From Methanotrichaceae archaeon (lineage in GTDB: Archaea > Halobacteriota > Methanosarcinia > Methanotrichales > Methanotrichaceae), in contig CAVVKN010000010.1 of NCBI GenBank assembly GCA_963748825.1, positions 32,001 to 96,000 on the forward strand: 64,000 bases of DNA, read 5' to 3'. How positions within the stretch are numbered: position 1 is the stretch's first letter; every line of letters begins with the position of its first letter. This document shows, one piece after another, positions 1 to 64,000 of this stretch. The position numbers were made by a program, and so were the translations under genes. The notes below the pieces were generated by a model. The model ran no database searches and was not told the origin of the DNA. It saw only the letters and a list, made by a program, of their open reading frames with translations.

Positions 1-720
1 CTTTTCATGCGCGCTTGTCGCTTTCGCTACGGCTTCCTCTGTAAAAGAATTAGCCTCGCCGCCAATATGCACTCCCTGGTTCGTTCTTCAAAACGCATGT
101 TAGAACGCCGGCAACTCCTTTCGTACTGCGGCCTTGCAGCCGTTTCCTTCAAGGAGAAGATCCTTGCGCGCCCTAACGCACTATCGCCAGCCAATTTCAG
201 GCTCTTTGCACCTCCCTATTTGGGGTACTTTTCAGCTTTCGTTCACACTACTACTGCGCTATCGGTCTCAAGATGTATTTAGCCTTGGAGGTTGGTGACC
301 CCCAATTTCCCGCGCGATTTCCGACGCACGGTACTCAAGACACGGCCCCGGTCTTGATAAATTACGACTACGTGGCTCTCACACTCTATGGCAGGCCATT
401 CCAGGCCACTTCGACTTCTAAATCAAGACGTTTGGACCGGCTTATAACACCACATCTCCCTTGCGGGATTCGGTTTAGGCTGTTCCGCTTTCACTCGCCG
501 TTAATAACGGAATCTCGTTTGATTTCTCTTCCTGTCCCTACTAAGATGTTTCAATCCGGGACGTTCCCGATCCTCAACGGATCAGTCCGAAGACTAGGAT
601 TTCCCATTTGGACATCCTCGGTTCAATGGCTCCATGCGCCTCGCCGAGGCTTATCGCAGCTTGGCACGTCCTTCGTCAGCACTTGAGCCGAGCCATCCCC
701 TGGCTGGCATAAGCAGCTTA
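1..720 (-). rRNA. rrl: 23S rRNA, 5' portion (continues beyond the left edge of the window); 5' end approximate
   Basis: Reverse complement gives the conserved archaeal 23S 5' sequence (GATGGCTCGGCTCAAGTGCTGACGAAGGACGTGCCAAGCTGCGATAAGCC) and GGTGAAAAGTACCCC-like (GCTGAAAAGTACCCC) segments; lies downstream of 16S and tRNA-Ala. Confidence 0.96.
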
Positions 721-842
721 TGCCCCACTAAACTCAGTGAGCGTCTGGTCGCAAAGCTTGTGCACGGCATCATCGGACCGCTCCGTCAAGAACGGACCTT
801 CGCCCTTCCACATCGAGTCTGCCTCAATGTGTGCATTGTAAT

Positions 843-915
843 TGGACTTGCTGGGATTCGGACCCAGGGCCTCCGCCTTGCAAAGGCGGCGCTCTACCAG
901 CTGAGCTACAAGCCC
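843..915 (-). tRNA. tRNA-Ala (TGC) in the 16S-23S spacer; no intron, CCA not encoded
   Basis: Minus strand GGGCTTGTAGCTCAGCTGGTAGAGCGCCGCCTTTGCAAGGCGGAGGCCCTGGGTCCGAATCCCAGCAAGTCCA folds as a cloverleaf with anticodon TGC and a G3:U70 pair. Confidence 0.97.
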
Positions 916-966
916 GGGTACTAGCCCCAGCTAATAATCAGAATAGCTGGCTAATTGGTTCTCTTT

Positions 967-2576
<1,610 letters not shown>

Positions 2577-2707
2577 TGTCAGACACGAAAAAACTCGCGT
2601 CTCCATCTTTGTTATATCGCAACTTTATAGCTCGACCCTTCAATGATATCGGGGCCCAGCTTTTGGGTTACGACGCCTCATCGGCCCATTAAGGTTGTCA
2701 GCCGAGG

Positions 2708-2720
2708 TATTTAAGCATTT
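2708..2720 (-). promoter_or_regulatory. Putative proximal rRNA operon promoter (BRE/TATA)
   Basis: Minus strand AAATGCTTAAATA about 200 nt upstream of the 16S. Confidence 0.5.
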
Positions 2721-2862
2721 CCCCCTCAACTCATTTTCGGAGAAGACAAGAGAAAACCCGGGCTTTCTTAAACCGATGTCATACTCAGGCCCTATAATCA
2801 CTATCTACAGGACCCGTTGCCCCACCCTTCCAGGCGGGCCGAACTCATCCAATAACTCAGAC

Positions 2863-2877
2863 ATATATAACCTTTTT
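2863..2877 (-). promoter_or_regulatory. Putative distal rRNA operon promoter (BRE/TATA)
   Basis: Minus strand AAAAAGGTTATATAT: purine-rich BRE followed by a TATA box. Confidence 0.55.
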
Positions 2878-2974
2878 GCTCTATTGATTCACGCTATCGC
2901 TTAGTTTTAATATGATCGTAACCGAAAATCCAGGAATAGCAATCCAGGATTAACACGCCTGCTGGAGGTCTTTT

Positions 2975-4927
2975 ATGGGTTATACATTGACTGAGAAAAT
3001 CCTGAGGCAGCACCTCGCGGATGGCTTCTACGAGCCCGGCAAAGAGATCGGCATAAAGATAGACCAAACCCTTACCCAGGACGCAACAGGCACCATGGCC
3101 TATCTCCAATTTGAGTCCATGGGGCTTTCTGATATTGCCACCGAGCTTTCCGTCAGCTACGTTGATCACAACACCATCCAGGTAGGATTCGAAAATGCAG
3201 ATGATCACGCCTACCTGGAGTCGATCGCGAAGAAGTATGGCATCTACTTCTCCCGACCTGGGAACGGCATTTGCCATCAGGTCCACCTGGAGAGATTCGC
3301 CAGGCCCGGCAAAACCCTGTTGGGGTCCGACAGCCACACGCCCACTGCAGGAGGCGTGGGCACCCTGGCTATGGGTGCAGGAGGACTTGATGTAGCCGTT
3401 GCTATGGGTGGGGGCGCATACTACCTTACCGCTCCGCGCGTGATCAATGTCCACCTTACAGGCAAGATGCAACCCTGGGCTACAGCCAAAGACGTAGTCC
3501 TGAAAGTCCTCTCCATCCTGAGCACGAAAGGGAACGTCGGCTGCGTCTGCGAATACACTGGTGAAGGCATTGCCGCACTAACTGTGCCGGAGAGAGCAAC
3601 CATCACCAATATGGGAGCCGAGACAGGCGTCACCACATCCATCTTCCCCAGCGATGAGCAGACGAAGAGATTTCTACAAGCGCAGGAAAGAGGAGAGCAG
3701 TGGACAGCTCTGGCAGCCGACAAAGATGCAGTCTATGATCGCACCATAGAAATCGACCTATCAGAGATCGAGCCACTTGCGTGTGCGCCTCACAGCCCGG
3801 GAAACATAGCCAGAATCAAAGACCAAAATCATCTCGTGGATCAGGTGATGATCGGTTCATGCACCAACTCCTCTTATGTAGATCTCATGACTGTGGCGGC
3901 GATGCTAAAGGGCAAGCATCTTCCTGCTGGCGTATCTTTAGGCATTGCGCCCGGCTCGCGACAGGTGCTGAGCGCTATAGCCAGGAACGGCGCTCTAAGC
4001 GACCTGATAGCCTTCGGAGCCAGAATCCTGGAGTCTTCCTGCGGCTTTTGTATCGGCAACAGCATGTCACCGTGCACGGACTCTGTTTCCGTGCGCACCA
4101 GCAACCGCAATTTCTTAGGTCGATCCGGCACGCCCAGTGCGAGTGTCTACCTGACCAGCCCACTAGTCGCCGCCGCCTCTGCTCTCACCGGCAAGCTAAC
4201 GGACCCTAGAGAACTGGGGATGGACTTTCCCAGAATAGATATGCCGGCGCATTTTGAGATTGATGATAGTATGATTATTCCGCCCCTTCCAGCAACGGAG
4301 CGAGCAAAAATAAAAATCTGCCGCGGCCCCAATATCGGCGAGCCTCCCATTAACGGACCTATGCCGGAGGAGATCTCAGGACAAGTAACCATAAGGGTAG
4401 GAGATCTGGTGACCACGGATCACATAATGCCTGCCGGCTCTCGCCTCAAGTACAGATCCAATGTCCCCAAGTACTCTGAATTCGTCTTTGAGCCGCTGGA
4501 CAAGGAGTTCTACAGCAGGGCATCCGCACTGCGCGATCAGGGCGCGCATAACCTGATCGTGGCAGGTCTTAGCTATGGCCAGGGCTCTTCCCGAGAACAC
4601 GCCGCTCTTTGCCCCATGTACCTGGGAGTGAAAGGGGTGATCGCTAAATCCATAGAGAGGATACATGCGGCCAATCTGGTGAACTTCGGCATAGTACCCT
4701 TCAGCTTTGCCCAGGAATCGGATTGGGACAATTTGCCGGAAAGAACCGAGGTTCGAATACCAGGCATTCGTAAGGCACTGGAGACTGGCAAGGAGAATAT
4801 CATGGCCCTGGCCGGAAATAAGCAGATCACCCTAAATATGAACCTCTCCAAAAGGCAGAGAAACATACTGCTGGCAGGAGGACTATTACCGTTCACCGTG
4901 CAGGCAAGCAAAGGAGCTAAAAAATAA
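2975..4927 (+). CDS. acnA: Aconitate hydratase (single-chain, about 650 aa)
   Basis: QDATG, VDHN, GICHQVH, DSHT, GSCTNS, CGFCIG (Fe-S cysteines), NRNF, TTDHI and YGQGSSREHAA aconitase motifs; GGAGG RBS. Confidence 0.9.
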   Translation: MGYTLTEKILRQHLADGFYEPGKEIGIKIDQTLTQDATGTMAYLQFESMGLSDIATELSVSYVDHNTIQVGFENADDHAYLESIAKKYGIYFSRPGNGICHQVHLERFARPGKTLLGSDSHTPTAGGVGTLAMGAGGLDVAVAMGGGAYYLTAPRVINVHLTGKMQPWATAKDVVLKVLSILSTKGNVGCVCEYTGEGIAALTVPERATITNMGAETGVTTSIFPSDEQTKRFLQAQERGEQWTALAADKDAVYDRTIEIDLSEIEPLACAPHSPGNIARIKDQNHLVDQVMIGSCTNSSYVDLMTVAAMLKGKHLPAGVSLGIAPGSRQVLSAIARNGALSDLIAFGARILESSCGFCIGNSMSPCTDSVSVRTSNRNFLGRSGTPSASVYLTSPLVAAASALTGKLTDPRELGMDFPRIDMPAHFEIDDSMIIPPLPATERAKIKICRGPNIGEPPINGPMPEEISGQVTIRVGDLVTTDHIMPAGSRLKYRSNVPKYSEFVFEPLDKEFYSRASALRDQGAHNLIVAGLSYGQGSSREHAALCPMYLGVKGVIAKSIERIHAANLVNFGIVPFSFAQESDWDNLPERTEVRIPGIRKALETGKENIMALAGNKQITLNMNLSKRQRNILLAGGLLPFTVQASKGAKK

Positions 4928-4996
4928 AAATAAATCTGCCGCCCTGGCAGAGCTTTTCTTTTTTCTATCGTTTCTATCTTTTACAAGCTGCTGCTT

Positions 4997-5479
4997 TTAG
5001 TTAAAGAGGGTTATGATATTTTGCGATAACATTTGTCCTTTTGCATCCTTGCTCGGAGTGCCTGTGCTATTGGATACCACTAAGCTCCCACTTGTCTGGG
5101 GATACGACCAGATTTGATTGATGCCGAACTGACTGTTCACATTTCGGGTCAGAAACTGGCTGTTTCTCTCCGTAGCAGTAAGAGTGAGACCTGCAGTATT
5201 TGCGGCAAAGCTCGTGGCCTTGAATTGCAGTGGAGTGTCAAACCTCAAGGGGAAGGTGTTCATCCAGATGTCCATGTTAGATGTCGCACTCTTGATGCTC
5301 AGATTTTGCTGGTTGGCGATATAGTTGCCCCAGTACGTCTGGACATTGGGTTCAAAGGTAGATGAGCTGGGTGCATTGAAGAATGCAAGCTGAGTGCTGC
5401 TGTAGCCCTCACCCATCATCTGGGCACCGGCCAGGCCCAAGAGGCAGGTTAATGCTATTAGTACTACAATCGTTTTCAT
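4997..5479 (-). CDS. Secreted hypothetical protein
   Basis: N-terminal signal peptide MKTIVVLIALTCLLGLAGA; S/T/N/Q-rich mature region. Confidence 0.7.
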   Translation of the reverse strand: MKTIVVLIALTCLLGLAGAQMMGEGYSSTQLAFFNAPSSSTFEPNVQTYWGNYIANQQNLSIKSATSNMDIWMNTFPLRFDTPLQFKATSFAANTAGLTLTATERNSQFLTRNVNSQFGINQIWSYPQTSGSLVVSNSTGTPSKDAKGQMLSQNIITLFN

Positions 5480-5565
5480 ATTAATACATCCTTTTTTATT
5501 CAGTAGTTATCCTCTGCTGAAAATCTGTCCCAACCTATTTATTCCTTATTGGTAAGGGAGAACTT

Positions 5566-6990
5566 ATGCCGGACCGCTTCGAAATACTGCATAAAGATCT
5601 GGCCGGAAGGATCGGCCGGCTTTCCACAATGCATGGCACCATCGAGACTCCCGCGCTCATGCCAGTAGTCAATCCCCATCTCCCCCTCATCCCGCCGGGT
5701 GAGATGGCGAAGATGGGAGCCGATATGATCATCACCAATAGCTACATCATTCACCAGGATCCGGAGCTAAAAATGCAGGCAATTGAGCGTGGGCTGCACG
5801 ACCTCCTGGGATTTTCCGGGCCGATTATGACCGACTCGGGCGCCTTCCAGCTCTCCGTCTATGGAGATATCGATGTTTCTCCCCTGGAGATCTTAAACTT
5901 TCAATTCGCCATAAAATCGGACATCTCTGTGCCCCTGGACATACCAACCCCTCCTGACGTCAGCAGAGAAAGGGCTGAATCTGAGCTGAAAATAACAGAG
6001 GAGCGACTGGTGCAGGCTGCCGCCCTGGAAAGATCGGCCCTTCTCGCCTGCCCAATCCAGGGCTCAACCTATCCCGATCTCAGAGAGAAAGCAGGCCGGT
6101 TCGCCAGAGATCTTCCTTTTGATGTCTATCCCGTGGGCGGGGTGGTTCCGCTCATGGAAGCCTACCGCTATAGCGATCTTGTAGATGTAGTGACATCTGC
6201 CAAGAAGGGGCTCGGCTCGGGCCGGCCCGTGCATCTCTTTGGCGCCGGGCATCCCATGATCTTTGCACTCGCGGCAGCCATGGGCTGCGATCTCTTTGAC
6301 TCGGCGGCATACGCCCTCTACGCCCGACAGGACCGGTACCTGACAGTGCATGGAACCGGCAAGCTGGAGGAGATGAGCTACCTTCCCTGCTGCTGCCCCG
6401 TCTGCCAGGAACATACCTTAAAAGAGCTGATGGATAGCCCCCAAAAGACCAAGCTTCTAGCCCGACACAATCTTTACGTCTCACTGCAGGAGATGAAACA
6501 GGTTAAGGAGAGCATTCGCGAGGGCTCCCTCTGGGATCTCCTGGAGACGCGCTGCCGGTCGCACCCTCGTATGCTGGACGGGCTAAAGAGGCTGGGCGCC
6601 CAGGGCCAGTGGCTGGAGAGCCTCGACACCGCCAGCAAGTCCACATTCTTCTACCTGAGCCCCGAGTGCGCCAGCCGGCCAGAGGTAATGCGCTATGCGC
6701 GAAGGATAGACCGCATCGTTTTGCAGGGCAATGTCCTGATCACCGACGATCCCCAGGCAGACACGTCCGGCTTTGGCCACGTTTTGCACTTCAAGCCGCC
6801 ATTCGGGCCTTATCCTGTGGAGCTGTCCGAGACCTATCCCTTCAATGCTGAGGTTCCGCAGGAGGCAGATGATGCGGCAATGAAGCAAGCTGCGAAAAAC
6901 ACAAAATATCTGATGCGAGCCAATCCTGAGGCCGTGTTCAGCATCCGGCTAAAAATCGGTGATTTAGGAGAACGATTGGAGCAGATGTAG
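5566..6990 (+). CDS. tgtA: tRNA-guanine(15) transglycosylase (archaeosine TGT), short form without the C-terminal PUA domain
   Basis: IETPALMPV, MTDSGAFQ, HLFGAGHP, DLFDSAAY and zinc site CCCPVC...HN. Confidence 0.93.
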   Translation: MPDRFEILHKDLAGRIGRLSTMHGTIETPALMPVVNPHLPLIPPGEMAKMGADMIITNSYIIHQDPELKMQAIERGLHDLLGFSGPIMTDSGAFQLSVYGDIDVSPLEILNFQFAIKSDISVPLDIPTPPDVSRERAESELKITEERLVQAAALERSALLACPIQGSTYPDLREKAGRFARDLPFDVYPVGGVVPLMEAYRYSDLVDVVTSAKKGLGSGRPVHLFGAGHPMIFALAAAMGCDLFDSAAYALYARQDRYLTVHGTGKLEEMSYLPCCCPVCQEHTLKELMDSPQKTKLLARHNLYVSLQEMKQVKESIREGSLWDLLETRCRSHPRMLDGLKRLGAQGQWLESLDTASKSTFFYLSPECASRPEVMRYARRIDRIVLQGNVLITDDPQADTSGFGHVLHFKPPFGPYPVELSETYPFNAEVPQEADDAAMKQAAKNTKYLMRANPEAVFSIRLKIGDLGERLEQM

Positions 6991-7057
6991 AGCTACCCAA
7001 GCCTGGCGAATCTTACCAGGGAGGACCCCTAAGATCGCAATGCATCAACATGAATTG

Positions 7058-7606
7058 TTATGCCTCTGCTTTCGCTTCCGATGATAAGATATCTCGGAAC
7101 GATTCAAGACGACCAGCCAAACGTCTGAGATACGGTAGACCCATGCCAATTCGGTTTCCCAATTCATCATATGAAATATCTAATAATTCGCTTTCATTAG
7201 TGGCAAGAATCTTAACACGATTACCAGATTTCATTAGATATGAAGCGATACCGCTACCAATATTCACGAAGGGAGACAAGTCCCGCATCGTTTCGGGCTT
7301 CATAGGTAAAGGCCTCCAGCTATCAATAATCCTGTTTATTTCATCTATCTTTCTCGCAGCGAGCAGAGAGAGAATAACTCCAACATCAGATAATCGGATT
7401 CCTATCTCATTCTCTAATTTGGGAACATACTCATTAGGAGGATAGTTTATCAAAAGATCTTCTAAATCTTCAATATTGTTGATACCTTCTTTTGACAATT
7501 CGTATATTATCTCCGAAACATACTTGGCCTGAGCATGGACCCTATCGGGAAAATGTATCTTTAGATAATCTACCAATATTTCCAGGTCAATCTTCGTATT
7601 AGGCAT
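7058..7606 (-). CDS. Hypothetical protein downstream of the RelA/SpoT-domain gene (possible partner or split C-terminal domain)
   Basis: AT-rich ORF; GGAGGA RBS 9 nt before ATG 7606; in frame with the upstream ORF across a single TGA. Confidence 0.65.
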   Translation of the reverse strand: MPNTKIDLEILVDYLKIHFPDRVHAQAKYVSEIIYELSKEGINNIEDLEDLLINYPPNEYVPKLENEIGIRLSDVGVILSLLAARKIDEINRIIDSWRPLPMKPETMRDLSPFVNIGSGIASYLMKSGNRVKILATNESELLDISYDELGNRIGMGLPYLRRLAGRLESFRDILSSEAKAEA

Positions 7607-7633
7607 TATTTCAGGTCCTCCAAATCCCACTCT

Positions 7634-8467
7634 TCACTTAATTTCTCGTTCTAACCGCAAGTTTAAATCTTTGAGAGCTTCAATGGCATATTCTTTGTCA
7701 CTAGTCGATCCTTCTGCAAGTGATTTACGTAAATTTGCAATATGCTCTTTTATTTTAGTTTCTTTTTGATGTCTTATGCATTCATTTTCATCTTGCAGCA
7801 TTTGGAACTCCCGATCGGCAATCTCTAATAACCCCGCAAGGGCAATGAATCTCCTCTGGAATAGGGCAGGAATTTCCAATGTGCTCTTGTATTGGATGTC
7901 ATGCTCCATTTCCGCCCAAGCATGCTGCAATATGGTTCGCACTTGAATCTCTAATTTAAGATCACTATAGTGCATATATTTAGAATGCGCTGCGCGATCC
8001 GGCCGCATCATTACAATGAAGTGAACGCTTTGGTAACCGAACTTACCTTCACCTATTAGCTTTTCAGATTTATCTTCCTTTTTCGAAATAGTAAATTCCT
8101 GCTCGATGAGGCTGCAAACGACCTCCACTGTTCGAGGAAAATACGTGATCACTCGGACGCCAGCCATGTCCTCAATATTTTCCAAAGGATTTGCGTACTT
8201 TGGTTTCGTCGGATCCGACTCAGAGGGCTTGACAGCTTTCTCGCCGAAATGATCAACCTCTTTAGCTCGCGAAACGATAGCATGATATTTAACATTGCAG
8301 CCATCTAAAATGCCTTTAAGTATGCTCTCGGCTGTTTTTGCAAATTCCTCATAAAGTGGACGCATTACTCTGTATTTCGCGACAGCAGATTCTCTGTGAG
8401 CAATAAAATCGAACTCAGACACTACTTCCGCCTCATCCGCCATTTCCACGACCTTATCTGTGTCCAC
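7634..8467 (-). CDS. RelA/SpoT synthetase-domain protein (small alarmone synthetase-like nucleotidyltransferase)
   Basis: SRAKEVDHFGEK, DMAGVRVI, GYQSVH and EIQVRTILQHAWAEMEHDIQYK correspond to the Syn1-Syn4 motifs; no HD hydrolase domain. Confidence 0.88.
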   Translation of the reverse strand: MDTDKVVEMADEAEVVSEFDFIAHRESAVAKYRVMRPLYEEFAKTAESILKGILDGCNVKYHAIVSRAKEVDHFGEKAVKPSESDPTKPKYANPLENIEDMAGVRVITYFPRTVEVVCSLIEQEFTISKKEDKSEKLIGEGKFGYQSVHFIVMMRPDRAAHSKYMHYSDLKLEIQVRTILQHAWAEMEHDIQYKSTLEIPALFQRRFIALAGLLEIADREFQMLQDENECIRHQKETKIKEHIANLRKSLAEGSTSDKEYAIEALKDLNLRLEREIK

Positions 8468-8475
8468 TCACGGAA

Positions 8476-8676
8476 TCAATTATCGCCATAGAAGCCCCAG
8501 GCCACATCCTGACGTATGAACTGCCCCTTCAGCTCACCATGATGAGTCTCAAGGTACCAACGCACCGCTTCTACTACCAGGCTGTTGAGATCAGGAAACC
8601 AGCCAGCTTTGACCTGAGCCTGCACGTCTTCAGCTAAGCGTTTCGGCAAGGAGATCTCCGCCTTCAACTCAGACAT
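8476..8676 (-). CDS. CopG/ribbon-helix-helix family protein (antitoxin-like regulator)
   Basis: Short protein, ISLPKRLAEDVQAQVKAGWFPDLNSLVVEAVRWYLE fits an RHH pattern; ATG 8676. Confidence 0.7.
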   Translation of the reverse strand: MSELKAEISLPKRLAEDVQAQVKAGWFPDLNSLVVEAVRWYLETHHGELKGQFIRQDVAWGFYGDN

Positions 8677-8826
8677 GAGAGGATAACAAGTCACTTTTTA
8701 TAGTTGAACATATCGACTCAAATCTTCTTTTTATATGATTAAGTCACCATTGGTTAATGATATGCTAAAGACCGCCACTTGCCATTCCAGACCACTTGCA
8801 TCGATAAGAAGAGAGGCACAAAAGGC

Positions 8827-10569
8827 ATGACCAAGTACTTCGAGGTAGTCCGGCGCGACGGACCGGCCCGCATGGGAAAGCTGCTAACAGAGCCGCAGAT
8901 CAGCACCCCGGCCCTGATCACAAAGGACGATTACGTCTCGACGGGCAGCGTCTACAGCTACGCATCTCTCTCGGATGCCACAAATGCCGCCGAGGCATTC
9001 AGGGATCAAAAGAAGCTGGCTATACTTCCCTACGTGCCCGCTGCCCTACGCTCCGAGCCGGCCCTGGAGCTGCCACCCCTGGATTTGACGGGCCCCAAGG
9101 GTGTACTGGTCCACCCATTCAGCGTAAAAGAGCCGGAGAAAGCCGATGTCTATGTTCTGGGCAACGCTGGTGCCCTGAGAAATCCCAGAGATCTGGTGGC
9201 AGCCATTGTGGGCGTGAGAGAGAAGATCGCCCCAGACACGGCTCTTTATGCTCCCGCCCTGGCCACACCTGCCAACCTGGCTCTGCTGGTATACCTGGGC
9301 GTCGACCTGCTGGACGGGACGCGCGTCTTAGCCGACGGCCTGTTGGGCCGCTACCACACCCGCGATGGCGTTTGGAAAGCGTCGGAGCTGGTCGAACTGC
9401 CCTGCCTCTGCCAGCATTGCCAGGAGATGGCAGCGAGCGGAAGGAAGACACAGCTGCTTGTTACCCACAATCTGCAAAAGCTGGAAGAGGAGCTGCTCGC
9501 GGTTCGAGAAGCCATTCGCTCGGAGACAATACGCGAATACATCGAGCGGCAGGTGCGGGTGACGCCTGAGCAGACGACGGCTCTACGCCTCCTGGATCAG
9601 GAGCACCAGTACCTGGAGAAGAGGACGCCCCAGAGCCGCCGCAGCACCTTTTATGCCAATTGCGCCGAATCGCTGGGCCGAGTCGAGGTCACTCGTTTTG
9701 CCGAGAGGGTGATCAACCGCTACAAGGCTCCCCAAAGCGATGTCTTGCTGCTCTTGCCCTGCTCGGCAAAAAAGCCCTACTCACTCTCCCGATCGCATCG
9801 GCTCTTCGCGGAGTCTATTGGATCGCACCGCCGCTATCTGCATGAGCTGATATTGACCTCGCCCCTGGCCCTTGTGCCGCGCGAACTGGAGGAGGCCTAT
9901 CCTGCCGCCAGCTACGACGTTCCCGTTACCGGCCACTGGGACAGAGAAGAGAGAGCGTGGCTGTGCAGTTGCCTGGACGCCTATCTCAAGAGGAACAGGT
10001 ACGCCAGGATCGTGGCCCATCTCGATGGAGAGCTGGAACAGGCGGTAAAAGGCAGTGGCATTGAAGCCACATTTACCGGAGGCGGCACCAAAGGCCCGGC
10101 TCTGGACCGCCTCAGTGCGGCTGTAGCCGAAGCCTGCCATGGAGCCATGCGCCTGCCCGATCTGCGCCTCCTTCGCTACCGGGCCCATGCCGATTACTAC
10201 TTCGGCCAGGGAGCCGGCGATCTTCTCCTGGAAGGAAAGATCATAGTGAAGGGGAGGGAGATTCAGGACGAGCAGAAGAGGCCCCTGGCAGCGACAACGC
10301 CCAGCGGCATGATCGCCCTCTCCTTGGCCGGAGCCCGGCGGCTGGAGCCCCTCGGAAAATACATCGTCAAGATTGGCGACTTCCTGCCCAAGGGCTCCTT
10401 GCTGGCGCCAGGTGTGTTGGACGCAGACGAGCAGATCCGGCCGGGAGACGAGGTAATAGTGGTAGGAGAGAAGGCCTTCGGCATAGGCAGGGCCAAAATG
10501 TCCGGCTGGGAAATGATCGCATCCCGCCGGGGAGTGGCTGTGGAGATCAGGCATATCAAGGGAAGGTAG
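8827..10569 (+). CDS. arcS: Archaeosine synthase subunit alpha (TgtA2/ArcS) with C-terminal PUA domain
   Basis: FEVVRRDGPARMGKL, LPCSAKKPYSLSRSH, TSPLALVPRELE, YDVPVTGHW and PUA motif APGVLDADEQIRPGDEV. Confidence 0.9.
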   Translation: MTKYFEVVRRDGPARMGKLLTEPQISTPALITKDDYVSTGSVYSYASLSDATNAAEAFRDQKKLAILPYVPAALRSEPALELPPLDLTGPKGVLVHPFSVKEPEKADVYVLGNAGALRNPRDLVAAIVGVREKIAPDTALYAPALATPANLALLVYLGVDLLDGTRVLADGLLGRYHTRDGVWKASELVELPCLCQHCQEMAASGRKTQLLVTHNLQKLEEELLAVREAIRSETIREYIERQVRVTPEQTTALRLLDQEHQYLEKRTPQSRRSTFYANCAESLGRVEVTRFAERVINRYKAPQSDVLLLLPCSAKKPYSLSRSHRLFAESIGSHRRYLHELILTSPLALVPRELEEAYPAASYDVPVTGHWDREERAWLCSCLDAYLKRNRYARIVAHLDGELEQAVKGSGIEATFTGGGTKGPALDRLSAAVAEACHGAMRLPDLRLLRYRAHADYYFGQGAGDLLLEGKIIVKGREIQDEQKRPLAATTPSGMIALSLAGARRLEPLGKYIVKIGDFLPKGSLLAPGVLDADEQIRPGDEVIVVGEKAFGIGRAKMSGWEMIASRRGVAVEIRHIKGR

Positions 10570-10618
10570 GGATATGAGAGGAATGAGGGGGAGAAGAAAA
10601 GAGAAGACAGGTCTGGAC

Positions 10619-11035
10619 ATGATCAAACCGATCTCGTTTTATTCTAGCGAAAGCGAGAAGGTCAAACTTAACTGGTTCTGCTATGAACTCTCCTTGTCGA
10701 TATACGATAGCATGAAAAATAAAATTGCAATCCTTCTCAAGAGACGGAAGATCAGCAATGAAACCCTTGCGGATTTTTCGATTTACTATGCAAAGGGAAT
10801 GAAGGATGTTGTCCTCCAGCAATTATCCGGCAAAATCGAAAAGGTCTGCATCTCATACGAGCCGATAGAATCATACTTTCCCGATATCGGCGATGAGATG
10901 ATCAATAAAATGACGGATGTAATCTCTGAAGCATGGGATGAGATGCTCAGTTTTTGTGAAGTATGCCCGAATCGATGCATCAGCGAGAAGGATGCATTCT
11001 GTACCCTGTTTGATGACAGGCATCTCTTCGATTGA
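10619..11035 (+). CDS. Hypothetical protein with C-terminal CxxCPxxC...C motif
   Basis: AT-richer ORF ending CEVCPNRCISEKDAFCTLFD; start uncertain (10574 or 10619). Confidence 0.65.
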   Translation: MIKPISFYSSESEKVKLNWFCYELSLSIYDSMKNKIAILLKRRKISNETLADFSIYYAKGMKDVVLQQLSGKIEKVCISYEPIESYFPDIGDEMINKMTDVISEAWDEMLSFCEVCPNRCISEKDAFCTLFDDRHLFD

Positions 11036-11400
11036 GGAGATTTTATTGCTGCTTAAAGTGCCTTTTGCATATTGAAGAGGTGAGCGACACGGAGCTAATT
11101 GATGAGATGAAAGTCCATTTGCCAATTCCCGCTTATGCAAGCCGGGATTTGAGCATACTTTTCATCAAGAATAGTTTGGACATCACACAGGAAAAGGAAT
11201 TGAAGATCATCGAGGTAGCGCAATCCGGAGAGGAGGGAGGCATAGCCTGTTTCCTGGATATTCCTGAGCACTTTATCGTCTCATTAACGCTGCTCAGGAT
11301 AAAGCCGGATCACCCTCTGTACGACAAGATCTCTGCCTATCAAAAGAAAAGGATTAGAAGCATCTTCAGGGCGAAAGGTCTGAGCCCGAGAAGACTATAG
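11032..11400 (+). CDS. Hypothetical protein (start uncertain, possibly GTG 11080)
   Basis: Plausible globular sequence SGEEGGIAC...HPLYDKISAYQKKR; follows the upstream ORF. Confidence 0.55.
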   Translation: MRRFYCCLKCLLHIEEVSDTELIDEMKVHLPIPAYASRDLSILFIKNSLDITQEKELKIIEVAQSGEEGGIACFLDIPEHFIVSLTLLRIKPDHPLYDKISAYQKKRIRSIFRAKGLSPRRL

Positions 11401-11494
11401 GAGGCAGGGCGCACGCACTGGGGCTTGCCCCGGCATGCTTGATGATGCACATTATCAGATCTGGCCAAGAGGTACATTATTGGAGAAATAAAAT

Positions 11495-12709
11495 CTACCT
11501 CAGATTTAACCTGTATCCAGCGCGCTTCATCGCCTCCTCGATCTCTTTGATGTGCCCAAATCCTTTCGTCTCCAGCTCCAGGTCCACTTGGGTGAAGTTG
11601 ATGGGCAGCCCCCACTGATTGCGAGCGTGATGGATATGAACCACATTGGCCTGGAGACTCGCTATCAGGCCGAGTAGCCTGGCCAGGGATCCAGGCACAT
11701 CCGCCAGGCAGACGGAAAAGCGCATCATCCTGCCCTCCTGGAGAAGCCCTTTGGCGATAATTCTGTCCAAAATCAAGCTATCCACGTTGCCGCCGCTGAT
11801 GACCAGCACAACCCGGCTCCCTTTTGCAATTTCAAGCGCCCCGCCAAGAAGAGCGGCAAGTGGCACAGCGCCTGCTCCTTCCGCAAGGATTCGCTTTCGT
11901 TCCAGAAGCATCAGGACTGCAGACGCGATCTGGTCCTCGTTTACCATCACTATCTCGTCCACCAACCTTTGAATGATGGAAAAAGCAGCATCTCCCACCC
12001 GGGTAACCATGATGGCATCGGCGAGAGAGCCCCTCTCCTCCGCTTTCAGCTCCACCGGCCTTCCAGCCTTAACAGCCTCAATAGCAGAAGAGCAGGCAGA
12101 GGACTGAACCCCAACCACGCAGATAGCAGGACGAATGGTTTTAGCTGCCGTGGCTATGCCGGCAATCAGTCCGCCGCCACCCACGGGAACGAGGATGTAG
12201 TCCGCATCGGGCAGATCCTCCAGGATCTCCAGGCCGATGGTCCCCTGGCCGGTGATTACCTCTTCATCATCATAGGGATGTACGAAGGTCCTTCCCGTCT
12301 CGGTGGCCATTCGCTGCCCCACACTTATGCTCTCCACCAGGCTTTGCCCTTCCAAAATCAGCTCTGCACCGTAACCTCTGGTTGCCAGCTGCTTGGTTAA
12401 TGTGGCCCAGACAGGCATGATAATAGTAGCAGGCACGGAGACGGCGCGTGCGGCCAGGGCCACACCCTGGGCATGATTGCCCACAGACGCTGCTATCACA
12501 CCGTTGTCTTTTATCTCATCAAGATGGGAAAGGATCTTGAAAGTCGCTCCGCGAATCTTGAACGATCCGCCCTTTTGCAGGTTTTCGAGCTTGAGATACA
12601 CCTGCGCCCCAGTCATTTCGCTGAATGTTGGCGAATAGACAAGAGGAGTGCGCAGGACTCTGCCATGAAGAAGCTTTCCTGCACTTTGAATATCGGCCAG
12701 GGAGATCAT
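11495..12709 (-). CDS. ilvA: Threonine ammonia-lyase with C-terminal ACT domain
   Basis: PLP lysine motif KLENLQKGGSFKIRGA, GNHAQG, VPVGGGGLI, ISGGNVD and ACT motif LADVPGSL. Confidence 0.92.
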   Translation of the reverse strand: MISLADIQSAGKLLHGRVLRTPLVYSPTFSEMTGAQVYLKLENLQKGGSFKIRGATFKILSHLDEIKDNGVIAASVGNHAQGVALAARAVSVPATIIMPVWATLTKQLATRGYGAELILEGQSLVESISVGQRMATETGRTFVHPYDDEEVITGQGTIGLEILEDLPDADYILVPVGGGGLIAGIATAAKTIRPAICVVGVQSSACSSAIEAVKAGRPVELKAEERGSLADAIMVTRVGDAAFSIIQRLVDEIVMVNEDQIASAVLMLLERKRILAEGAGAVPLAALLGGALEIAKGSRVVLVISGGNVDSLILDRIIAKGLLQEGRMMRFSVCLADVPGSLARLLGLIASLQANVVHIHHARNQWGLPINFTQVDLELETKGFGHIKEIEEAMKRAGYRLNLR

Positions 12710-12802
12710 GGTATCATATCCATGGGCAAGAACTTAACCATTTTGTAGATGTTATGGATGGTAGGAATTGGTTTATTTTCATGGAGATGAAATAGCATAC
12801 TG

Positions 12803-13675
12803 ATGAATGGCCTACAAAGCCCAGCCTGGCAGGCTAAAGATCCGGCTCGATCCCGGACCGTTCGAGAGGTTGTCGAGTTCTACATGATCGATTTTAAAAC
12901 ATCCCTGGGAAGAGCGATAGATATCACCATCATCTTTCTCAACCTCTTGCTTGTGGCCATCTTTGTAATCGATACATATAGAATTTCCGACAGCCTGAGG
13001 GACCTGCTCTGGAAGCTTGAGATACTTATCGTCGGCATCTTCATTTTTGAATATTTACTCAGGCTTTACGGCGCGCCCAACAGATTGTCTTATGTCAAGG
13101 ACATTTACAGCATCATCGACCTATTGGCAATAATGCCCACCCTCATACTGCTGGCTCTTCCCCCATCCTACTTCATTTATGATATCAGAGTCATCCAGAC
13201 TATTCGAGTCCTAGCCGTCCTCCGTATCTTCAGGTTCCTCAGGTTCATCGCCCAAAACCATCTTTTCTTCGGATTCATTAGCCGTGGGATGGTGAATGTC
13301 GCCCGGCTCGTGGTGAGCATAATCATAATTTTCTTTGTATACTCAGGACTGTTCTATTTTGTAGAAAGCCCAGTGAACCCAGGTGTTCAGAATTTTGGAG
13401 ATGCGTTCTACTTCACAGTAGTCGCCATATCCACCGTAGGTTTCGGAGATATTGTACCTGTATCTGGGGCAGGCAGGTTTGTTACCGTGGCTATGATAAT
13501 CTCTGGCATCATCCTCATTCCCTTTCAGGCAGCCAGGATCTTTCGGGCCTGGCTTATGACTGGGCGCGAAAAAAAGGTGCTGATCTGCCCCAGTTGCGGG
13601 CTGGATAGGCATGATGAAGATGCAAAATACTGCAAAAATTGTGGTGAGATTCTTCCTGGCGGCACCGACGGCTAA
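12803..13675 (+). CDS. Voltage-gated potassium channel-like ion transporter with C-terminal zinc ribbon
   Basis: Six TM segments, S4-like IRVLAVLRIFRFLRF, filter STVGFGD, CPSCG...CKNCG. Confidence 0.88.
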   Translation: MNGLQSPAWQAKDPARSRTVREVVEFYMIDFKTSLGRAIDITIIFLNLLLVAIFVIDTYRISDSLRDLLWKLEILIVGIFIFEYLLRLYGAPNRLSYVKDIYSIIDLLAIMPTLILLALPPSYFIYDIRVIQTIRVLAVLRIFRFLRFIAQNHLFFGFISRGMVNVARLVVSIIIIFFVYSGLFYFVESPVNPGVQNFGDAFYFTVVAISTVGFGDIVPVSGAGRFVTVAMIISGIILIPFQAARIFRAWLMTGREKKVLICPSCGLDRHDEDAKYCKNCGEILPGGTDG

Positions 13676-13699
13676 TGCAATTTTTCCATTTGCTTAGCT

Positions 13700-15664
13700 T
13701 CAGGAGGAATTCGCGGAATTCTCCTTTATCCTCGATCCGCCCGGGGGCAGGAACTGCACCAACTGATCTACAGAGGCGACAGACTTCAGGAATGCTCTGT
13801 CATCCACCTTATCAGAAAACTGTCGGTAAATCTTCTTAGCCAAATCATCGGCATTCAGCTCGCCCGGCTCGATCTCCACCACGGGATCGGCTTTGGGCTT
13901 TACTGCCGAGACCGGCCCACCTACGAGTATGCCTTCTGATATGCCCAGGGCCAGGCCCAGAGGCGTATCTTTAAAGTAAGTACGCTCCCCACGAATGACA
14001 AAAGCGCCCTTCTTCAAAAATTCACCCGATTCAGGAGTCTTGCTGACCTGATCACCCGTGATCATGTAGCAATCGGCAGCCACAAGTCCACCTTTCCAGA
14101 CAGAGGAGTAGCTCACAGCAAACTGGGCCGCCTCCAGAAGAGTGCTCTCGGGGACAGGCTCGCCCTCCGTCTTGATCACGGTGAGGGGCGCTCCGGGAGC
14201 GTCCGTATGAAGAACGAGGTCGCGCCGTTCCATATATTTGGTGTAGATCTCCTCATTAGTATCCGAATCCCTTCCCCCCAGCACCATGAATCCATCGGAG
14301 GAGAAAAACCAGCGGAACCTCTCATACCACTTGGGCTTCCTCCTCCGGTAAAAGGAAACCGGGCGAGGCTTCTTTAGCGCGACCTTCCCCGCCCGAAGCA
14401 GCTTCGTGATGGCCAGGGCTTCTTTTGCGCCGCTCGCTTTTCTGGCCATCTCCTTGGCCTTCTCGTAGTACCTTTGCGCATTCTGGGGAACAGTCAGGCC
14501 GGCATGTAGCTCCAGCTCCACTCCTTCCAGGAGGACACGCATCTCGCCCTGCCCATCCAGGTAGAGGATGGTCCTGGCCTGAGAAAGGCCAGAGCCGCTG
14601 ATCTTCTCCCAGATCTGATTGTAGGAAAACCCCTTGGCTTTGGCATCGGCCACCACCCGAAGAATCTGCTCCACGCTGCCGTAAATCTGGTAGACCAGCT
14701 CCCCCTTGCAAACGAATGCCTTCTCCTGGGACTCGAACTCCTCAATCGCTTTTTGCTGCACATCGATCCTGCGATCCAGAGGGTTTTTCTTCTCCGATTC
14801 ATCCCCCTCTTTTTCTACGAAGAATGCATCAAGAGCTTCGCTGAAAGTGGCAAAGCGCTTTTTCTCCAGGCCCTCGTAGATCTTAAGAGGCCGGGAGAGA
14901 ACATCCACCGGCTCGCCCGTATCGAGAACTATGTGCGGGTCCAGGGTTTCATCAAGAAAGACTTCTCGCAGGGCCTGAAGGACCCGCTCAATCTCGCCGG
15001 GGTCCAGATCGGCGGCAGGCTTATTCTTATCCACTCCAGCAACCAGGCAGACCTCTTCGCCGTAGGTTCCGCCCATGTTCAGTCCCCGCACGATAGATCG
15101 GACCAGGTCCTGGCCGGCTGTAGCCAGCCAGGCAGAGAGATCCTCCAGAGAAATGGTTCTGGGGTCGAGCTGGCCGGGATGGTAGAGGTATTTCTCGCCG
15201 GCGGCCATTTTGCTGCCCCGGTAGACCATCTTTTTGAGCATGGAGAGAATCTGCCTGTTCTCATCGAGCAGAATCATGCTGCCTTTGGGAAACAGCTCGA
15301 TAACGAGATAATGGCGAGCGCCGCTGCGCTCCACTGCGATCTCCAGGACCCGGTCCAGGTCGTGCTGCAGGACTTCGACAATCCTGCCCCCGGAAATACG
15401 GTTCCGAAGCATGGTGGGAAATTGGGGAGGCGTTTTGGAGGCGGGACGCTCGGCTTTGGTGATATTGACCCTCTTGCCAGCCACAAGGAGCAGATCCAGC
15501 CGTCCTTCCGCCGGAGTCTGAACCGACAGCCAGATCTTGTCCGAGGACTGCTGGTAGGCCTTGCCCATAAAGCCGCCCAGGATCCTGTCGGATAGCTCCG
15601 CAGCCATGGCGGCGACGTCCACATTGCTCATCGCCTTCTTCATGAGAGAAGTGTCCGAGATCAA
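13700..15664 (-). CDS. rqcH: Ribosome quality control protein RqcH/Rqc2 (NEMF/FbpA family)
   Basis: MSNVDVAA, DRVLEI, IELF, QNAQRYYEKAK, WYERFRWF, GGRD, VSKTPESGEFLKKGAFVIRG. Confidence 0.9.
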   Translation of the reverse strand: MISDTSLMKKAMSNVDVAAMAAELSDRILGGFMGKAYQQSSDKIWLSVQTPAEGRLDLLLVAGKRVNITKAERPASKTPPQFPTMLRNRISGGRIVEVLQHDLDRVLEIAVERSGARHYLVIELFPKGSMILLDENRQILSMLKKMVYRGSKMAAGEKYLYHPGQLDPRTISLEDLSAWLATAGQDLVRSIVRGLNMGGTYGEEVCLVAGVDKNKPAADLDPGEIERVLQALREVFLDETLDPHIVLDTGEPVDVLSRPLKIYEGLEKKRFATFSEALDAFFVEKEGDESEKKNPLDRRIDVQQKAIEEFESQEKAFVCKGELVYQIYGSVEQILRVVADAKAKGFSYNQIWEKISGSGLSQARTILYLDGQGEMRVLLEGVELELHAGLTVPQNAQRYYEKAKEMARKASGAKEALAITKLLRAGKVALKKPRPVSFYRRRKPKWYERFRWFFSSDGFMVLGGRDSDTNEEIYTKYMERRDLVLHTDAPGAPLTVIKTEGEPVPESTLLEAAQFAVSYSSVWKGGLVAADCYMITGDQVSKTPESGEFLKKGAFVIRGERTYFKDTPLGLALGISEGILVGGPVSAVKPKADPVVEIEPGELNADDLAKKIYRQFSDKVDDRAFLKSVASVDQLVQFLPPGGSRIKENSANSS

Positions 15665-15697
15665 TCGATAAATAGTTGCGGATGCCTATGGAGATAG

Positions 15698-16174
15698 GTG
15701 CAGCGCTTTTTGGTGGATCTGATGCTAATGCGCCTGGGAAGGTGGCTTCGGCTCCTGGGGCAGGATGTGGCCCGCCCGGAAGGTGAGAGCGATGCCGAGT
15801 TGCTGCACCAGGCAAAAAAAGAGAGCAGGACTATTATTACCAGGGACAAAAGGCTCTCCCAGGCCTGCTTGAGCGCAGGCGCGTCGTGCCTGCTCATCCG
15901 GTCCTCGAAAATTTCCGATCAGCTACTGGAGATGGCCGATGCGGGGGTGCCCCTGCGGCTTGATCCACAGAGATGCACGCTGTGCAACGGCCTTCTAGAG
16001 GAGAAGGAAATGCGTGGGATGAAGAGGTGGCAGTGCCGGGCTTGCAAGAAGCTCTATTGGGAAGGCGGCCACTGGCAGAAGATGGAAAAGATACTGCAAG
16101 CTATTCGTTCTCGAAGAGAGGGAAATGCCGAGCTGACTGTTGGCGCAAAGGCAAATGAGGACCATTCCAAATGA
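15698..16174 (+). CDS. Mut7-C RNase domain protein (PIN-like with zinc ribbon)
   Basis: FLVDLMLMRLGRWLRLLGQD, IITRD, RCTLCNG, CRACKKLYWEGGH. Confidence 0.85.
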   Translation: MQRFLVDLMLMRLGRWLRLLGQDVARPEGESDAELLHQAKKESRTIITRDKRLSQACLSAGASCLLIRSSKISDQLLEMADAGVPLRLDPQRCTLCNGLLEEKEMRGMKRWQCRACKKLYWEGGHWQKMEKILQAIRSRREGNAELTVGAKANEDHSK

Positions 16175-16192
16175 ACGCATGACTGCCAGTGA

Positions 16193-16894
16193 TCAAGCTT
16201 TGAAGACCCTCTTTTTGGATGCCTTCTGCCTTACCTGGGTTCTACCCCTCGTTTTCAAATATTCGGCAATCTGCGGATTTGCCGCCCCTATCGACCAGAG
16301 GTGAGAGCCGTTCAGGCAGAACAGGGGCTGGTATTGATATTCATTTCCCGGCACTATAAACGGATCGGCCGGCGTAAGCTGGGAAGGGATGGCATCCAGG
16401 GTGGACTCCAGGAGGCACCAGTGGCCCAGCTCATTCTGGTAGACCACCCAGGCATGACCGTAGGCTCCATCCGGTGTGGAGACCTGGCCCAAAACCACGC
16501 GCACGCAGTGCTCGGAAATGCCGCTGGCCAAAAGAAGAGTGGCCAGCAGGAAAGAGGAATCCTCGCAGTCGCCCTTGTGCAAGACGAGCGTCTCCTCCGG
16601 AAAGAGCCAGAAGTCCTCCAGGCCAAAGGAATTTTTGTCTGTGACATATTGCACGGATCTTGCAGCATAATCCCAGATCTTCCAGGCCCGCAGGTCAAAG
16701 GTGCCCTGCTCGCGAACAGAGGGTAGATCGATATCCTGCAAAGCCCTCTGGATAACCTCGCTATTCGTGGAGGTGAGCCAGGCCCGAATGTCGGTGGGAA
16801 TGTAGATGCCCAAGTTGCCGATGACCGCTCTTTTGTCCCACATAATCGTATCTCTGACAATTGCATCCCCTGCCCAGTTGAAGCCTGTAGCCAT
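16193..16894 (-). CDS. Transglutaminase-like cysteine peptidase
   Basis: WLFPEETL..KGDCEDSSFLL, GHAWV, LLEST: Cys-His-acid triad pattern. Confidence 0.8.
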   Translation of the reverse strand: MATGFNWAGDAIVRDTIMWDKRAVIGNLGIYIPTDIRAWLTSTNSEVIQRALQDIDLPSVREQGTFDLRAWKIWDYAARSVQYVTDKNSFGLEDFWLFPEETLVLHKGDCEDSSFLLATLLLASGISEHCVRVVLGQVSTPDGAYGHAWVVYQNELGHWCLLESTLDAIPSQLTPADPFIVPGNEYQYQPLFCLNGSHLWSIGAANPQIAEYLKTRGRTQVRQKASKKRVFKA

Positions 16895-17190
16895 CTAGAA
16901 CCACTCCAAATCTAGTATAATAATTTTAGCTAGTTATATTTAAGATTTTTGATCAAGAGATTGCAGAGAATGCAGTTGAAAGTGACTTGAAAAATTTTTA
17001 CCTTAAAATATTTTGTTAAAATTAAGACAGAAATTGCTCGGGTCCAATCAGGAGAGCAGCTCAGTCGGCTGATCAATGAATCTACTTTGTATTCCGGCTC
17101 TTCACTATTTCCATTAACCATCCAAAGCTGCAAGGAATCTGTAATTGCCATGTGGTTAACGCTATATTATTGCAGAGCACTATTGCCTGC

Positions 17191-17538
17191 ATGGCCAGAG
17201 ATCTGAATGAGAGGGACCTGCAGATTTTAATAAAGCTGGTTCCGGAGCTGGAAGCGCTGCAGAAGAAGGGAATTGAGATTGAGTACCTGAATATTCTGCC
17301 TCCTGTGGCCAATCACCACTCCCGGAGCGTGCAGGAGTTCGAGCAGCGCTTGAAAAAGCTCTCTGTCGAGGATATGCGCTATCTGGCCGACCTGGTTTTG
17401 GAGGGGACGGAGAGTACCGGCTGCCTTTATCCCGATTTTGCCGAGGTCTTCTTCACTGTGGCCGGGCAGATGCTTTCAGAGAGCGTGGCCGATCAGCTCC
17501 GGGAGGCATACGAGTCGGGTGAGGGATGCGGAGGATAA
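17191..17538 (+). CDS. Conserved hypothetical protein
   Basis: ORF with host-like GC content; ILPPVANHHS and ESTGCL segments; its 3' end is duplicated at 18461-18544. Confidence 0.7.
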   Translation: MARDLNERDLQILIKLVPELEALQKKGIEIEYLNILPPVANHHSRSVQEFEQRLKKLSVEDMRYLADLVLEGTESTGCLYPDFAEVFFTVAGQMLSESVADQLREAYESGEGCGG

Positions 17539-17540
17539 AA
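17455..17540 (+). repeat. Degenerate direct repeat, copy 1 (3' end of the 17191-17538 gene)
   Basis: ACTGTGGCCGGGCAGATGCTTTCAGAGAGCGTGGCCGATCAGCTCCGGGAGGCATACGAGTC... aligns with 18461-18544. Confidence 0.85.
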
Positions 17541-17785
17541 ACATCTGGCTAAAAATGCAATTGGAGCGCCCGGCCAGCTCTCGGGCGGGCCCGCTTGCAT
17601 GCGCACGCGTGGGGACGGCAGCCGGCCTTGGGCAGCTTCTCGACATGTTGCCCCATGCATGCGGGTGGAGCGGTGGCGAAGAAGGCTGGGCTCGTCGGGG
17701 TCAGATGAGTGCTAGCAAGAACGTAAGACTCTAGAAGGCCGATATCTTCGCAATGCTTATAGCCTCGCAGGAAGGAGTAAACATC

Positions 17786-17941
17786 ATGGCAGGAGCTGAA
17801 AGCAAGAAGCTATCACTTACCGTCGAGGATGATCTCAAGATCGTGGCGGGATCCCTTGAAGGCCTGGCAGAACATCGGGCTGGCAAAGGGAAAAGCTTTG
17901 ATAGCGTTGATGATCTTAAAGCCTATCTGGAGAAGCTCTGA
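17786..17941 (+). CDS. Antitoxin of a RelE-type toxin-antitoxin pair
   Basis: 51-aa ORF with AAGGAG RBS, 5 nt upstream of the toxin; C-terminus GKGKSFDSVDDLKAYLEKL resembles the antitoxin at 63693-63887. Confidence 0.75.
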   Translation: MAGAESKKLSLTVEDDLKIVAGSLEGLAEHRAGKGKSFDSVDDLKAYLEKL

Positions 17942-17946
17942 GGGGC

Positions 17947-18213
17947 ATGGCGTACATCTTACGCCTCACTCCCAGATTTGAGAAGAACTTTCAGCGGCTC
18001 ACTAAGAAGGATCATGTTTTGCGGGATCGCGTCTATAACAAGCTCTCCGAGATCCGCGATAACCCATTCATCGGTGAGACGCTTAGTCATAACCTGGCTG
18101 GCATGATGAGCACCCACGTTGGCAATTGGGTGATTATCTACATAGTTGAGGACGAAATGATCGTCCTTCTGAACTTCGATCACCATGACCGTGCCTACTT
18201 CAGGCCGCTCTAG
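17947..18213 (+). CDS. RelE/ParE family toxin
   Basis: 88 aa: YILRLTPRFEKNFQRL, NPFIGETL, HVGNWVIIY, FDHHDRAY. Confidence 0.85.
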   Translation: MAYILRLTPRFEKNFQRLTKKDHVLRDRVYNKLSEIRDNPFIGETLSHNLAGMMSTHVGNWVIIYIVEDEMIVLLNFDHHDRAYFRPL

Positions 18214-18460
18214 ACTTTTGGCTGCGCATGTTGGCAAATAAGCCTTTTTGGCTGCTATCCCAAGCCAGTCATTGATGCCAGGCTGCGGCCCCAGGCCCGC
18301 GAGCGCGGGACGCAGGCGCTTGTGCGTCCCAATGGCCACGATTTGCCTCATGGACACAACTGAGCGCACGAGAATGTGGGGCCTAGGCGAGGAATAGCGG
18401 ACAGTAGCGGCATGAGCCGTCTGGACGGACATCTGCTATTTACAGCAAGCATGGCACGCT

Positions 18461-18544
18461 ACCGTGGCCAGTCAGATTCTTTCGGAAAACGTGTCCGATT
18501 AGCTCCGGGAGGCGTACGAGTCCGGGGGGGTGCGGGGGATGAAA
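18461..18544 (+). repeat. Degenerate direct repeat, copy 2 (gene-end remnant with an internal stop)
   Basis: Translates TVASQILSENVSD*LREAYESG, compared with TVAGQMLSESVADQLREAYESG in copy 1. Confidence 0.85.
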
Positions 18545-19000
18545 GAGCGCCTGTGGTGGTGCTAATATATGCAATTATATATTTTAGTTGCAAGTAAAAA
18601 CCACCAAACGACGACAGATCAATTGGCCTAGACCGCGCTGAATACTATCCTGAGCTACGACGCTGATCGCAGTATTGCTCCAGAGCCTGCTGGACTCTTC
18701 GGCGGTCTCGTTCCTTACGCAAGCGGAGTTGCAGGGCGCGATGCAGGTGTTGGCAGGCCGCCTTTTCATCCCCATCGGGCAACAAACATTCCACCGCAAA
18801 GTGATAATGGTTGAGCGGGTTTGTCTCGTCCAAGCTTAGCGCTTCATTAAAGAATTGCCTGGCTAGGGCGAAATCTTTTCGCCGTGCAAGGAGAACGCCG
18901 AAGGTAGAAAGGATGAGCGCCTGCCCTTGCCGCTTGGATACGCATTTCAAGCCTCGTTCCAGTATCTTCTGGGCTGTGCTATCGTCGCCATGTCTGGCCT

Positions 19001-19790
19001 CCATCAGTGCCCAGACCTGATACACCGAAACGCTTTTCGGATCTGTCTGTGCGGCCTGTTGGAAGAGTTCACGCGCCCGCTCGTAGTTGCCCTGCTCCTT
19101 TTCCATCAGTGCCCAGGCCTTATACGCAAAGGCGTTATTGGGATCGGCTTGTGCCGCCTGCTCGAATAGTATCCGCGCCTGCTCATGGTTACCCTGCTCT
19201 TTTTCCATCAGTGCCCAAGCCCTATATACAGGGGCATGTTTGGGATCGGCTTGTGCTGCTTGCTGGAAGAGTTCACGCGCCCGCTCATAGTTGCCCAGCT
19301 CCTTTTCCATCAATGCCCAAGCATGCAAGGCGTGTGCATGTTTGGGATCGACCAGCAAGGCCTGTTGGAAGAGTTCACGTGCCCGCTCATGGTTACCTTG
19401 TTCCTTTTCCATCAATGCCCAAGCCTGAAAAGTGTGTCCATGTTTGAGATCGACCTGTGCAGCCTGTTGGAAGAGTTCACGCGCCCGCTCATGGTTACCT
19501 TGTTCCTTTTCCATCAATGCCCAGGCCTGAAAAGTAACCGGGTCTTTTGGATTAGCCCATGCCCCCTGTTTGAAGAGTTCACGCGCCTGCTCATAGTTAC
19601 CCTGCTCTTTTTCCATCAGTGCCCAGGCCTGATACACAGGTGCATGTTCGGGATCGGCCTTTGCGGCCTGTTTGAAGAGTTCACGCGCCCGCTCATGGTT
19701 ACCCTGTTCCTTTTCCATCAATGCCCAAGGCTGCAAGGTGCGGGCTTTGTTGGGGGCTACCTCTGCAGCCAGCTTGAAGAGTTGGCGTGA
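19001..19790 (-). repeat. Intragenic tandem array of about 8 x 102-bp units encoding 34-aa HAT/TPR repeats
   Basis: CCATCA(G/A)TGCCCA recurs at 19001, 19103, 19205, 19307, 19409, 19511, 19613 and 19715; consensus xAWALMEKEQGNxERARELFQQAAxADP. Confidence 0.95.
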
Positions 19791-20843
19791 TTGTTCGATT
19801 TGTCCCCGTCGTTTGAATGCCAATGGTAGCTGACTGAGTAGTTTGCGCTCGGGCAAGAGCGGATTGGACTGGAGCAGACTTCCCAGGGCTTGGTACAGAT
19901 CCTGGTAGAGGTAAGTATCTTCTGGCAGATATCTGCCGCAGAGTAATCCCAGGGCGGCCTCAGCTATCCAGGGGTGGCGGGTATTGAGCAGCTGCTCTTC
20001 CTCGGTACTGATTTCGAGCAGTTCGCCCTGCAAGGGATGAAGCAATCGGTGAGTAATCCTGTCCTCCTTCATGCTAACAAACCCTGCAAGCAGTGGGCGT
20101 GTCATTCCGAAGTTGAAACGGTGCACCAAGGCAATACCGGCATAGCTGCGCAACAGGAATTCTGTTGTTTCTTGACCGTGCCTTTTGGAGAGATCTTCGA
20201 AGACGCTTTCCAGAATTTGCCCAAAAGATTGGCCACGCCGCGCCGTCAGTAGGGCGGGAAGAAGTTGTCCGTCAGCCTCCAGGCGGTCCAAAAAGTGACT
20301 TACACGTTGGTCAGGTGAGAGGCTGGCTAGGGCACCCAGAGCATCGGCCTGATCCAGGCACTGCAAGAGATCTTGCACCTCGTCTTTCTGCAGCCGATCC
20401 AGCCGAAATTCTCGCAAGTAGGCCATGCGCTGGAAGGCGCTCCGAAGTTCGCTATTTTCCCAATCGTGCTGCCGGGCGCTTCCCAGCACGATGAAAGGCA
20501 GGCCGCTTTCGGCCAGGTCGGAGATCAGGTTGGGGAGTTTTTCTTCATAGGCAATCTCGTCAAAGCATATAACCAATCGTTGTTCCCCTGTCAGCGGAAG
20601 AAGGTAACTGCTCAGGACATGGCCGTAATGTCGCCATAAAACTGGGTGGCCGGCCTCAGCCAGTTTCCAGGCAGCGCGCATCAAGAGAGTGGTTTTTCCT
20701 TCCCCGGAAAGGCCGGTGATGATGCCTACGCGTTGAGCAGGCAGCTTAGGGTCGGTAACGAATTTAAGCAGATCGTCAAGCATGCGACGAGGGGAGTCGT
20801 GTTGTGCTGCAATATTCGCCCAATTGGGGCGCGTGCCATTGTA

Positions 20844-20859
20844 AAAGTCAGAAAGTCAG
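20844..20859 (+). repeat. Perfect 8-bp tandem duplication AAAGTCAG-AAAGTCAG causing the NLR frameshift
   Basis: Directly visible; deleting one copy restores the reading frame (233-8=225 nt). Confidence 0.9.
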
Positions 20860-21057
20860 CAGGGGTGCGCGATCCTTGCATAGTGCGAAAGTCCTCGTCC
20901 AACGGATGATAGGCAAACTCTCCCTGGGCCGAAAGGGAAACCTGGTTGCCGTCCCCGGTGATGATGACCGTTCTGGTGGCATCGCCCTCAATTGTGACCT
21001 GCTGCGCAGTCTCCATCTTGCTCCTTCATCCGTCTTTAATTCTCGTCGGATATTGCA

Positions 21058-21482
21058 TCATTTGACTTGATTGCTGTCTCCGGTGACAATAACGCTCCCA
21101 CTGACATTCCCGCCAATAGCCACCGATCGCTCACCCCTAGCGATAGCCTTAACATTGCTGGCCTTTGCCTCCTGCCACATGCGGGAAACTTCATCCGCCA
21201 GTTTTTCATCCTCTGCCAGGATTTTCTTAAGCTGCAAGCGCAAGGCCGCCTGTGCGTCTTCATCTTTTGGAGCCGCTACTACATCCGTCACCGCCTCTAG
21301 CGCCGCAGGCTTGGCCTCGACCTTAGGGCGTAGTTTTCCCCACAATCCTTTAGCACTTTCCAGAGCATCTACGCCAAGTTTCTTGCTCGCTTCCTCGGCG
21401 GCCTTCCCGCCCAACTAACCAGATCTGGAAGGAAAGGGGCGAGGAAAGCGGTTATTTCTGTTGCCAATATTGTAACGTCCAT
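21058..21482 (-). pseudogene. Bell/HeLo-like small helical effector with C-terminal amyloid-like motif; 1-nt deletion near 21416 (141 aa when repaired)
   Basis: MDVTILATEITAFLAPFLPDLV continues in another frame as LGGKAAEEASKKLG...LWGKLRPKVEAKPAALEAV...DEDAQAALRLQLKKIL; ends ARGERSVAIGGNVSGSVIVTGDSNQVK. Confidence 0.8.
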
Positions 21483-21491
21483 CGGACATCC

Positions 21492-23002
21492 GAACATGCT
21501 CAATACGTTGAATTTTGCATTAAGAATACGACCGCAAAATATAATTAGTTTTGGATACCTATCTAAAACTAATGGCAGCAATTATGGTGGACGGCATAAT
21601 CAATATCGATCCAGATAAGATCGACTTTGATGATAAAGATGCTGTTAAGAACATCATAATCGCTCTTCTTGGTACCATCGAGCATCTCGTTCAAAGGGAT
21701 ACTAAGCATCAAGAAGTGGAACAACAGCTTAGGGACGAGATAGCGATATTAAAAGGAGAAAAAGGAAAACCTAAAATACGGCCAAATGTCCCAGCGAGAG
21801 AACCACCCGTTCCGAAGCCCATAATCCAAAGTATGGTCGAAGGATTCTAAGAAAGACAAAGTAAAAGTAGACAGACAAGTTACTGTTTCTGTGAAAGGCA
21901 CATTACCATCCGATGCCCGATTTATAGGCTATCGAAAGGTAGTAATCCAAGACGTAATTCTGAAAACAGATAATGTCGAGTACCTGTTGGAGAGACATTA
22001 TTCTCCCTCACTGAAGAAATACTATGATGCAAAGCTCCCTGAAGAAGTCAGAGGGTCGCAGTTTGGAGCTAATCTCAAGGCACTTACGGCAATTCTATAC
22101 ATCTCGTGCCGGGTAACTGAGAACAAAATGTGCCAGCTATATAAAGACATAGGCATATCAATATCTGAAGGCCAAATCTCTAATATCATTACCAAAGAAA
22201 AGCACTTTGAACTTGCTCAGGAAAAGCAAGCTATATTTGAGGCAGGAATGAAGCATGCTAAGTTCATCCAGACAGATGAAACCGGAGCAAGACACCAAGG
22301 AAAGAACCAATATGCACATGTGGTGTGCAATCCATACTTCACTTGTTATTTTATACGGCCAGATAAGAAAAGAGATACCTTGAAAGCCATTTTTGGTCTT
22401 GGTAAAGATGAGCGTTTGAATATTCCTTTGATAACTGATGATGCAAAACAGTATTATAACTTGTCTATAATATGTTGTCTATGTTGGATTCACGAAATCC
22501 GCCATTACAAGAAGTTGAATCCGTATTTAGGATATTATAAACAGATACTTGATTCATTCCTAAGTGAACTTTTCGAGCTTTATCGAATTATTCAACTATT
22601 TAAAATTTATCCAAATTACATTCTCAAAGAGTATATTCTATCGAGATTCGAGGCCCTCATCTTCAAGTCTTATGGTTATAACGAACTTGAGCTGAGATTA
22701 ACCGCAACTTGGGGAAATCGAGATCGATTGTTTCAGGTTCTGGATTATCCATATATTCCGCTCCATAATAACGAGTCTGAAATAGCAGCTCGCGAACCTG
22801 TTGTTAAGAGAAAGATCAGCTACGGAACAAGATCAGAATTGGGCAAGTGCGCATGGGAAAACGGTTTATCTATTAAGGATACGTGCAGAAAACTTGGGGT
22901 GAGCTTCTTTCAATATATGCACGATATTTATTCAAAATCATTTGCCATGCCGAGGCTAGCTGAGATACTGACTATTGCCCAATCATAGTATTGAGCATGT
23001 TC
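21492..23002 (+). mobile_element. IS66-family-like insertion sequence (single-ORF, ISBst12-like size), 1511 bp
   Basis: Perfect 15-bp TIRs GAACATGCTCAATAC (21492-21506) and GTATTGAGCATGTTC (22988-23002); 8-bp target duplication GGACATCC at 21484-21491 and 23003-23010; AT-rich. Confidence 0.92.
21572..22988 (+). pseudogene. IS66-like DDE transposase, frameshifted around 21815-21835
   Basis: N-terminal coiled coil LRDEIAILKGEKGKP; downstream frame WSKDSKKDKVKVDR..., QTDETG, ITDD, CWIHEIRH, HNNESEIAAREPVVKRKISYGTRS. Confidence 0.85.
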
Positions 23003-23027
23003 GGACATCCCTCAACATATGTCAAAT

Positions 23028-23035
23028 CATATAAG
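23028..23035 (-). promoter_or_regulatory. Putative TATA box of the effector-NLR operon, now separated from it by the IS
   Basis: Minus strand CTTATATG lies about 27 nt from ATG 21482 once the IS and one TSD copy are removed. Confidence 0.5.
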
Positions 23036-23160
23036 CTCTAAGCTGCAATCTACGGAGTATTCTGTTGAAGTTGAATTAAAGCTATTCCCAAAAAATAAAA
23101 TAGCCTGCCGCAGATTAAAATATCCTATTCTCTATTGAACCCGGTTTTTTGTATGATAGG

Positions 23161-23193
23161 AGAAGAAAAAGAAGGCGGGGAATTGCCGCCTTC
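23161..23193 (-). terminator. Hairpin plus U-tract terminator downstream of mat
   Basis: GAAGGCGG/CCGCCTTC stem followed on the minus strand by TTTTTCTTCT. Confidence 0.55.
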
Positions 23194-23232
23194 CCCCCTC
23201 CCACCATTTTGCAGAAAAGTATCAACGGCTTT

Positions 23233-24423
23233 TCAGTAGGTGCTGAGCTCCCCTCTAAACAGCATCTGTTGCAGCTTGGGAATATTGGCCAGCCAATCGT
23301 CCAGGATCTCCGTGGCCCCCGCCTCCAGGCTCTTCATGTCAACGCCCTCTTTGGGCACGATCTGCACGCTGGCAATATGCGGCTCGTCGATGGGCTTGCC
23401 GATCTGCGATAACATTTTGATGTAGACCTCATCAATGCCCGGCACCTCGGCTGCGATCTTGCGGGCCGCCTCCGAGCTCAGCAGGTTGTAAATCTTGCCC
23501 ACATGGTTGATGGGATTCTTGCCGCAGGTGGCTTCCAGGCTCATGGGTCGATTGGGTGTTATCAATCCGTTGGCCCTGTTTCCTCGCCCCACAGCTCCGT
23601 CGTCTCCCATTTCTGCCGATGTGCCCGTGACGGTGATGTAGACAGAGCCCTGCTCGATGTTGTCAGCCACGTTCATCTGCGCGTTTACTTTTCGGGCCGT
23701 GAACTGCTTGGAGTATTCGATGATGTGATCCACGATATCGCTCTTCGTGTGCACATAATCCTTGAGGTTCGCCACATGCCGATCTACCATGGCGCAGGCG
23801 ATTGTCAGATTGATGACATCCCCCTGGCGCATGCCCATGACCTTGATGTCCTCGCCTATGGCCGGGACGCTCTTCTTGAGCCTCATCAGCTCGCGCTCGG
23901 TATTGAAGACGATGTTCTCCGTCTCAGAGAGAGGCGCATATCCCACACCAAAAGAGGTGTCGTTGGCGGAGGGCACTTTGCGACCGAATACATCCCTCAG
24001 ATCCGAGGAGCCCATGCCGATCTTGGCATCAAGGATGACGTGATTGTTGACGTCCAGGTTGGAGAGCGACTCGCTCAAGAGCTTTCTCCCGGCCTTGATG
24101 GCGATGGTGTCTACGGGAATCTCCTCTTCCTTGAAGACCCTGGTGGCACGGCCTGTGAGAAGAATGTAAAGCGGGCAGATGACCTCGCCGCCTCCAAAAG
24201 CGGGCTTGGACCTGCCTGCTACAATTTGCGTCTTGTCGGTATTGTGATGCAGCACCGCTCCAAATCTATCAAGGTATTCCTGGCAAAGGGCCCGGCTGAT
24301 GGACTCAGCGAGACCATCCGCCACGCTGTCCGGGTGTCCAATGCCCTTGCGCTCTACCAGCTCTATTTCTTGCTGCTCCAACGGTCTTTGATTGAGGCGT
24401 TCAACCTTGATATTTCTCTTCAT
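23233..24423 (-). CDS. mat: S-adenosylmethionine synthetase, archaeal type
   Basis: [59 protein letters not shown]. Confidence 0.95.
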
Positions 24424-24577
24424 GACCAATCCTCTGAATATGATCGTATAACAAATCTCTGGGCTTAACTGAATTACAATCTCATATTAAGGCTTTGCAT
24501 TTGCTTTGCGCTTCGCCATGCAATATCAAAAAATAAAATTGCTTTTAAATAAATAATTGTTTTAAAATTTAAAAAAA

Positions 24578-25369
24578 TTACTGCGTGAGTCCCACGCGCC
24601 ACTTAAGCATCCTGTCCTCTACTACATAGCGGAAGGTGCGATCTATGGCGAGGCCCAGCAGACCCAGCACAATCATGTACATGAATACTTCATCCATTCG
24701 GTAATGGCCGTAAGAGTCCCAGATCTTGAATCCGAGACCATTCTTGCTCACCCCAAACATCTCGGCGGCCACAAGACACATCCAGGCAATTCCCATGGCA
24801 ATCCGTATGCCGGCCGCAATGGAGGGCAAGGCGAAAGGCAGCGCGACATACCTTATCAGATCGATATCTTTAGTTGCACCCAAGACTTTTGCCGATTCAA
24901 CATACACTCGCGGCAGGCTCTTAAAGCCCACGTAGGTGTTGATCAAGATGGGAAAGACCGCTCCTATGAAGATAATAAAACCTGCTGCTGTATTGGTTAT
25001 GCCAAACCAGATAATGGCAAATGGAATCCAGGCCAATGGGGGTATGGGGCGCAATATCTCCACAATGGGGTCCATAATATTGTCAAAAAGCTTGAACCAT
25101 CCCATGATCATTCCGACGGGCAATGCAATTACCAGACCACCCGCCATGCCGATGGCGAAATGAAGAGAGCTGACCGGCAGGTCCTCTGTGAAAATCGACA
25201 GCCAATTTTCCAGAAAAGCAGCAACAACCTGGAAAAAACTGGGCAAAGTCAATTGGTCGTTGACCAGAAAGGCAGCCAACTGCCAGAGAGCTATTAACCC
25301 AAAAATGGAAAGGACGGAAATGCCCTGATTTCTCAGGACATTCAAAGTCCTACTGGCTTTTCTAAGCAC
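24578..25369 (-). CDS. NitT/TauT/SsuC-type ABC transporter permease
   Basis: LRPIPPLAWIP, EAA-like ESAKVLGA, LPFALPSI, WMCLVAAEM. Confidence 0.9.
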   Translation of the reverse strand: MLRKASRTLNVLRNQGISVLSIFGLIALWQLAAFLVNDQLTLPSFFQVVAAFLENWLSIFTEDLPVSSLHFAIGMAGGLVIALPVGMIMGWFKLFDNIMDPIVEILRPIPPLAWIPFAIIWFGITNTAAGFIIFIGAVFPILINTYVGFKSLPRVYVESAKVLGATKDIDLIRYVALPFALPSIAAGIRIAMGIAWMCLVAAEMFGVSKNGLGFKIWDSYGHYRMDEVFMYMIVLGLLGLAIDRTFRYVVEDRMLKWRVGLTQ

Positions 25370-26405
25370 CTTTCACCCTCTCGTAGAGACTGGTATCGAA
25401 GAGATCCTTCTCAGTCAGCTCCCTCTTGGTATACTTCATCTCGTAGTCGACTTTTGCATACTCGACTGTTGAAGGTATCTGGACATTAGGATCGCTGACC
25501 CACTTGCCATCCCAGTTCTTTATGGAATGCTCAATTTCCGTGATATTCGCTTTGGTCTTCTTCGCGTATATCTGTGCGGCCTCATCAGGATGAGCATTGA
25601 TGTAGTCGGTCGCCTTGATATGGGTCTTGATGATCTGCTCTACCAGCTGCGGCTGCTCTTTGATGAGCTTGTCCGTGACTACCAGGCTGCAGCAGGCGTG
25701 GTTCGGGTACATCTCGCCCGAGGCTACTGCATGTTTGCCCTTGCCTTTCAGCTCAATTATTGATGGCGCTGGATGAGGCAAGAAGACACCATCGATCTTG
25801 CCTGCGGACAGAGCACTGATCCCAGGTCCCGGGTCCATGGCTTTGATATCGACCTTGGAGACATCCACCCCGTTCTCCATGAGCCATTTCTTCATGACTG
25901 TGTCCTGAATCGATCCGGGCGGGAATGTGCCGATGGAAAGGCCTGCCAAAGATGCGGGTCCATTGTAGACCAGATCCGGCCTGAGGACCAGATCTGAGCC
26001 GTTGATGTTAACCGCAGCTACGATCTTGGCGGGCAGTCCAGCCGATATGGCAGAAATGGGCGGCGCAGTTCCCACATAAGCGATATCCAGCTCCCCGGCG
26101 ACCATGGCTTGCATCTCCGGAACTCCCGTGGGGAACTCAAACTCCTTGATCTCAGTTATGCCGAAAGGCAACAAGTCTTCTGCCCACCAGCCCTTTTCGG
26201 AAGCGACCATCTCTGCGATCTGATGGGTACTGGGCTGGTACCCTATGCGCAGGGTAGAAATCATGCCGGGCATCTTCTCTTGGAGGGAGACATTCTCCTT
26301 CTTCATATCCGTGGAGACGGCCTCTTTCTTCTCCGGAGCCGAGATGCAGCCCAGCGACATCACTACCACAGCCGCCAGGATGGCCATAATTATGAATTTC
26401 TTCAA
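25362..26405 (-). CDS. NitT/TauT/SsuA-type ABC substrate-binding lipoprotein
   Basis: Lipobox-like VVMSLGC; LRIGYQPSTHQ, AGELDIAYVGTAP, PPGSIQD, HACC. Confidence 0.88.
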   Translation of the reverse strand: MKKFIIMAILAAVVVMSLGCISAPEKKEAVSTDMKKENVSLQEKMPGMISTLRIGYQPSTHQIAEMVASEKGWWAEDLLPFGITEIKEFEFPTGVPEMQAMVAGELDIAYVGTAPPISAISAGLPAKIVAAVNINGSDLVLRPDLVYNGPASLAGLSIGTFPPGSIQDTVMKKWLMENGVDVSKVDIKAMDPGPGISALSAGKIDGVFLPHPAPSIIELKGKGKHAVASGEMYPNHACCSLVVTDKLIKEQPQLVEQIIKTHIKATDYINAHPDEAAQIYAKKTKANITEIEHSIKNWDGKWVSDPNVQIPSTVEYAKVDYEMKYTKRELTEKDLFDTSLYERVKGA

Positions 26406-26699
26406 ATGCGATCACCTGAGTTGCGACTTTGCTCATTTCGTTGAAAGATCGGTATAAAGCAGTTTCCAGCCAGGGGGCATTATTTTCTTAGAAGGGATAA
26501 TAGATGAAAATAATCCTACAATAGTATTGAAGGGACCTGACGCAGGGCGAAAAGCGTTTCTAGAAATAGATTAATGCCATTTTCAAGTAGCAAGAATTCC
26601 CTCATGAAAAGTGATTTGGATGGCGCAGGTTTGGCTAGCGCGGATTTGACGAGAGCCCGGGTTCGGCATCATGCATCATAATAGAGGCAGCGGATTGTA

Positions 26700-27983
26700 A
26701 TGGTTGGATCTTATTCTGAGATATTGGAACGGATTATGCAGGGCGAGGCTGTTGTTATCACGGCTCAAGAAGTCGCCGAGCTGGTTGAATCAGGCGAATC
26801 GTCCCGGCTCTCCGAGGTCGACGTTGTCACTACGGCCACCCGAGCAGTTATGAGCGGCACCTACGCAGTTCTTTCTTTTCCCGTGGCAAGGCCGGCATCA
26901 TTCCTCCGGGCAAAGAGGGTCTTAATCAACGGCATAGCCGCACAAGTCGGGCCCTGTCCCAACGAGAACCTGGGCGTCTTAGATTTGGTGGTATTTGGAA
27001 CGGCCCACAGTCAGAGCCGGCCCAATTACGGTGGGGGCCATCTCTTTCGCGATCTGGTAGAGAGAAAGAAAGTTCACGTCGAGGTGGAGACTGATGATGG
27101 ACGCACCCTGAAGGCCGAGGTCGGACTGGATGAGATGCCTCATGCCCGGCTCTTTGGATCGCGCCACGCCTTCAAGAACTACTCGGCCTTCGTTAATGCG
27201 GGAGCGGAGCCGGTCAACACCATCTTTCACTCCCGCGGCTTTGCCCCCCACTGCCGGGAGGCGACGTTCTCCGGTTGCGGCCGGATAAATCCCTTGAAAA
27301 ATGATCCTTTTTTGGAGAGCATAGGCATAGGAACGCGCATTCTCATAAACGGCGCAGAGGGCTTCGTCCTGGGCACAGGCACCCGCAGCAGCAAAGAGCG
27401 GCCCAATCTGTCCGGCTTTGCCGATATGCACAAAATGAAGCCGGAGTTCATGGGCGGCTTTGTCACCTCCGCCGGCCCGGAGTGCATCTGCTCCTGGGCC
27501 GTGCCCATACCCGTTATCAGCGAGAATATTCTGGAGGAGATTGCCCGGTCTGATAGAGACATTGCTCTGCCTGTGAACGATGTCAACACCAGGACGGTCA
27601 TCGGCCAGGCCGACTACGGCGATGTCTGGACGGATGTGGACCTGGAGGTCGAGTTTGAACCGGAGAACTGCTCGGGCTGCACCCCTTGCCTGGTGGAGGA
27701 AGCATGCCCCATGAAGGCCGTAAGCCGCGAAGATGACATAGTCAGCCGGGATGAAGCATTATGCTTTCATTGCGGTCTTTGCGCCACAATTTGTCCCTCT
27801 GCAGCCTTCTCGTGCCGCCTGGGGGCCATCCAGCTGAAGACCGCGATGGGCAACGTCAAGACTATCCCCGTGGTGCTGCGCCAGTCGGATCGGCTGCGGG
27901 CCATAAAGCTCGCTGAGGATCTAAAGAGAAGGATTATGGACGGCTCTTTCAAGATGACGGAGCCGGTCGAGCGCATCTCATGA
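26700..27983 (+). CDS. Methanogenesis marker 16 metalloprotein (DUF39-like domain with ferredoxin domain; linked to coenzyme M synthesis)
   Basis: VDVVTTATRAVMSGT, GPCPNENLG, SGCGRINPLKND, GGFVTSAGPE, CSGCTPC...CP and CFHCGLCATICP; adjacent to comDE. Confidence 0.8.
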   Translation: MVGSYSEILERIMQGEAVVITAQEVAELVESGESSRLSEVDVVTTATRAVMSGTYAVLSFPVARPASFLRAKRVLINGIAAQVGPCPNENLGVLDLVVFGTAHSQSRPNYGGGHLFRDLVERKKVHVEVETDDGRTLKAEVGLDEMPHARLFGSRHAFKNYSAFVNAGAEPVNTIFHSRGFAPHCREATFSGCGRINPLKNDPFLESIGIGTRILINGAEGFVLGTGTRSSKERPNLSGFADMHKMKPEFMGGFVTSAGPECICSWAVPIPVISENILEEIARSDRDIALPVNDVNTRTVIGQADYGDVWTDVDLEVEFEPENCSGCTPCLVEEACPMKAVSREDDIVSRDEALCFHCGLCATICPSAAFSCRLGAIQLKTAMGNVKTIPVVLRQSDRLRAIKLAEDLKRRIMDGSFKMTEPVERIS

Positions 27984-28509
27984 AACGCTCGATAATCTCC
28001 TGCGGAGAGAGGCTGATGATGGGAACATTGGCATTGCCCGCATCAACTTTTACGATTACTACCCCCCGACCCAGGAGCACCTCGGGCAGATCCTCGACCT
28101 TATCGACCTTCTTGACATCCTTGACGCCGGCCGCTTTCGCCAGGGCGAAGAGGTCAGTGCCAAGGTGGGTGCAGGTGGGCTGCGAGCCGGTGGAGCCGTA
28201 GCAGCAGTTGTCTAGAATCACCAGCAGATAGTTCTCGGGCGCATAATTGGCAATGGTGGCCAGCGTCCCCAGGTTCATGAGCACCGAGCCGTCCCCGTCC
28301 AGGACCATCACCTTTCGCTCCGGACGCGCCAGGGCCAGGCCCAGACCCATGGAAGAGGCCAGGCCCATGGAACCGAGCATGTAGAAGTTTTCCGGGCGAT
28401 CTTTTACTGAGAATAGCTCCCGGCTGGGATAGCCGATGTTGCAAACCAGCAGGGCATCCTGGGCCGCAGCTGCCTCTGCCGCCAGGGCGATGACCTCGAT
28501 GCGCAACAT
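27949..28509 (-). CDS. comE: Sulfopyruvate decarboxylase beta subunit
   Basis: CNIGYPSREL, NFYMLGSMGLASS, TPP motif DGDGSVLMN...DN, YGSTGSQ; TAATG overlap with comD. Confidence 0.9.
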   Translation of the reverse strand: MLRIEVIALAAEAAAAQDALLVCNIGYPSRELFSVKDRPENFYMLGSMGLASSMGLGLALARPERKVMVLDGDGSVLMNLGTLATIANYAPENYLLVILDNCCYGSTGSQPTCTHLGTDLFALAKAAGVKDVKKVDKVEDLPEVLLGRGVVIVKVDAGNANVPIISLSPQEIIERFMRCARPAPSS

Positions 28510-29003
28510 TATCCCCTCCAAAACTCCAAATCCAGGAGCACAGCCACGGGACGGCGGGCCGCAGCCGCCTGGCCCCAGGCCTGTGCCACCGTCTCCTCCG
28601 CCTCTCCTGGCAGGGGCGAGAAATGAGGGATGGCCATGGCGTCGAGCAAGGGAGCCGTGAGCTGACCCATGGGCACCTGACCGACTATGCTCTCGCCCTT
28701 GCTCCCCCGGTGGCTGATGATCATAAGCAGAGGAATGCTGTAAAGGATGTCAAGTGAGGCCAGGGCGTTGATGCTGTTTCCCAGGCCCGAATTTTGCATG
28801 AGCAGCGCAGGCCTCCGCCCGCCCATCCAGGCCCCGGCGCAAATTCCTACGCCCTCTTCCTCGCGGGTGACGGGCACGTGGATGATCTCCGGGTCGCCGC
28901 TAACCAGAACGAGCAGCTCTTGCAGGTTGACGCAGGGCACAGAGGTCACGAAGTTGATGCCGGCGCGCTTCATGCCCTGATAGACGGCGAGGCTGGGATT
29001 CAT
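28509..29003 (-). CDS. comD: Sulfopyruvate decarboxylase alpha subunit
   Basis: SVPCVNL, TREEEGVGICAGA, MQNSGLGNSIN, ISHRG, QVPMG. Confidence 0.9.
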   Translation of the reverse strand: MNPSLAVYQGMKRAGINFVTSVPCVNLQELLVLVSGDPEIIHVPVTREEEGVGICAGAWMGGRRPALLMQNSGLGNSINALASLDILYSIPLLMIISHRGSKGESIVGQVPMGQLTAPLLDAMAIPHFSPLPGEAEETVAQAWGQAAAARRPVAVLLDLEFWRG

Positions 29004-29170
29004 TTCTCTTCCCCTTATCCTGCCAGGCCAAAAAACCTTCTGCAAGAACCAGGGAGCCATTCCTGGGAAGTGAAGTTTCGATCCATGCTTTTAGTTCGAG
29101 CGATAGGTTTTACATTAAATCAAACTCATCAAGGTCCAAGATCGTAGATAGAGAAAAACGGAGATAGAAA

Positions 29171-31261
29171 TTGCCCCAACTGGAACAGATCGAAGCCATC
29201 GAAAAACGCCTCTGGAAAGCGGCGGACACTCTGCGCGCCAACTCAAACTACGCCAGCAACGAGTACTTTATGCCCGTCATGGGGCTGGTCTTCCTGCGCC
29301 ATGCCTACAGCCGCTTTCTGGCGGTTAAAGAATCGATCGATATCGATGCCAGCCTTCCCAAGCGCGGCGGCAAGACCCGACCGCTGACCAAGGAAGATTT
29401 CTCACAGAAAGGCTCGATCTTCCTGCAACTTAAGGCGCAGTTCGACCATCTCGTCTCACTCCCTGACAGCGAGGACCGCGCCAAGGCCATCATCGAGGCG
29501 ATGGAGTCTATCGAGGCGGATTACGAGAGCCTGCGTGGCGTCCTGCCCAAGAGCGAGTACCAGGAACTCGACAACCAGGTCCTCGGCCAACTCCTCCGCA
29601 CGCTCAATCCCGACGAGCTGAAGAAGGTCTCGGGCGACGTCTTCGGCCGCATCTACGAGTATTTTCTCACCCAGTTCGCCGACCAGAAGGCCCACGACGG
29701 CGGCGAGTTCTTCACCCCCATCTCGCTCGTCTCCTTGATCGCCCACGTGCTCGACCCCGAGCGCGGCACGGTGCTGGACCCGGCCTGCGGCTCTGGCGGC
29801 ATGTTCGTGCAGAGCGCCCGCATCGTCGAGGAACAGGGATCACGTCCCGCTGACCGGCTCACCTTTCGCGGGCTGGAGAAGAACGCCACCACAATACGTC
29901 TGGCCAAGATGAACCTGGCCGTGCACGGCCTGGAAGGCGACATCAAGAAGGCGATCACCTACTACGAAGACCCGCACGAACTGGTCGGCAAGGCCGATTA
30001 CGTGATGGCCAATCCACCCTTCAACGTGGACGAGATCGACGCCGACAAGGTCAAGAGCGACCCGCGTCTGCCCTTTGGGCTGCCGGGCGTCAACAAGAGT
30101 AGCAAGGTCTCCAACGGCAACTATGTCTGGATCAGCTACTTTTACAGCTACCTGAACGAGCATGGCCGGGCGGGCTTTGTCATGTCGTCCCAGGCCTCCA
30201 GCGCCGGAGGTGGCGAGGCCAAGGTGCGGCAAAAGCTGGTCGAGACCGGCGACGTGGACCTGATGATCGCCGTCCGTTCCAACTTCTTCTACACCCGCAC
30301 TGTGCCCTGCGAGCTGTGGTTCCTCAACCGGAACAAGCCCGAGGAGCACCGCGACAAGGTGCTGATGATCGACGCGCGCAACATCTACCGCAAGGTTACA
30401 CGCAAGATCTACGATTTTTCCCCCGAGCAGGAGCAGAACCTGCTGGCCATCGTCTGGCTCTACCGGGGCCAGACCGACCGCTACCTCGACCTCGTCTCCA
30501 GCTATTGCCGCCGCACTCTTGAGGAGGCCGCGGCCTGCTTCAGCTACCGAGGACGAAAACGGCAACTCCATTCAGCCGCTGACGGAATTCACGACTGCTT
30601 TGAAACCTTTCCTGAAGGAAGCTGCAAAGGAAGCCGACCTGCAGAAGGAGCTGATCGAAGCCCTGGCCGCCTTCCAGGCCGACGTCGAGACGTTCCAGAA
30701 GGCTCTTGCCGCACAGCAAGAGACGTGGAAGACGCAAAAGACCGACAACGGCGAACTGAAGAAGGCAGTCGACCGGCTTGCTCCCCTGGCCGAAGCCAGC
30801 CGCAACCTGGTCAAGCAGACCGATCTTCTCTTCAAGCTGGCGGCCGTCAGACCGAAACTCGTGGCAGCAAGAGCGATTCCAAGACAAAGGGCGTCTGGTC
30901 GGCAGAGATACCCTCGCGCCCTCAAGGCGGCAGACGAGGCCCGCCAGAGGGCCGCTTTGCCGCTCAAGCAGGTGCGCTACTTCTGGAAGCAGGCCGCCTG
31001 GCTCACCGAACGCTTCCCGGAGGCGAGGCTTCGGGACGTGGAGGGGCTGGTCAAGCTGGCGAGCATCGAGGAGATCGCCGCCAACGACTGGAGCCTGACC
31101 CCCGGACGCTACGTGGGCGTCGCCCCTGAGGACGAGGATGAGGATTTCGACTTCGAGGAAGCTCTGCGCGGGAGATTCACGTGGAGCTGGAAGACCTCAA
31201 CGCTGAGGCGGTGCGACTGGCGGCGATGATCAAGAGGAACTTCGAGGAGCTGGGGATATGA
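29171..31261 (+). pseudogene. hsdM: Type I R-M methyltransferase subunit M; frameshifts near 30545, 30840-30915 and 31170
   Basis: LWKAADTLRANS, GEFFTP, DPACGSGGM, ANPPFN (N6-adenine MTase); the C-terminal WSLTPGRYVG and NFEELGI segments lie in other frames; TGA overlaps the next ATG. Confidence 0.88.
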
Positions 31262-32283
31262 GCGGGGATCTTGAGCCGAAAATCAACAACTATGCCGCGT
31301 TATTGGCTGAGATAAAAGAGCGTGTCCGCACCGCGCAGTATCATGCACTCAAAGCGGTCAATAAGGAACTGGTCGGTTTGTACTGGGATATCGGATGCGT
31401 GATCGTACAAAGACAGGCAGGTGAAACCTGGGGCAAATCGATTGTCCAACAATTGGCCAGCGATTTGCAGTGCGAATTCCCCGGCATCAGTGGATTTTCC
31501 GCTTCCAACCTTTGGCGGATGAAGTCCTTTTACGAAGCCTACAGAGATTCCGAAAGACTCGCACCACTGGTGCGAGAAATCGCCTGGAGCCACAATCTCG
31601 TTATTTTGGAGCGATGTTCCGACCCGCTGGAGCGTGAGTTTTACATCCGCATGACAAAGAAGTTCGGCTGGTCGAAAAACGTCCTCATCCACCAGATCGA
31701 AAACCAGAGCTATGAAAAAATGATTCTCGGCCAGACCAATTTCGACAGGGCGCTTACACCTGAGCTTCGCGCCCAGGCGAAGCTCGCCGTCATGGACGAA
31801 TACACCTTCGACTTTCTTGAACTAGGTGAGAAACACTCCGAGCGTGAGTTGGAACGGGCGCTCATCGGGCGAATCGAAGATTTTCTGCGCTCCCTGGGCG
31901 GTCTTTTCACCTTTGTTGGAAGCCAGTTTCGGTTAGAGGTGGCGGACGAGGAGTACTTCATAGACCTTTTGCTCTACCATCGCCGACTGCACTGCCTGGT
32001 CGCCATCGAACTCAAAGTCGGAAAATTCCAGCCGGAATTCGTCGGCAAGATGCAATTTTACCTGACCGCACTGGACAGACAGGTGCGCATGGAAGGCGAA
32101 AACCCCTCCATCGGCATCATCCTCTGCAAAGAGAAAAAACGCACTATCGTTGAATACGCCTTGAGCGATGCCGTAAAGCCGATAGGTGTCGCAACCTATC
32201 GGATTTTCAAGAAATTGCCTGATGAACTCAAGGGACAACTCCCCAGCCCGGAAGAAATCGCTAAACTGCTGGAGGGAGAATGA
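31258..32283 (+). CDS. DUF1016/YhcG family PD-(D/E)XK nuclease-domain protein
   Basis: LYWDIG, GFSASNLWRMKSFY, WSHN, YTFDFL, IDLLLYH, IELKVG, GKMQFY, SIGIILC. Confidence 0.92.
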   Translation: MSGDLEPKINNYAALLAEIKERVRTAQYHALKAVNKELVGLYWDIGCVIVQRQAGETWGKSIVQQLASDLQCEFPGISGFSASNLWRMKSFYEAYRDSERLAPLVREIAWSHNLVILERCSDPLEREFYIRMTKKFGWSKNVLIHQIENQSYEKMILGQTNFDRALTPELRAQAKLAVMDEYTFDFLELGEKHSERELERALIGRIEDFLRSLGGLFTFVGSQFRLEVADEEYFIDLLLYHRRLHCLVAIELKVGKFQPEFVGKMQFYLTALDRQVRMEGENPSIGIILCKEKKRTIVEYALSDAVKPIGVATYRIFKKLPDELKGQLPSPEEIAKLLEGE

Positions 32284-32287
32284 GGAA

Positions 32288-32367
32288 GATAAAAGTGAGA
32301 GGTTTGAGTGAAAGCAAGACGAGGGTAGAAGTTTCAAACTTCGCCATTCAAACTTCAAACCTTCATC
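32288..32367. repeat. Heptamer-periodic imperfect palindrome between DUF1016 and hsdS
   Basis: Purine-rich arm GATAAAA-GTGAGAG-GTTTGAG followed by TTCAAAC-TTCGCCA-TTCAAAC-TTCAAAC-CTTCATC. Confidence 0.5.
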
Positions 32368-32687
32368 TGGGGTTGTGGATATGAGGTGGCCTTGCAATAA
32401 GCTCGAATTGCTTGCTGCTGATGAGCCTTACTCTTTTGTCGGCGGTCCATTTGGCTCGAATCTTACTTTGCGTGATTATGTCGATGAGGGTGTTCCCGTC
32501 ATTCGAGGGTCCAATCTAAACAATGGTCGTTTCCTGGACATGAACGAATTCGTTTATGTCTCTGATTCAAAAGTTCGCAAGGACTTGTCAAGCAATCTCG
32601 CCAAGCCAGGTGACTTAGTATTCACACAGCGTGGGACCCTTGGCCAGGTAGCAATCATTCCCGTGGAAGGGGTATCGGATCGTTATG

Positions 32688-34147
32688 CATTGGTCATCGG
32701 TTAAGCCCACCACTCAGCTCTAAAGCGTTCACGGTTGACGTGCGGATCAAGGGCTTGACTATCATAAACTCCTGCTATAGTTTCCAAAGTCCTTGTTATT
32801 CCCATATATCGCAGAAGGAGCGTTAGCTGATCATCCGCATTTTCTGCGAAAATAATGCTCCACCTAAGCTGAGTAAATCTCACTATATTTTTACCTTTAT
32901 GAATTTTTCTCACATTGAAATATGTTCTCCTGCTAACAAGAAGCGTTAAAATAGCAACCCAAATAATAGCTTCAATTATCTGAGGATTTTTTGTACCAAG
33001 GGCATCAAGTGCGTACCTGCTCTTCAGCTCTTTAAACATCAATTCGATATCCCACCGAGCTCCGTAAAGCTTTCCGATATCTTCAGGCTCAAGAATATCT
33101 GAATTAATATTAGTAATATATGTATGATATTTCTCATCTTCGTCATTGTAGATCGCAACAAGACGAAATCGATGTGTATCCGGTCTTCTTACTCCGTTGT
33201 AGGCTCTGCGCTTAAAGGAGACTTCAACATCTACATCTAAAATTTGTCTTTGAAGCTTCGGCAATACATCTTGGAGGTATGTCCCGCACACATCTATGCT
33301 CTGGCCTCTCCAGGCTCGATTTGCCTTTATAATTAACGGATTTGAGTTATCCTTTGATCGAGAGACAAAAAATCCACCGTTCTCAGCTATTCTTGCAAAT
33401 AGTTGATATTTATAGAAACCAAGATCGATAAGCAAAATTTTCCCTTTTATCCAGGGGCCGACTCTGATGGTCTTAAGCTCATTAGTGCGTTCTTTGTATA
33501 TAGAAATGCTTTCCGGGGTGTTTCCAACTGCACTGACAAGAACCGCGATCTTAAGGCCGGCAGCTTCTCCTTTGGATCGAGCAGCCGGATAGAGTTTGGC
33601 CAGACTTGTATGAAGCCGAACTATCGTACTATCCTGAATCAATACATCTTGGAACTTTACTAATTTTTTGTTAAGATTATGGCTTTGTTCTTTGGCAAGG
33701 TATTCAATTCCATGAATAACGCATGCTTTGAGAAAAGCAACGAGTTCTGGAGTAAAGCGGTAATACCAGCTACTATCGCTTAATTTCTCGTGAGCTTCTT
33801 TCTCATAACTTCGTTTCAGACTGGCTAGTGTTCTCTGAAGACGGACCCCAAAACTCAAAGTCAAAACCCAAAACATGACGACTGCATCTATCTTGCGTTC
33901 ACGTTTTATTAAACCAGTATCTATTGCGGTCTTCCTTAAAAATTCAGGCGAAAACATCGTGCATAGATCCTTCTCTATGAAGCTCTGCTCTGCTTTCGAG
34001 CAATCTGTTGCCATTTGCTACCCCTTCGAGGGGAGAATTAGATCACAGCACCTATATATAACTAAACTTGAAATAAAAATACCCTAAGTACAAAAAGGAT
34101 AATATTGTGCAACATCCATCCTAAATGTCCTTAACCGATGACCGATG
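32688..34147 (-). mobile_element. IS4-family insertion sequence (ISH8-like), 1460 bp
   Basis: 18-bp TIRs CATTGGTCATCGGTTAAG and CTTAACCGATGACCGATG (17/18 match); 10-bp target duplication GATCGTTATG at 32678-32687 and 34148-34157. Confidence 0.95.
32701..34014 (-). CDS. IS4-family DDE transposase, intact
   Basis: IQDST, LIDLGFY and the YREK signature YGARWDIELMFKELKS. Confidence 0.93.
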   Translation of the reverse strand: MATDCSKAEQSFIEKDLCTMFSPEFLRKTAIDTGLIKRERKIDAVVMFWVLTLSFGVRLQRTLASLKRSYEKEAHEKLSDSSWYYRFTPELVAFLKACVIHGIEYLAKEQSHNLNKKLVKFQDVLIQDSTIVRLHTSLAKLYPAARSKGEAAGLKIAVLVSAVGNTPESISIYKERTNELKTIRVGPWIKGKILLIDLGFYKYQLFARIAENGGFFVSRSKDNSNPLIIKANRAWRGQSIDVCGTYLQDVLPKLQRQILDVDVEVSFKRRAYNGVRRPDTHRFRLVAIYNDEDEKYHTYITNINSDILEPEDIGKLYGARWDIELMFKELKSRYALDALGTKNPQIIEAIIWVAILTLLVSRRTYFNVRKIHKGKNIVRFTQLRWSIIFAENADDQLTLLLRYMGITRTLETIAGVYDSQALDPHVNRERFRAEWWA

Positions 34148-35031
34148 GATCGTTATGTAGTTTCCCAGAGCCAAATGAAGATGACTGTTGACGCCACCAA
34201 AGCAGACCGATTCTTTCTGTACTACTATTTTTCCAGCCGTGAGGCCGTTGAGAGGATCGCTAACTTTGCATCCACCTCAGGAGTTCCCCATATCAACCTG
34301 ACCGTGTTGCGCAATTTTGAGGTTCCAGTCCCACCTTTGGAAATACAGAAGGCAATTGCCTCCATCCTCTCCGCCTATGATGACCAGATCGAGAACAACA
34401 GGCGGCGCATTCAGTTGCTGGAGCAGGCGGCGCGGCTGCTCTACAGGGAGTGGTTCGTGCGCCTGTGCTTCCCCGGCCACGAGCATGTCAGGATCAAGGA
34501 CGGGGTGCCGGAGGGGTGGGAGAGGAAGCAAGTCAAAGATATTCTTGGGAAGATAAGACGATCTGGAAAGATAAATCAGTCTGAATACCTGTTGCATGGG
34601 CCAATTCCATGTATTGATCAGTCACGAGATTTCATAGGTGGATATACTGATGATGAAGAGGCTGTCATTGATATAGGACAACCCGTGATAGTATTTGGCG
34701 ATCACACTCGAATCCTTAAGTTCGTAGATTTTCCATTTGCATGTGGTGCAGATGGAACGCAATTGATTATCTCAAATGACGCTGCAGTTTCACAGGAATA
34801 CCTATTCTTCGCATTAGATGCAACAGATCTATCAAACTATTTTTATGCAAGGCACTTTAAGTACCTAAAAGATCAGTTTATTCCAAGACCTGCGGATACA
34901 ATCATGACGCAGTTCACTGACATAATCCGTCCGACCATGAGGCAAATTAAATTGTTGAGAGACCATTGCTACGGTCTAGCTAGAGCCCGCGACCTTCTCC
35001 TGCCGCGGCTAATGAACGGAGAGGTGATAGT

Positions 35032-37340
35032 GTGATAAAGATGGTCGTCAAAATCAAAAATATTGGCCTATTCCGCCACGCTTGCCCGAAAGGGGCTGTG
35101 GTTTTTGATCAAACTACAGCAGTCTATGCCGACAATGCTATGGGCAAATCCACGTTTGCAACTGTTCTGAGGGCTTGTCAGATGTCGGATGCGACTCGGT
35201 TGGTGGCGAAGCGGACAATAGACGTCACCGACGAACCCGAAGTAGAACTGCTGCTTGATAATAATAAGTTGCGAAAATATGAAAACGGTGCTTGGATTGG
35301 CACGATTCCTGATATTTCAGTGTTCGACTCTGAGTTTGTAGAAAAGAATGTATACTCAGGATTCTCTGTACGAGCAGATCAAAGGCAAGGACTTCTTGAT
35401 TTTGCTCTTGGTGACACAATAATTCCAATGAAGAATCTCGTCGATAAATTGTCAAAAAAGATACAAAAACAAACAACTAATATTGGATATGCTGAGAAGC
35501 TACTACGAGGTTTTGCAGCACCTCTTGACTTGCAGCAGTTCATCGACCTTGAGCCTATCGCATATGCAGAGGAGCTAACCAGTGTATGCCAGACACGTAT
35601 TGGTGCAGCCAGGAATGCACAGATACTAATTGCAAGAAGCGATCCTACGGCTCTCAATCTAGTGGACTTTGACCTGCGTCCGATATTTAACGTTCTATCG
35701 CGACAATTAGCAGATATTGAAAATACAGCCGAGGCGACAGTGAAGGCCCATCTGGATAGACATGGTGTTGAAGGATTTGAGGATTGGATCAGCCAAGGCC
35801 AGCCATTCCTGGGTACTGTTGAATGTCCTTTCTGTGGCCAGAGTGTAACTAGCCAAGACCTTATAGCAGCTTACCGATCGTATTTCAATAAAGCTTACCA
35901 AGATCTAAAGGATGAAGTCACCAAATTAGAAACGAAGATAATGTCCTCATTTGCTGATTCAATTGCAGATTCGGCTGCTGCAATGGCCAGAACAAATGCA
36001 GCGAGAATAGATGCGTGGAAGGATCAGCTAGAAATTGATCCACCGAGATTAAATGGAGATGCCTTAAAAGAAATGTTGGTTAGTGTCCGCAATGTGTTGA
36101 TTCCTCTAGCTCAACGAAAACACGCCAACCCACTCGATGCAGTTGGAGCGTCGGAGGATGCTAAGGCTGCCGAGCAATACATCGCGGAGATCAATAAAGT
36201 GCTAACCGACTACAACTTGGTTTTAGCTGCAATTGCACAGAAAATCTCTGAATTTAAGAATGGGCTCAAAACAGAAGATACCAGAAAACTAGAAACAGAA
36301 CTTATTAGACTTCAAGCGTCGATCAAGAGACAAGGATCTGAGGTGGTACAGGCACATGCAGATTACCAGTCCGCAACCGCTAAAAAAAGGCGGCTAGAAC
36401 TGAAAAAGAGCGATACTCGTGAACAGATAGATGCGCGGATGCACGAAACGCTCACTAGTATCAAGAGAGCATCAATAGTATCCTTACGACATTTGGAGCT
36501 ACCTTCTTGATAAAAAACCTATCCACGGACTACCGAGGTAGGAGTGGCGAACCACGTTCCCAATACCGTCTTGGAGTAAGAAATCGAGAGGTGGAACTTG
36601 TCGGAGAATCGGATTTCTCATCCGGTCACAATTTTTCAACCACACTCAGCGAATCGGATAAGCGGACCCTCGCGTTGGCGTTCTTCATTGCCAAACTTGA
36701 ACATGATCAGGCTCTCGAATCGAAAATTATTGTTTTAGACGACCCTATGTCAAGCATGGACCGCAATAGACAATATCAGACGATACGTCGCATTGCCTCA
36801 TTAGCGATTAAATGCAAGCAACTCATCATACTGTCTCATGATGCGTATTTCTTACGCGATTTGCGGGATCGTCTCCGTGATCTGAAATCGGCTCCAATCA
36901 CGCTAAAGGTATTGGAAATCGCACGAGTAACAGATAACTATTCAGCCTTTTGCGATTGTAATCTCGATAAAAAATGCGAATCAGATTACTACCGCCACTA
37001 TCATATGGTCGCAGAATATGTAGATGGAACATCTTCCGCAAATATCCGTGACGTAGCAAAGGCAATTCGCCCTCTACTCGAAGGAAATCTCCATAGACGA
37101 TTTCCAAAGCATATCCCCCGAAATATGATGTTTGGGAAGATAATAGCGGATTACATCGCGCCTGCAACATCAGGGCCTTTTTCGCATTTGCACCAACATG
37201 TAGCAGAACTTCAAGAGATCAATGAATATGCGAGCCAGTTTCATCACGATACAAACACCTCCGCTGATTCGGTAAACGTAGTAGATGCTGAATTACTTCT
37301 GTTTGCTCGCAGATCTTTGAATATAATTTACGCAGGTTGA
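35032..37340 (+). pseudogene. RloC-like ABC/SMC ATPase with zinc hook and C-terminal HEPN-like domain; 1-nt frameshift near 36457 (about 769 aa when repaired)
   Basis: Walker A YADNAMGKST, VFDSEFV, CPFCGQ hook, signature TLSESDK, Walker B VLDDPMSSMD, LSHD, IRPLLE...NEYASQFHH; frames join through YQESINSILTTFGATF. Confidence 0.78.
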
Positions 37341-40300
37341 CTATTGTGACCGCCTACACCGAAGACACCCTCGTTCAGCAGACCACAGCCGACTACCTGG
37401 AGCGCCTCGGTTGGCAGTCGGTTTACGCCTACAACAATGAGGACTTCGGGCCGAACAGCCTCCTGGGCCGCGCCTCGGACCGCGAGGTAGTGCTGACACG
37501 CACCCTGCGCCAGAAGCTGGCGGAACTGAACCCCGGCCTGCCCGATGCCGCCTACGACGACGCCCTGCGGCAGATCACCGCCACAGTCGCCTCGCAGACC
37601 CTGGCCGCCACCAACCGGGAGAAGTACGCCCTGATGCGAGAGGGCGTGCAGGTGACATTCAGAAATGACAGGGATGAGCTGGTGCGCCGGCGGCTGCGAC
37701 TCTTCGATTTCGACGAGCCGGACCAACAATCACTTCCTCTGCGTGCGTGAGCTCTGGGTGCATGGCGACCTCTACCGCCGCCGGGCGGACATAATCGGTT
37801 TCGTCAACGGCCTGCCGCTGCTCTTCATCGAATGCAAGAACATCCACAAAAACCTCAAGACCGCCTTTGAGAAGAACTTTTCCGACTACCTGGACACCAT
37901 CCCGCACATCTTCCACCACAACGCCATCGTCATGTTCGGCAATGGCGAGCAGGCCAAGATCGGCACCATCACCAGCCGTTGGGAGCACTTCCACGAGTGG
38001 AAACGCCTGGCCGAAAAAGAGCCGGGCGCGGTAAGCATGGAGACCCTGCTCAAGGGCATCTGCGACAAACGGAACTTCATGGACCTGCTGGAGAACTTCA
38101 TCCTCTTTGATGAGTCCAGGGGTGAGCCCAAGAAGATCCTCGCCAAAAACCACCAGTTCCTGGGCGTCAACCGGGCAATCGATGCAGTTCGTGATCGCAA
38201 AACAAACAAGGGCAAGCTGGGGGTCTTCTGGCACACCCAGGGCGCGGGCAAGAGCTATTCCATGGTGATGCTCACCCGCAAGGTCCATCGCAAGCTGGGC
38301 GGCAACTTCACCTTCCTGATGCTTACCGACCGCGACGACCTGGACACGCAGCTCTACAAGACCTTTGCCGGCTGCGGCGTGGTGGACAACGACCGCGACC
38401 CCTGCCGGGCCGCCAGCGGCGCCCACCTGAGCCGATTGCTGGCCGAGCACAAGTCCTACATCTTCTCGCTGATCCAGAAGTTCAATCAGAATGTGGACGC
38501 AAACGAGGGCTACACCCAGCGTGACGACATAATAGTAATCACCGACGAGGCGCACCGCACCCAGTACGGCACCCTGGCGCTCAACATGAGAAACGCTCTG
38601 CCCAATGCCAGCTTCATGGGTTTTACCGGCACGCCGCTTTTCAAGGACGATGAGATCACACGGCGGGTCTTCGGCGTTTACGTCTCGACCTATGACTTCC
38701 AGCGGGCGGTGGAGGACAAGGCTACTGTGCCGCTCTACTACGACGCCCGCGGCGAGAAGCTGGGCGTGGACATCGGCGACATCAACGAGCGCATCGCCAA
38801 GAAGCTGGAGGAGCTAGAGACCGACGACATCAACGTCGAACAGCGTCTGGAGAGGGAACTCAAGCGCGAATACCACATCATCACCGCAGACAAAAGGCTC
38901 GATCAGGTGGCCAGGGACTTTGTGCAGCACTACTCCACGGCGTGGGAGAATGGGAAGGTGATGCTGGTCTGCATAGACAAGGTAACCTGCGTGCGGATGT
39001 ACAACCTGATCACCAAGTATTGGGACGAACGCATCACCGAACTGGAGACGGGACTGTCCTCCACCGCTGACGACCAGGAGGAGATATACTTGCAGCGGCA
39101 GATCGACTGGATGCGGGAGACTCGGGCGGCAGTCGTGGTAAGCGAGGAGCAGGGCGAGGTCGACAAGTTCCGCAAGTGGGGTCTGGACATTACTCCGCAC
39201 CGCAGGCTCATCAAGGAAGGCATCGACCTGCCCGAGTCAATGCACAGCAAGCCCCAGTTCCGCAACATGCAGCGGATCGGCCTGGACGATGCATTCAAAG
39301 CGGATGAGCATCCGTTTCGCATCGCCATCGTCTGCGCCATGTGGCTGACCGGATTTGACGTGCCAAGCCTCTCCACGCTTTACCTGGACAAGCCTCTCAA
39401 AGCCCATACGCTGATGCAGGCCATCGCCCGCGCCAACCGTGTGAACGAGGGCAAGAATAACGGCCTGATCGTCGACTACTGCGGCATTTTAAAAAATCTG
39501 CGCAAGGCGCTGGCAACCTTTGCGGGTACCCGTTCGGACGAACCGGGCGGCGAGATCGATCCGGCCAGGCCGGAGGAAGAGCTTCTTGCCGATTTGGCCG
39601 AAACAATCGGCCTGGTGCGAGCTTTCCTTGACGAGCGAAGAGCATCGCTGGATGACGTTATCCAGAAGACCGGCTTCGAGCTCAATGCAGCCATCGTGGC
39701 GTGCAAGGAAGCGGCCAACGAGAATGATGAGACCCGCAAGCGCTTCGAGATTATGTGCCGGGAGGTCTTCAAGAAGTTCAAGGCCTGCATCAATGTTCAA
39801 GGCGTAAACGCCCACCGGGCTGATCGGGATGCTATTAACATCGTCTACAAGAAGCCTCCAGCAGGACCGCGAGCAGGCCGACATTACGGACATCATGCGG
39901 AAGCTGCAAAAGATTGTAGATGATGCAATTGGAGTGCACCCTCCTGGTCCTGACACCGAAGGGAAGGAGCCCTACGACATCAGCAAAATCGACTTCGATC
40001 GGCTCAAACTGGAGCTAGAGCGAAAACGGACAATGAACTCAACGGTCCAGAACCTTCGCCAGGCTGTAGAGAACCGACTGCAACGACTGTTGCAACAAAA
40101 TCCCCTGCGAACCGACTTCCAAAAACATTATGAGAAAATCGTTGAAGAATATAATCGTGAGAAGGACCAGGTGGAAATCGAGCAGACCTTTGAGGCATTG
40201 CTCAAGTTTGTCCAAGAACTCAATGACGAAGAAGGCCGGGCGGTTCGGGAAGAACTTAATGAAGAATCATTAGCGATCTTCGATCTGCTGAAGAAGCCGG

Positions 40301-40584
40301 ATCTAAAGGGTCCCGACATCAAGCGAATCAAAAAGGTTGCTGCTGAATTATTGGAAACGCTGAAGGAGGAGAAGCTCCGAATCGATCAGTGGCGCGACAA
40401 GGAAACGACCCGTGATGCTGTGCGCGTGACTATTCGGGACTTTTTATGGAATGACAAGACCGGGCTTCCAGTTGATCTGTATGGAGAAGATGATGTGGCC
40501 CAAAAGGCGGAAGATGTCTTCCGCCATGTCTTCTGGGCATACCCCACATTGCCATCGCCTTACTACGAAGCCGTAGTGGCATGA
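37337..40584 (+). pseudogene. hsdR: Type I R-M restriction subunit R; frameshifts near 37725 and 39852
   Basis: RRADIIGFVNGLPLLFIECK nuclease motif, WHTQGAGKS, DEAHRTQYG, GFTGTP, MWLTGFD, QAIARANR. Confidence 0.9.
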
Positions 40585-40891
40585 GTGGAAATAAGGGAAG
40601 AAATATTTGGGTATTTTTGCTTGCAAGGTTCTGGGCAAATGATCTTGTTTCCGAGGCTGCAGACCGCAAAATAGATGCGAGCTTTACGGGCAGAAGGAAG
40701 AGGAGATCAGAAATTTTATTTTTATCGCAATACTCCGATGCTTGCATCGAGGTATTGCGATGAAAACCATGATTACTTTTAGAAGTTTTATGAGTTTTCT
40801 AATATTTTATAACATAACAAAAAAATTTAAATAAGGATAATAACTCAGTACTAAAAATAGGTACATTGAAAAACTATTTAGGGTGATATAA

Positions 40892-41749
40892 ATGTCGTTT
40901 GTTCTGATCAAGGGAACCTTCCACGTGTTGGGCTACAGTCCTGATGGCGATTCAATTAGATTCAAGGCCAAAGACTCCTCTCTCTGGAAGAAGCTCTCCG
41001 GCCCAGCTGTGGAGCTGAATGCGCGGGGCCATGCACAGCTACGCATCGAGGCCGTCGATGCTCTGGAAACGCACTATCAGGGCTTTTGCCAGCCGAATAA
41101 ACCTGCCAGGGCCGCCACCCGCTACCTTCTCTCCCATATGGGAATTAATGAGGTCGTCTGGAATGAGACGCATAGCACTGTGGTCAAGGCCCAGGACGGT
41201 ACGGAGGGTTACATCCTGTCCCGCAGCACAGAGAGCAACCGCCGCCCGGTAGCCTTCGTCTTCGCAGGTGAGACAGAGGAGAAAGACGGAGCAGAGATCA
41301 CTCTGAATGAGTCGATTCTCAAAGAGAGCTATAACTACCGGCTCCTTGGTAGCGGCCTGGCCTATCCCATGTACTACAACGGCCTCTTCTCAGATCTGCG
41401 CCTTCCGTTGACAGAGGCTGTGACAAGCGCCCGAGCGGAAGGGAAGGGACTATGGCCAAACGACAAGACTACTCGGGGATTTTCCGTATCCAGCCTGAAG
41501 ACCATCACTGAAGAGGTGGCCATCCTCCCCAAGCTCTTCCGCCGCATTGTGGATTATATGGGGGATGGCGGCAAGATCGATGGCTTTAAAGAGCATCTTC
41601 AGAAAGGATGTGAGCCCTTAGTTCGGATACAGCAGGTCCACTTCACGAGGCTCGATGCCATTGTTGATGTGCGGGGAGAAAAGGTGAGGCTGGCCGAGGC
41701 GCCTGAGAATCTGATATTCATGGACAAGGTGCTGTGCAAGAAGAGCTGA
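40892..41749 (+). CDS. Thermonuclease (SNase-like) family nuclease
   Basis: DGDSIRF, LRIEAVDALE, RPVAFVF, GLAYP, ARAEGKGLW. Confidence 0.7.
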   Translation: MSFVLIKGTFHVLGYSPDGDSIRFKAKDSSLWKKLSGPAVELNARGHAQLRIEAVDALETHYQGFCQPNKPARAATRYLLSHMGINEVVWNETHSTVVKAQDGTEGYILSRSTESNRRPVAFVFAGETEEKDGAEITLNESILKESYNYRLLGSGLAYPMYYNGLFSDLRLPLTEAVTSARAEGKGLWPNDKTTRGFSVSSLKTITEEVAILPKLFRRIVDYMGDGGKIDGFKEHLQKGCEPLVRIQQVHFTRLDAIVDVRGEKVRLAEAPENLIFMDKVLCKKS

Positions 41750-41773
41750 TGCAGCTACCAGATGGACAAACGG

Positions 41774-41850
41774 TGACTTCCTCCCCACCCGAAAGGATGG
41801 GGCTTCCTTCGACGAACCGACGCGTATTTGTGACATTGAAGGGGCGCACA
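41774..41850 (-). mobile_element. Remnant of an IS200/IS605 (tnpB-type) right end
   Basis: Minus strand GGAAGCCCCATCCTTTCGGGTGGGGAGGAAGTCA hairpin typical of IS605/IS1341 ends; reads KEAPSFRVGRKS like TnpB tails; no tnpA/tnpB ORF; extent uncertain. Confidence 0.5.
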
Positions 41851-42111
41851 TCCTGCCTTCACTTCATCACTGGAATTCTAGATCGTGTCATAGGAAGACC
41901 CCAAGCTCAGCCCGCCGGCGCAGGACTGCAAACAGATACTTCCCGTTCCTTTTTCTCGACTTGCCAATAACCCTGGCACAAGCGCCGCCCAAGCTGCATC
42001 CCTGCCGCCCCTCAGAACTCCAGACTTGTGGGCATTTCGGCCACGAGTGGCCACAGTGATCTCGCTCGATCGCAGCCCGGATAAGCAAGGATCTTCAGCA
42101 CACCTCATCTC

Positions 42112-45069
42112 TCAGCATTTTTTTTTTGGGCAGCCCTTGCCGCAAGCCACCAGAGCGGCCCTCAGCATCTCTATCTTGACCGGCTTGCTTACGTAGCCAT
42201 CCATGCCTGCAGCCAAACACATATCTCGATCGCCCTTGAGGGCAGAAGCGGTCATAGCGATGATCACTGGTCGCTCCCGATCCGGCCATCTTTGACGTAT
42301 CGCCTGGGTAGCTTCCAGGCCATCCATTTCCGGCATCTGCACGTCCATTAACACCACATCGTAATGCTGGCGCTCCAGGGCCTGCAAGACCGCGATGCCG
42401 TTGGCCGCCACATCTGCCCTGTATCCCAGCTTATTGAGCATTTTCTGCGTCACAATCTGGTTAACCAAGTTATCCTCGGCCAGCAGTATGCTCAAACCTT
42501 TATCGAGATCTCCCTGGACATCGACCCTCGATGCATGCCTACCGATTTCAATAGGCCCACAGAGGGTCGGTTCCACCAGGATTGTGAAGTGAAAAGTAGA
42601 CCCCTTGCCAACCTCACTCAGAGCCCACATCTTTCCTCCCATCAGCTCAGCTAGCCTCTTGCTTATGGCCAGTCCGAGGCCAGTGCCCCCGTACCGGCGC
42701 GCTGTCGATGCATCGACCTGACTGAACGACTGGAATAGGCGCCCCATCTTATCCTCTGGAATGCCGATTCCCATATCTTTTACAGCAAAATGGATTTCAT
42801 AGTTGCCGTCTTCTACCGCTCTGCCTGAAACAGAGATGATGATTTTGCCTTTTTCTGTAAACTTCACTGCGTTATTGAGTAAATTAATCAAGATCTGATT
42901 GACCCTGGTGGGATCGCCCAGGATCACCGTTGGAACATAGTCTTCGAAGGTGTACTCTATGTCCAGACCCTTCCGGTTGGCATCCGCGGCCACCATATCC
43001 AGAGACACATCAAGGCAGTCATGCAGGTCAAAAGGCTGGCACTCCAGTTCAATCATCTCCGTTTCGATCTTAGTGAGATCGAGGATGTTGTTGATGATGG
43101 TGAGAAGCGTATCTCCACTGCTGCGGATGATTTCAACATACTCCCTCTGACTCTTCGTGAGGTCCTCATCCAGCAGAAAGCCGGTCATGCCTATTACGGC
43201 ATTCATGGGCGTGCGGATCTCGTGGCTCATATTGGCCAGGAATTCGGATTTGGCTCGCGTGGCGGATTCTGCTTTCTCCTTGGCCCTCTGCAGATCCTTC
43301 TCATTGCGTTTTCGATCTGTGATGTCACGGATGGATTCGATCGCCCCCCAGTAGTTTCCGTCAGAGTCATAGAGAGCCGATGCACTTCCCAGGAGATAGG
43401 TTTCATTTCCGCGCAGATTAGGGATGTAGGCTTCGGCATCGAGAGTGCCGTCTTCTTGCCTCTTCATAGTATCATATCTGTTTTCAAAAATCTGATCTGA
43501 TCCGCGTACTGCATCTATCAGTATCGGTCTGCGCTCACCATAGAAGGGCAGAGCGTATTCATAATCACCCTTTCCCAGGATCTGCTCGGACTTGACGCAG
43601 GTCATCATCTCCATCGATTGGTTCCAGGATATGACTCTTCCTTCTTTGTCGATGACGAATGTCGCATCAGGGAGGAAGTTTATTATGCTCGCAAGAAGAC
43701 GCTCGGACTCTTTCAGAGCGCACTCAGCTTTCTTGCGATCGCTGATGTTTAGAGCTACGTGGACCACTCCCGTGACCATCTCCCTGGCATCCTTGATAGG
43801 ACTGCTCCGAGATAGCCAGGTCTTGCCGTCAGGGGTGATCAATTCTCCTTCTTGGGATTGACCAGTCTGCAGGGCCTTGAAGGCTGTGCAGCCTTCACAG
43901 GGCGTATCGATTCCCTGGATGATCTCAAAGCAGTGTTTTTCCTTGATTTCGTCCTCAGGGATGCCGAGATGCTCTTTAACTGAAGAATTAACCCAGATGA
44001 TGCGCATCTGAGGATCGAGGTATTCTACTGCCACTTTTTTCAGGCCGCTAAGAATTGCGGTTTTTTCCTTTTCCGATTGATTGCTTTCATCAAAAACCAC
44101 CTTCTGACGGATGAACATCAGACCAATGAGGAGTCCGAGGGTGGCGGTTACCATAGAATAGTTGATGGGACGTGAGAATTCCTGGCCCCAGACGAAGAGC
44201 AAAAAGACGGCACTGATCCCAAGGAAGGGCAAGTTGTGAGTCCAATCTGCCCTCCTGCTTTGAACAAGGCCCGAAGCTCTAGATCTATCCAATGGCGAAG
44301 TGTTTATCTGCAGAATTCCTGCCAGCCCCAGGAGTAGGTAACTCACCACCCAGCCGCTATCGAGGAGGCTGCCGGAGACGAATGTTCCCTGCTGTATCTG
44401 AATGCTGAAGATCACATCCGCTAATATTAATATCGCACTGCTGAGAGCCAGAATAATGATGAGACCCTGTTCACGAGAGTCGAGCTTTCTGAAGAGCAGC
44501 TCTATGAGGGCGATGAAAAGGAGCAAGTCCATGACGGGGTAAGCCAGCGAAACCGCAGATTCCAGATCAAATACTTCTATGGAAATAGCAATAGGGGCAA
44601 TTAGTAAGACCCAGAATATCGAAGTGACTGATACAATAACGATCGCAGCATCCAGCAGGATCTTAATTTTCTCCCGAGGAGAAAACGGTACCTCCGGCAG
44701 AAGAAATATGCCCAAAGCGAAGAGAGGGTAGAACATGAGGTAGCCGATGTCCGCCACCGATGGAAACGGATTCTGATGGAGGACGAACTCGATCACAGAC
44801 CAGGATAAATCCCCAAGAGTGTTGAACAACATGGCGGCAGCAATCATTATCCAGGCTTTTCTGGCCCTGCCCACTGATCGACGCGCTGTGTAAAACAAGG
44901 CGGCGGCAGCCAGCCCGCTGGTCATAGTTACAAATCCATCCTCAATTGGAAGGAGGTTCTCATTTCTCTCGCTGAGAACCACCAGTGTCAGGTGAAGCAG
45001 CATGATTGTGGCGGCCAGAATAATGGCGGTGCGAAAAGATAAAAACTTATCACCTTCAGAATCCAACAT
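42112..45069 (-). CDS. Membrane-bound hybrid sensor histidine kinase (multi-TM, 2 PAS, HisKA, HATPase, receiver)
   Basis: [42 protein letters not shown]...[14 protein letters not shown]. Confidence 0.93.
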
Positions 45070-45675
45070 CTTGATCTCAGTTCCTCCCAATCATTCGAGA
45101 TAGAAGAACTTAACGAAAAAGCTTTTGGTAGTTTGGCATTCAATGGGTAAAATTGCCGAAAGAGTGATATAATAAAATAAAGTCAAGCCAATCGTTTTTT
45201 AGCTTTGGTTAGAACAGATTTGAGAATAAGGGCCGGTCTGGTCATTCTAACCGCATTTAGTATCTTTAAGCCATTGGCCCGCGCTTTGGGCATCTGAGAC
45301 GGTCATATAATAAATATCGTATTTTAATCTAAGCCGCTCTGCTCTATTTGCGCATTGGGGCAACACCACCTGCGATTCCGCTTGACTTGAACACAGGCGA
45401 CCCTTGCTCCGGGCTGGCCCCTTGCGTGCATTTCCTCCGCCGACCCTTGCATACAGCTAATCCCAAGCCAAGCTTCCCGAATGCCCATCACCAGCCTCCA
45501 GGCCTGAGCGGATCTCGCGGACGTTATTGGGACCCAAACGAGTATGACTGATTTTACTGGTAAGATCAAGGCTGACTTGAGATATCCCAGGCCCAGTCGC
45601 GCCTGCGCAGGATGCAAGCAAGATGATACTTGCAGCCTGCCTGGGATCTTAAGCAGATACTTGTTAACGAAATGG

Positions 45676-47403
45676 CTAACCTGTAACTGCAATCCGGTCC
45701 ATCCGCCCGGGCGAGACTGGCGAGAATGCCTGGAAGTATTCTATAAAGGCATCCAGATCGCCAATCCCGCATACCCTATTCTCTCCAGCACTAAAGACTG
45801 CAAAGTTATCTCCCCCATCCGCCAGGAAGTTGTTGGCAGCAATGCGATAACTGCCCTTCGGATCTAGGGATTTTCCATTGACCTTGATGGAGTTGATATC
45901 GACCTTCTGGCCGGAAGGAGCGCTTCTGTTCCAGGTGTAGTTGAAGCCACGAGAGACCTGAAGGATGCTATTTGTCCCAGGGGCCGGATTGTCAAACTGC
46001 TTCTCCAGCAGCTCATCGATCTGGCTGCCGGTCAGATTCATGGTAATTATGTCATTGCTAAAGGGCTGCACGCTGAAAGCTTCGCCGTAAGTCACATTGC
46101 CTGGCCCTTCGTTCTTGCTCGCCTTGTAAATTAGATCGGTACGTATTCCACCAATATTCATGAAAGCGACTACCGCGCCCTCTTGGCCAGCAGAGTAGAG
46201 CTGTGTATCGGCAATGACATCGCCTAAAGCCGATTCACCGGAATTGCTCGGCTTTTTGGAAATATCAGCGGTTATAGATCCAATTACCTCTTGGGCCAGA
46301 GGCTGCGCCAATATCGAGTACTTTTCTACTATTTCTGAAACATCTGCATCTTCAGGTACGTCGCGGGTGACGGCTACGTTCTTGGCTCTGGCCAAAAGAA
46401 CGTCTCCTGTTTCTTTGCTGATTACTAGATCGATGTCGGTAAGGAACTTGCCTTGAGAGCCTGCCTGAGTCACGACGCGTCCGTCAATGGTGGATACATA
46501 AGACTGATGAGTATGTCCCGTGACGAATACATCCACCTCTTTATCGCTGCGTTTGACAATATCAATGATAGATCCTGAGAAATTTTTGCTCTCGCTGGGC
46601 AGCCCCACCTGTTTGCCACCATCATGAATCAGGACTATTATTGTCTTTATTCCCTTTTCCTTCAGTTCCCGAACAACGGCATTAATCGAATCAGCCTCAT
46701 CCAGGAACTCCAGGCCGCGGACGCCGGATGGCGCAACAATGGTGGGAGTATCTTTCAAGGATACGCCAATGAAAGCCACCGGGATTCCATCTATGTCCTG
46801 TATTTTGTAGGGCGGAAAGAGCGTGCAGTTAGTACTACTATTGACCACGTTTGCCGTGAGGTAATTGTAGCCCGCTCCCACAAAGCGATCTTTATCCTGG
46901 CAGCCATCGACCTTGTTGCAACAGCCGTACTGCATGCGCTGCAGCTCCAATGCCCCTTTGTCGAATTCATGGTTGCCCACTGCGGAATAGTCCAGACCGA
47001 TCTCGCTTAATGCCTCAATGGTAGGTTCGTCGTGAAAAAGCGCCGAAACCAGTGGGCTTGCGCCAATGCAATCCCCGGCAGAAACAATAACGGTATTAGG
47101 ATTGGTGGCTTTTAGCGCCTTGATCTGGGTGGCCAGGTAAGACGCTCCCCCAACTGCCACCTTAAAAGGATAATTGGTGATGTTATAGTAGAGAGTCAGG
47201 TTGCCGGAGGGTGGCTCAAGCTGGCCGTGAAAATCATTTAAGGCCACTATCTGAAGCTCAACGGTCTCTTCAGTCGAATTAACAGGTGCACAGGTTGCTA
47301 TGGAAGTGCCAAGTGCCAGAAGTGTGACAATCAATAGACTGCATTTTACAAGAGAAAATTTTAATCGTTTATAAATTGATTTAAAACTTAATATATTTAT
47401 CAA
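45676..47403 (-). CDS. Secreted bifunctional metallophosphatase/5'-nucleotidase
   Basis: NDFHG, SAGD, GNHEFD, TGHTH, GGIR, QPFSN, FLADGGDNF; N-terminal signal; start uncertain. Confidence 0.92.
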   Translation of the reverse strand: MINILSFKSIYKRLKFSLVKCSLLIVTLLALGTSIATCAPVNSTEETVELQIVALNDFHGQLEPPSGNLTLYYNITNYPFKVAVGGASYLATQIKALKATNPNTVIVSAGDCIGASPLVSALFHDEPTIEALSEIGLDYSAVGNHEFDKGALELQRMQYGCCNKVDGCQDKDRFVGAGYNYLTANVVNSSTNCTLFPPYKIQDIDGIPVAFIGVSLKDTPTIVAPSGVRGLEFLDEADSINAVVRELKEKGIKTIIVLIHDGGKQVGLPSESKNFSGSIIDIVKRSDKEVDVFVTGHTHQSYVSTIDGRVVTQAGSQGKFLTDIDLVISKETGDVLLARAKNVAVTRDVPEDADVSEIVEKYSILAQPLAQEVIGSITADISKKPSNSGESALGDVIADTQLYSAGQEGAVVAFMNIGGIRTDLIYKASKNEGPGNVTYGEAFSVQPFSNDIITMNLTGSQIDELLEKQFDNPAPGTNSILQVSRGFNYTWNRSAPSGQKVDINSIKVNGKSLDPKGSYRIAANNFLADGGDNFAVFSAGENRVCGIGDLDAFIEYFQAFSPVSPGRMDRIAVTG

Positions 47404-47511
47404 TTTAAATCCTCCTGATCATGTGATCTTACAGGAAATTACTTCTTACAAATAAACTTTGCCAAAAAAGAATTTTGCTTTATTTTAATGTTGAGTCTAT
47501 GATTTTTATTA

Positions 47512-47724
47512 GTGGCCTTATGTCTATCCTTTAACATCGCTGCAGATGCGAGGCATCCTGAGGTTGGTGATTACGTCCGGGTAAGCTACAACATCGGGGC
47601 TGGGCCGAGCGTGTCCTACGAAGGAAACATAACGGACATCGAGGATAGCCTGATCTGCTTGAATTGCTCCCAGATGGTAGCGATGAATGGACACGGGGAA
47701 GGGGCAGGTCCTGAAGGGGTTTAA
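47512..47724 (+). CDS. Small hypothetical protein or truncated remnant of a secreted protein
   Basis: Hydrophobic leader followed by PEVGDYVRV...YEGNITDI; 5' end unclear. Confidence 0.3.
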   Translation: MALCLSFNIAADARHPEVGDYVRVSYNIGAGPSVSYEGNITDIEDSLICLNCSQMVAMNGHGEGAGPEGV

Positions 47725-47942
47725 TATCCATTCGATGATGCCATTAAGCGTGCTCCCGGCCCCCTGGCGCGCGAGCGTACTCCCTGTCAGGAACCTGGCT
47801 TGATTGGTGGGGTAGATGAGGCACCCGGTGGTTCTACAGCTGCACTTCTGATACTCGGCATAGCTTCTTTCGTTGATCTGGAACTAAAATATTGACGAAC
47901 GGGTAAAGAACCAAGTTCAATACACCGTTCGGCTCTTTTGAG

Positions 47943-49508
47943 CTATGCCTCCCTCTCAAAAGCGACTTTGCTAGTAAAAACGCCTCCGATAATCTCCAGG
48001 TTATTCGCCTGGCCATCCGGCCCGATTTGGAACAGTGCAAACCCCTTCTGATCGCTTAACTCAGGCTCGGAGATACTGAAGGTATCCCTGTTCCATGGCG
48101 TTAAGAACATCTTCACATTCCCAGGGCCTGCGGTCGCTACCAGGGACTCGTTCTCCTGGCTGATGTTGATCATGCCATAGATTTGGTCGCTGTAGTTGCC
48201 CACGTATCTTTCTAAAGGCAGTGCCGGTTCGGGCGAAGTCGGTTGTTTGGGATAGCTGGCAATTGTTTGGTTCTCGATCATCTTTGTCTGATCAAGTGCT
48301 ACTGCGCTGTAATCCTTTGCCGGATTGCCGAAGTACAGATCGAAGAAGCGATAGGCAAGAGATTCGGGTAGCTCAGAATCTATATTGGATAATACCACAA
48401 TCCCTATGTCGGCCTGGGGAACGAAAGCCACCATGCTATGATGACCCAGAGTCCCTCCGTTATGCCAGATGATTGGATAGGGCTTTGACTCCCGGTATAC
48501 CCAGCCTAGACAATAGTATGCGTTGTTCGCAGACGCCAGCGGGCTTACAATGGTCTTGGGTGAGTGCATGTAAAGGGTGCTGTTCTCACTTAAGAGCTGT
48601 TGGCCCTCAAAGCTGCCGTTGTGCATCTGCAGGCGCAGCCATTTGGTCATATCAATTATGTTGGAGTTGATCCCGCCGGCTGGGCCGTAGATGTAGACCC
48701 AATCCATGTATCTCCAGTCCATGGGCAAGGCAGTGACACTTCCGTTTCTAATCTGATGCAGATAGGCCACGTCTTCGGCCTGCTGGAAAGATTTCATGTC
48801 CACAGTGGAGTTGGACATTCCCAGTGGCTGGAAGATCTTCTTCTGGACGTTCTCTTCCCAGCTCTCATCAGTCAGGTTTTCCACCAGCTTTGCGGTGGCC
48901 AGGAATAAAGTGTTCTGGTAGGCATAGGCAGAGCGGAAACTGGTCTCAGGCTCTGTATAGCGCAATGACCGCACCAGGTAATCACGATCATAGCCCAGGG
49001 TAACCAGATCATCTCCGGTGTGCGCTGGCAACCCGCTGCGCTGTGCCATTAGATCCGTCACTGTGAACTCCCTGGTGACCCAGGGATCATACATCTTGAA
49101 GTCCGAAAGGTGATCTATCACCCTGTCGTCCCATTTAACCTTCCCAGCATCCACCTGCATGGCCACCAGGGCGGCGGTAAATGCCTTGGAGGTAGATCCT
49201 ATCTGAAAGATGGTGTCGGGAGTAACTCGGTCGCTGGAATCCACTTTTTTAACACCAAAGGTTTTGAGGTATACGGTTTCGTTCCCACGAACGATGGCCA
49301 CAGCCATACCGGGAACCTTCCAGTCGTTCATGCCCATCTCGGCGTACTGTTCGAAATCATTAAGGATCTCATTGAGCTTGGCTTCGTCAGGTGCCTGGGG
49401 TAGGCCACTAGAGGCAAACGTGCTGTTCGAGGCTCCTAGGCAGCATCCCAGGAGCAGTAGAAACGCTATGAATCCGGCCATAATTGGTCGGGCCAATCTT
49501 CGGGTCAT
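47943..49508 (-). CDS. Secreted serine hydrolase, class C beta-lactamase-like (DUF3471-like C-terminus)
   Basis: Signal peptide; SxxK in FQIGSTSKAFT, YAYQN, WHNGG, LERYVGNY. Confidence 0.9.
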   Translation of the reverse strand: MTRRLARPIMAGFIAFLLLLGCCLGASNSTFASSGLPQAPDEAKLNEILNDFEQYAEMGMNDWKVPGMAVAIVRGNETVYLKTFGVKKVDSSDRVTPDTIFQIGSTSKAFTAALVAMQVDAGKVKWDDRVIDHLSDFKMYDPWVTREFTVTDLMAQRSGLPAHTGDDLVTLGYDRDYLVRSLRYTEPETSFRSAYAYQNTLFLATAKLVENLTDESWEENVQKKIFQPLGMSNSTVDMKSFQQAEDVAYLHQIRNGSVTALPMDWRYMDWVYIYGPAGGINSNIIDMTKWLRLQMHNGSFEGQQLLSENSTLYMHSPKTIVSPLASANNAYYCLGWVYRESKPYPIIWHNGGTLGHHSMVAFVPQADIGIVVLSNIDSELPESLAYRFFDLYFGNPAKDYSAVALDQTKMIENQTIASYPKQPTSPEPALPLERYVGNYSDQIYGMINISQENESLVATAGPGNVKMFLTPWNRDTFSISEPELSDQKGFALFQIGPDGQANNLEIIGGVFTSKVAFEREA

Positions 49509-49929
49509 TTTTTCCCTCCTTAGATATTCGAGCCTTCAGAGGAATTTTACATAGTGATTCTGCAGGCCCTAATTAATAATAGAATTTTTAGCTATTTAAA
49601 TTTAATTAAATCATCTGAATCAAATTATGAAGTGAGAATAATCATCGTAATAATAGCTGCTTTAAAGATGTTTATGATGAGTTGCCAAATTACGTGCGAA
49701 TTTATCATCAAAATCGCAGATAATGTCATAGAACCGATGGCGTCGAAGGACTTGGGGAGCTGCAAAAGCTGCCATGATATAGTTGAATACGCATGCCCTT
49801 TATCCCAGCCGCTGCAAGCAGCGGGGTATTACGTTTAAAAATAATTGTTCGGTTTTATCTGCAAATGCTTGGCACACCGCAGAGTATATTTCATTTGATT
49901 CCAATGAGCCTAATACAAAGCTCAATCGC

Positions 49930-51024
49930 ATGAGGCAGAAAAATATGGGTGTATCGGCCACAAAGGTTGTTTTATTATGCGTATTCCTCTTCTTAGGAAT
50001 GGTACTGCCGGGAATTTTAATGCAGCCCGAAGCATCTTTACAGGCCTGGGATGTGAAAGAGAGCGACTTTCCCACCAATTCCAGCTCGGTGGAGAAGCTG
50101 ACCTTCCTGCTCAATTATGCCATACTAGCGCCCTCCAGCCATAACAGCCAGCCCTGGATGTTTAACGTCTCAGAGGGCAATATCCGGGTGTTCGCCGATA
50201 AATCTGGATGGCTGAAGGTCGCAGATGCCGATCGAAGGGAGCAATACCTAAGCCTCGGCTGTGCCCTGGAAAATCTGATTATCGCAGCTGAGCATTTCGG
50301 CTACAACTGCAGCGTTTCCTACTTCCCCGGCCCGGACGACCATGTGGCTACAGTCTCACTGCTGACCAACTCAAGGCCTCCCTCGGATTCCCGGCTCTTT
50401 TATGCCATAACTTCCCGCCAGACCAACCGCAATCCTTACGAGCCGCAGGCTATCTCGGAAGCCGATTTGGAGACGATCAAGAGCCTCAGCTCCGATCCTG
50501 ACGTAGGGATCTTCATAACCCGCGATTCTGCCATTAAGAAAAGCTTCCGGGATCTTGTAGTCCAGGCAAATGGCATTCAGTATTCCGATGTCAACTTTAA
50601 GAGCGAGCTGGGCCGCTGGCTGGGCCTGGGCGTCATGGGGCCCACAGGTATTGAGGCCAAGATGGCTCAGATGGCGGTTGTCTTTTTAGATGTGGGACCC
50701 GAGCAAACTAAAAAGGACGCTGATCTGATCAACAGCACACAGTACCTGGGCTTCATCAGCACAGCAAATAACGATCGCATATCATCCATCAAGGCGGGAA
50801 GGACCCTGGAGCGTTTCTGGCTTGCCGCCACAGCTCTGGGCATAGGCTTGCATCCCATGAGCCAGGCACTGGAGGTGCCTCAGACAAAGGCAAATCTGAC
50901 CGTTCTCTTGCCTGCCCAATCAGGGATGTTGCAGGTGCAACAGGCCTTCCGGCTGGGCTATGCCAAGTCGACCTCGGAGCATTCGACAAGAAGGCCGCTG
51001 CAGGAAGTGCTGATAACGCAGTAA
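49930..51024 (+). CDS. Acg-family FMN-binding nitroreductase-like protein with N-terminal membrane anchor
   Basis: LAPSSHNSQPW, SLGCALENL, RQTNR, AGRTLERFWL, FRLGY. Confidence 0.85.
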   Translation: MRQKNMGVSATKVVLLCVFLFLGMVLPGILMQPEASLQAWDVKESDFPTNSSSVEKLTFLLNYAILAPSSHNSQPWMFNVSEGNIRVFADKSGWLKVADADRREQYLSLGCALENLIIAAEHFGYNCSVSYFPGPDDHVATVSLLTNSRPPSDSRLFYAITSRQTNRNPYEPQAISEADLETIKSLSSDPDVGIFITRDSAIKKSFRDLVVQANGIQYSDVNFKSELGRWLGLGVMGPTGIEAKMAQMAVVFLDVGPEQTKKDADLINSTQYLGFISTANNDRISSIKAGRTLERFWLAATALGIGLHPMSQALEVPQTKANLTVLLPAQSGMLQVQQAFRLGYAKSTSEHSTRRPLQEVLITQ

Positions 51025-51057
51025 AGCAGACAGAAAACAAAATAGAAGACAAAAAAG

Positions 51058-51087
51058 AAACGGCTTCCGATCATCCGAAAGCCGTTT
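51058..51087. terminator. Hairpin terminator between convergent genes
   Basis: AAACGGCTT...AAGCCGTTT stem flanked by A and T tracts. Confidence 0.55.
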
Positions 51088-51102
51088 TCACCAATTTCCT
51101 TC

Positions 51103-53220
51103 TCACCTTTGCCCTCCCTTCATAGTCGGTCCAGCGAAGCCTTCCAGCTTCTTTAGTATCGCCTCTTCTTGCTCCAGTGTGCTGTCGCCGATGGCCTGCG
51201 ACTCCATCTGGAAGTAATCCCGGAACCTGCCAAACAACTCCGGATAGGGCTCGGAGACGGCCAGGGGCAAAGATTGCCGCTCCCACTCACCCAGCTCTAT
51301 TGGGATGACAATTCCATTGGCTAATGTCACAGACGGCACGATCTTCCAGCCCTTATCTGCCGCCTTCCTCTCGTCTATCATCCAGTTCTTGAGCAGATCC
51401 GCATATCGAGAGAGAAGCACGGCTTTTCTTATGCCGCCGTTCTGGTAGAAATCGGCACTTGCTTCTGCCATATCCACTTCGGCTTCATCGCGATCTAGCA
51501 CTCCATTTCTATCCTGATAGCTTACGGCAAGCCGCATGTTCCCAACATTGGAGAGCTTCTTCAGCTTCACCAAAATCACTCCGCCCTTAACCTGGCCCTC
51601 CTCGGCCTTGGAGGGGAAGAGGGTATTGACTTTCATGAGCTCGCCCGTGGCCTGGTCCGCCTCAGGGGAGCCGTAGACCTTCTCAATCTCGTAGCCCGGC
51701 GCATCCAGCTTGAGGCGCAGATCAAAGACCAGCGGCGTGACCATGAAGTCGAACTCATCGTCCATGCGCTTCTTGAATTCGCCGGCAGAGTGAACCGAGT
51801 AGTAGTTGGCTCCCTTGATCTTGGTGATGCTCTCCACCAGCTCAGTATTGAAGTCCACGCCGATGCCGATGAATGTGGTGTAGATTCCCTGATCGGCATT
51901 ATCCTCCAGCATGCGGTAGAGCCCCAGGTCGCCAGTCTCCCCCATGTTGGGCATGGCGTCGGTCAAAAAGATTATCCTGTTCTCGTACTCTGATTTGTCG
52001 GCCTGCAGGAACCGATCGAAGAGGGCGGTCCCCTCCTCCATTCCCGCCTCCATGTTTGTCCCGTACGTCTCCTGGATCTTGAGGATGCGGCTCTTCAGGC
52101 GATCCTGGTCTTTGTCAGCCACGCTGGTGAGCGGATCGACCAGGAAGGCATCATCGCTGAATATAACCAGCCCGAAGCGATCCTCCGGCTTGAGGTGGCT
52201 CAGGAGAGCGACCACCGACTCATCGGCAATCTGCATCTTGGTCTTGCTCATGCTCGATTCGTCCCCTTTCTGCTCTACCTTATTGCCGAAGCGGTCGTAG
52301 TAGTATTCATCGAAGGGGCTGCCCATGGAGCCGGAGAAGTCCAGCACCACCACGAGGTTAAGCTTCTTTCTCTGGAAATCCGTTATTCCGGAGTTCAGGC
52401 CCACCGAGAGATAGTATTGCGGCTGTAGTGAAAAGGGATCTTTAGAGACCGCATAGCTGTAGGAAGGGCAGAAGAGCTTATTGCATTCCTTTGCTGCGCC
52501 GGTATCAAAGTAGTAATCATAAAACAGGCCCTCGTAGGTCACGTCGCTTGGCAAGGGCAAATAGTCCTGCTTGATGTTCTCCCGGAAGCTGCTGATGTCC
52601 TTGGCGCCGCCCGCAGAAAAACCGATGCTGGGGCTCGCTGCCATAGCAGGAGAGGCCATGCTGTAGGACATGCGCGGCGCGCTGCCAATGGCTTTTGAGA
52701 CTCCGCCGGCTCCGGCAGCCATGGGCGCAGTTTCCTCTGCAGCCTGAGATTCCTGGACAAGGAGTTTTACGGAATTGCTCTTTGCCGTAGCTTCTTCTAC
52801 AGTAAACCACAGCTCATAATCTCCTTCCAGTCCGGCCTGGTACCATGCCGTGTAGCTCTTGCCCTTCTCCACCGAAGCGTTGAGGATTGTGGCAACAGAG
52901 CCCGTGGGGTAGAGGCTGAAGAGCTGCAGCTCTCCGCTTGCCTCCGGCATCAGCCGAAGTTGTGCCCAATTGCCGGTGGGGATCTCCAAGGAGGTGCGCG
53001 ACTGCTTGCCCGTGGAATCGACTATCACAAGGCTGCTTTTATCCGGCAGTGCGCTTATCGATCCATCCTCCACAAGCTGAGCAGAGTCTTTGGGAGTCTC
53101 GTAAGTGTACCAACTGGATTCCTGATCCGATGCAGGAAGTGACGAATCCGAAGCTGTACCGGGATACAGGCAGATGATAGCAATTGCTGCCAATGGTATT
53201 ATTATCCGATTGATTTTCAT
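51103..53220 (-). CDS. Secreted von Willebrand factor A domain protein
   Basis: Signal peptide MKINRIIIPLAAIAIICLYPG; MIDAS DFSGSM, TNMEAG, FLTDAMPN; true start at 53220 avoids overlap with glgP. Confidence 0.85.
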   Translation of the reverse strand: MKINRIIIPLAAIAIICLYPGTASDSSLPASDQESSWYTYETPKDSAQLVEDGSISALPDKSSLVIVDSTGKQSRTSLEIPTGNWAQLRLMPEASGELQLFSLYPTGSVATILNASVEKGKSYTAWYQAGLEGDYELWFTVEEATAKSNSVKLLVQESQAAEETAPMAAGAGGVSKAIGSAPRMSYSMASPAMAASPSIGFSAGGAKDISSFRENIKQDYLPLPSDVTYEGLFYDYYFDTGAAKECNKLFCPSYSYAVSKDPFSLQPQYYLSVGLNSGITDFQRKKLNLVVVLDFSGSMGSPFDEYYYDRFGNKVEQKGDESSMSKTKMQIADESVVALLSHLKPEDRFGLVIFSDDAFLVDPLTSVADKDQDRLKSRILKIQETYGTNMEAGMEEGTALFDRFLQADKSEYENRIIFLTDAMPNMGETGDLGLYRMLEDNADQGIYTTFIGIGVDFNTELVESITKIKGANYYSVHSAGEFKKRMDDEFDFMVTPLVFDLRLKLDAPGYEIEKVYGSPEADQATGELMKVNTLFPSKAEEGQVKGGVILVKLKKLSNVGNMRLAVSYQDRNGVLDRDEAEVDMAEASADFYQNGGIRKAVLLSRYADLLKNWMIDERKAADKGWKIVPSVTLANGIVIPIELGEWERQSLPLAVSEPYPELFGRFRDYFQMESQAIGDSTLEQEEAILKKLEGFAGPTMKGGQR

Positions 53221-53332
53221 AAACCCACCCATCCAGAACGATAGAATGATAACTAACACGCATTTTTTTCTATTTAAGATCACCTTTACCTTTGCACGAA
53301 AGTTTGATTTCCCATGAGCTTGATAACAAGAA

Positions 53333-55933
53333 GTGATGTTGCCCCATTCTGACCTTAATCTGCCTCCCGGCCTGGAAGGTCTGGCTGATCTCGCCCTGGA
53401 TCTGCGCTGGACGGTGCGGCAGACCACAGATAATATCTGGGAGCTGCTCGATGCTGAGGCCTGGGAGAAGACCAAGAATCCCTACCTGATTTTGCAGAAT
53501 GTCTCCCAGGCACAATTGCGGGAAGCGGCCCGAGATGAGAACCTGGTTAAAGAGATCTCATCCTGGCAGGAGAGAAGATCCCTGCTGCTACAGAAGCCTG
53601 CCCCAGCCGGGCAGGATGATCCTGCCTCCATTGCCTACTTCAGCATGGAGTTCGGTCTCTCCGAGGCGCTGCCCATATACTCAGGAGGGTTGGGCATGCT
53701 GGCGGGAGATTATCTCAAGACTGCCAGCGATCTGGCTGTTCCCGTCACCGGAATTGGGCTGCTCTACCAGCAGGGCTACTTCCGCCAGCTTTTGGCGCAG
53801 GACGGCTCTCAGGTGGAGGCCTTTCCTTATAACGATCCGGACACCATGCCGCTGGTTCCGGCCCGATATAAAGACGGATCAAGGTTGCGAGTCAAGATCA
53901 GCCTTCCGGGAAGGTCTCTCATACTGCGCGTCTGGCAGGCTAATGTCTGCCGTGTGAATCTCTATCTGCTCGATTCCAATGATCCTATGAATAGCCCCTG
54001 GGATAGGGCCATTACCGCCAACCTCTATGCTCCCGGCCTGGAGCGGCGGCTGATCCAGGAGATAGTGCTTGGCATCGGTGGCTGGCAGGTTTTGGAGAAG
54101 CTGGGAATAGAACCGGAAGTCTGCCATTTAAATGAAGGGCATGCAGCCTTTGTGGTCCTGGCCAGGGCCAACAGCTTCATGAAGAAAGCAGGCTGTTCTC
54201 TGGCAGCGGCCCTCTGGGCCACCAGAGCGGGAAATGTCTTTACCACTCACACCCCGGTCGAAGCGGGCTTTGATCATTTCGACAGGGCTCTGGTGGACAA
54301 ATATGCCAAATTTTATGCGGATCTTTTGGGTCTCTCCCGTCTTGATCTGATGGCTCTGGGCGCCCTCCAACCGGAAGATGAGAATGCTCCTTTCACTATG
54401 GCTCATTTAGCCCTGAAAGGATGCAGTCACGTCAACGGCGTATCCCGTCTGCATGGTCGGGTAAGCCGCAAGATCTTTCAGCCACACTTTGCCCGTTGGC
54501 CGGAGATGGAGGTGCCTGTGGGGTATGTGACCAACGGCGTTCACATCCCCACCTGGGATTCACCGGCTGCTCAGAAGCTCTGGACACAAGCCTGTCCTGG
54601 AGACTGCTGGCCGGAGGGCATTGACCATTTAAAAGATGGCATCTCCCAGCTCAGCGATTCAGAGATTTGGTGTTTTAGGGCTGAGGCCAGAAGGGATCTG
54701 GTGGAATATGTTCGCCGCCGTCATGCTCGGCAGCTTCAGGAACGGGGGGCCGGGCAGGAGGAACTGAAGCTTGCCCGGCATGTCTTGAATTCCAATGTTC
54801 TCACCCTGGGCTTTGCCCGAAGGGCTACCGCATACAAGCGCACCGACCTGCTCCTCAAAAATCCGGAGAAGCTGATTGCCATTCTCACTAACAGCCAGCA
54901 TCCGGTTCAACTTGTCATGGCGGCCAAGGCTCATCCCTCGGACGAGCAGGGAAAGGAGATGGTAAAGCAGATGGTCAACTTTGCCGCGCGGCCCGAAATT
55001 TCCGATCGGGTCGTATTTTTAGAAGACTACGACATCGACCTAGCCCAGCACCTGCAGCCGGGAGTGGATGTCTGGATCAACACGCCCCGCCGGCCCAACG
55101 AAGCCTGCGGCACAAGCGGCATGAAGGTGCTGGCCAACGGCGGACTCAATCTCTCTAACCTTGACGGCTGGTGGGATGAGGCCTATGACCCTCAGGTGGG
55201 CTGGTGCCTGGGAGACGATCGGGAGCACAGCGAGCCGGGCCGGGATAATGAGGAAGCGGATATGCTCTATCGCTTGCTGGAGGAGAAGGTTGTGCCTCTC
55301 TTTTATGAGCGAGATGAAGAGGGCATACCAAAAGGTTGGGTGGCTATGGTAAAGGCCAGCATGGCCCGCCTCACACCTCGGTATAACAGCGCCAGGATGA
55401 TGCAGGAGTATGTAGAAAAGATCTACCGGCCGGCTACTATTGCCTATCGGAAGAGAACAGCGAACGGGGCCATGCTGGCAGAGGAGCTGGCAGCGTGGCA
55501 GGAGCGGCTTAATGATGATTGGAAGGAGCTGCGATTCGGCAGGCTTACCACATGTCAGGAGGGCGATTTCTGGTTCTTTTCTGTGGAGGCTTATTTGGGA
55601 GAGCTTCATCCCGAAGATGTGCAAGTGGAGCTTTATGCTGATCCCTTGCTCGGAGGTGAGCAAAACTATCATGATCCTCAGGACAAAGATGATACAAAGG
55701 CAGTGCAGGGAGCGGAGCTAAGTCAGGGAGATACCAGGCAAGCCGTGCAGAGCGGCCCGGAGAAGATTGTCATGGTGCGGCAAGGACCACTGGCGGGCGC
55801 AATAAACGGATTTGTTTATGGGGCGAGAGTGCCGGCAAAAAGGGCAGTGGAGGACTACACCCCACGAATTGTGCCACATCATGCGCAGGCGTTCATTCCC
55901 ATGGAAGAAGCGCATATCTTGTGGCAAAGGTGA
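53333..55933 (+). CDS. glgP: Alpha-glucan (glycogen/starch) phosphorylase
   Basis: AYFSMEFG, YSGGLGMLAGD, HLNEGH, FTTHTP, FARRATAYKR, PLP motif EACGTSGMK. Confidence 0.95.
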   Translation: MMLPHSDLNLPPGLEGLADLALDLRWTVRQTTDNIWELLDAEAWEKTKNPYLILQNVSQAQLREAARDENLVKEISSWQERRSLLLQKPAPAGQDDPASIAYFSMEFGLSEALPIYSGGLGMLAGDYLKTASDLAVPVTGIGLLYQQGYFRQLLAQDGSQVEAFPYNDPDTMPLVPARYKDGSRLRVKISLPGRSLILRVWQANVCRVNLYLLDSNDPMNSPWDRAITANLYAPGLERRLIQEIVLGIGGWQVLEKLGIEPEVCHLNEGHAAFVVLARANSFMKKAGCSLAAALWATRAGNVFTTHTPVEAGFDHFDRALVDKYAKFYADLLGLSRLDLMALGALQPEDENAPFTMAHLALKGCSHVNGVSRLHGRVSRKIFQPHFARWPEMEVPVGYVTNGVHIPTWDSPAAQKLWTQACPGDCWPEGIDHLKDGISQLSDSEIWCFRAEARRDLVEYVRRRHARQLQERGAGQEELKLARHVLNSNVLTLGFARRATAYKRTDLLLKNPEKLIAILTNSQHPVQLVMAAKAHPSDEQGKEMVKQMVNFAARPEISDRVVFLEDYDIDLAQHLQPGVDVWINTPRRPNEACGTSGMKVLANGGLNLSNLDGWWDEAYDPQVGWCLGDDREHSEPGRDNEEADMLYRLLEEKVVPLFYERDEEGIPKGWVAMVKASMARLTPRYNSARMMQEYVEKIYRPATIAYRKRTANGAMLAEELAAWQERLNDDWKELRFGRLTTCQEGDFWFFSVEAYLGELHPEDVQVELYADPLLGGEQNYHDPQDKDDTKAVQGAELSQGDTRQAVQSGPEKIVMVRQGPLAGAINGFVYGARVPAKRAVEDYTPRIVPHHAQAFIPMEEAHILWQR

Positions 55934-55976
55934 TTCCAATCTTTAAATGCAATTAAATACGATAAAAATTCTGTAT

Positions 55977-56396
55977 TCAGTCCTCTATCCCCCGCACCAT
56001 CTCCGTTAGTTCCTCCACCAGTGCCTCATCCACCTCAGCAAGCTTCACCCTTCTCATAACATTCGTCACCTCGATGTCGCCCATGACGATCTTGGGAAGC
56101 GAGCTGTGCTTGAAGCCCTCCACTACGGCATAATCCGCCCCTTCCGCTTCAAGCTCGGCCAGCGCAGATTCGAGGTTCCCCCGCTCTCGCGTCACCTTGA
56201 GTCGCGCCTCTCCCAGGCCAATGACCACGTCCGCTCCGGCATCGAAGTGACGCTTGGTGTCGCCCCGGTCCACGGGATGGCCTGCCATGTTCTTGATCGT
56301 GCCCACCTTGCCGTACTTGGCCAGCGATGCCACCAGTGCGGCCACCAGTGTGGTCTTGCCCGTCTTCTTGGTTCCTACTACGGATATTACTTTCAT
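55977..56396 (-). CDS. mobB: Molybdopterin-guanine dinucleotide biosynthesis protein B
   Basis: VVGTKKTGKTT, GTIK, DT..HFDAGA, VVEGFK. Confidence 0.85.
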   Translation of the reverse strand: MKVISVVGTKKTGKTTLVAALVASLAKYGKVGTIKNMAGHPVDRGDTKRHFDAGADVVIGLGEARLKVTRERGNLESALAELEAEGADYAVVEGFKHSSLPKIVMGDIEVTNVMRRVKLAEVDEALVEELTEMVRGIED

Positions 56397-56410
56397 TTGT
56401 CTCGTTTGCT

Positions 56411-57652
56411 TCAGGCTCGCAGAAGTTCAATTAAAAATCTCGCGAAACCCTGCAGGTCTGCTACGCGCACGTTCTCGTTCAGGCCGTGGATATTGCTCTC
56501 CAGCTGCCGTCCCACTCCAAAGACGCAGGTAGGAATGCCGGTCTTCTCTGTGGCATAGGCCTGATCTAGGCTTCCCTGCGCTCCGGAGAGGCGAGGGAAA
56601 AAGCCCATGCCTTTTTGCACCGCTTCCCTCACCTCGGTCACCCATGCATGATCCGGATTCACGCTCATGGGCGGATAGCCGGGATAAAACTTGAGATCGA
56701 AGTCGACATCCAGCGGTTTCAGTGTCCTCTCTATCTCCGCCATGGCTTCATCCATGCTCTCTTCCGGTATCACACGCCGGTCGCCGCGCAAAGTGCACCT
56801 GTCAGGCACAATGTTCTCCTTGATGCCCCCGTTGATCATAGTAATGTTAAGTATGGGCATGAGGTTCTTCTTGCCCAAAGCTTCCAGGGCGGTGCTGGCA
56901 GGCAGAAGAGATCGCCTGGCCTGCACGACCTTCTTGAGATCCATGAGCGCATCCATGACAGGTATCGATCTCTCCACGGCATTTATCCCCAGAAAACTGG
57001 AGCCACTGTGCGAGGACCGGCCATGCACAACCACATCCCAGGTTATGATGCCGTTGCTGCCTATCACCACGTCATCGGAAAAGCCGTCCATGCAGAGCAT
57101 CAGGTCTCCCTTTACCTGTCCCAAATCGGTGAGATAGCACAGGCCGGAGTAGCCTCCTACCTCCTCATCCGTGGTTAAAAGAACAGAGAGATTGTACTTC
57201 GGCTTGCCGCTCTCCAGGAGCGCCTTCAACGCGGCAATTAAGGCAGCGATCGATCCCTTGCAGTCGGAGACGCCCCGGCCATAGGCCCTTCCGTTCTTTT
57301 GCACAACCAGGAAGGGATCGCTATCCCAGTTTCCTTCTGCTGGCACCACATCCAGATGGGCATAGATCACCAGCGTCTTTTCTGCTCCCACAGAAAGGTC
57401 GGCGCGCAGATTTAAGCGATCGCCCACCAGCCGCGGGTCACAGCATTTTGCCGCGAAGACGTCCTCGGGCATGACCATCTTTTGCGTAGCAAAGCCCATC
57501 TCCCGAAAGATGGGGACGAGCCAATCCACAATCTCTTCATAGCAGCCTCCGGGAGGGGCAATGGTCTTAAAACTGATGATCTTTTTTAGCAGGTCCATGA
57601 GGTAGTTGGGATCTGGCGAGGGGATAATTTCGGGCATCTTGCATTCCTTCAT
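56411..57652 (-). CDS. M20 family metallopeptidase/deacylase (ArgE/DapE-like)
   Basis: HLDVVP, GRGVSDCKG, TDEEVGG, GRSSH, DRR, IHGLNE. Confidence 0.9.
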   Translation of the reverse strand: MKECKMPEIIPSPDPNYLMDLLKKIISFKTIAPPGGCYEEIVDWLVPIFREMGFATQKMVMPEDVFAAKCCDPRLVGDRLNLRADLSVGAEKTLVIYAHLDVVPAEGNWDSDPFLVVQKNGRAYGRGVSDCKGSIAALIAALKALLESGKPKYNLSVLLTTDEEVGGYSGLCYLTDLGQVKGDLMLCMDGFSDDVVIGSNGIITWDVVVHGRSSHSGSSFLGINAVERSIPVMDALMDLKKVVQARRSLLPASTALEALGKKNLMPILNITMINGGIKENIVPDRCTLRGDRRVIPEESMDEAMAEIERTLKPLDVDFDLKFYPGYPPMSVNPDHAWVTEVREAVQKGMGFFPRLSGAQGSLDQAYATEKTGIPTCVFGVGRQLESNIHGLNENVRVADLQGFARFLIELLRA

Positions 57653-57854
57653 AAAATATGCCTAATAAGCCCTGACTGTATATTAAATGCTTTGCGGAAA
57701 AACTGATGCGATCAGCGATATTGCACGAGGATCTGATGTTCCTCGCCAAGCATTAAATTAAATAACCGCATCACAGAGCAGATGCTGGGAGTAGAGAAGC
57801 TATCTGAAATCACGGATTATTAGTTTTTGACAAAATATGAGGCCAGGGTCTTCT

Positions 57855-58157
57855 TCACTCCCGATCGCGCACATCATAAGACTCCGAGCAGACGAGAGGC
57901 TCGGCATTGCAGCCACAGAAAATACAGCCATTAGCCTCATACTCATCAGAACTCATAGTATTACCACAGATCACGCATTTATGGACTGATGCCGGCTCTT
58001 TGACCATTGGCGGATCCCGAAGACGGCAATAGTCTTCAACATTGAGAATGCATGGCTCACGGGCCCTGGCTTCGGGATGCAGGCAATAGCCAAGAAAGCC
58101 GGTCTCCTGATCCTTCCAGTAAATGCATTCTTCGTATTTCTGTGGCACTCTCACCAT
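57855..58157 (-). CDS. Small Cys-rich zinc-finger hypothetical protein
   Basis: Multiple cysteines including CVICG and CIFCG; GGAG RBS. Confidence 0.65.
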   Translation of the reverse strand: MVRVPQKYEECIYWKDQETGFLGYCLHPEARAREPCILNVEDYCRLRDPPMVKEPASVHKCVICGNTMSSDEYEANGCIFCGCNAEPLVCSESYDVRDRE

Positions 58158-58167
58158 CTCGGTCTCC

Positions 58168-59676
58168 CTATATGATTAGGCTCTTTCCGCTCATCGCTTT
58201 CGGCTGGGGGATATGCATGAGCTGCAATGCCGTGGGGGCAATATCGGCCAAGATTCCATCCTCACGCAGGCTGTACTTTTGGCCGTCATCTATTATCAGC
58301 GTGAAAGGCACTGGATTGGTGGTGTGAGCGGTATGTGGCTGGCCAGAGGTCAGATCGATCATCTTTTCTGCATTGCCATGGTCAGCGGTGAGCAGCACGG
58401 CGCCGCCCTTCTTCACAATCTCATCCACTACGACTCCCACGCAGCCGTCCACGACCTCGACCGCTTTCACGGCGGCCTCGAATATGCCGGTGTGGCCCAC
58501 CATATCGGGATTGGCGAAATTGAGAACGATGAGGTCATACTTGCCGGAGTCGATGCGCGCTATCACCTCATCTCTGACCAGGAAGGCGCTCATCTCCGGC
58601 ATTAAGTCGTAGGTGGCAACTTTTGGAGAAGGTATGAGGGCCCGGTCTTCCCCTGGATTGGGCTCTTCTTTTCCTCCGTTAAAGAAGTAAGTGACATGAG
58701 CATATTTCTCCGTCTCGGCTATGCGCAGCTGGTGGAGGCTGGCGCGACCAACGACTTCGCCAAGAGTGTCGTCGAGGTTTTGCGCCGGGAAGGCAATTGG
58801 CACGTTTAATGTGGCGTCGTACTGGGTCATGCAGGTGTAAAAAACCCGTATCGGCTTTTGGGCAAAGCCCTGAAAATCCTTATCCACGAAGGCCCTGGTG
58901 ATCTCGCGGGCTCTGTCGGGCCGGAAATTAAAGAATATGATGCTGTCCCCGTCCTGTACCAGTCCATCTCTATCGACCAGGGTCGGCTGGAGGAATTCAT
59001 CATTCTCGCCTCGCACGTAGCCGTTTTCCACTGCTTCTTTGGCCGTAATGGCATGCAGCCCCTCGCCATCGGTGAGGCAGCGGTAGGCCTTCTCCACTCT
59101 CTCCCAGCGTTTGTCTCTGTCCATGGTGTAGTAGCGACCCGAGACTGTAGCCACCTTGCCCGTGCCGATCTGCTGCAGCTTCTCCTCCAGCTCCTGCAAA
59201 TAAGCGAGAGCGCTTCGGGGAGGCACATCCCTGCCGTCCAAAACGGCGTGCACATAAACATTCTCCAGCCCCTTTTTCCCGGCCATCTCCAAAAGCGCAT
59301 AAAGATGAGTGTTATGGCTGTGCACTCCACCGTCAGAAAGCAGGCCTATCAGATGAAGCCTGGAGCCTTTTGCTCTTTCCATTGCCCGAAGCAGGACTTC
59401 ATTCTCAGCAATTGTGCCCTGCTCAACTGCCAGACTGATTCGAGTGTAGTCCTGGTAGACGATTCTGCCGCCTCCCATGTTGAGGTGCCCTACCTCTGAG
59501 TTGCCCATCTGGCCGCGCGGCAGCCCCACTGCCAGGCCCGAGGCGGCGAGGGTTGTGGTTGGGTAATTCTTCCAGAATCGTTCCAGGTTGGGCTTACGCG
59601 CCTTGGCAATGGCATTGCCCTCAACTATTGGGCTTATGCCGAAGCCGTCCATGATTATGATTGCTAAGGGCTTCAT
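58168..59676 (-). CDS. gpmI: 2,3-bisphosphoglycerate-independent phosphoglycerate mutase
   Basis: MDGFG, GQMGNSEVGH, SDGGVHSH, DGRD, AETEKYAHVT, NPDMVGHTG, TADHGN. Confidence 0.96.
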   Translation of the reverse strand: MKPLAIIIMDGFGISPIVEGNAIAKARKPNLERFWKNYPTTTLAASGLAVGLPRGQMGNSEVGHLNMGGGRIVYQDYTRISLAVEQGTIAENEVLLRAMERAKGSRLHLIGLLSDGGVHSHNTHLYALLEMAGKKGLENVYVHAVLDGRDVPPRSALAYLQELEEKLQQIGTGKVATVSGRYYTMDRDKRWERVEKAYRCLTDGEGLHAITAKEAVENGYVRGENDEFLQPTLVDRDGLVQDGDSIIFFNFRPDRAREITRAFVDKDFQGFAQKPIRVFYTCMTQYDATLNVPIAFPAQNLDDTLGEVVGRASLHQLRIAETEKYAHVTYFFNGGKEEPNPGEDRALIPSPKVATYDLMPEMSAFLVRDEVIARIDSGKYDLIVLNFANPDMVGHTGIFEAAVKAVEVVDGCVGVVVDEIVKKGGAVLLTADHGNAEKMIDLTSGQPHTAHTTNPVPFTLIIDDGQKYSLREDGILADIAPTALQLMHIPQPKAMSGKSLII

Positions 59677-59706
59677 CTCAAAAGTGTCATCGTTGCCGCG
59701 AATATA

Positions 59707-60351
59707 TTAGATCTTTTCTTTGAAACCCTCTTCTCCAATGAGCGGAACGAAGATCACACCCATCTTCTCCTCCACAGAAAAGCCGTTCTTCCTTGTCACC
59801 AGATAAAGCTCCTGATAGTCCCGGCCTACGGGAATGACCATTTTTCCACCCACTTTGAGCTGCTGCTTGAGCGGCTCGGGGACCCTAGGGGCGGTCGCAG
59901 CCACGCTTATGCGATCGTAAGGCGCATGCTCCGCCAGGCCGATACTTCCGTCGGTTTCGATCATGGTCACATTCGTTATGCCGGCTTTTTCCAGATTCTT
60001 TCTGGCCATCGCTACCAGCTCCGGCATGCGCTCCACAGAATAGACATGTCCCTTGGGACCTACCATTGTCGCCATCACCGCGGCATGATAGCCGCTCCCT
60101 CCCCCCACCTCCAGGACTACCATTCCCGGCTGCAGATCGAGAAGATCGCACATTATGGCCACCATGTGAGGAGCGGAGATGGTCTGGTTATTGCCGATAG
60201 GAAGTGGTGTGTCGTCATATGCCCGGCTTTTGAGAGCCTCGGGAAGGAAGAGCTCTCTTGGAACGCGGGACATTGCTGATATGACAGATTCTTTTACGTT
60301 GTCCTGCAGGCTGCCCAAGAGTTGCTCTCTATTCAAAGCTCTCGACCCCAC
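59707..60351 (-). CDS. pcm: Protein-L-isoaspartate O-methyltransferase
   Basis: VPRELF, QTISAPHMV, LEVGGGSGY, APYDRI, FVPL; start uncertain (60351 or 60333). Confidence 0.93.
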   Translation of the reverse strand: MGSRALNREQLLGSLQDNVKESVISAMSRVPRELFLPEALKSRAYDDTPLPIGNNQTISAPHMVAIMCDLLDLQPGMVVLEVGGGSGYHAAVMATMVGPKGHVYSVERMPELVAMARKNLEKAGITNVTMIETDGSIGLAEHAPYDRISVAATAPRVPEPLKQQLKVGGKMVIPVGRDYQELYLVTRKNGFSVEEKMGVIFVPLIGEEGFKEKI

Positions 60352-60896
60352 ACTCTTTGTATGTCTTTGGCCTCGGCTTCATCGGCAAAGCCCTCGCCGC
60401 GCAGCTTCATCTTAACGATCACGAATTTGAACCCTTCCACTTTTCGAGCTTCCCCAACCTCAAAGACCTCGTCGCCGGCAACGTTGATCTTGAGCGAATG
60501 GGTCTTGCCGTTTCGATAGACGGAGATCTTGAGCGGCACATCATCCGTGGCACGGGCCCAGACGGTCTTTATCTTCTCAGCAGGAGCGCTGCTGACCCTA
60601 CGATCCGTCTCCAGAGATGCGATCTCTGTCATGACTACATCTTTGGCAGGATCGTCCACTAAAAGCTCATCTCCGACGTGCAACATCTCTTTAGCCGGGA
60701 TTTTGATAAAGTATGGCTCAGATAGCTCGTCATTGCTCACTATGACTTTGAGATTGACCAGCCGCTCGCGCTCTACCTGAACGGAATGAACCGTTTCGCA
60801 TTCTTCACAACGCACTAGATTCTCCTGCCCGGATTTTATCAAAGTATGCTCCGTATCGGCACCGCAAGTAGGACAGAAGATCTGATCATCAAGCAT
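60333..60896 (-). CDS. Archaeal zinc-finger protein (HVO_0476-like)
   Basis: CPTCG...H...VRCEECETVH, IKTVWAR; adjacent to pcm. Confidence 0.8.
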   Translation of the reverse strand: MLDDQIFCPTCGADTEHTLIKSGQENLVRCEECETVHSVQVERERLVNLKVIVSNDELSEPYFIKIPAKEMLHVGDELLVDDPAKDVVMTEIASLETDRRVSSAPAEKIKTVWARATDDVPLKISVYRNGKTHSLKINVAGDEVFEVGEARKVEGFKFVIVKMKLRGEGFADEAEAKDIQRVWGREL

Positions 60897-61076
60897 AGCA
60901 TATAATTATTCCACGGAGTATTTAAAGTATGGCGGCCTGCCGCCTGCTGCTCCCGTCTGCACTTCGTAAATGAGACCGGGCGGAGCCAGAATTGATTGAT
61001 TTGCAAGAGCTCTTGAAGGCCGCAGGCATTTTTAACAAGGGAAAAATTTTTTAATGAAGACGAATTATCTAAACAT

Positions 61077-61286
61077 ATGGAAAAAGTTGTTAAAGAAAAC
61101 CGCTCCGCTCCGGATCGCGGGATGGACGAATGCTGCAACATTGCCGAGAGCATGATCGAGGAGATAAATCAGATAGCACTGCCAGAGTTTTCCATCGCAA
61201 CTTCTGCTAATAGAAGGCATAAGGACTCGCTTAAGGAGAAGCTTCTTCGCCAGATAAGAGCCGCGAGGAAGGTGGCGATAGTATGA
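61077..61286 (+). CDS. Small hypothetical protein
   Basis: 69-aa ORF preceded by TTTTTAAT TATA-like element. Confidence 0.45.
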   Translation: MEKVVKENRSAPDRGMDECCNIAESMIEEINQIALPEFSIATSANRRHKDSLKEKLLRQIRAARKVAIV

Positions 61287-61428
61287 TTAATCTTATTCAT
61301 ATTTTAGATATATCCAGATTAATCTCAGACAACCAAAAATTCAAATCAACAAAAATTATTTTTATTATGTTAGGTGCGTTCTCTGGTGCACGAAAACTAT
61401 TTATATTAATCTACTAACTAATTTAGTT

Positions 61429-62118
61429 GTGGACGCTGACTCCAAAGCCTGTTCTATCCCGCAATCATGCTCTGAGGTGGAAGTAGACCTCAAGAGGCTG
61501 GACCGCATGCTTCAGGCAGCCCACCGAAGTTCCATCGACATAAAAGATAGCTATGACTTTTATGTCTTGGCCCTGAAGGAGTACAACAAGGAGAACCTCG
61601 CCGAGTCATTTCTCTACTGCGACCGGGCCAGGTACGAGCTTACCTCTGCCATCAACGATTCCAAGATCAAAATCAAAGGCTCTCGATTTCATAGCCTGAG
61701 GACCCTCTCTTACTTCTTCAAGCTCTACGGGCTTTATGCCGTGATCTTCGCTTCTCTTGCCATCATTCTCTTCAGCTTTTTGATCACCAGATTCTCTGAA
61801 GTGAGCGTTCTGGGCGTGCCCCTCTGGTCCTCTTTCTTCGCGGGCCTGGGCTCCTCGGCCCAGATACTGACGGGAGTGGCCGATGACCTGCGCCGCTACG
61901 GCCTGGCCTCGCGCTACAAAAGGCTCTGGTACATGGCCATACCGCTTCTGGCCATGGTCTTCGGCTACATGGCCTATCTGTTCGTCAGCTCCGGCTTCAT
62001 TGCGCTGGACGGCAGCACACAGAGCCGGGAGTTTTCCATCATGTTCATCTGCTTCTTGACGGGATTTCTCACCAAATGGATGATTGGCTGGCTCTCGCGA
62101 ATGTCCAGGGACATTTAG
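61429..62118 (+). CDS. Hypothetical membrane protein (helical N-terminus, 4 C-terminal TM segments)
   Basis: Hydrophobic segments in the C-terminal half; upstream TATTTATATT. Confidence 0.75.
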   Translation: MDADSKACSIPQSCSEVEVDLKRLDRMLQAAHRSSIDIKDSYDFYVLALKEYNKENLAESFLYCDRARYELTSAINDSKIKIKGSRFHSLRTLSYFFKLYGLYAVIFASLAIILFSFLITRFSEVSVLGVPLWSSFFAGLGSSAQILTGVADDLRRYGLASRYKRLWYMAIPLLAMVFGYMAYLFVSSGFIALDGSTQSREFSIMFICFLTGFLTKWMIGWLSRMSRDI

Positions 62119-62142
62119 AGGTATTCAGCAATCTAGAGGTAT

Positions 62143-63139
62143 TCAACACGGCACAGCCACGTAGATATTGTGCTTGTTGCTGACAATCTGCACCCGCACG
62201 CTGCCCTGCTTGATGGGGCAGTCCACCACCGAAACCACCCGGTTTTTCGCAACGCCCAATTGTTCACCGCTCACCCAGCCCGGTGCCTTGATCTCCACCC
62301 AGGTCTTCTCCTTCTTCTCAAAGACCGTGGGAATCACAGGCCGCCGCTCAATCTTGAAGTCCTGCGCCTTGAGGCGAAGGGGAATGGAGAACTGCTTCTC
62401 CCACTCGGCCATGCTGCGATTGTAAAATTGCCACCAGTTCTGGGCCTTGACCTTGCCCGGCGAGCGGCCCAGCCGGTAGTGCTCAAACTTCTGGATGCCC
62501 AGGGGCGGCCACCTCTTTCCCGCGCCGATCTCCAGGGCGAAGCTGATCAGCTCCGGCATGTCTTCGTCGTTGATGCCCGGAATTAAAACGGGCGCAATCA
62601 AAAGGTCGATTTTGCTTTCGGCAATGCTTTTTGCCGCCTGCTTTATTTTTTCAATATCAAAGCCGGGCATGCCCGCGAGAAAGGCCGCCTTCTCCGGCTC
62701 CAGAGAGTGAATGGAAAGGTTGATCCGATCCAGGCCTGCCTCTTCCAGCGCCCGAATTCGCTCTTCATCGAGCAAGGGTGCCGTTGCTCTGCATGGAGAC
62801 GACGCTGACCTCTTTTATTGCCTTGAGCCGTTGCACCAGATGCACAATATCTGGATAGAGCATAGGCTCGCCGGGTGAATCGATGTGGCACTCCACTCCA
62901 GGCCCCTTGAAGGGGGCGATCTCCTCCACCGCCTCCATCAGATAGTCCAGCTCCACCTGGTAGTCGGTCACGCGCGAGCGGGAGTGCGGCCCCGCATCCA
63001 CCGAGCAGAAGGGGCAATTGAGATTGCAGCCGCAGCTCGGCCTGATCTGCAGCAGGCTGCTGCCCCGGTCGACCACACCGAAGTAGATACATCCCACCAA
63101 TGGGATGCCCGATTGACGAGTTATATGAAAGAGCGACAT
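62143..63139 (-). pseudogene. Radical SAM protein with C-terminal TRAM-like domain; single +1 frameshift near 62776 (possibly a sequencing error)
   Basis: CNLNCPFCSVD, GEPMLY, SMQSNGT then LDEERI...RINLSIHSL in the next frame; extra C in ACCCTTG. Confidence 0.8.
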
Positions 63140-63374
63140 TTGAGATCCTTTGCAGCGATCAATTCCGCTCACCAGCTTTAATGGCTTTCCATTGATACCG
63201 CTTCCGAGCAGTTCGCATTTAATCCTACCGTCTCTTCCTTTGGGAAGCCGCGCGCGGTGAAACGCGCGAGAGAGCTCGGGCGCTCTTAACGCCGGGCAGG
63301 CTTGGAAACAATACGACGGAAGCAGTTGATGGGATTGGAGGCTTTATAGAAGAGTCTTCAGAAAACGTCCAACA

Positions 63375-63683
63375 TTATGGCTCATCATCGTTGTCATTTC
63401 TTTCAGGAGAACCGTCATTTACCAGCAAATCAGGATAATTCAAGGCAGTCTTTTCCAAAACGTAAGATGCTTTTTCATCAACAATCATATAGACGATGAC
63501 AAAGGGATTGACATGAATGCCTCTTGCCATCTTTAATCGGTACCTTTTTGGCTCACCTATTTCCGGATTATCTAATATTTGATCAATCTTCTTGATTGCC
63601 CTTTCCCGCAGTTTTCTGTCTTTCCGGGTCAACTTCTCGAACTGATTGATAAAATCCGGTACGGGCTCATACTTGAATCTCAT
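63375..63683 (-). CDS. RelE/ParE family toxin (possibly with an internal deletion)
   Basis: FINQFEKLTRKDRKLRERAIKKIDQILDNPEIGEP...HVNPFVIVY; paralog of 17947-18213. Confidence 0.75.
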   Translation of the reverse strand: MRFKYEPVPDFINQFEKLTRKDRKLRERAIKKIDQILDNPEIGEPKRYRLKMARGIHVNPFVIVYMIVDEKASYVLEKTALNYPDLLVNDGSPERNDNDDEP

Positions 63684-63692
63684 AAAATAAAA

Positions 63693-63887
63693 TTAGAGAT
63701 TTCTTAGATAGTTCAGAAACTCCTCTTTGTCGTCAAAGGTTCTGCCAAGGCCAGCCTCGAACTGCTTAATCGATCTTCTAATATGGGCCTCAAATTCTGT
63801 GAGCTTTTGTGCCTCTTCATCGGTTAGCGGCCTCTCTATTTCCTCGGCAGTTATGGCCTGTTTTGCCTTCAGACTGTCTGAGCACAT
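63693..63887 (-). CDS. Antitoxin of a RelE-type toxin-antitoxin pair
   Basis: 64-aa acidic ORF directly upstream of the toxin; ends AGLGRTFDDKEEFLNYLRNL. Confidence 0.72.
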   Translation of the reverse strand: MCSDSLKAKQAITAEEIERPLTDEEAQKLTEFEAHIRRSIKQFEAGLGRTFDDKEEFLNYLRNL

Positions 63888-64000
63888 TTATTATTGAATC
63901 TCCTGGGCTTTTGGGATTTGCTGCGATTAATAATAAGTGCACTTGATACATGAACTTATCTAAAGCTTAAATGAAGGTTATGCTTCAGAACCGTTTGCGT

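Follow-up and report, generated by a model that had tools for sequence, protein, structure and literature searches.

Bell/BASS-NLR gene pairs have been described in multicellular bacteria and in archaea (Dyrka et al., 2020; 10.1101/2020.01.06.895854). Among the archaeal cases reported there are two motif pairs from Methanosarcinales and one Bell protein from Methanothrix soehngenii, and the Bell proteins named in the accessible part of that paper include AEB69174.1, Q9RDG0 and RCJ33357.1. In the Bab/Agp system of E. coli ECOR25 (BASS11), amyloid signalling has been described as acting in phage defence by abortive infection (Ibarlosa et al., 2024; 10.1101/2024.11.07.622273). NTPase conflict systems coupled to effector-associated domains (EADs) and the nSTAND clades have been treated by Kaur, Burroughs, Iyer and Aravind (2020/2021; PMC7159879, PMC8195603); the accessible parts of this work name nSTAND1 and nSTAND2, and no mention of nSTAND5 was found in any text consulted.

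Here we analyze a locus from a Methanotrichaceae archaeon (assembly GCA_963748825.1, contig CAVVKN010000010.1, positions 32,001 to 96,000 of the forward strand); the window is this whole stretch of 64,000 nt. The best explanation of the locus, and in our judgement a probable one including its mechanism, is a pseudogenised two-gene Bell/BASS-type NLR module. Because the Bell/BASS-NLR organisation was published in 2020, Methanothrix included, this kind of module is already known.

Gene pair and receptor

Rebuilding the ORFs recovered on the minus strand the gene pair of the original prediction, with its coordinates, its 41-nt gap and its 141-aa helical protein. After frameshift repair, the small effector gene runs from an ATG at 21482 to a stop at 21058 and the receptor gene from an ATG at 21016 to a stop at 18645. 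The effector gene lies upstream, and the gap between the two comprises positions 21017-21057. The pair is made up of the following features:

21416..21482, minus strand: 5' piece of the effector gene, encoding the conserved N-terminal hydrophobic helix MDVTILATEITAFLAPFLPDLV, with the same sequence as the start of P0005, P0006 and P0009, which are intact 141-aa homologs
21058..21414, minus strand: 3' piece of the effector gene, 118 codons and a stop, with the remaining helical domain and the C-terminal motif (from homologs and AF2)
21064..21129, minus strand: effector-side motif RSVAIGGNVSGSVIVTGDSNQV
20939..21004, minus strand: receptor-side motif QQVTIEGDATRTVIITGDGNQV, NLR residues 5-26
20860..21016, minus strand: 5' piece of the receptor gene, with the motif and a conserved linker (...FAYHPLDEDFR...PADF)
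20451..20852, minus strand: nSTAND_NTPase5 domain (PF25199), with Walker A GLSGEGKTT and Walker B LVICFDE
18645..19835, minus strand: TPR/HAT-type repeat sensor region and stop codon (Pfam and repeat analysis)

The effector frame 21414..21058 gives 118 aa with the C-terminal end ARGERSVAIGGNVSGSVIVTGDSNQVK, its 20-residue motif occupying 21064-21123. From its ATG the receptor reads METAQQVTIEGDATRTVIITGDGNQV, with the motif at 20939-20998; its frame is broken at 20844-20859 and afterwards open to the stop. Effector and receptor motifs are identical at 11 of 20 positions, as had been claimed, or at 11 of 22 when the two preceding residues are counted. The effector motif is rich in G/N/V/I/T, and both motifs are devoid of P, K and L, a composition that fits the description of BASS motifs (about 25 aa, rich in G/N/Q/V/I and poor in K/P/L).

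The receptor has an NLR-like tripartite layout, in which the motif is followed by nSTAND5 and then by TPR/HAT repeats. The NTPase matches Pfam nSTAND_NTPase5 with an E-value of 3.6e-24 (85.7 bits vs a cut-off of 34), which agrees with the earlier assignment to a STAND type other than NB-ARC or NACHT, and the NTPase motifs listed at that time are all present (FYNGTRPNWANI, GLSGEGKTT, LVICFDE and TRHPWIAE). The repeats include a 102-nt (34-aa) tandem array at 19000-19727 (7.1 copies, 79% matches). No enzymatic domain was found in the domain scan, again as predicted for a P-loop NTPase joined to a repeat sensor. A match to the LcrH_SycD chaperone (NCBIfam, 106.1 vs 104.8) was rejected as an identity of the receptor, the score being summed TPR signal. 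The tripartite order, with the motif at the start, is kept in 51 of 65 relatives; other starts are TIR (2), caspase, SIR2 or DUF4062, so that enzymatic effector domains stand where the motif would be in these sister receptors. The NTPase had also been said to be usually fused to SIR2, and this part of the prediction fails for the present clade: SIR2 is carried by 1 of the 65 clade relatives vs a short motif in 51.

Motif, effector and proposed mechanism

By analogy with the described systems, we infer amyloid templating, membrane attack and the nature of the trigger in the following form. The receptor repeats would bind a trigger, upon which the NTPase would oligomerise the receptor. Oligomerised receptors would bring their N-terminal motifs together into a stacked beta-arch (amyloid-like) fold, and this fold would in turn act as template for the corresponding motif at the C-terminus of the 141-aa effector. 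Clustered effectors could then damage the membrane via their conserved N-terminal hydrophobic helix with its Met-Asp start, and the cell would die of this damage, by abortive infection or by programmed cell death.

AF2 monomer models place effector helices from residue 3 to 112/113, including a predicted helix at 3-14, and give the tail (111-141), where the motif lies, a pLDDT below 50. A complex prediction run with alignments on two copies each of receptor residues 1-55 and the effector tail (78-118) gave no verdict (score 0.29, mark 0.32) and is counted neither for nor against templating. The motif could alternatively be a non-amyloid homotypic adaptor, short and beta-solenoid-like or acting by strand exchange, that recruits the effector at fixed stoichiometry with no prion-like templating, in the manner of effector-associated domains. 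Such an adaptor would suit three observations: some members of the effector family bear an extra C-terminal stretch matching Pfam EAD10 (Agp-type), 11 of 60 members show weak, sub-cut-off matches to YadA_head beta-roll repeats over their RSVAIGG stretch (best E 0.0044), and the two sides keep their own residues (TIQGNA..T in the receptor, AIGGNVSGS in the effector) with no convergence. We nevertheless consider it unlikely, given that the EAD10-type motif of Bab/Agp is reported to form amyloid and prion-like foci in experiments (10.1101/2024.11.07.622273), that BASS motifs of like gene context are reported to have given fibrils and prions (10.1101/2020.01.06.895854), and that the motif appears disordered in the monomer models, as a templated motif would be.

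A profile search assigned 443 proteins to the effector family (E<=0.01), most of them 141-142 aa long and mainly from Chloroflexota, Acidobacteriota and Cyanobacteriota. M1, D2, L6, L14, P16, L18 and P19 are each at least 90% conserved. The effector has an all-alpha domain of about 100 aa, an N-terminal hydrophobic helix and an acidic position 2, and we place it among Bell proteins on this architecture and N-terminal signature, the named Bell proteins having been compared by description only. Elsewhere in the genus Methanothrix, profile A2 also picks up distant Bell-like proteins that have motif pairs of their own (E 2e-26 to 1e-3).

No Pfam, NCBIfam or PADLOC family matched the helical domain above cut-offs, either as the small protein or as its pieces, and the best E-value of a PDB sequence-profile search was only 0.13. 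Foldseek against the PDB with two AF2 models (pLDDT 65-67) returned no match at E<=0.001, with MLKL at rank 31 (E 3.5) and Rx-CC at rank 8 (E 2.3). In the wide VIA search five structures shared the highest Z, 5.2, the ZAR1 CC (rmsd 4.7 over 78 aa) being one of them, and a second VIA look gave a best Z of 4.2. These scores fall within the range of generic helical bundles and speak neither for nor against a HeLo/MLKL-like fold. No Bab structure was among the fold-search matches.

In the ESM Atlas, the clusters closest to the protein (0.96-0.97) consist of unnamed actinomycetotal and cyanobacteriotal proteins about 138 aa long; a further cluster (0.94), in which 14% of members have HetE-N, we note as a lead only. 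In the plasmid collection, a relative occurs on only three plasmids, all cyanobacterial and all annotated as hypothetical.

Using the same motif, the small protein might act as a regulator, decoy or scaffold of the receptor and not as a membrane-damaging executioner. Polar T, E and D residues make its N-terminal helix amphipathic and not a clear transmembrane segment, and the protein has neither a family annotation nor a significant fold match to pore-forming helical domains. Against this stand the sister loci, where an enzymatic effector (PRTase-CE) takes the same position and motif, the sister receptors in which TIR, caspase or SIR2 replaces the motif, and the Met-Asp start with its hydrophobic helix, which is the reported Bell/HeLo signature (10.1101/2020.01.06.895854). 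A non-executioner role is in our view distinctly unlikely, and we keep the reading of the small protein as the putative executioner of a Bell/BASS-type module.

Lesions and the IS66 element

The window copy is interrupted at three places, by two frameshifts and one insertion:

21415..21416, minus strand: 1-nt deletion (AAG to AG on the coding strand), shifting the effector frame after codon 22
20844..20859, minus strand: 8-bp tandem duplication CTGACTTT/CTGACTTT, shifting the receptor frame after codon 55
21492..23002, plus strand: IS66-family element with a 99-aa ORF, a 365-aa DDE transposase and terminal inverted repeats, lying some 10 nt before the start codon of the effector
21484..21491 (left) and 23003-23010 (right): 8-bp target-site duplication GGACATCC flanking the IS66 element
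23011..23040, minus strand: native upstream region of the effector gene, displaced by IS66

Across the breaks, intact 141-aa effector homologs read ...LVKLGGKAAEE... and intact NLR homologs read ...PADFYNGTRP.... In a DNA alignment with an intact metagenomic ortholog (L112), the window is short of 1 nt at about 21416 and has one extra CTGACTTT; the contig of a related strain (run X2) has one extra base behind 21415 and lacks 8 bases at 20844. The two frameshifts that had been claimed are, on this evidence, true differences from intact relatives, with neither lesion present in intact homologs, L112 or X2. We rejected programmed frameshifting as an explanation, since relatives have neither the 8-bp duplication nor the 1-nt deletion that break the frames.

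The transposase of the element matches PF03050 (DDE_Tnp_IS66) with 69.8 bits vs a cut-off of 23.1. The element has a GC content of 0.37-0.41 vs 0.55, and a second copy lies elsewhere in the genome. IS66 elements generate 8-bp target duplications. The X2 contig has an empty site where the window has the element, and its loose end behind 21491 equals window positions 23011-23040 with one mismatch. The element parts the effector gene from its upstream region, in which a TATA-like TTATATGA (23027-23034), about 29 nt before the ATG when the element is left out, is a putative promoter element.

Because of the IS66 insertion, the 1-nt deletion and the 8-bp duplication, which are three independent lesions, the module is most likely dead in this genome. 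The pair had been thought merely hidden by frameshifts; the frameshifts stand, but "merely hidden" does not, given the insertion and a copy that is most likely inactive. It could still be argued that the pair is intact and working, with frameshifts that are assembly errors and an element that supplies or spares transcription. The genome is a 25-contig draft, neither site is covered by any same-strain run (the sequencing runs compared contain at most 0.34 of the sampled words, one RNA run 0.08), and the 1-nt deletion in particular, being of a type that some assemblies produce, could be an assembly error. An 8-bp tandem duplication is atypical for a consensus error, however, and a working pair would have to be reconciled with three independent lesions in one 2.8-kb operon and with an element that has clean inverted repeats, an 8-bp target duplication and an empty counterpart in the related strain. 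Broken Bell-like genes are also found elsewhere (L095, L116 and L025), and decay of this gene type is common. We regard an intact pair as very unlikely and treat the window copy as a pseudogenised Bell/BASS-type module. Being a remnant in decay, it reveals little of how this organism functions, other than that such modules are gained and lost.

Recurrence, origin and relation to described systems

The local alignment of the two motifs scores 57. Composition-preserving shuffles (5000) stayed below this value, with a maximum of 40, and among the N-termini of 5372 ORFs (>=100 aa) of the same genome the highest score was likewise 40. Chance is excluded as the source of the match, and the view that the likeness is accidental and the neighbours functionally unrelated, for which one could cite just 11 of 22 identical residues in a low-complexity segment, has practically no probability left in the face of these controls and of an arrangement repeated at dozens of loci in several phyla.

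For 55 stand-alone effector loci, the downstream sequence extended over 1500 nt or more. A matching neighbour ORF (>=250 aa, N-terminus vs tail score >=50) was found at 31 of them, downstream on the same strand in 26 of the 31; at the other 24 well-flanked loci, no matching partner was found within the fetched flanks. Among 38 partners, NB-ARC (13/38), nSTAND1 (10/38) and AAA_16 (19/38) occur with TPR or WD40 repeats, and nSTAND5 is present in 2/38. Seen from the receptor side, a Bell-profile gene lies immediately upstream at 13 of 32 metagenomic nSTAND5 loci, and another motif-ending ORF is present at 6 further loci, one of these being the PRTase-CE effector. The gene-pair arrangement recurs in many genomes, and NB-ARC, nSTAND1 and nSTAND5 receptors exchange the effector domain and the motif.

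Several unrelated motif families occur on one and the same helical domain, and different families track their own partners: between families, cognate pairs score 79.1 on average vs 42.2 for non-cognate ones (37 pairs), and 15 of the 37 effectors rank their cognate partner first. Inside the nSTAND5 motif family, fine-scale co-variation is weak (cognate mean 62.1 vs non-cognate 59.2, with 869 of 20,000 permutations as high), and of 17 receptors the one in the window is placed last for the window effector. Intact two-gene orthologs do exist, and the co-variation of motifs expected for them is clear between families and weak within this family. Architecture, recurrence and partner tracking together agree with the proposed match to the Bell/BASS-NLR scheme.

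In the effector tree, the window protein pairs with that of a Methanotrichaceae MAG (SH-aLRT 97). The two are nested in a group of 49 rows, mostly Chloroflexota and Acidobacteriota, and lie apart from the other Bell-like proteins of the genus Methanothrix. The effector profile matches 8 of 59 genus genomes, and only 2 of the 59 have the window subtype. It appears that Methanotrichaceae acquired this subtype from a clade of bacteria rich in Chloroflexota, which suggests that modules move between bacteria and methanogens of common anaerobic habitats. We tentatively put forward, as somewhat less likely than not, that nSTAND5-TPR proteins are a large unreported clade of motif-signalling NLRs, of which one module passed from Chloroflexota-like bacteria to Methanotrichaceae; published BASS surveys would have missed these proteins because they required NB-ARC or NACHT. 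Roughly four fifths of them begin with a motif of the RSVAIGG...TGD type, and many have a Bell-type or other motif-tailed effector as neighbour. If true, a cell-death module working by amyloid signalling would have been transferred between domains of life. The intact orthologs (L112, L103, L106 and L111) offer natural material for cross-seeding and toxicity work.

The fungal HET-S/NWD2 pair (HeLo and HRAM) follows the same logic, in which the N-terminal motif of an NLR templates the C-terminal motif of a neighbouring helical effector that targets membranes. No sequence or fold similarity to the window pair was detected in the tests run, and HET-S/NWD2 is eukaryotic, with a NACHT NTPase and WD40 repeats, whereas the window pair is archaeal, with nSTAND5 and TPR/HAT repeats. 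With the EAD systems (PMC7159879, PMC8195603), as far as their accessible description goes, the window pair has in common a STAND NTPase core with repeats, short N-terminal adaptors interchangeable with TIR, caspase and SIR2, and enrichment in multicellular prokaryotes; no Pfam EAD model, however, matched the window motif.

Bab/Agp, as described in the accessible text, likewise consists of two adjoining genes for a small helical, Bell-related executioner with a C-terminal motif and a TPR sensor with an N-terminal motif, and some relatives of the window effector bear an additional EAD10-type (Agp-type) motif. It differs in several respects: Agp (TPR-GreA/B-C-PIN) is described without an NTPase whereas the window receptor has nSTAND5, Bab is shorter (109 vs 141 aa), and the motif families differ. 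The function of Bab/Agp is reported as demonstrated, and that of the window pair is proposed by analogy.

The closest likeness is to the Bell/BASS pairs themselves, as far as they are set out in the accessible part of the survey by Dyrka et al. (2020). In both, the effector is some 140 aa long and all-helical, its first helix is hydrophobic, position 2 is acidic, and the protein ends in a G/N/Q/V/I-rich motif of roughly 25 aa; both also have a collinear adjoining NLR with a matching N-terminal motif and self-similar TPR repeats. The survey and the window family have Cyanobacteria, Chloroflexi and Methanosarcinales, including Methanothrix, in common, and "all-in-one" and alternative-effector variants occur in both. 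The archaeal cases in print also confirm the earlier remark that some archaeal BASS-like hits might already be reported. The suggestion that the combination may be undescribed holds in part: the kind of gene pair is published, but no discussion of motifs of the RSVAIGG...TGD kind on the nSTAND5 clade was found in the searchable literature, and this association may be a modest novelty. The window copy is broken, unlike the pairs of Dyrka et al. (2020), and its receptor carries nSTAND5 in place of the NB-ARC or NACHT that define NLRs in the accessible text of that survey. With it, the Bell/BASS class of NLR-effector pairs gains an archaeal member whose NTPase belongs to another clade; this class ties prokaryotic defence to the amyloid-controlled cell death of fungi and animals.

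A decayed gene pair sharing a motif

Two collinear genes, by ORF reading, occupy 18645-21482 on the minus strand and are separated by 41 nt. They encode a small helical effector and an NLR-like STAND NTPase receptor.

Features of the module
ATG 21482, minus strand: start of the effector gene, beginning MDVTILATEITAFLAPFLPDLV...; frame lost near 21415
21414-21058, minus strand: effector gene continued in another frame, 118 codons, ending ...ARGERSVAIGGNVSGSVIVTGDSNQVK
ATG 21016 to stop 18645, minus strand: receptor gene, beginning METAQQVTIEGDATRTVIITGDGNQV...; frame lost at 20844-20859, followed by 735 open codons
21492-23002: IS66-family element with transposase, inverted repeats and 8-bp target duplication
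21484-21491 and 23003-23010: target duplication GGACATCC, on either side of the IS

Re-reading the minus strand bore out the coordinates of the original prediction, its motif positions (21064-21123 and 20939-20998) and the 11/20 identity. The effector tail aligns to the receptor N-terminus with a local score of 57, far beyond chance: none of 5000 shuffled receptor N-termini reached this score (maximum 40), and the best of the 5372 ORF N-termini of the same genome scored 40.

The two predicted frameshifts are also present; they are not a hidden reading of the genes, being absent from intact homologs, from an intact metagenomic ortholog pair (L112) and from a related strain's sequencing run (X2). 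At the first break the window reads ...LVSWAGRPP... where intact 141-aa homologs have ...LVKLGGKAAEE..., as expected if a single A had dropped out (AAG to AG). At the second, where intact receptor homologs show ...PADFYNGTRP..., the window carries CTGACTTT twice in tandem (20859-20852, 20851-20844). DNA alignment with L112 (75.5% identity) contains these two in-gene indels only (1 nt in the effector, 8 bp in the receptor). The X2 contig, which is from a related and not the same strain (of 892 window bases compared, 48 letters differ and 10 are gaps), skips 8 bases at 20844 and carries an additional base just after 21415. Assembly error could in principle account for the 1-nt deletion and is unlikely for the 8-bp duplication. 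At window position ~20702, in the Walker A region, the X2 contig has a 1-nt gap of its own (depth 4), which may be an error or a separate frameshift event.

Directly upstream of the effector gene lies a low-GC segment (0.37-0.41 versus about 0.55) bounded by inverted repeats and encoding a DDE_Tnp_IS66 transposase. The X2 contig joins 21491 directly to a stretch matching window 23011-23040, that is, an empty site; together with the repeats and the GGACATCC flanks, this places the IS at 21492-23002, about 10 nt before the effector ATG. The native upstream region has thereby been shifted 1.5 kb away. It holds a TATA-like TTATATGA, about 29 nt before the ATG were the IS absent, a putative promoter element of the effector gene. 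A second copy (G000:C10:122131-123431, 98.9% identity over 1308 nt) brings the element to at least two copies on the contig. With three hits (IS, 1-nt deletion, 8-bp duplication) inside a single 2.8-kb operon, this genome's copy of the module is most likely inactive, a relic.

Other Bell-like effector genes are broken too: in L095 (genome G009) and L116 (metagenome) the helical and motif parts lie in different frames, and in L025 (Roseiflexus MAG) an in-frame stop falls between profile positions 40 and 42, which suggests that this gene type may decay often. Just downstream of the NLR gene sits a toxin cassette (17753-18213, plus strand) with an 88-aa ParE/RelE-type ORF (PF05016, E 2.9e-09) and a 62-aa ORF upstream of it; a 70-nt direct repeat (81% identity) lies on either side (17455-17524 and 18461-18530).

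Motif pairing across genomes

We examined 55 stand-alone members of the effector family whose downstream flank extended for 1500 nt or more. A neighbouring ORF counted as a partner if it was 250 aa or longer and its N-terminus aligned with the effector tail at a score of at least 50. Such a partner was found at 31 of the 55 loci, in 26 cases downstream on the same strand. The helical domain bears several unrelated tail motifs (RSVAIGG..TGD, QNVTGNQNQVIGQ.., HGSGAVAQG..AAG.. and others), and the neighbour bears the same one. Partners (n=38) were of NB-ARC (13/38), nSTAND1 (10/38) or another STAND/AAA_16 type and carried TPR or WD40 repeats; two of the 38 were nSTAND5.

The expected co-variation of motifs in ortholog pairs holds between motif families, with a cognate mean of 79.1 versus 42.2 for non-cognate combinations (37 pairs; cognate top-ranked in 15), but is weak within one. 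In the RSVAIGG-type nSTAND5 family the means were 62.1 and 59.2 (869 of 20000 permutations as high), and the window receptor ranks last of 17 for the window effector. These scores argue against fine tuning of the two motifs, each of which retains side-specific residues.

Among 32 metagenomic nSTAND5 loci, a Bell-profile gene lies directly upstream in 13, and at a further six a different ORF ends in the motif. One of these (L119:185-1207, plus strand), upstream of its nSTAND5 receptor, encodes a PRTase-CE protein (PF24390, E 9e-46) ending in the same motif; judged by its sequence, this enzymatic effector uses the same adaptor motif as the Bell-like effectors.

Receptor clade, effector family and origin

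The receptor matches Pfam nSTAND_NTPase5 at 85.7 bits (cut-off 34). Behind this domain come TPR/HAT-type repeats, in part a tandem array with a 102-nt unit and 7.1 copies; domain search found no enzymatic domain in the receptor. The motif opens 51 of its 65 nSTAND5 relatives; others open with TIR (2), caspase, SIR2 or DUF4062, and four are truncated. Named relatives are from Anaerolineae/Chloroflexota and Roseiflexus (47-59% identity). One relative, P0163, has an N-terminal extension of ~50 aa, hydrophobic helix first, ahead of a degenerate motif, and could represent an 'all-in-one' form.

No Pfam, NCBIfam or PADLOC family matched the effector. It has 443 homologs (E<=0.01), mostly 141-142 aa; among species genomes the family occurs in Chloroflexota, Acidobacteriota and Cyanobacteriota and in a small number of further phyla. 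Conservation reaches at least 90% at M1, at D2 and at the hydrophobic residues of helix 1. In AF2 models helices extend over residues 3 to about 113, and the tail spanning the motif is of low confidence. Searches for the suggested HeLo-like fold (Foldseek, VIA) returned weak, generic helical matches only; the best Z was 5.2, in a tie to which the ZAR1 CC domain belongs, and in Foldseek MLKL and Rx-CC ranked low. The YadA_head beta-roll repeat model gave weak sub-threshold matches on the SVAIGG stretch in 11 of 60 family members (best E 0.0044), a hint that the motif may resemble a solenoid repeat unit.

The effector profile matches 8 of 59 genomes of the genus; the window subtype occurs in two of these only, the window genome and G047 (L012/L092 locus, Methanotrichaceae), and the Bell-like genes of other Methanothrix-genus genomes are distant and come with motif pairs of their own. 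A quick unrooted tree of the helical domain (115 columns, with many forks left unresolved) pairs the window with the Methanotrichaceae MAG (SH-aLRT 97). The two fall in a 49-row group, mostly Chloroflexota and Acidobacteriota, apart from other Methanothrix sequences. This fits transfer of the subtype from bacteria into Methanotrichaceae, a direction that we infer. The G047 effector is among the nearest relatives of the window's (about 79% identity); the gene after it (L012:4018-7434, plus strand) encodes a 1139-aa motif, CHAT, STAND and TPR protein, not an nSTAND5 receptor, and their motif match is weaker (score 40).

Proposed mechanism and published systems

In our reading, the receptor repeats would bind a trigger and the NTPase would drive oligomerisation; the stacked N-terminal motifs would form a beta-arch nucleus that templates the effector tail, and the first helix of the clustered effector would attack the membrane, leading to cell death. 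The anatomy and comparative pattern come from the present analysis, the remaining steps from published systems.

The original prediction is confirmed as an observation and supported in part as an interpretation. Its view that the combination may be undescribed stands for the receptor clade at most: since nSTAND5 goes unmentioned in the searchable main text of the relevant papers, its pairing with such motifs may be unreported. The possible novelty is modest and lies in this clade and in the bacterial-to-archaeal transfer.

The organisation itself, a Bell-domain effector, a bacterial amyloid signalling motif (BASS) and an NLR, is that described by Dyrka et al. (10.1101/2020.01.06.895854), who defined NLRs by NB-ARC or NACHT and counted 94 archaeal genomes with Bell domains among 1183. 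As had been suspected, archaeal cases are published there: a Methanothrix soehngenii Bell protein is shown and two matching Methanosarcinales pairs are mentioned. Judged by the published description, the window effector, read together with its intact homologs, has every definitional Bell feature that was checked, which makes it a probable Bell protein. In E. coli, the Bab/Agp pair was shown experimentally to act by amyloid signalling in phage defence (10.1101/2024.11.07.622273); proteins of the Agp type have EAD10 as their N-terminal module. Some window-effector relatives resemble this system: in P0018 and P0045 (and P0060 by precomputed Pfam) a second C-terminal stretch after RSVAIGG..TGD matches Pfam EAD10 (PF19954), so that effectors of the P0018/P0045 type carry two different signalling motifs in tandem. 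The window module is a decayed member of the known Bell/BASS-NLR kind.
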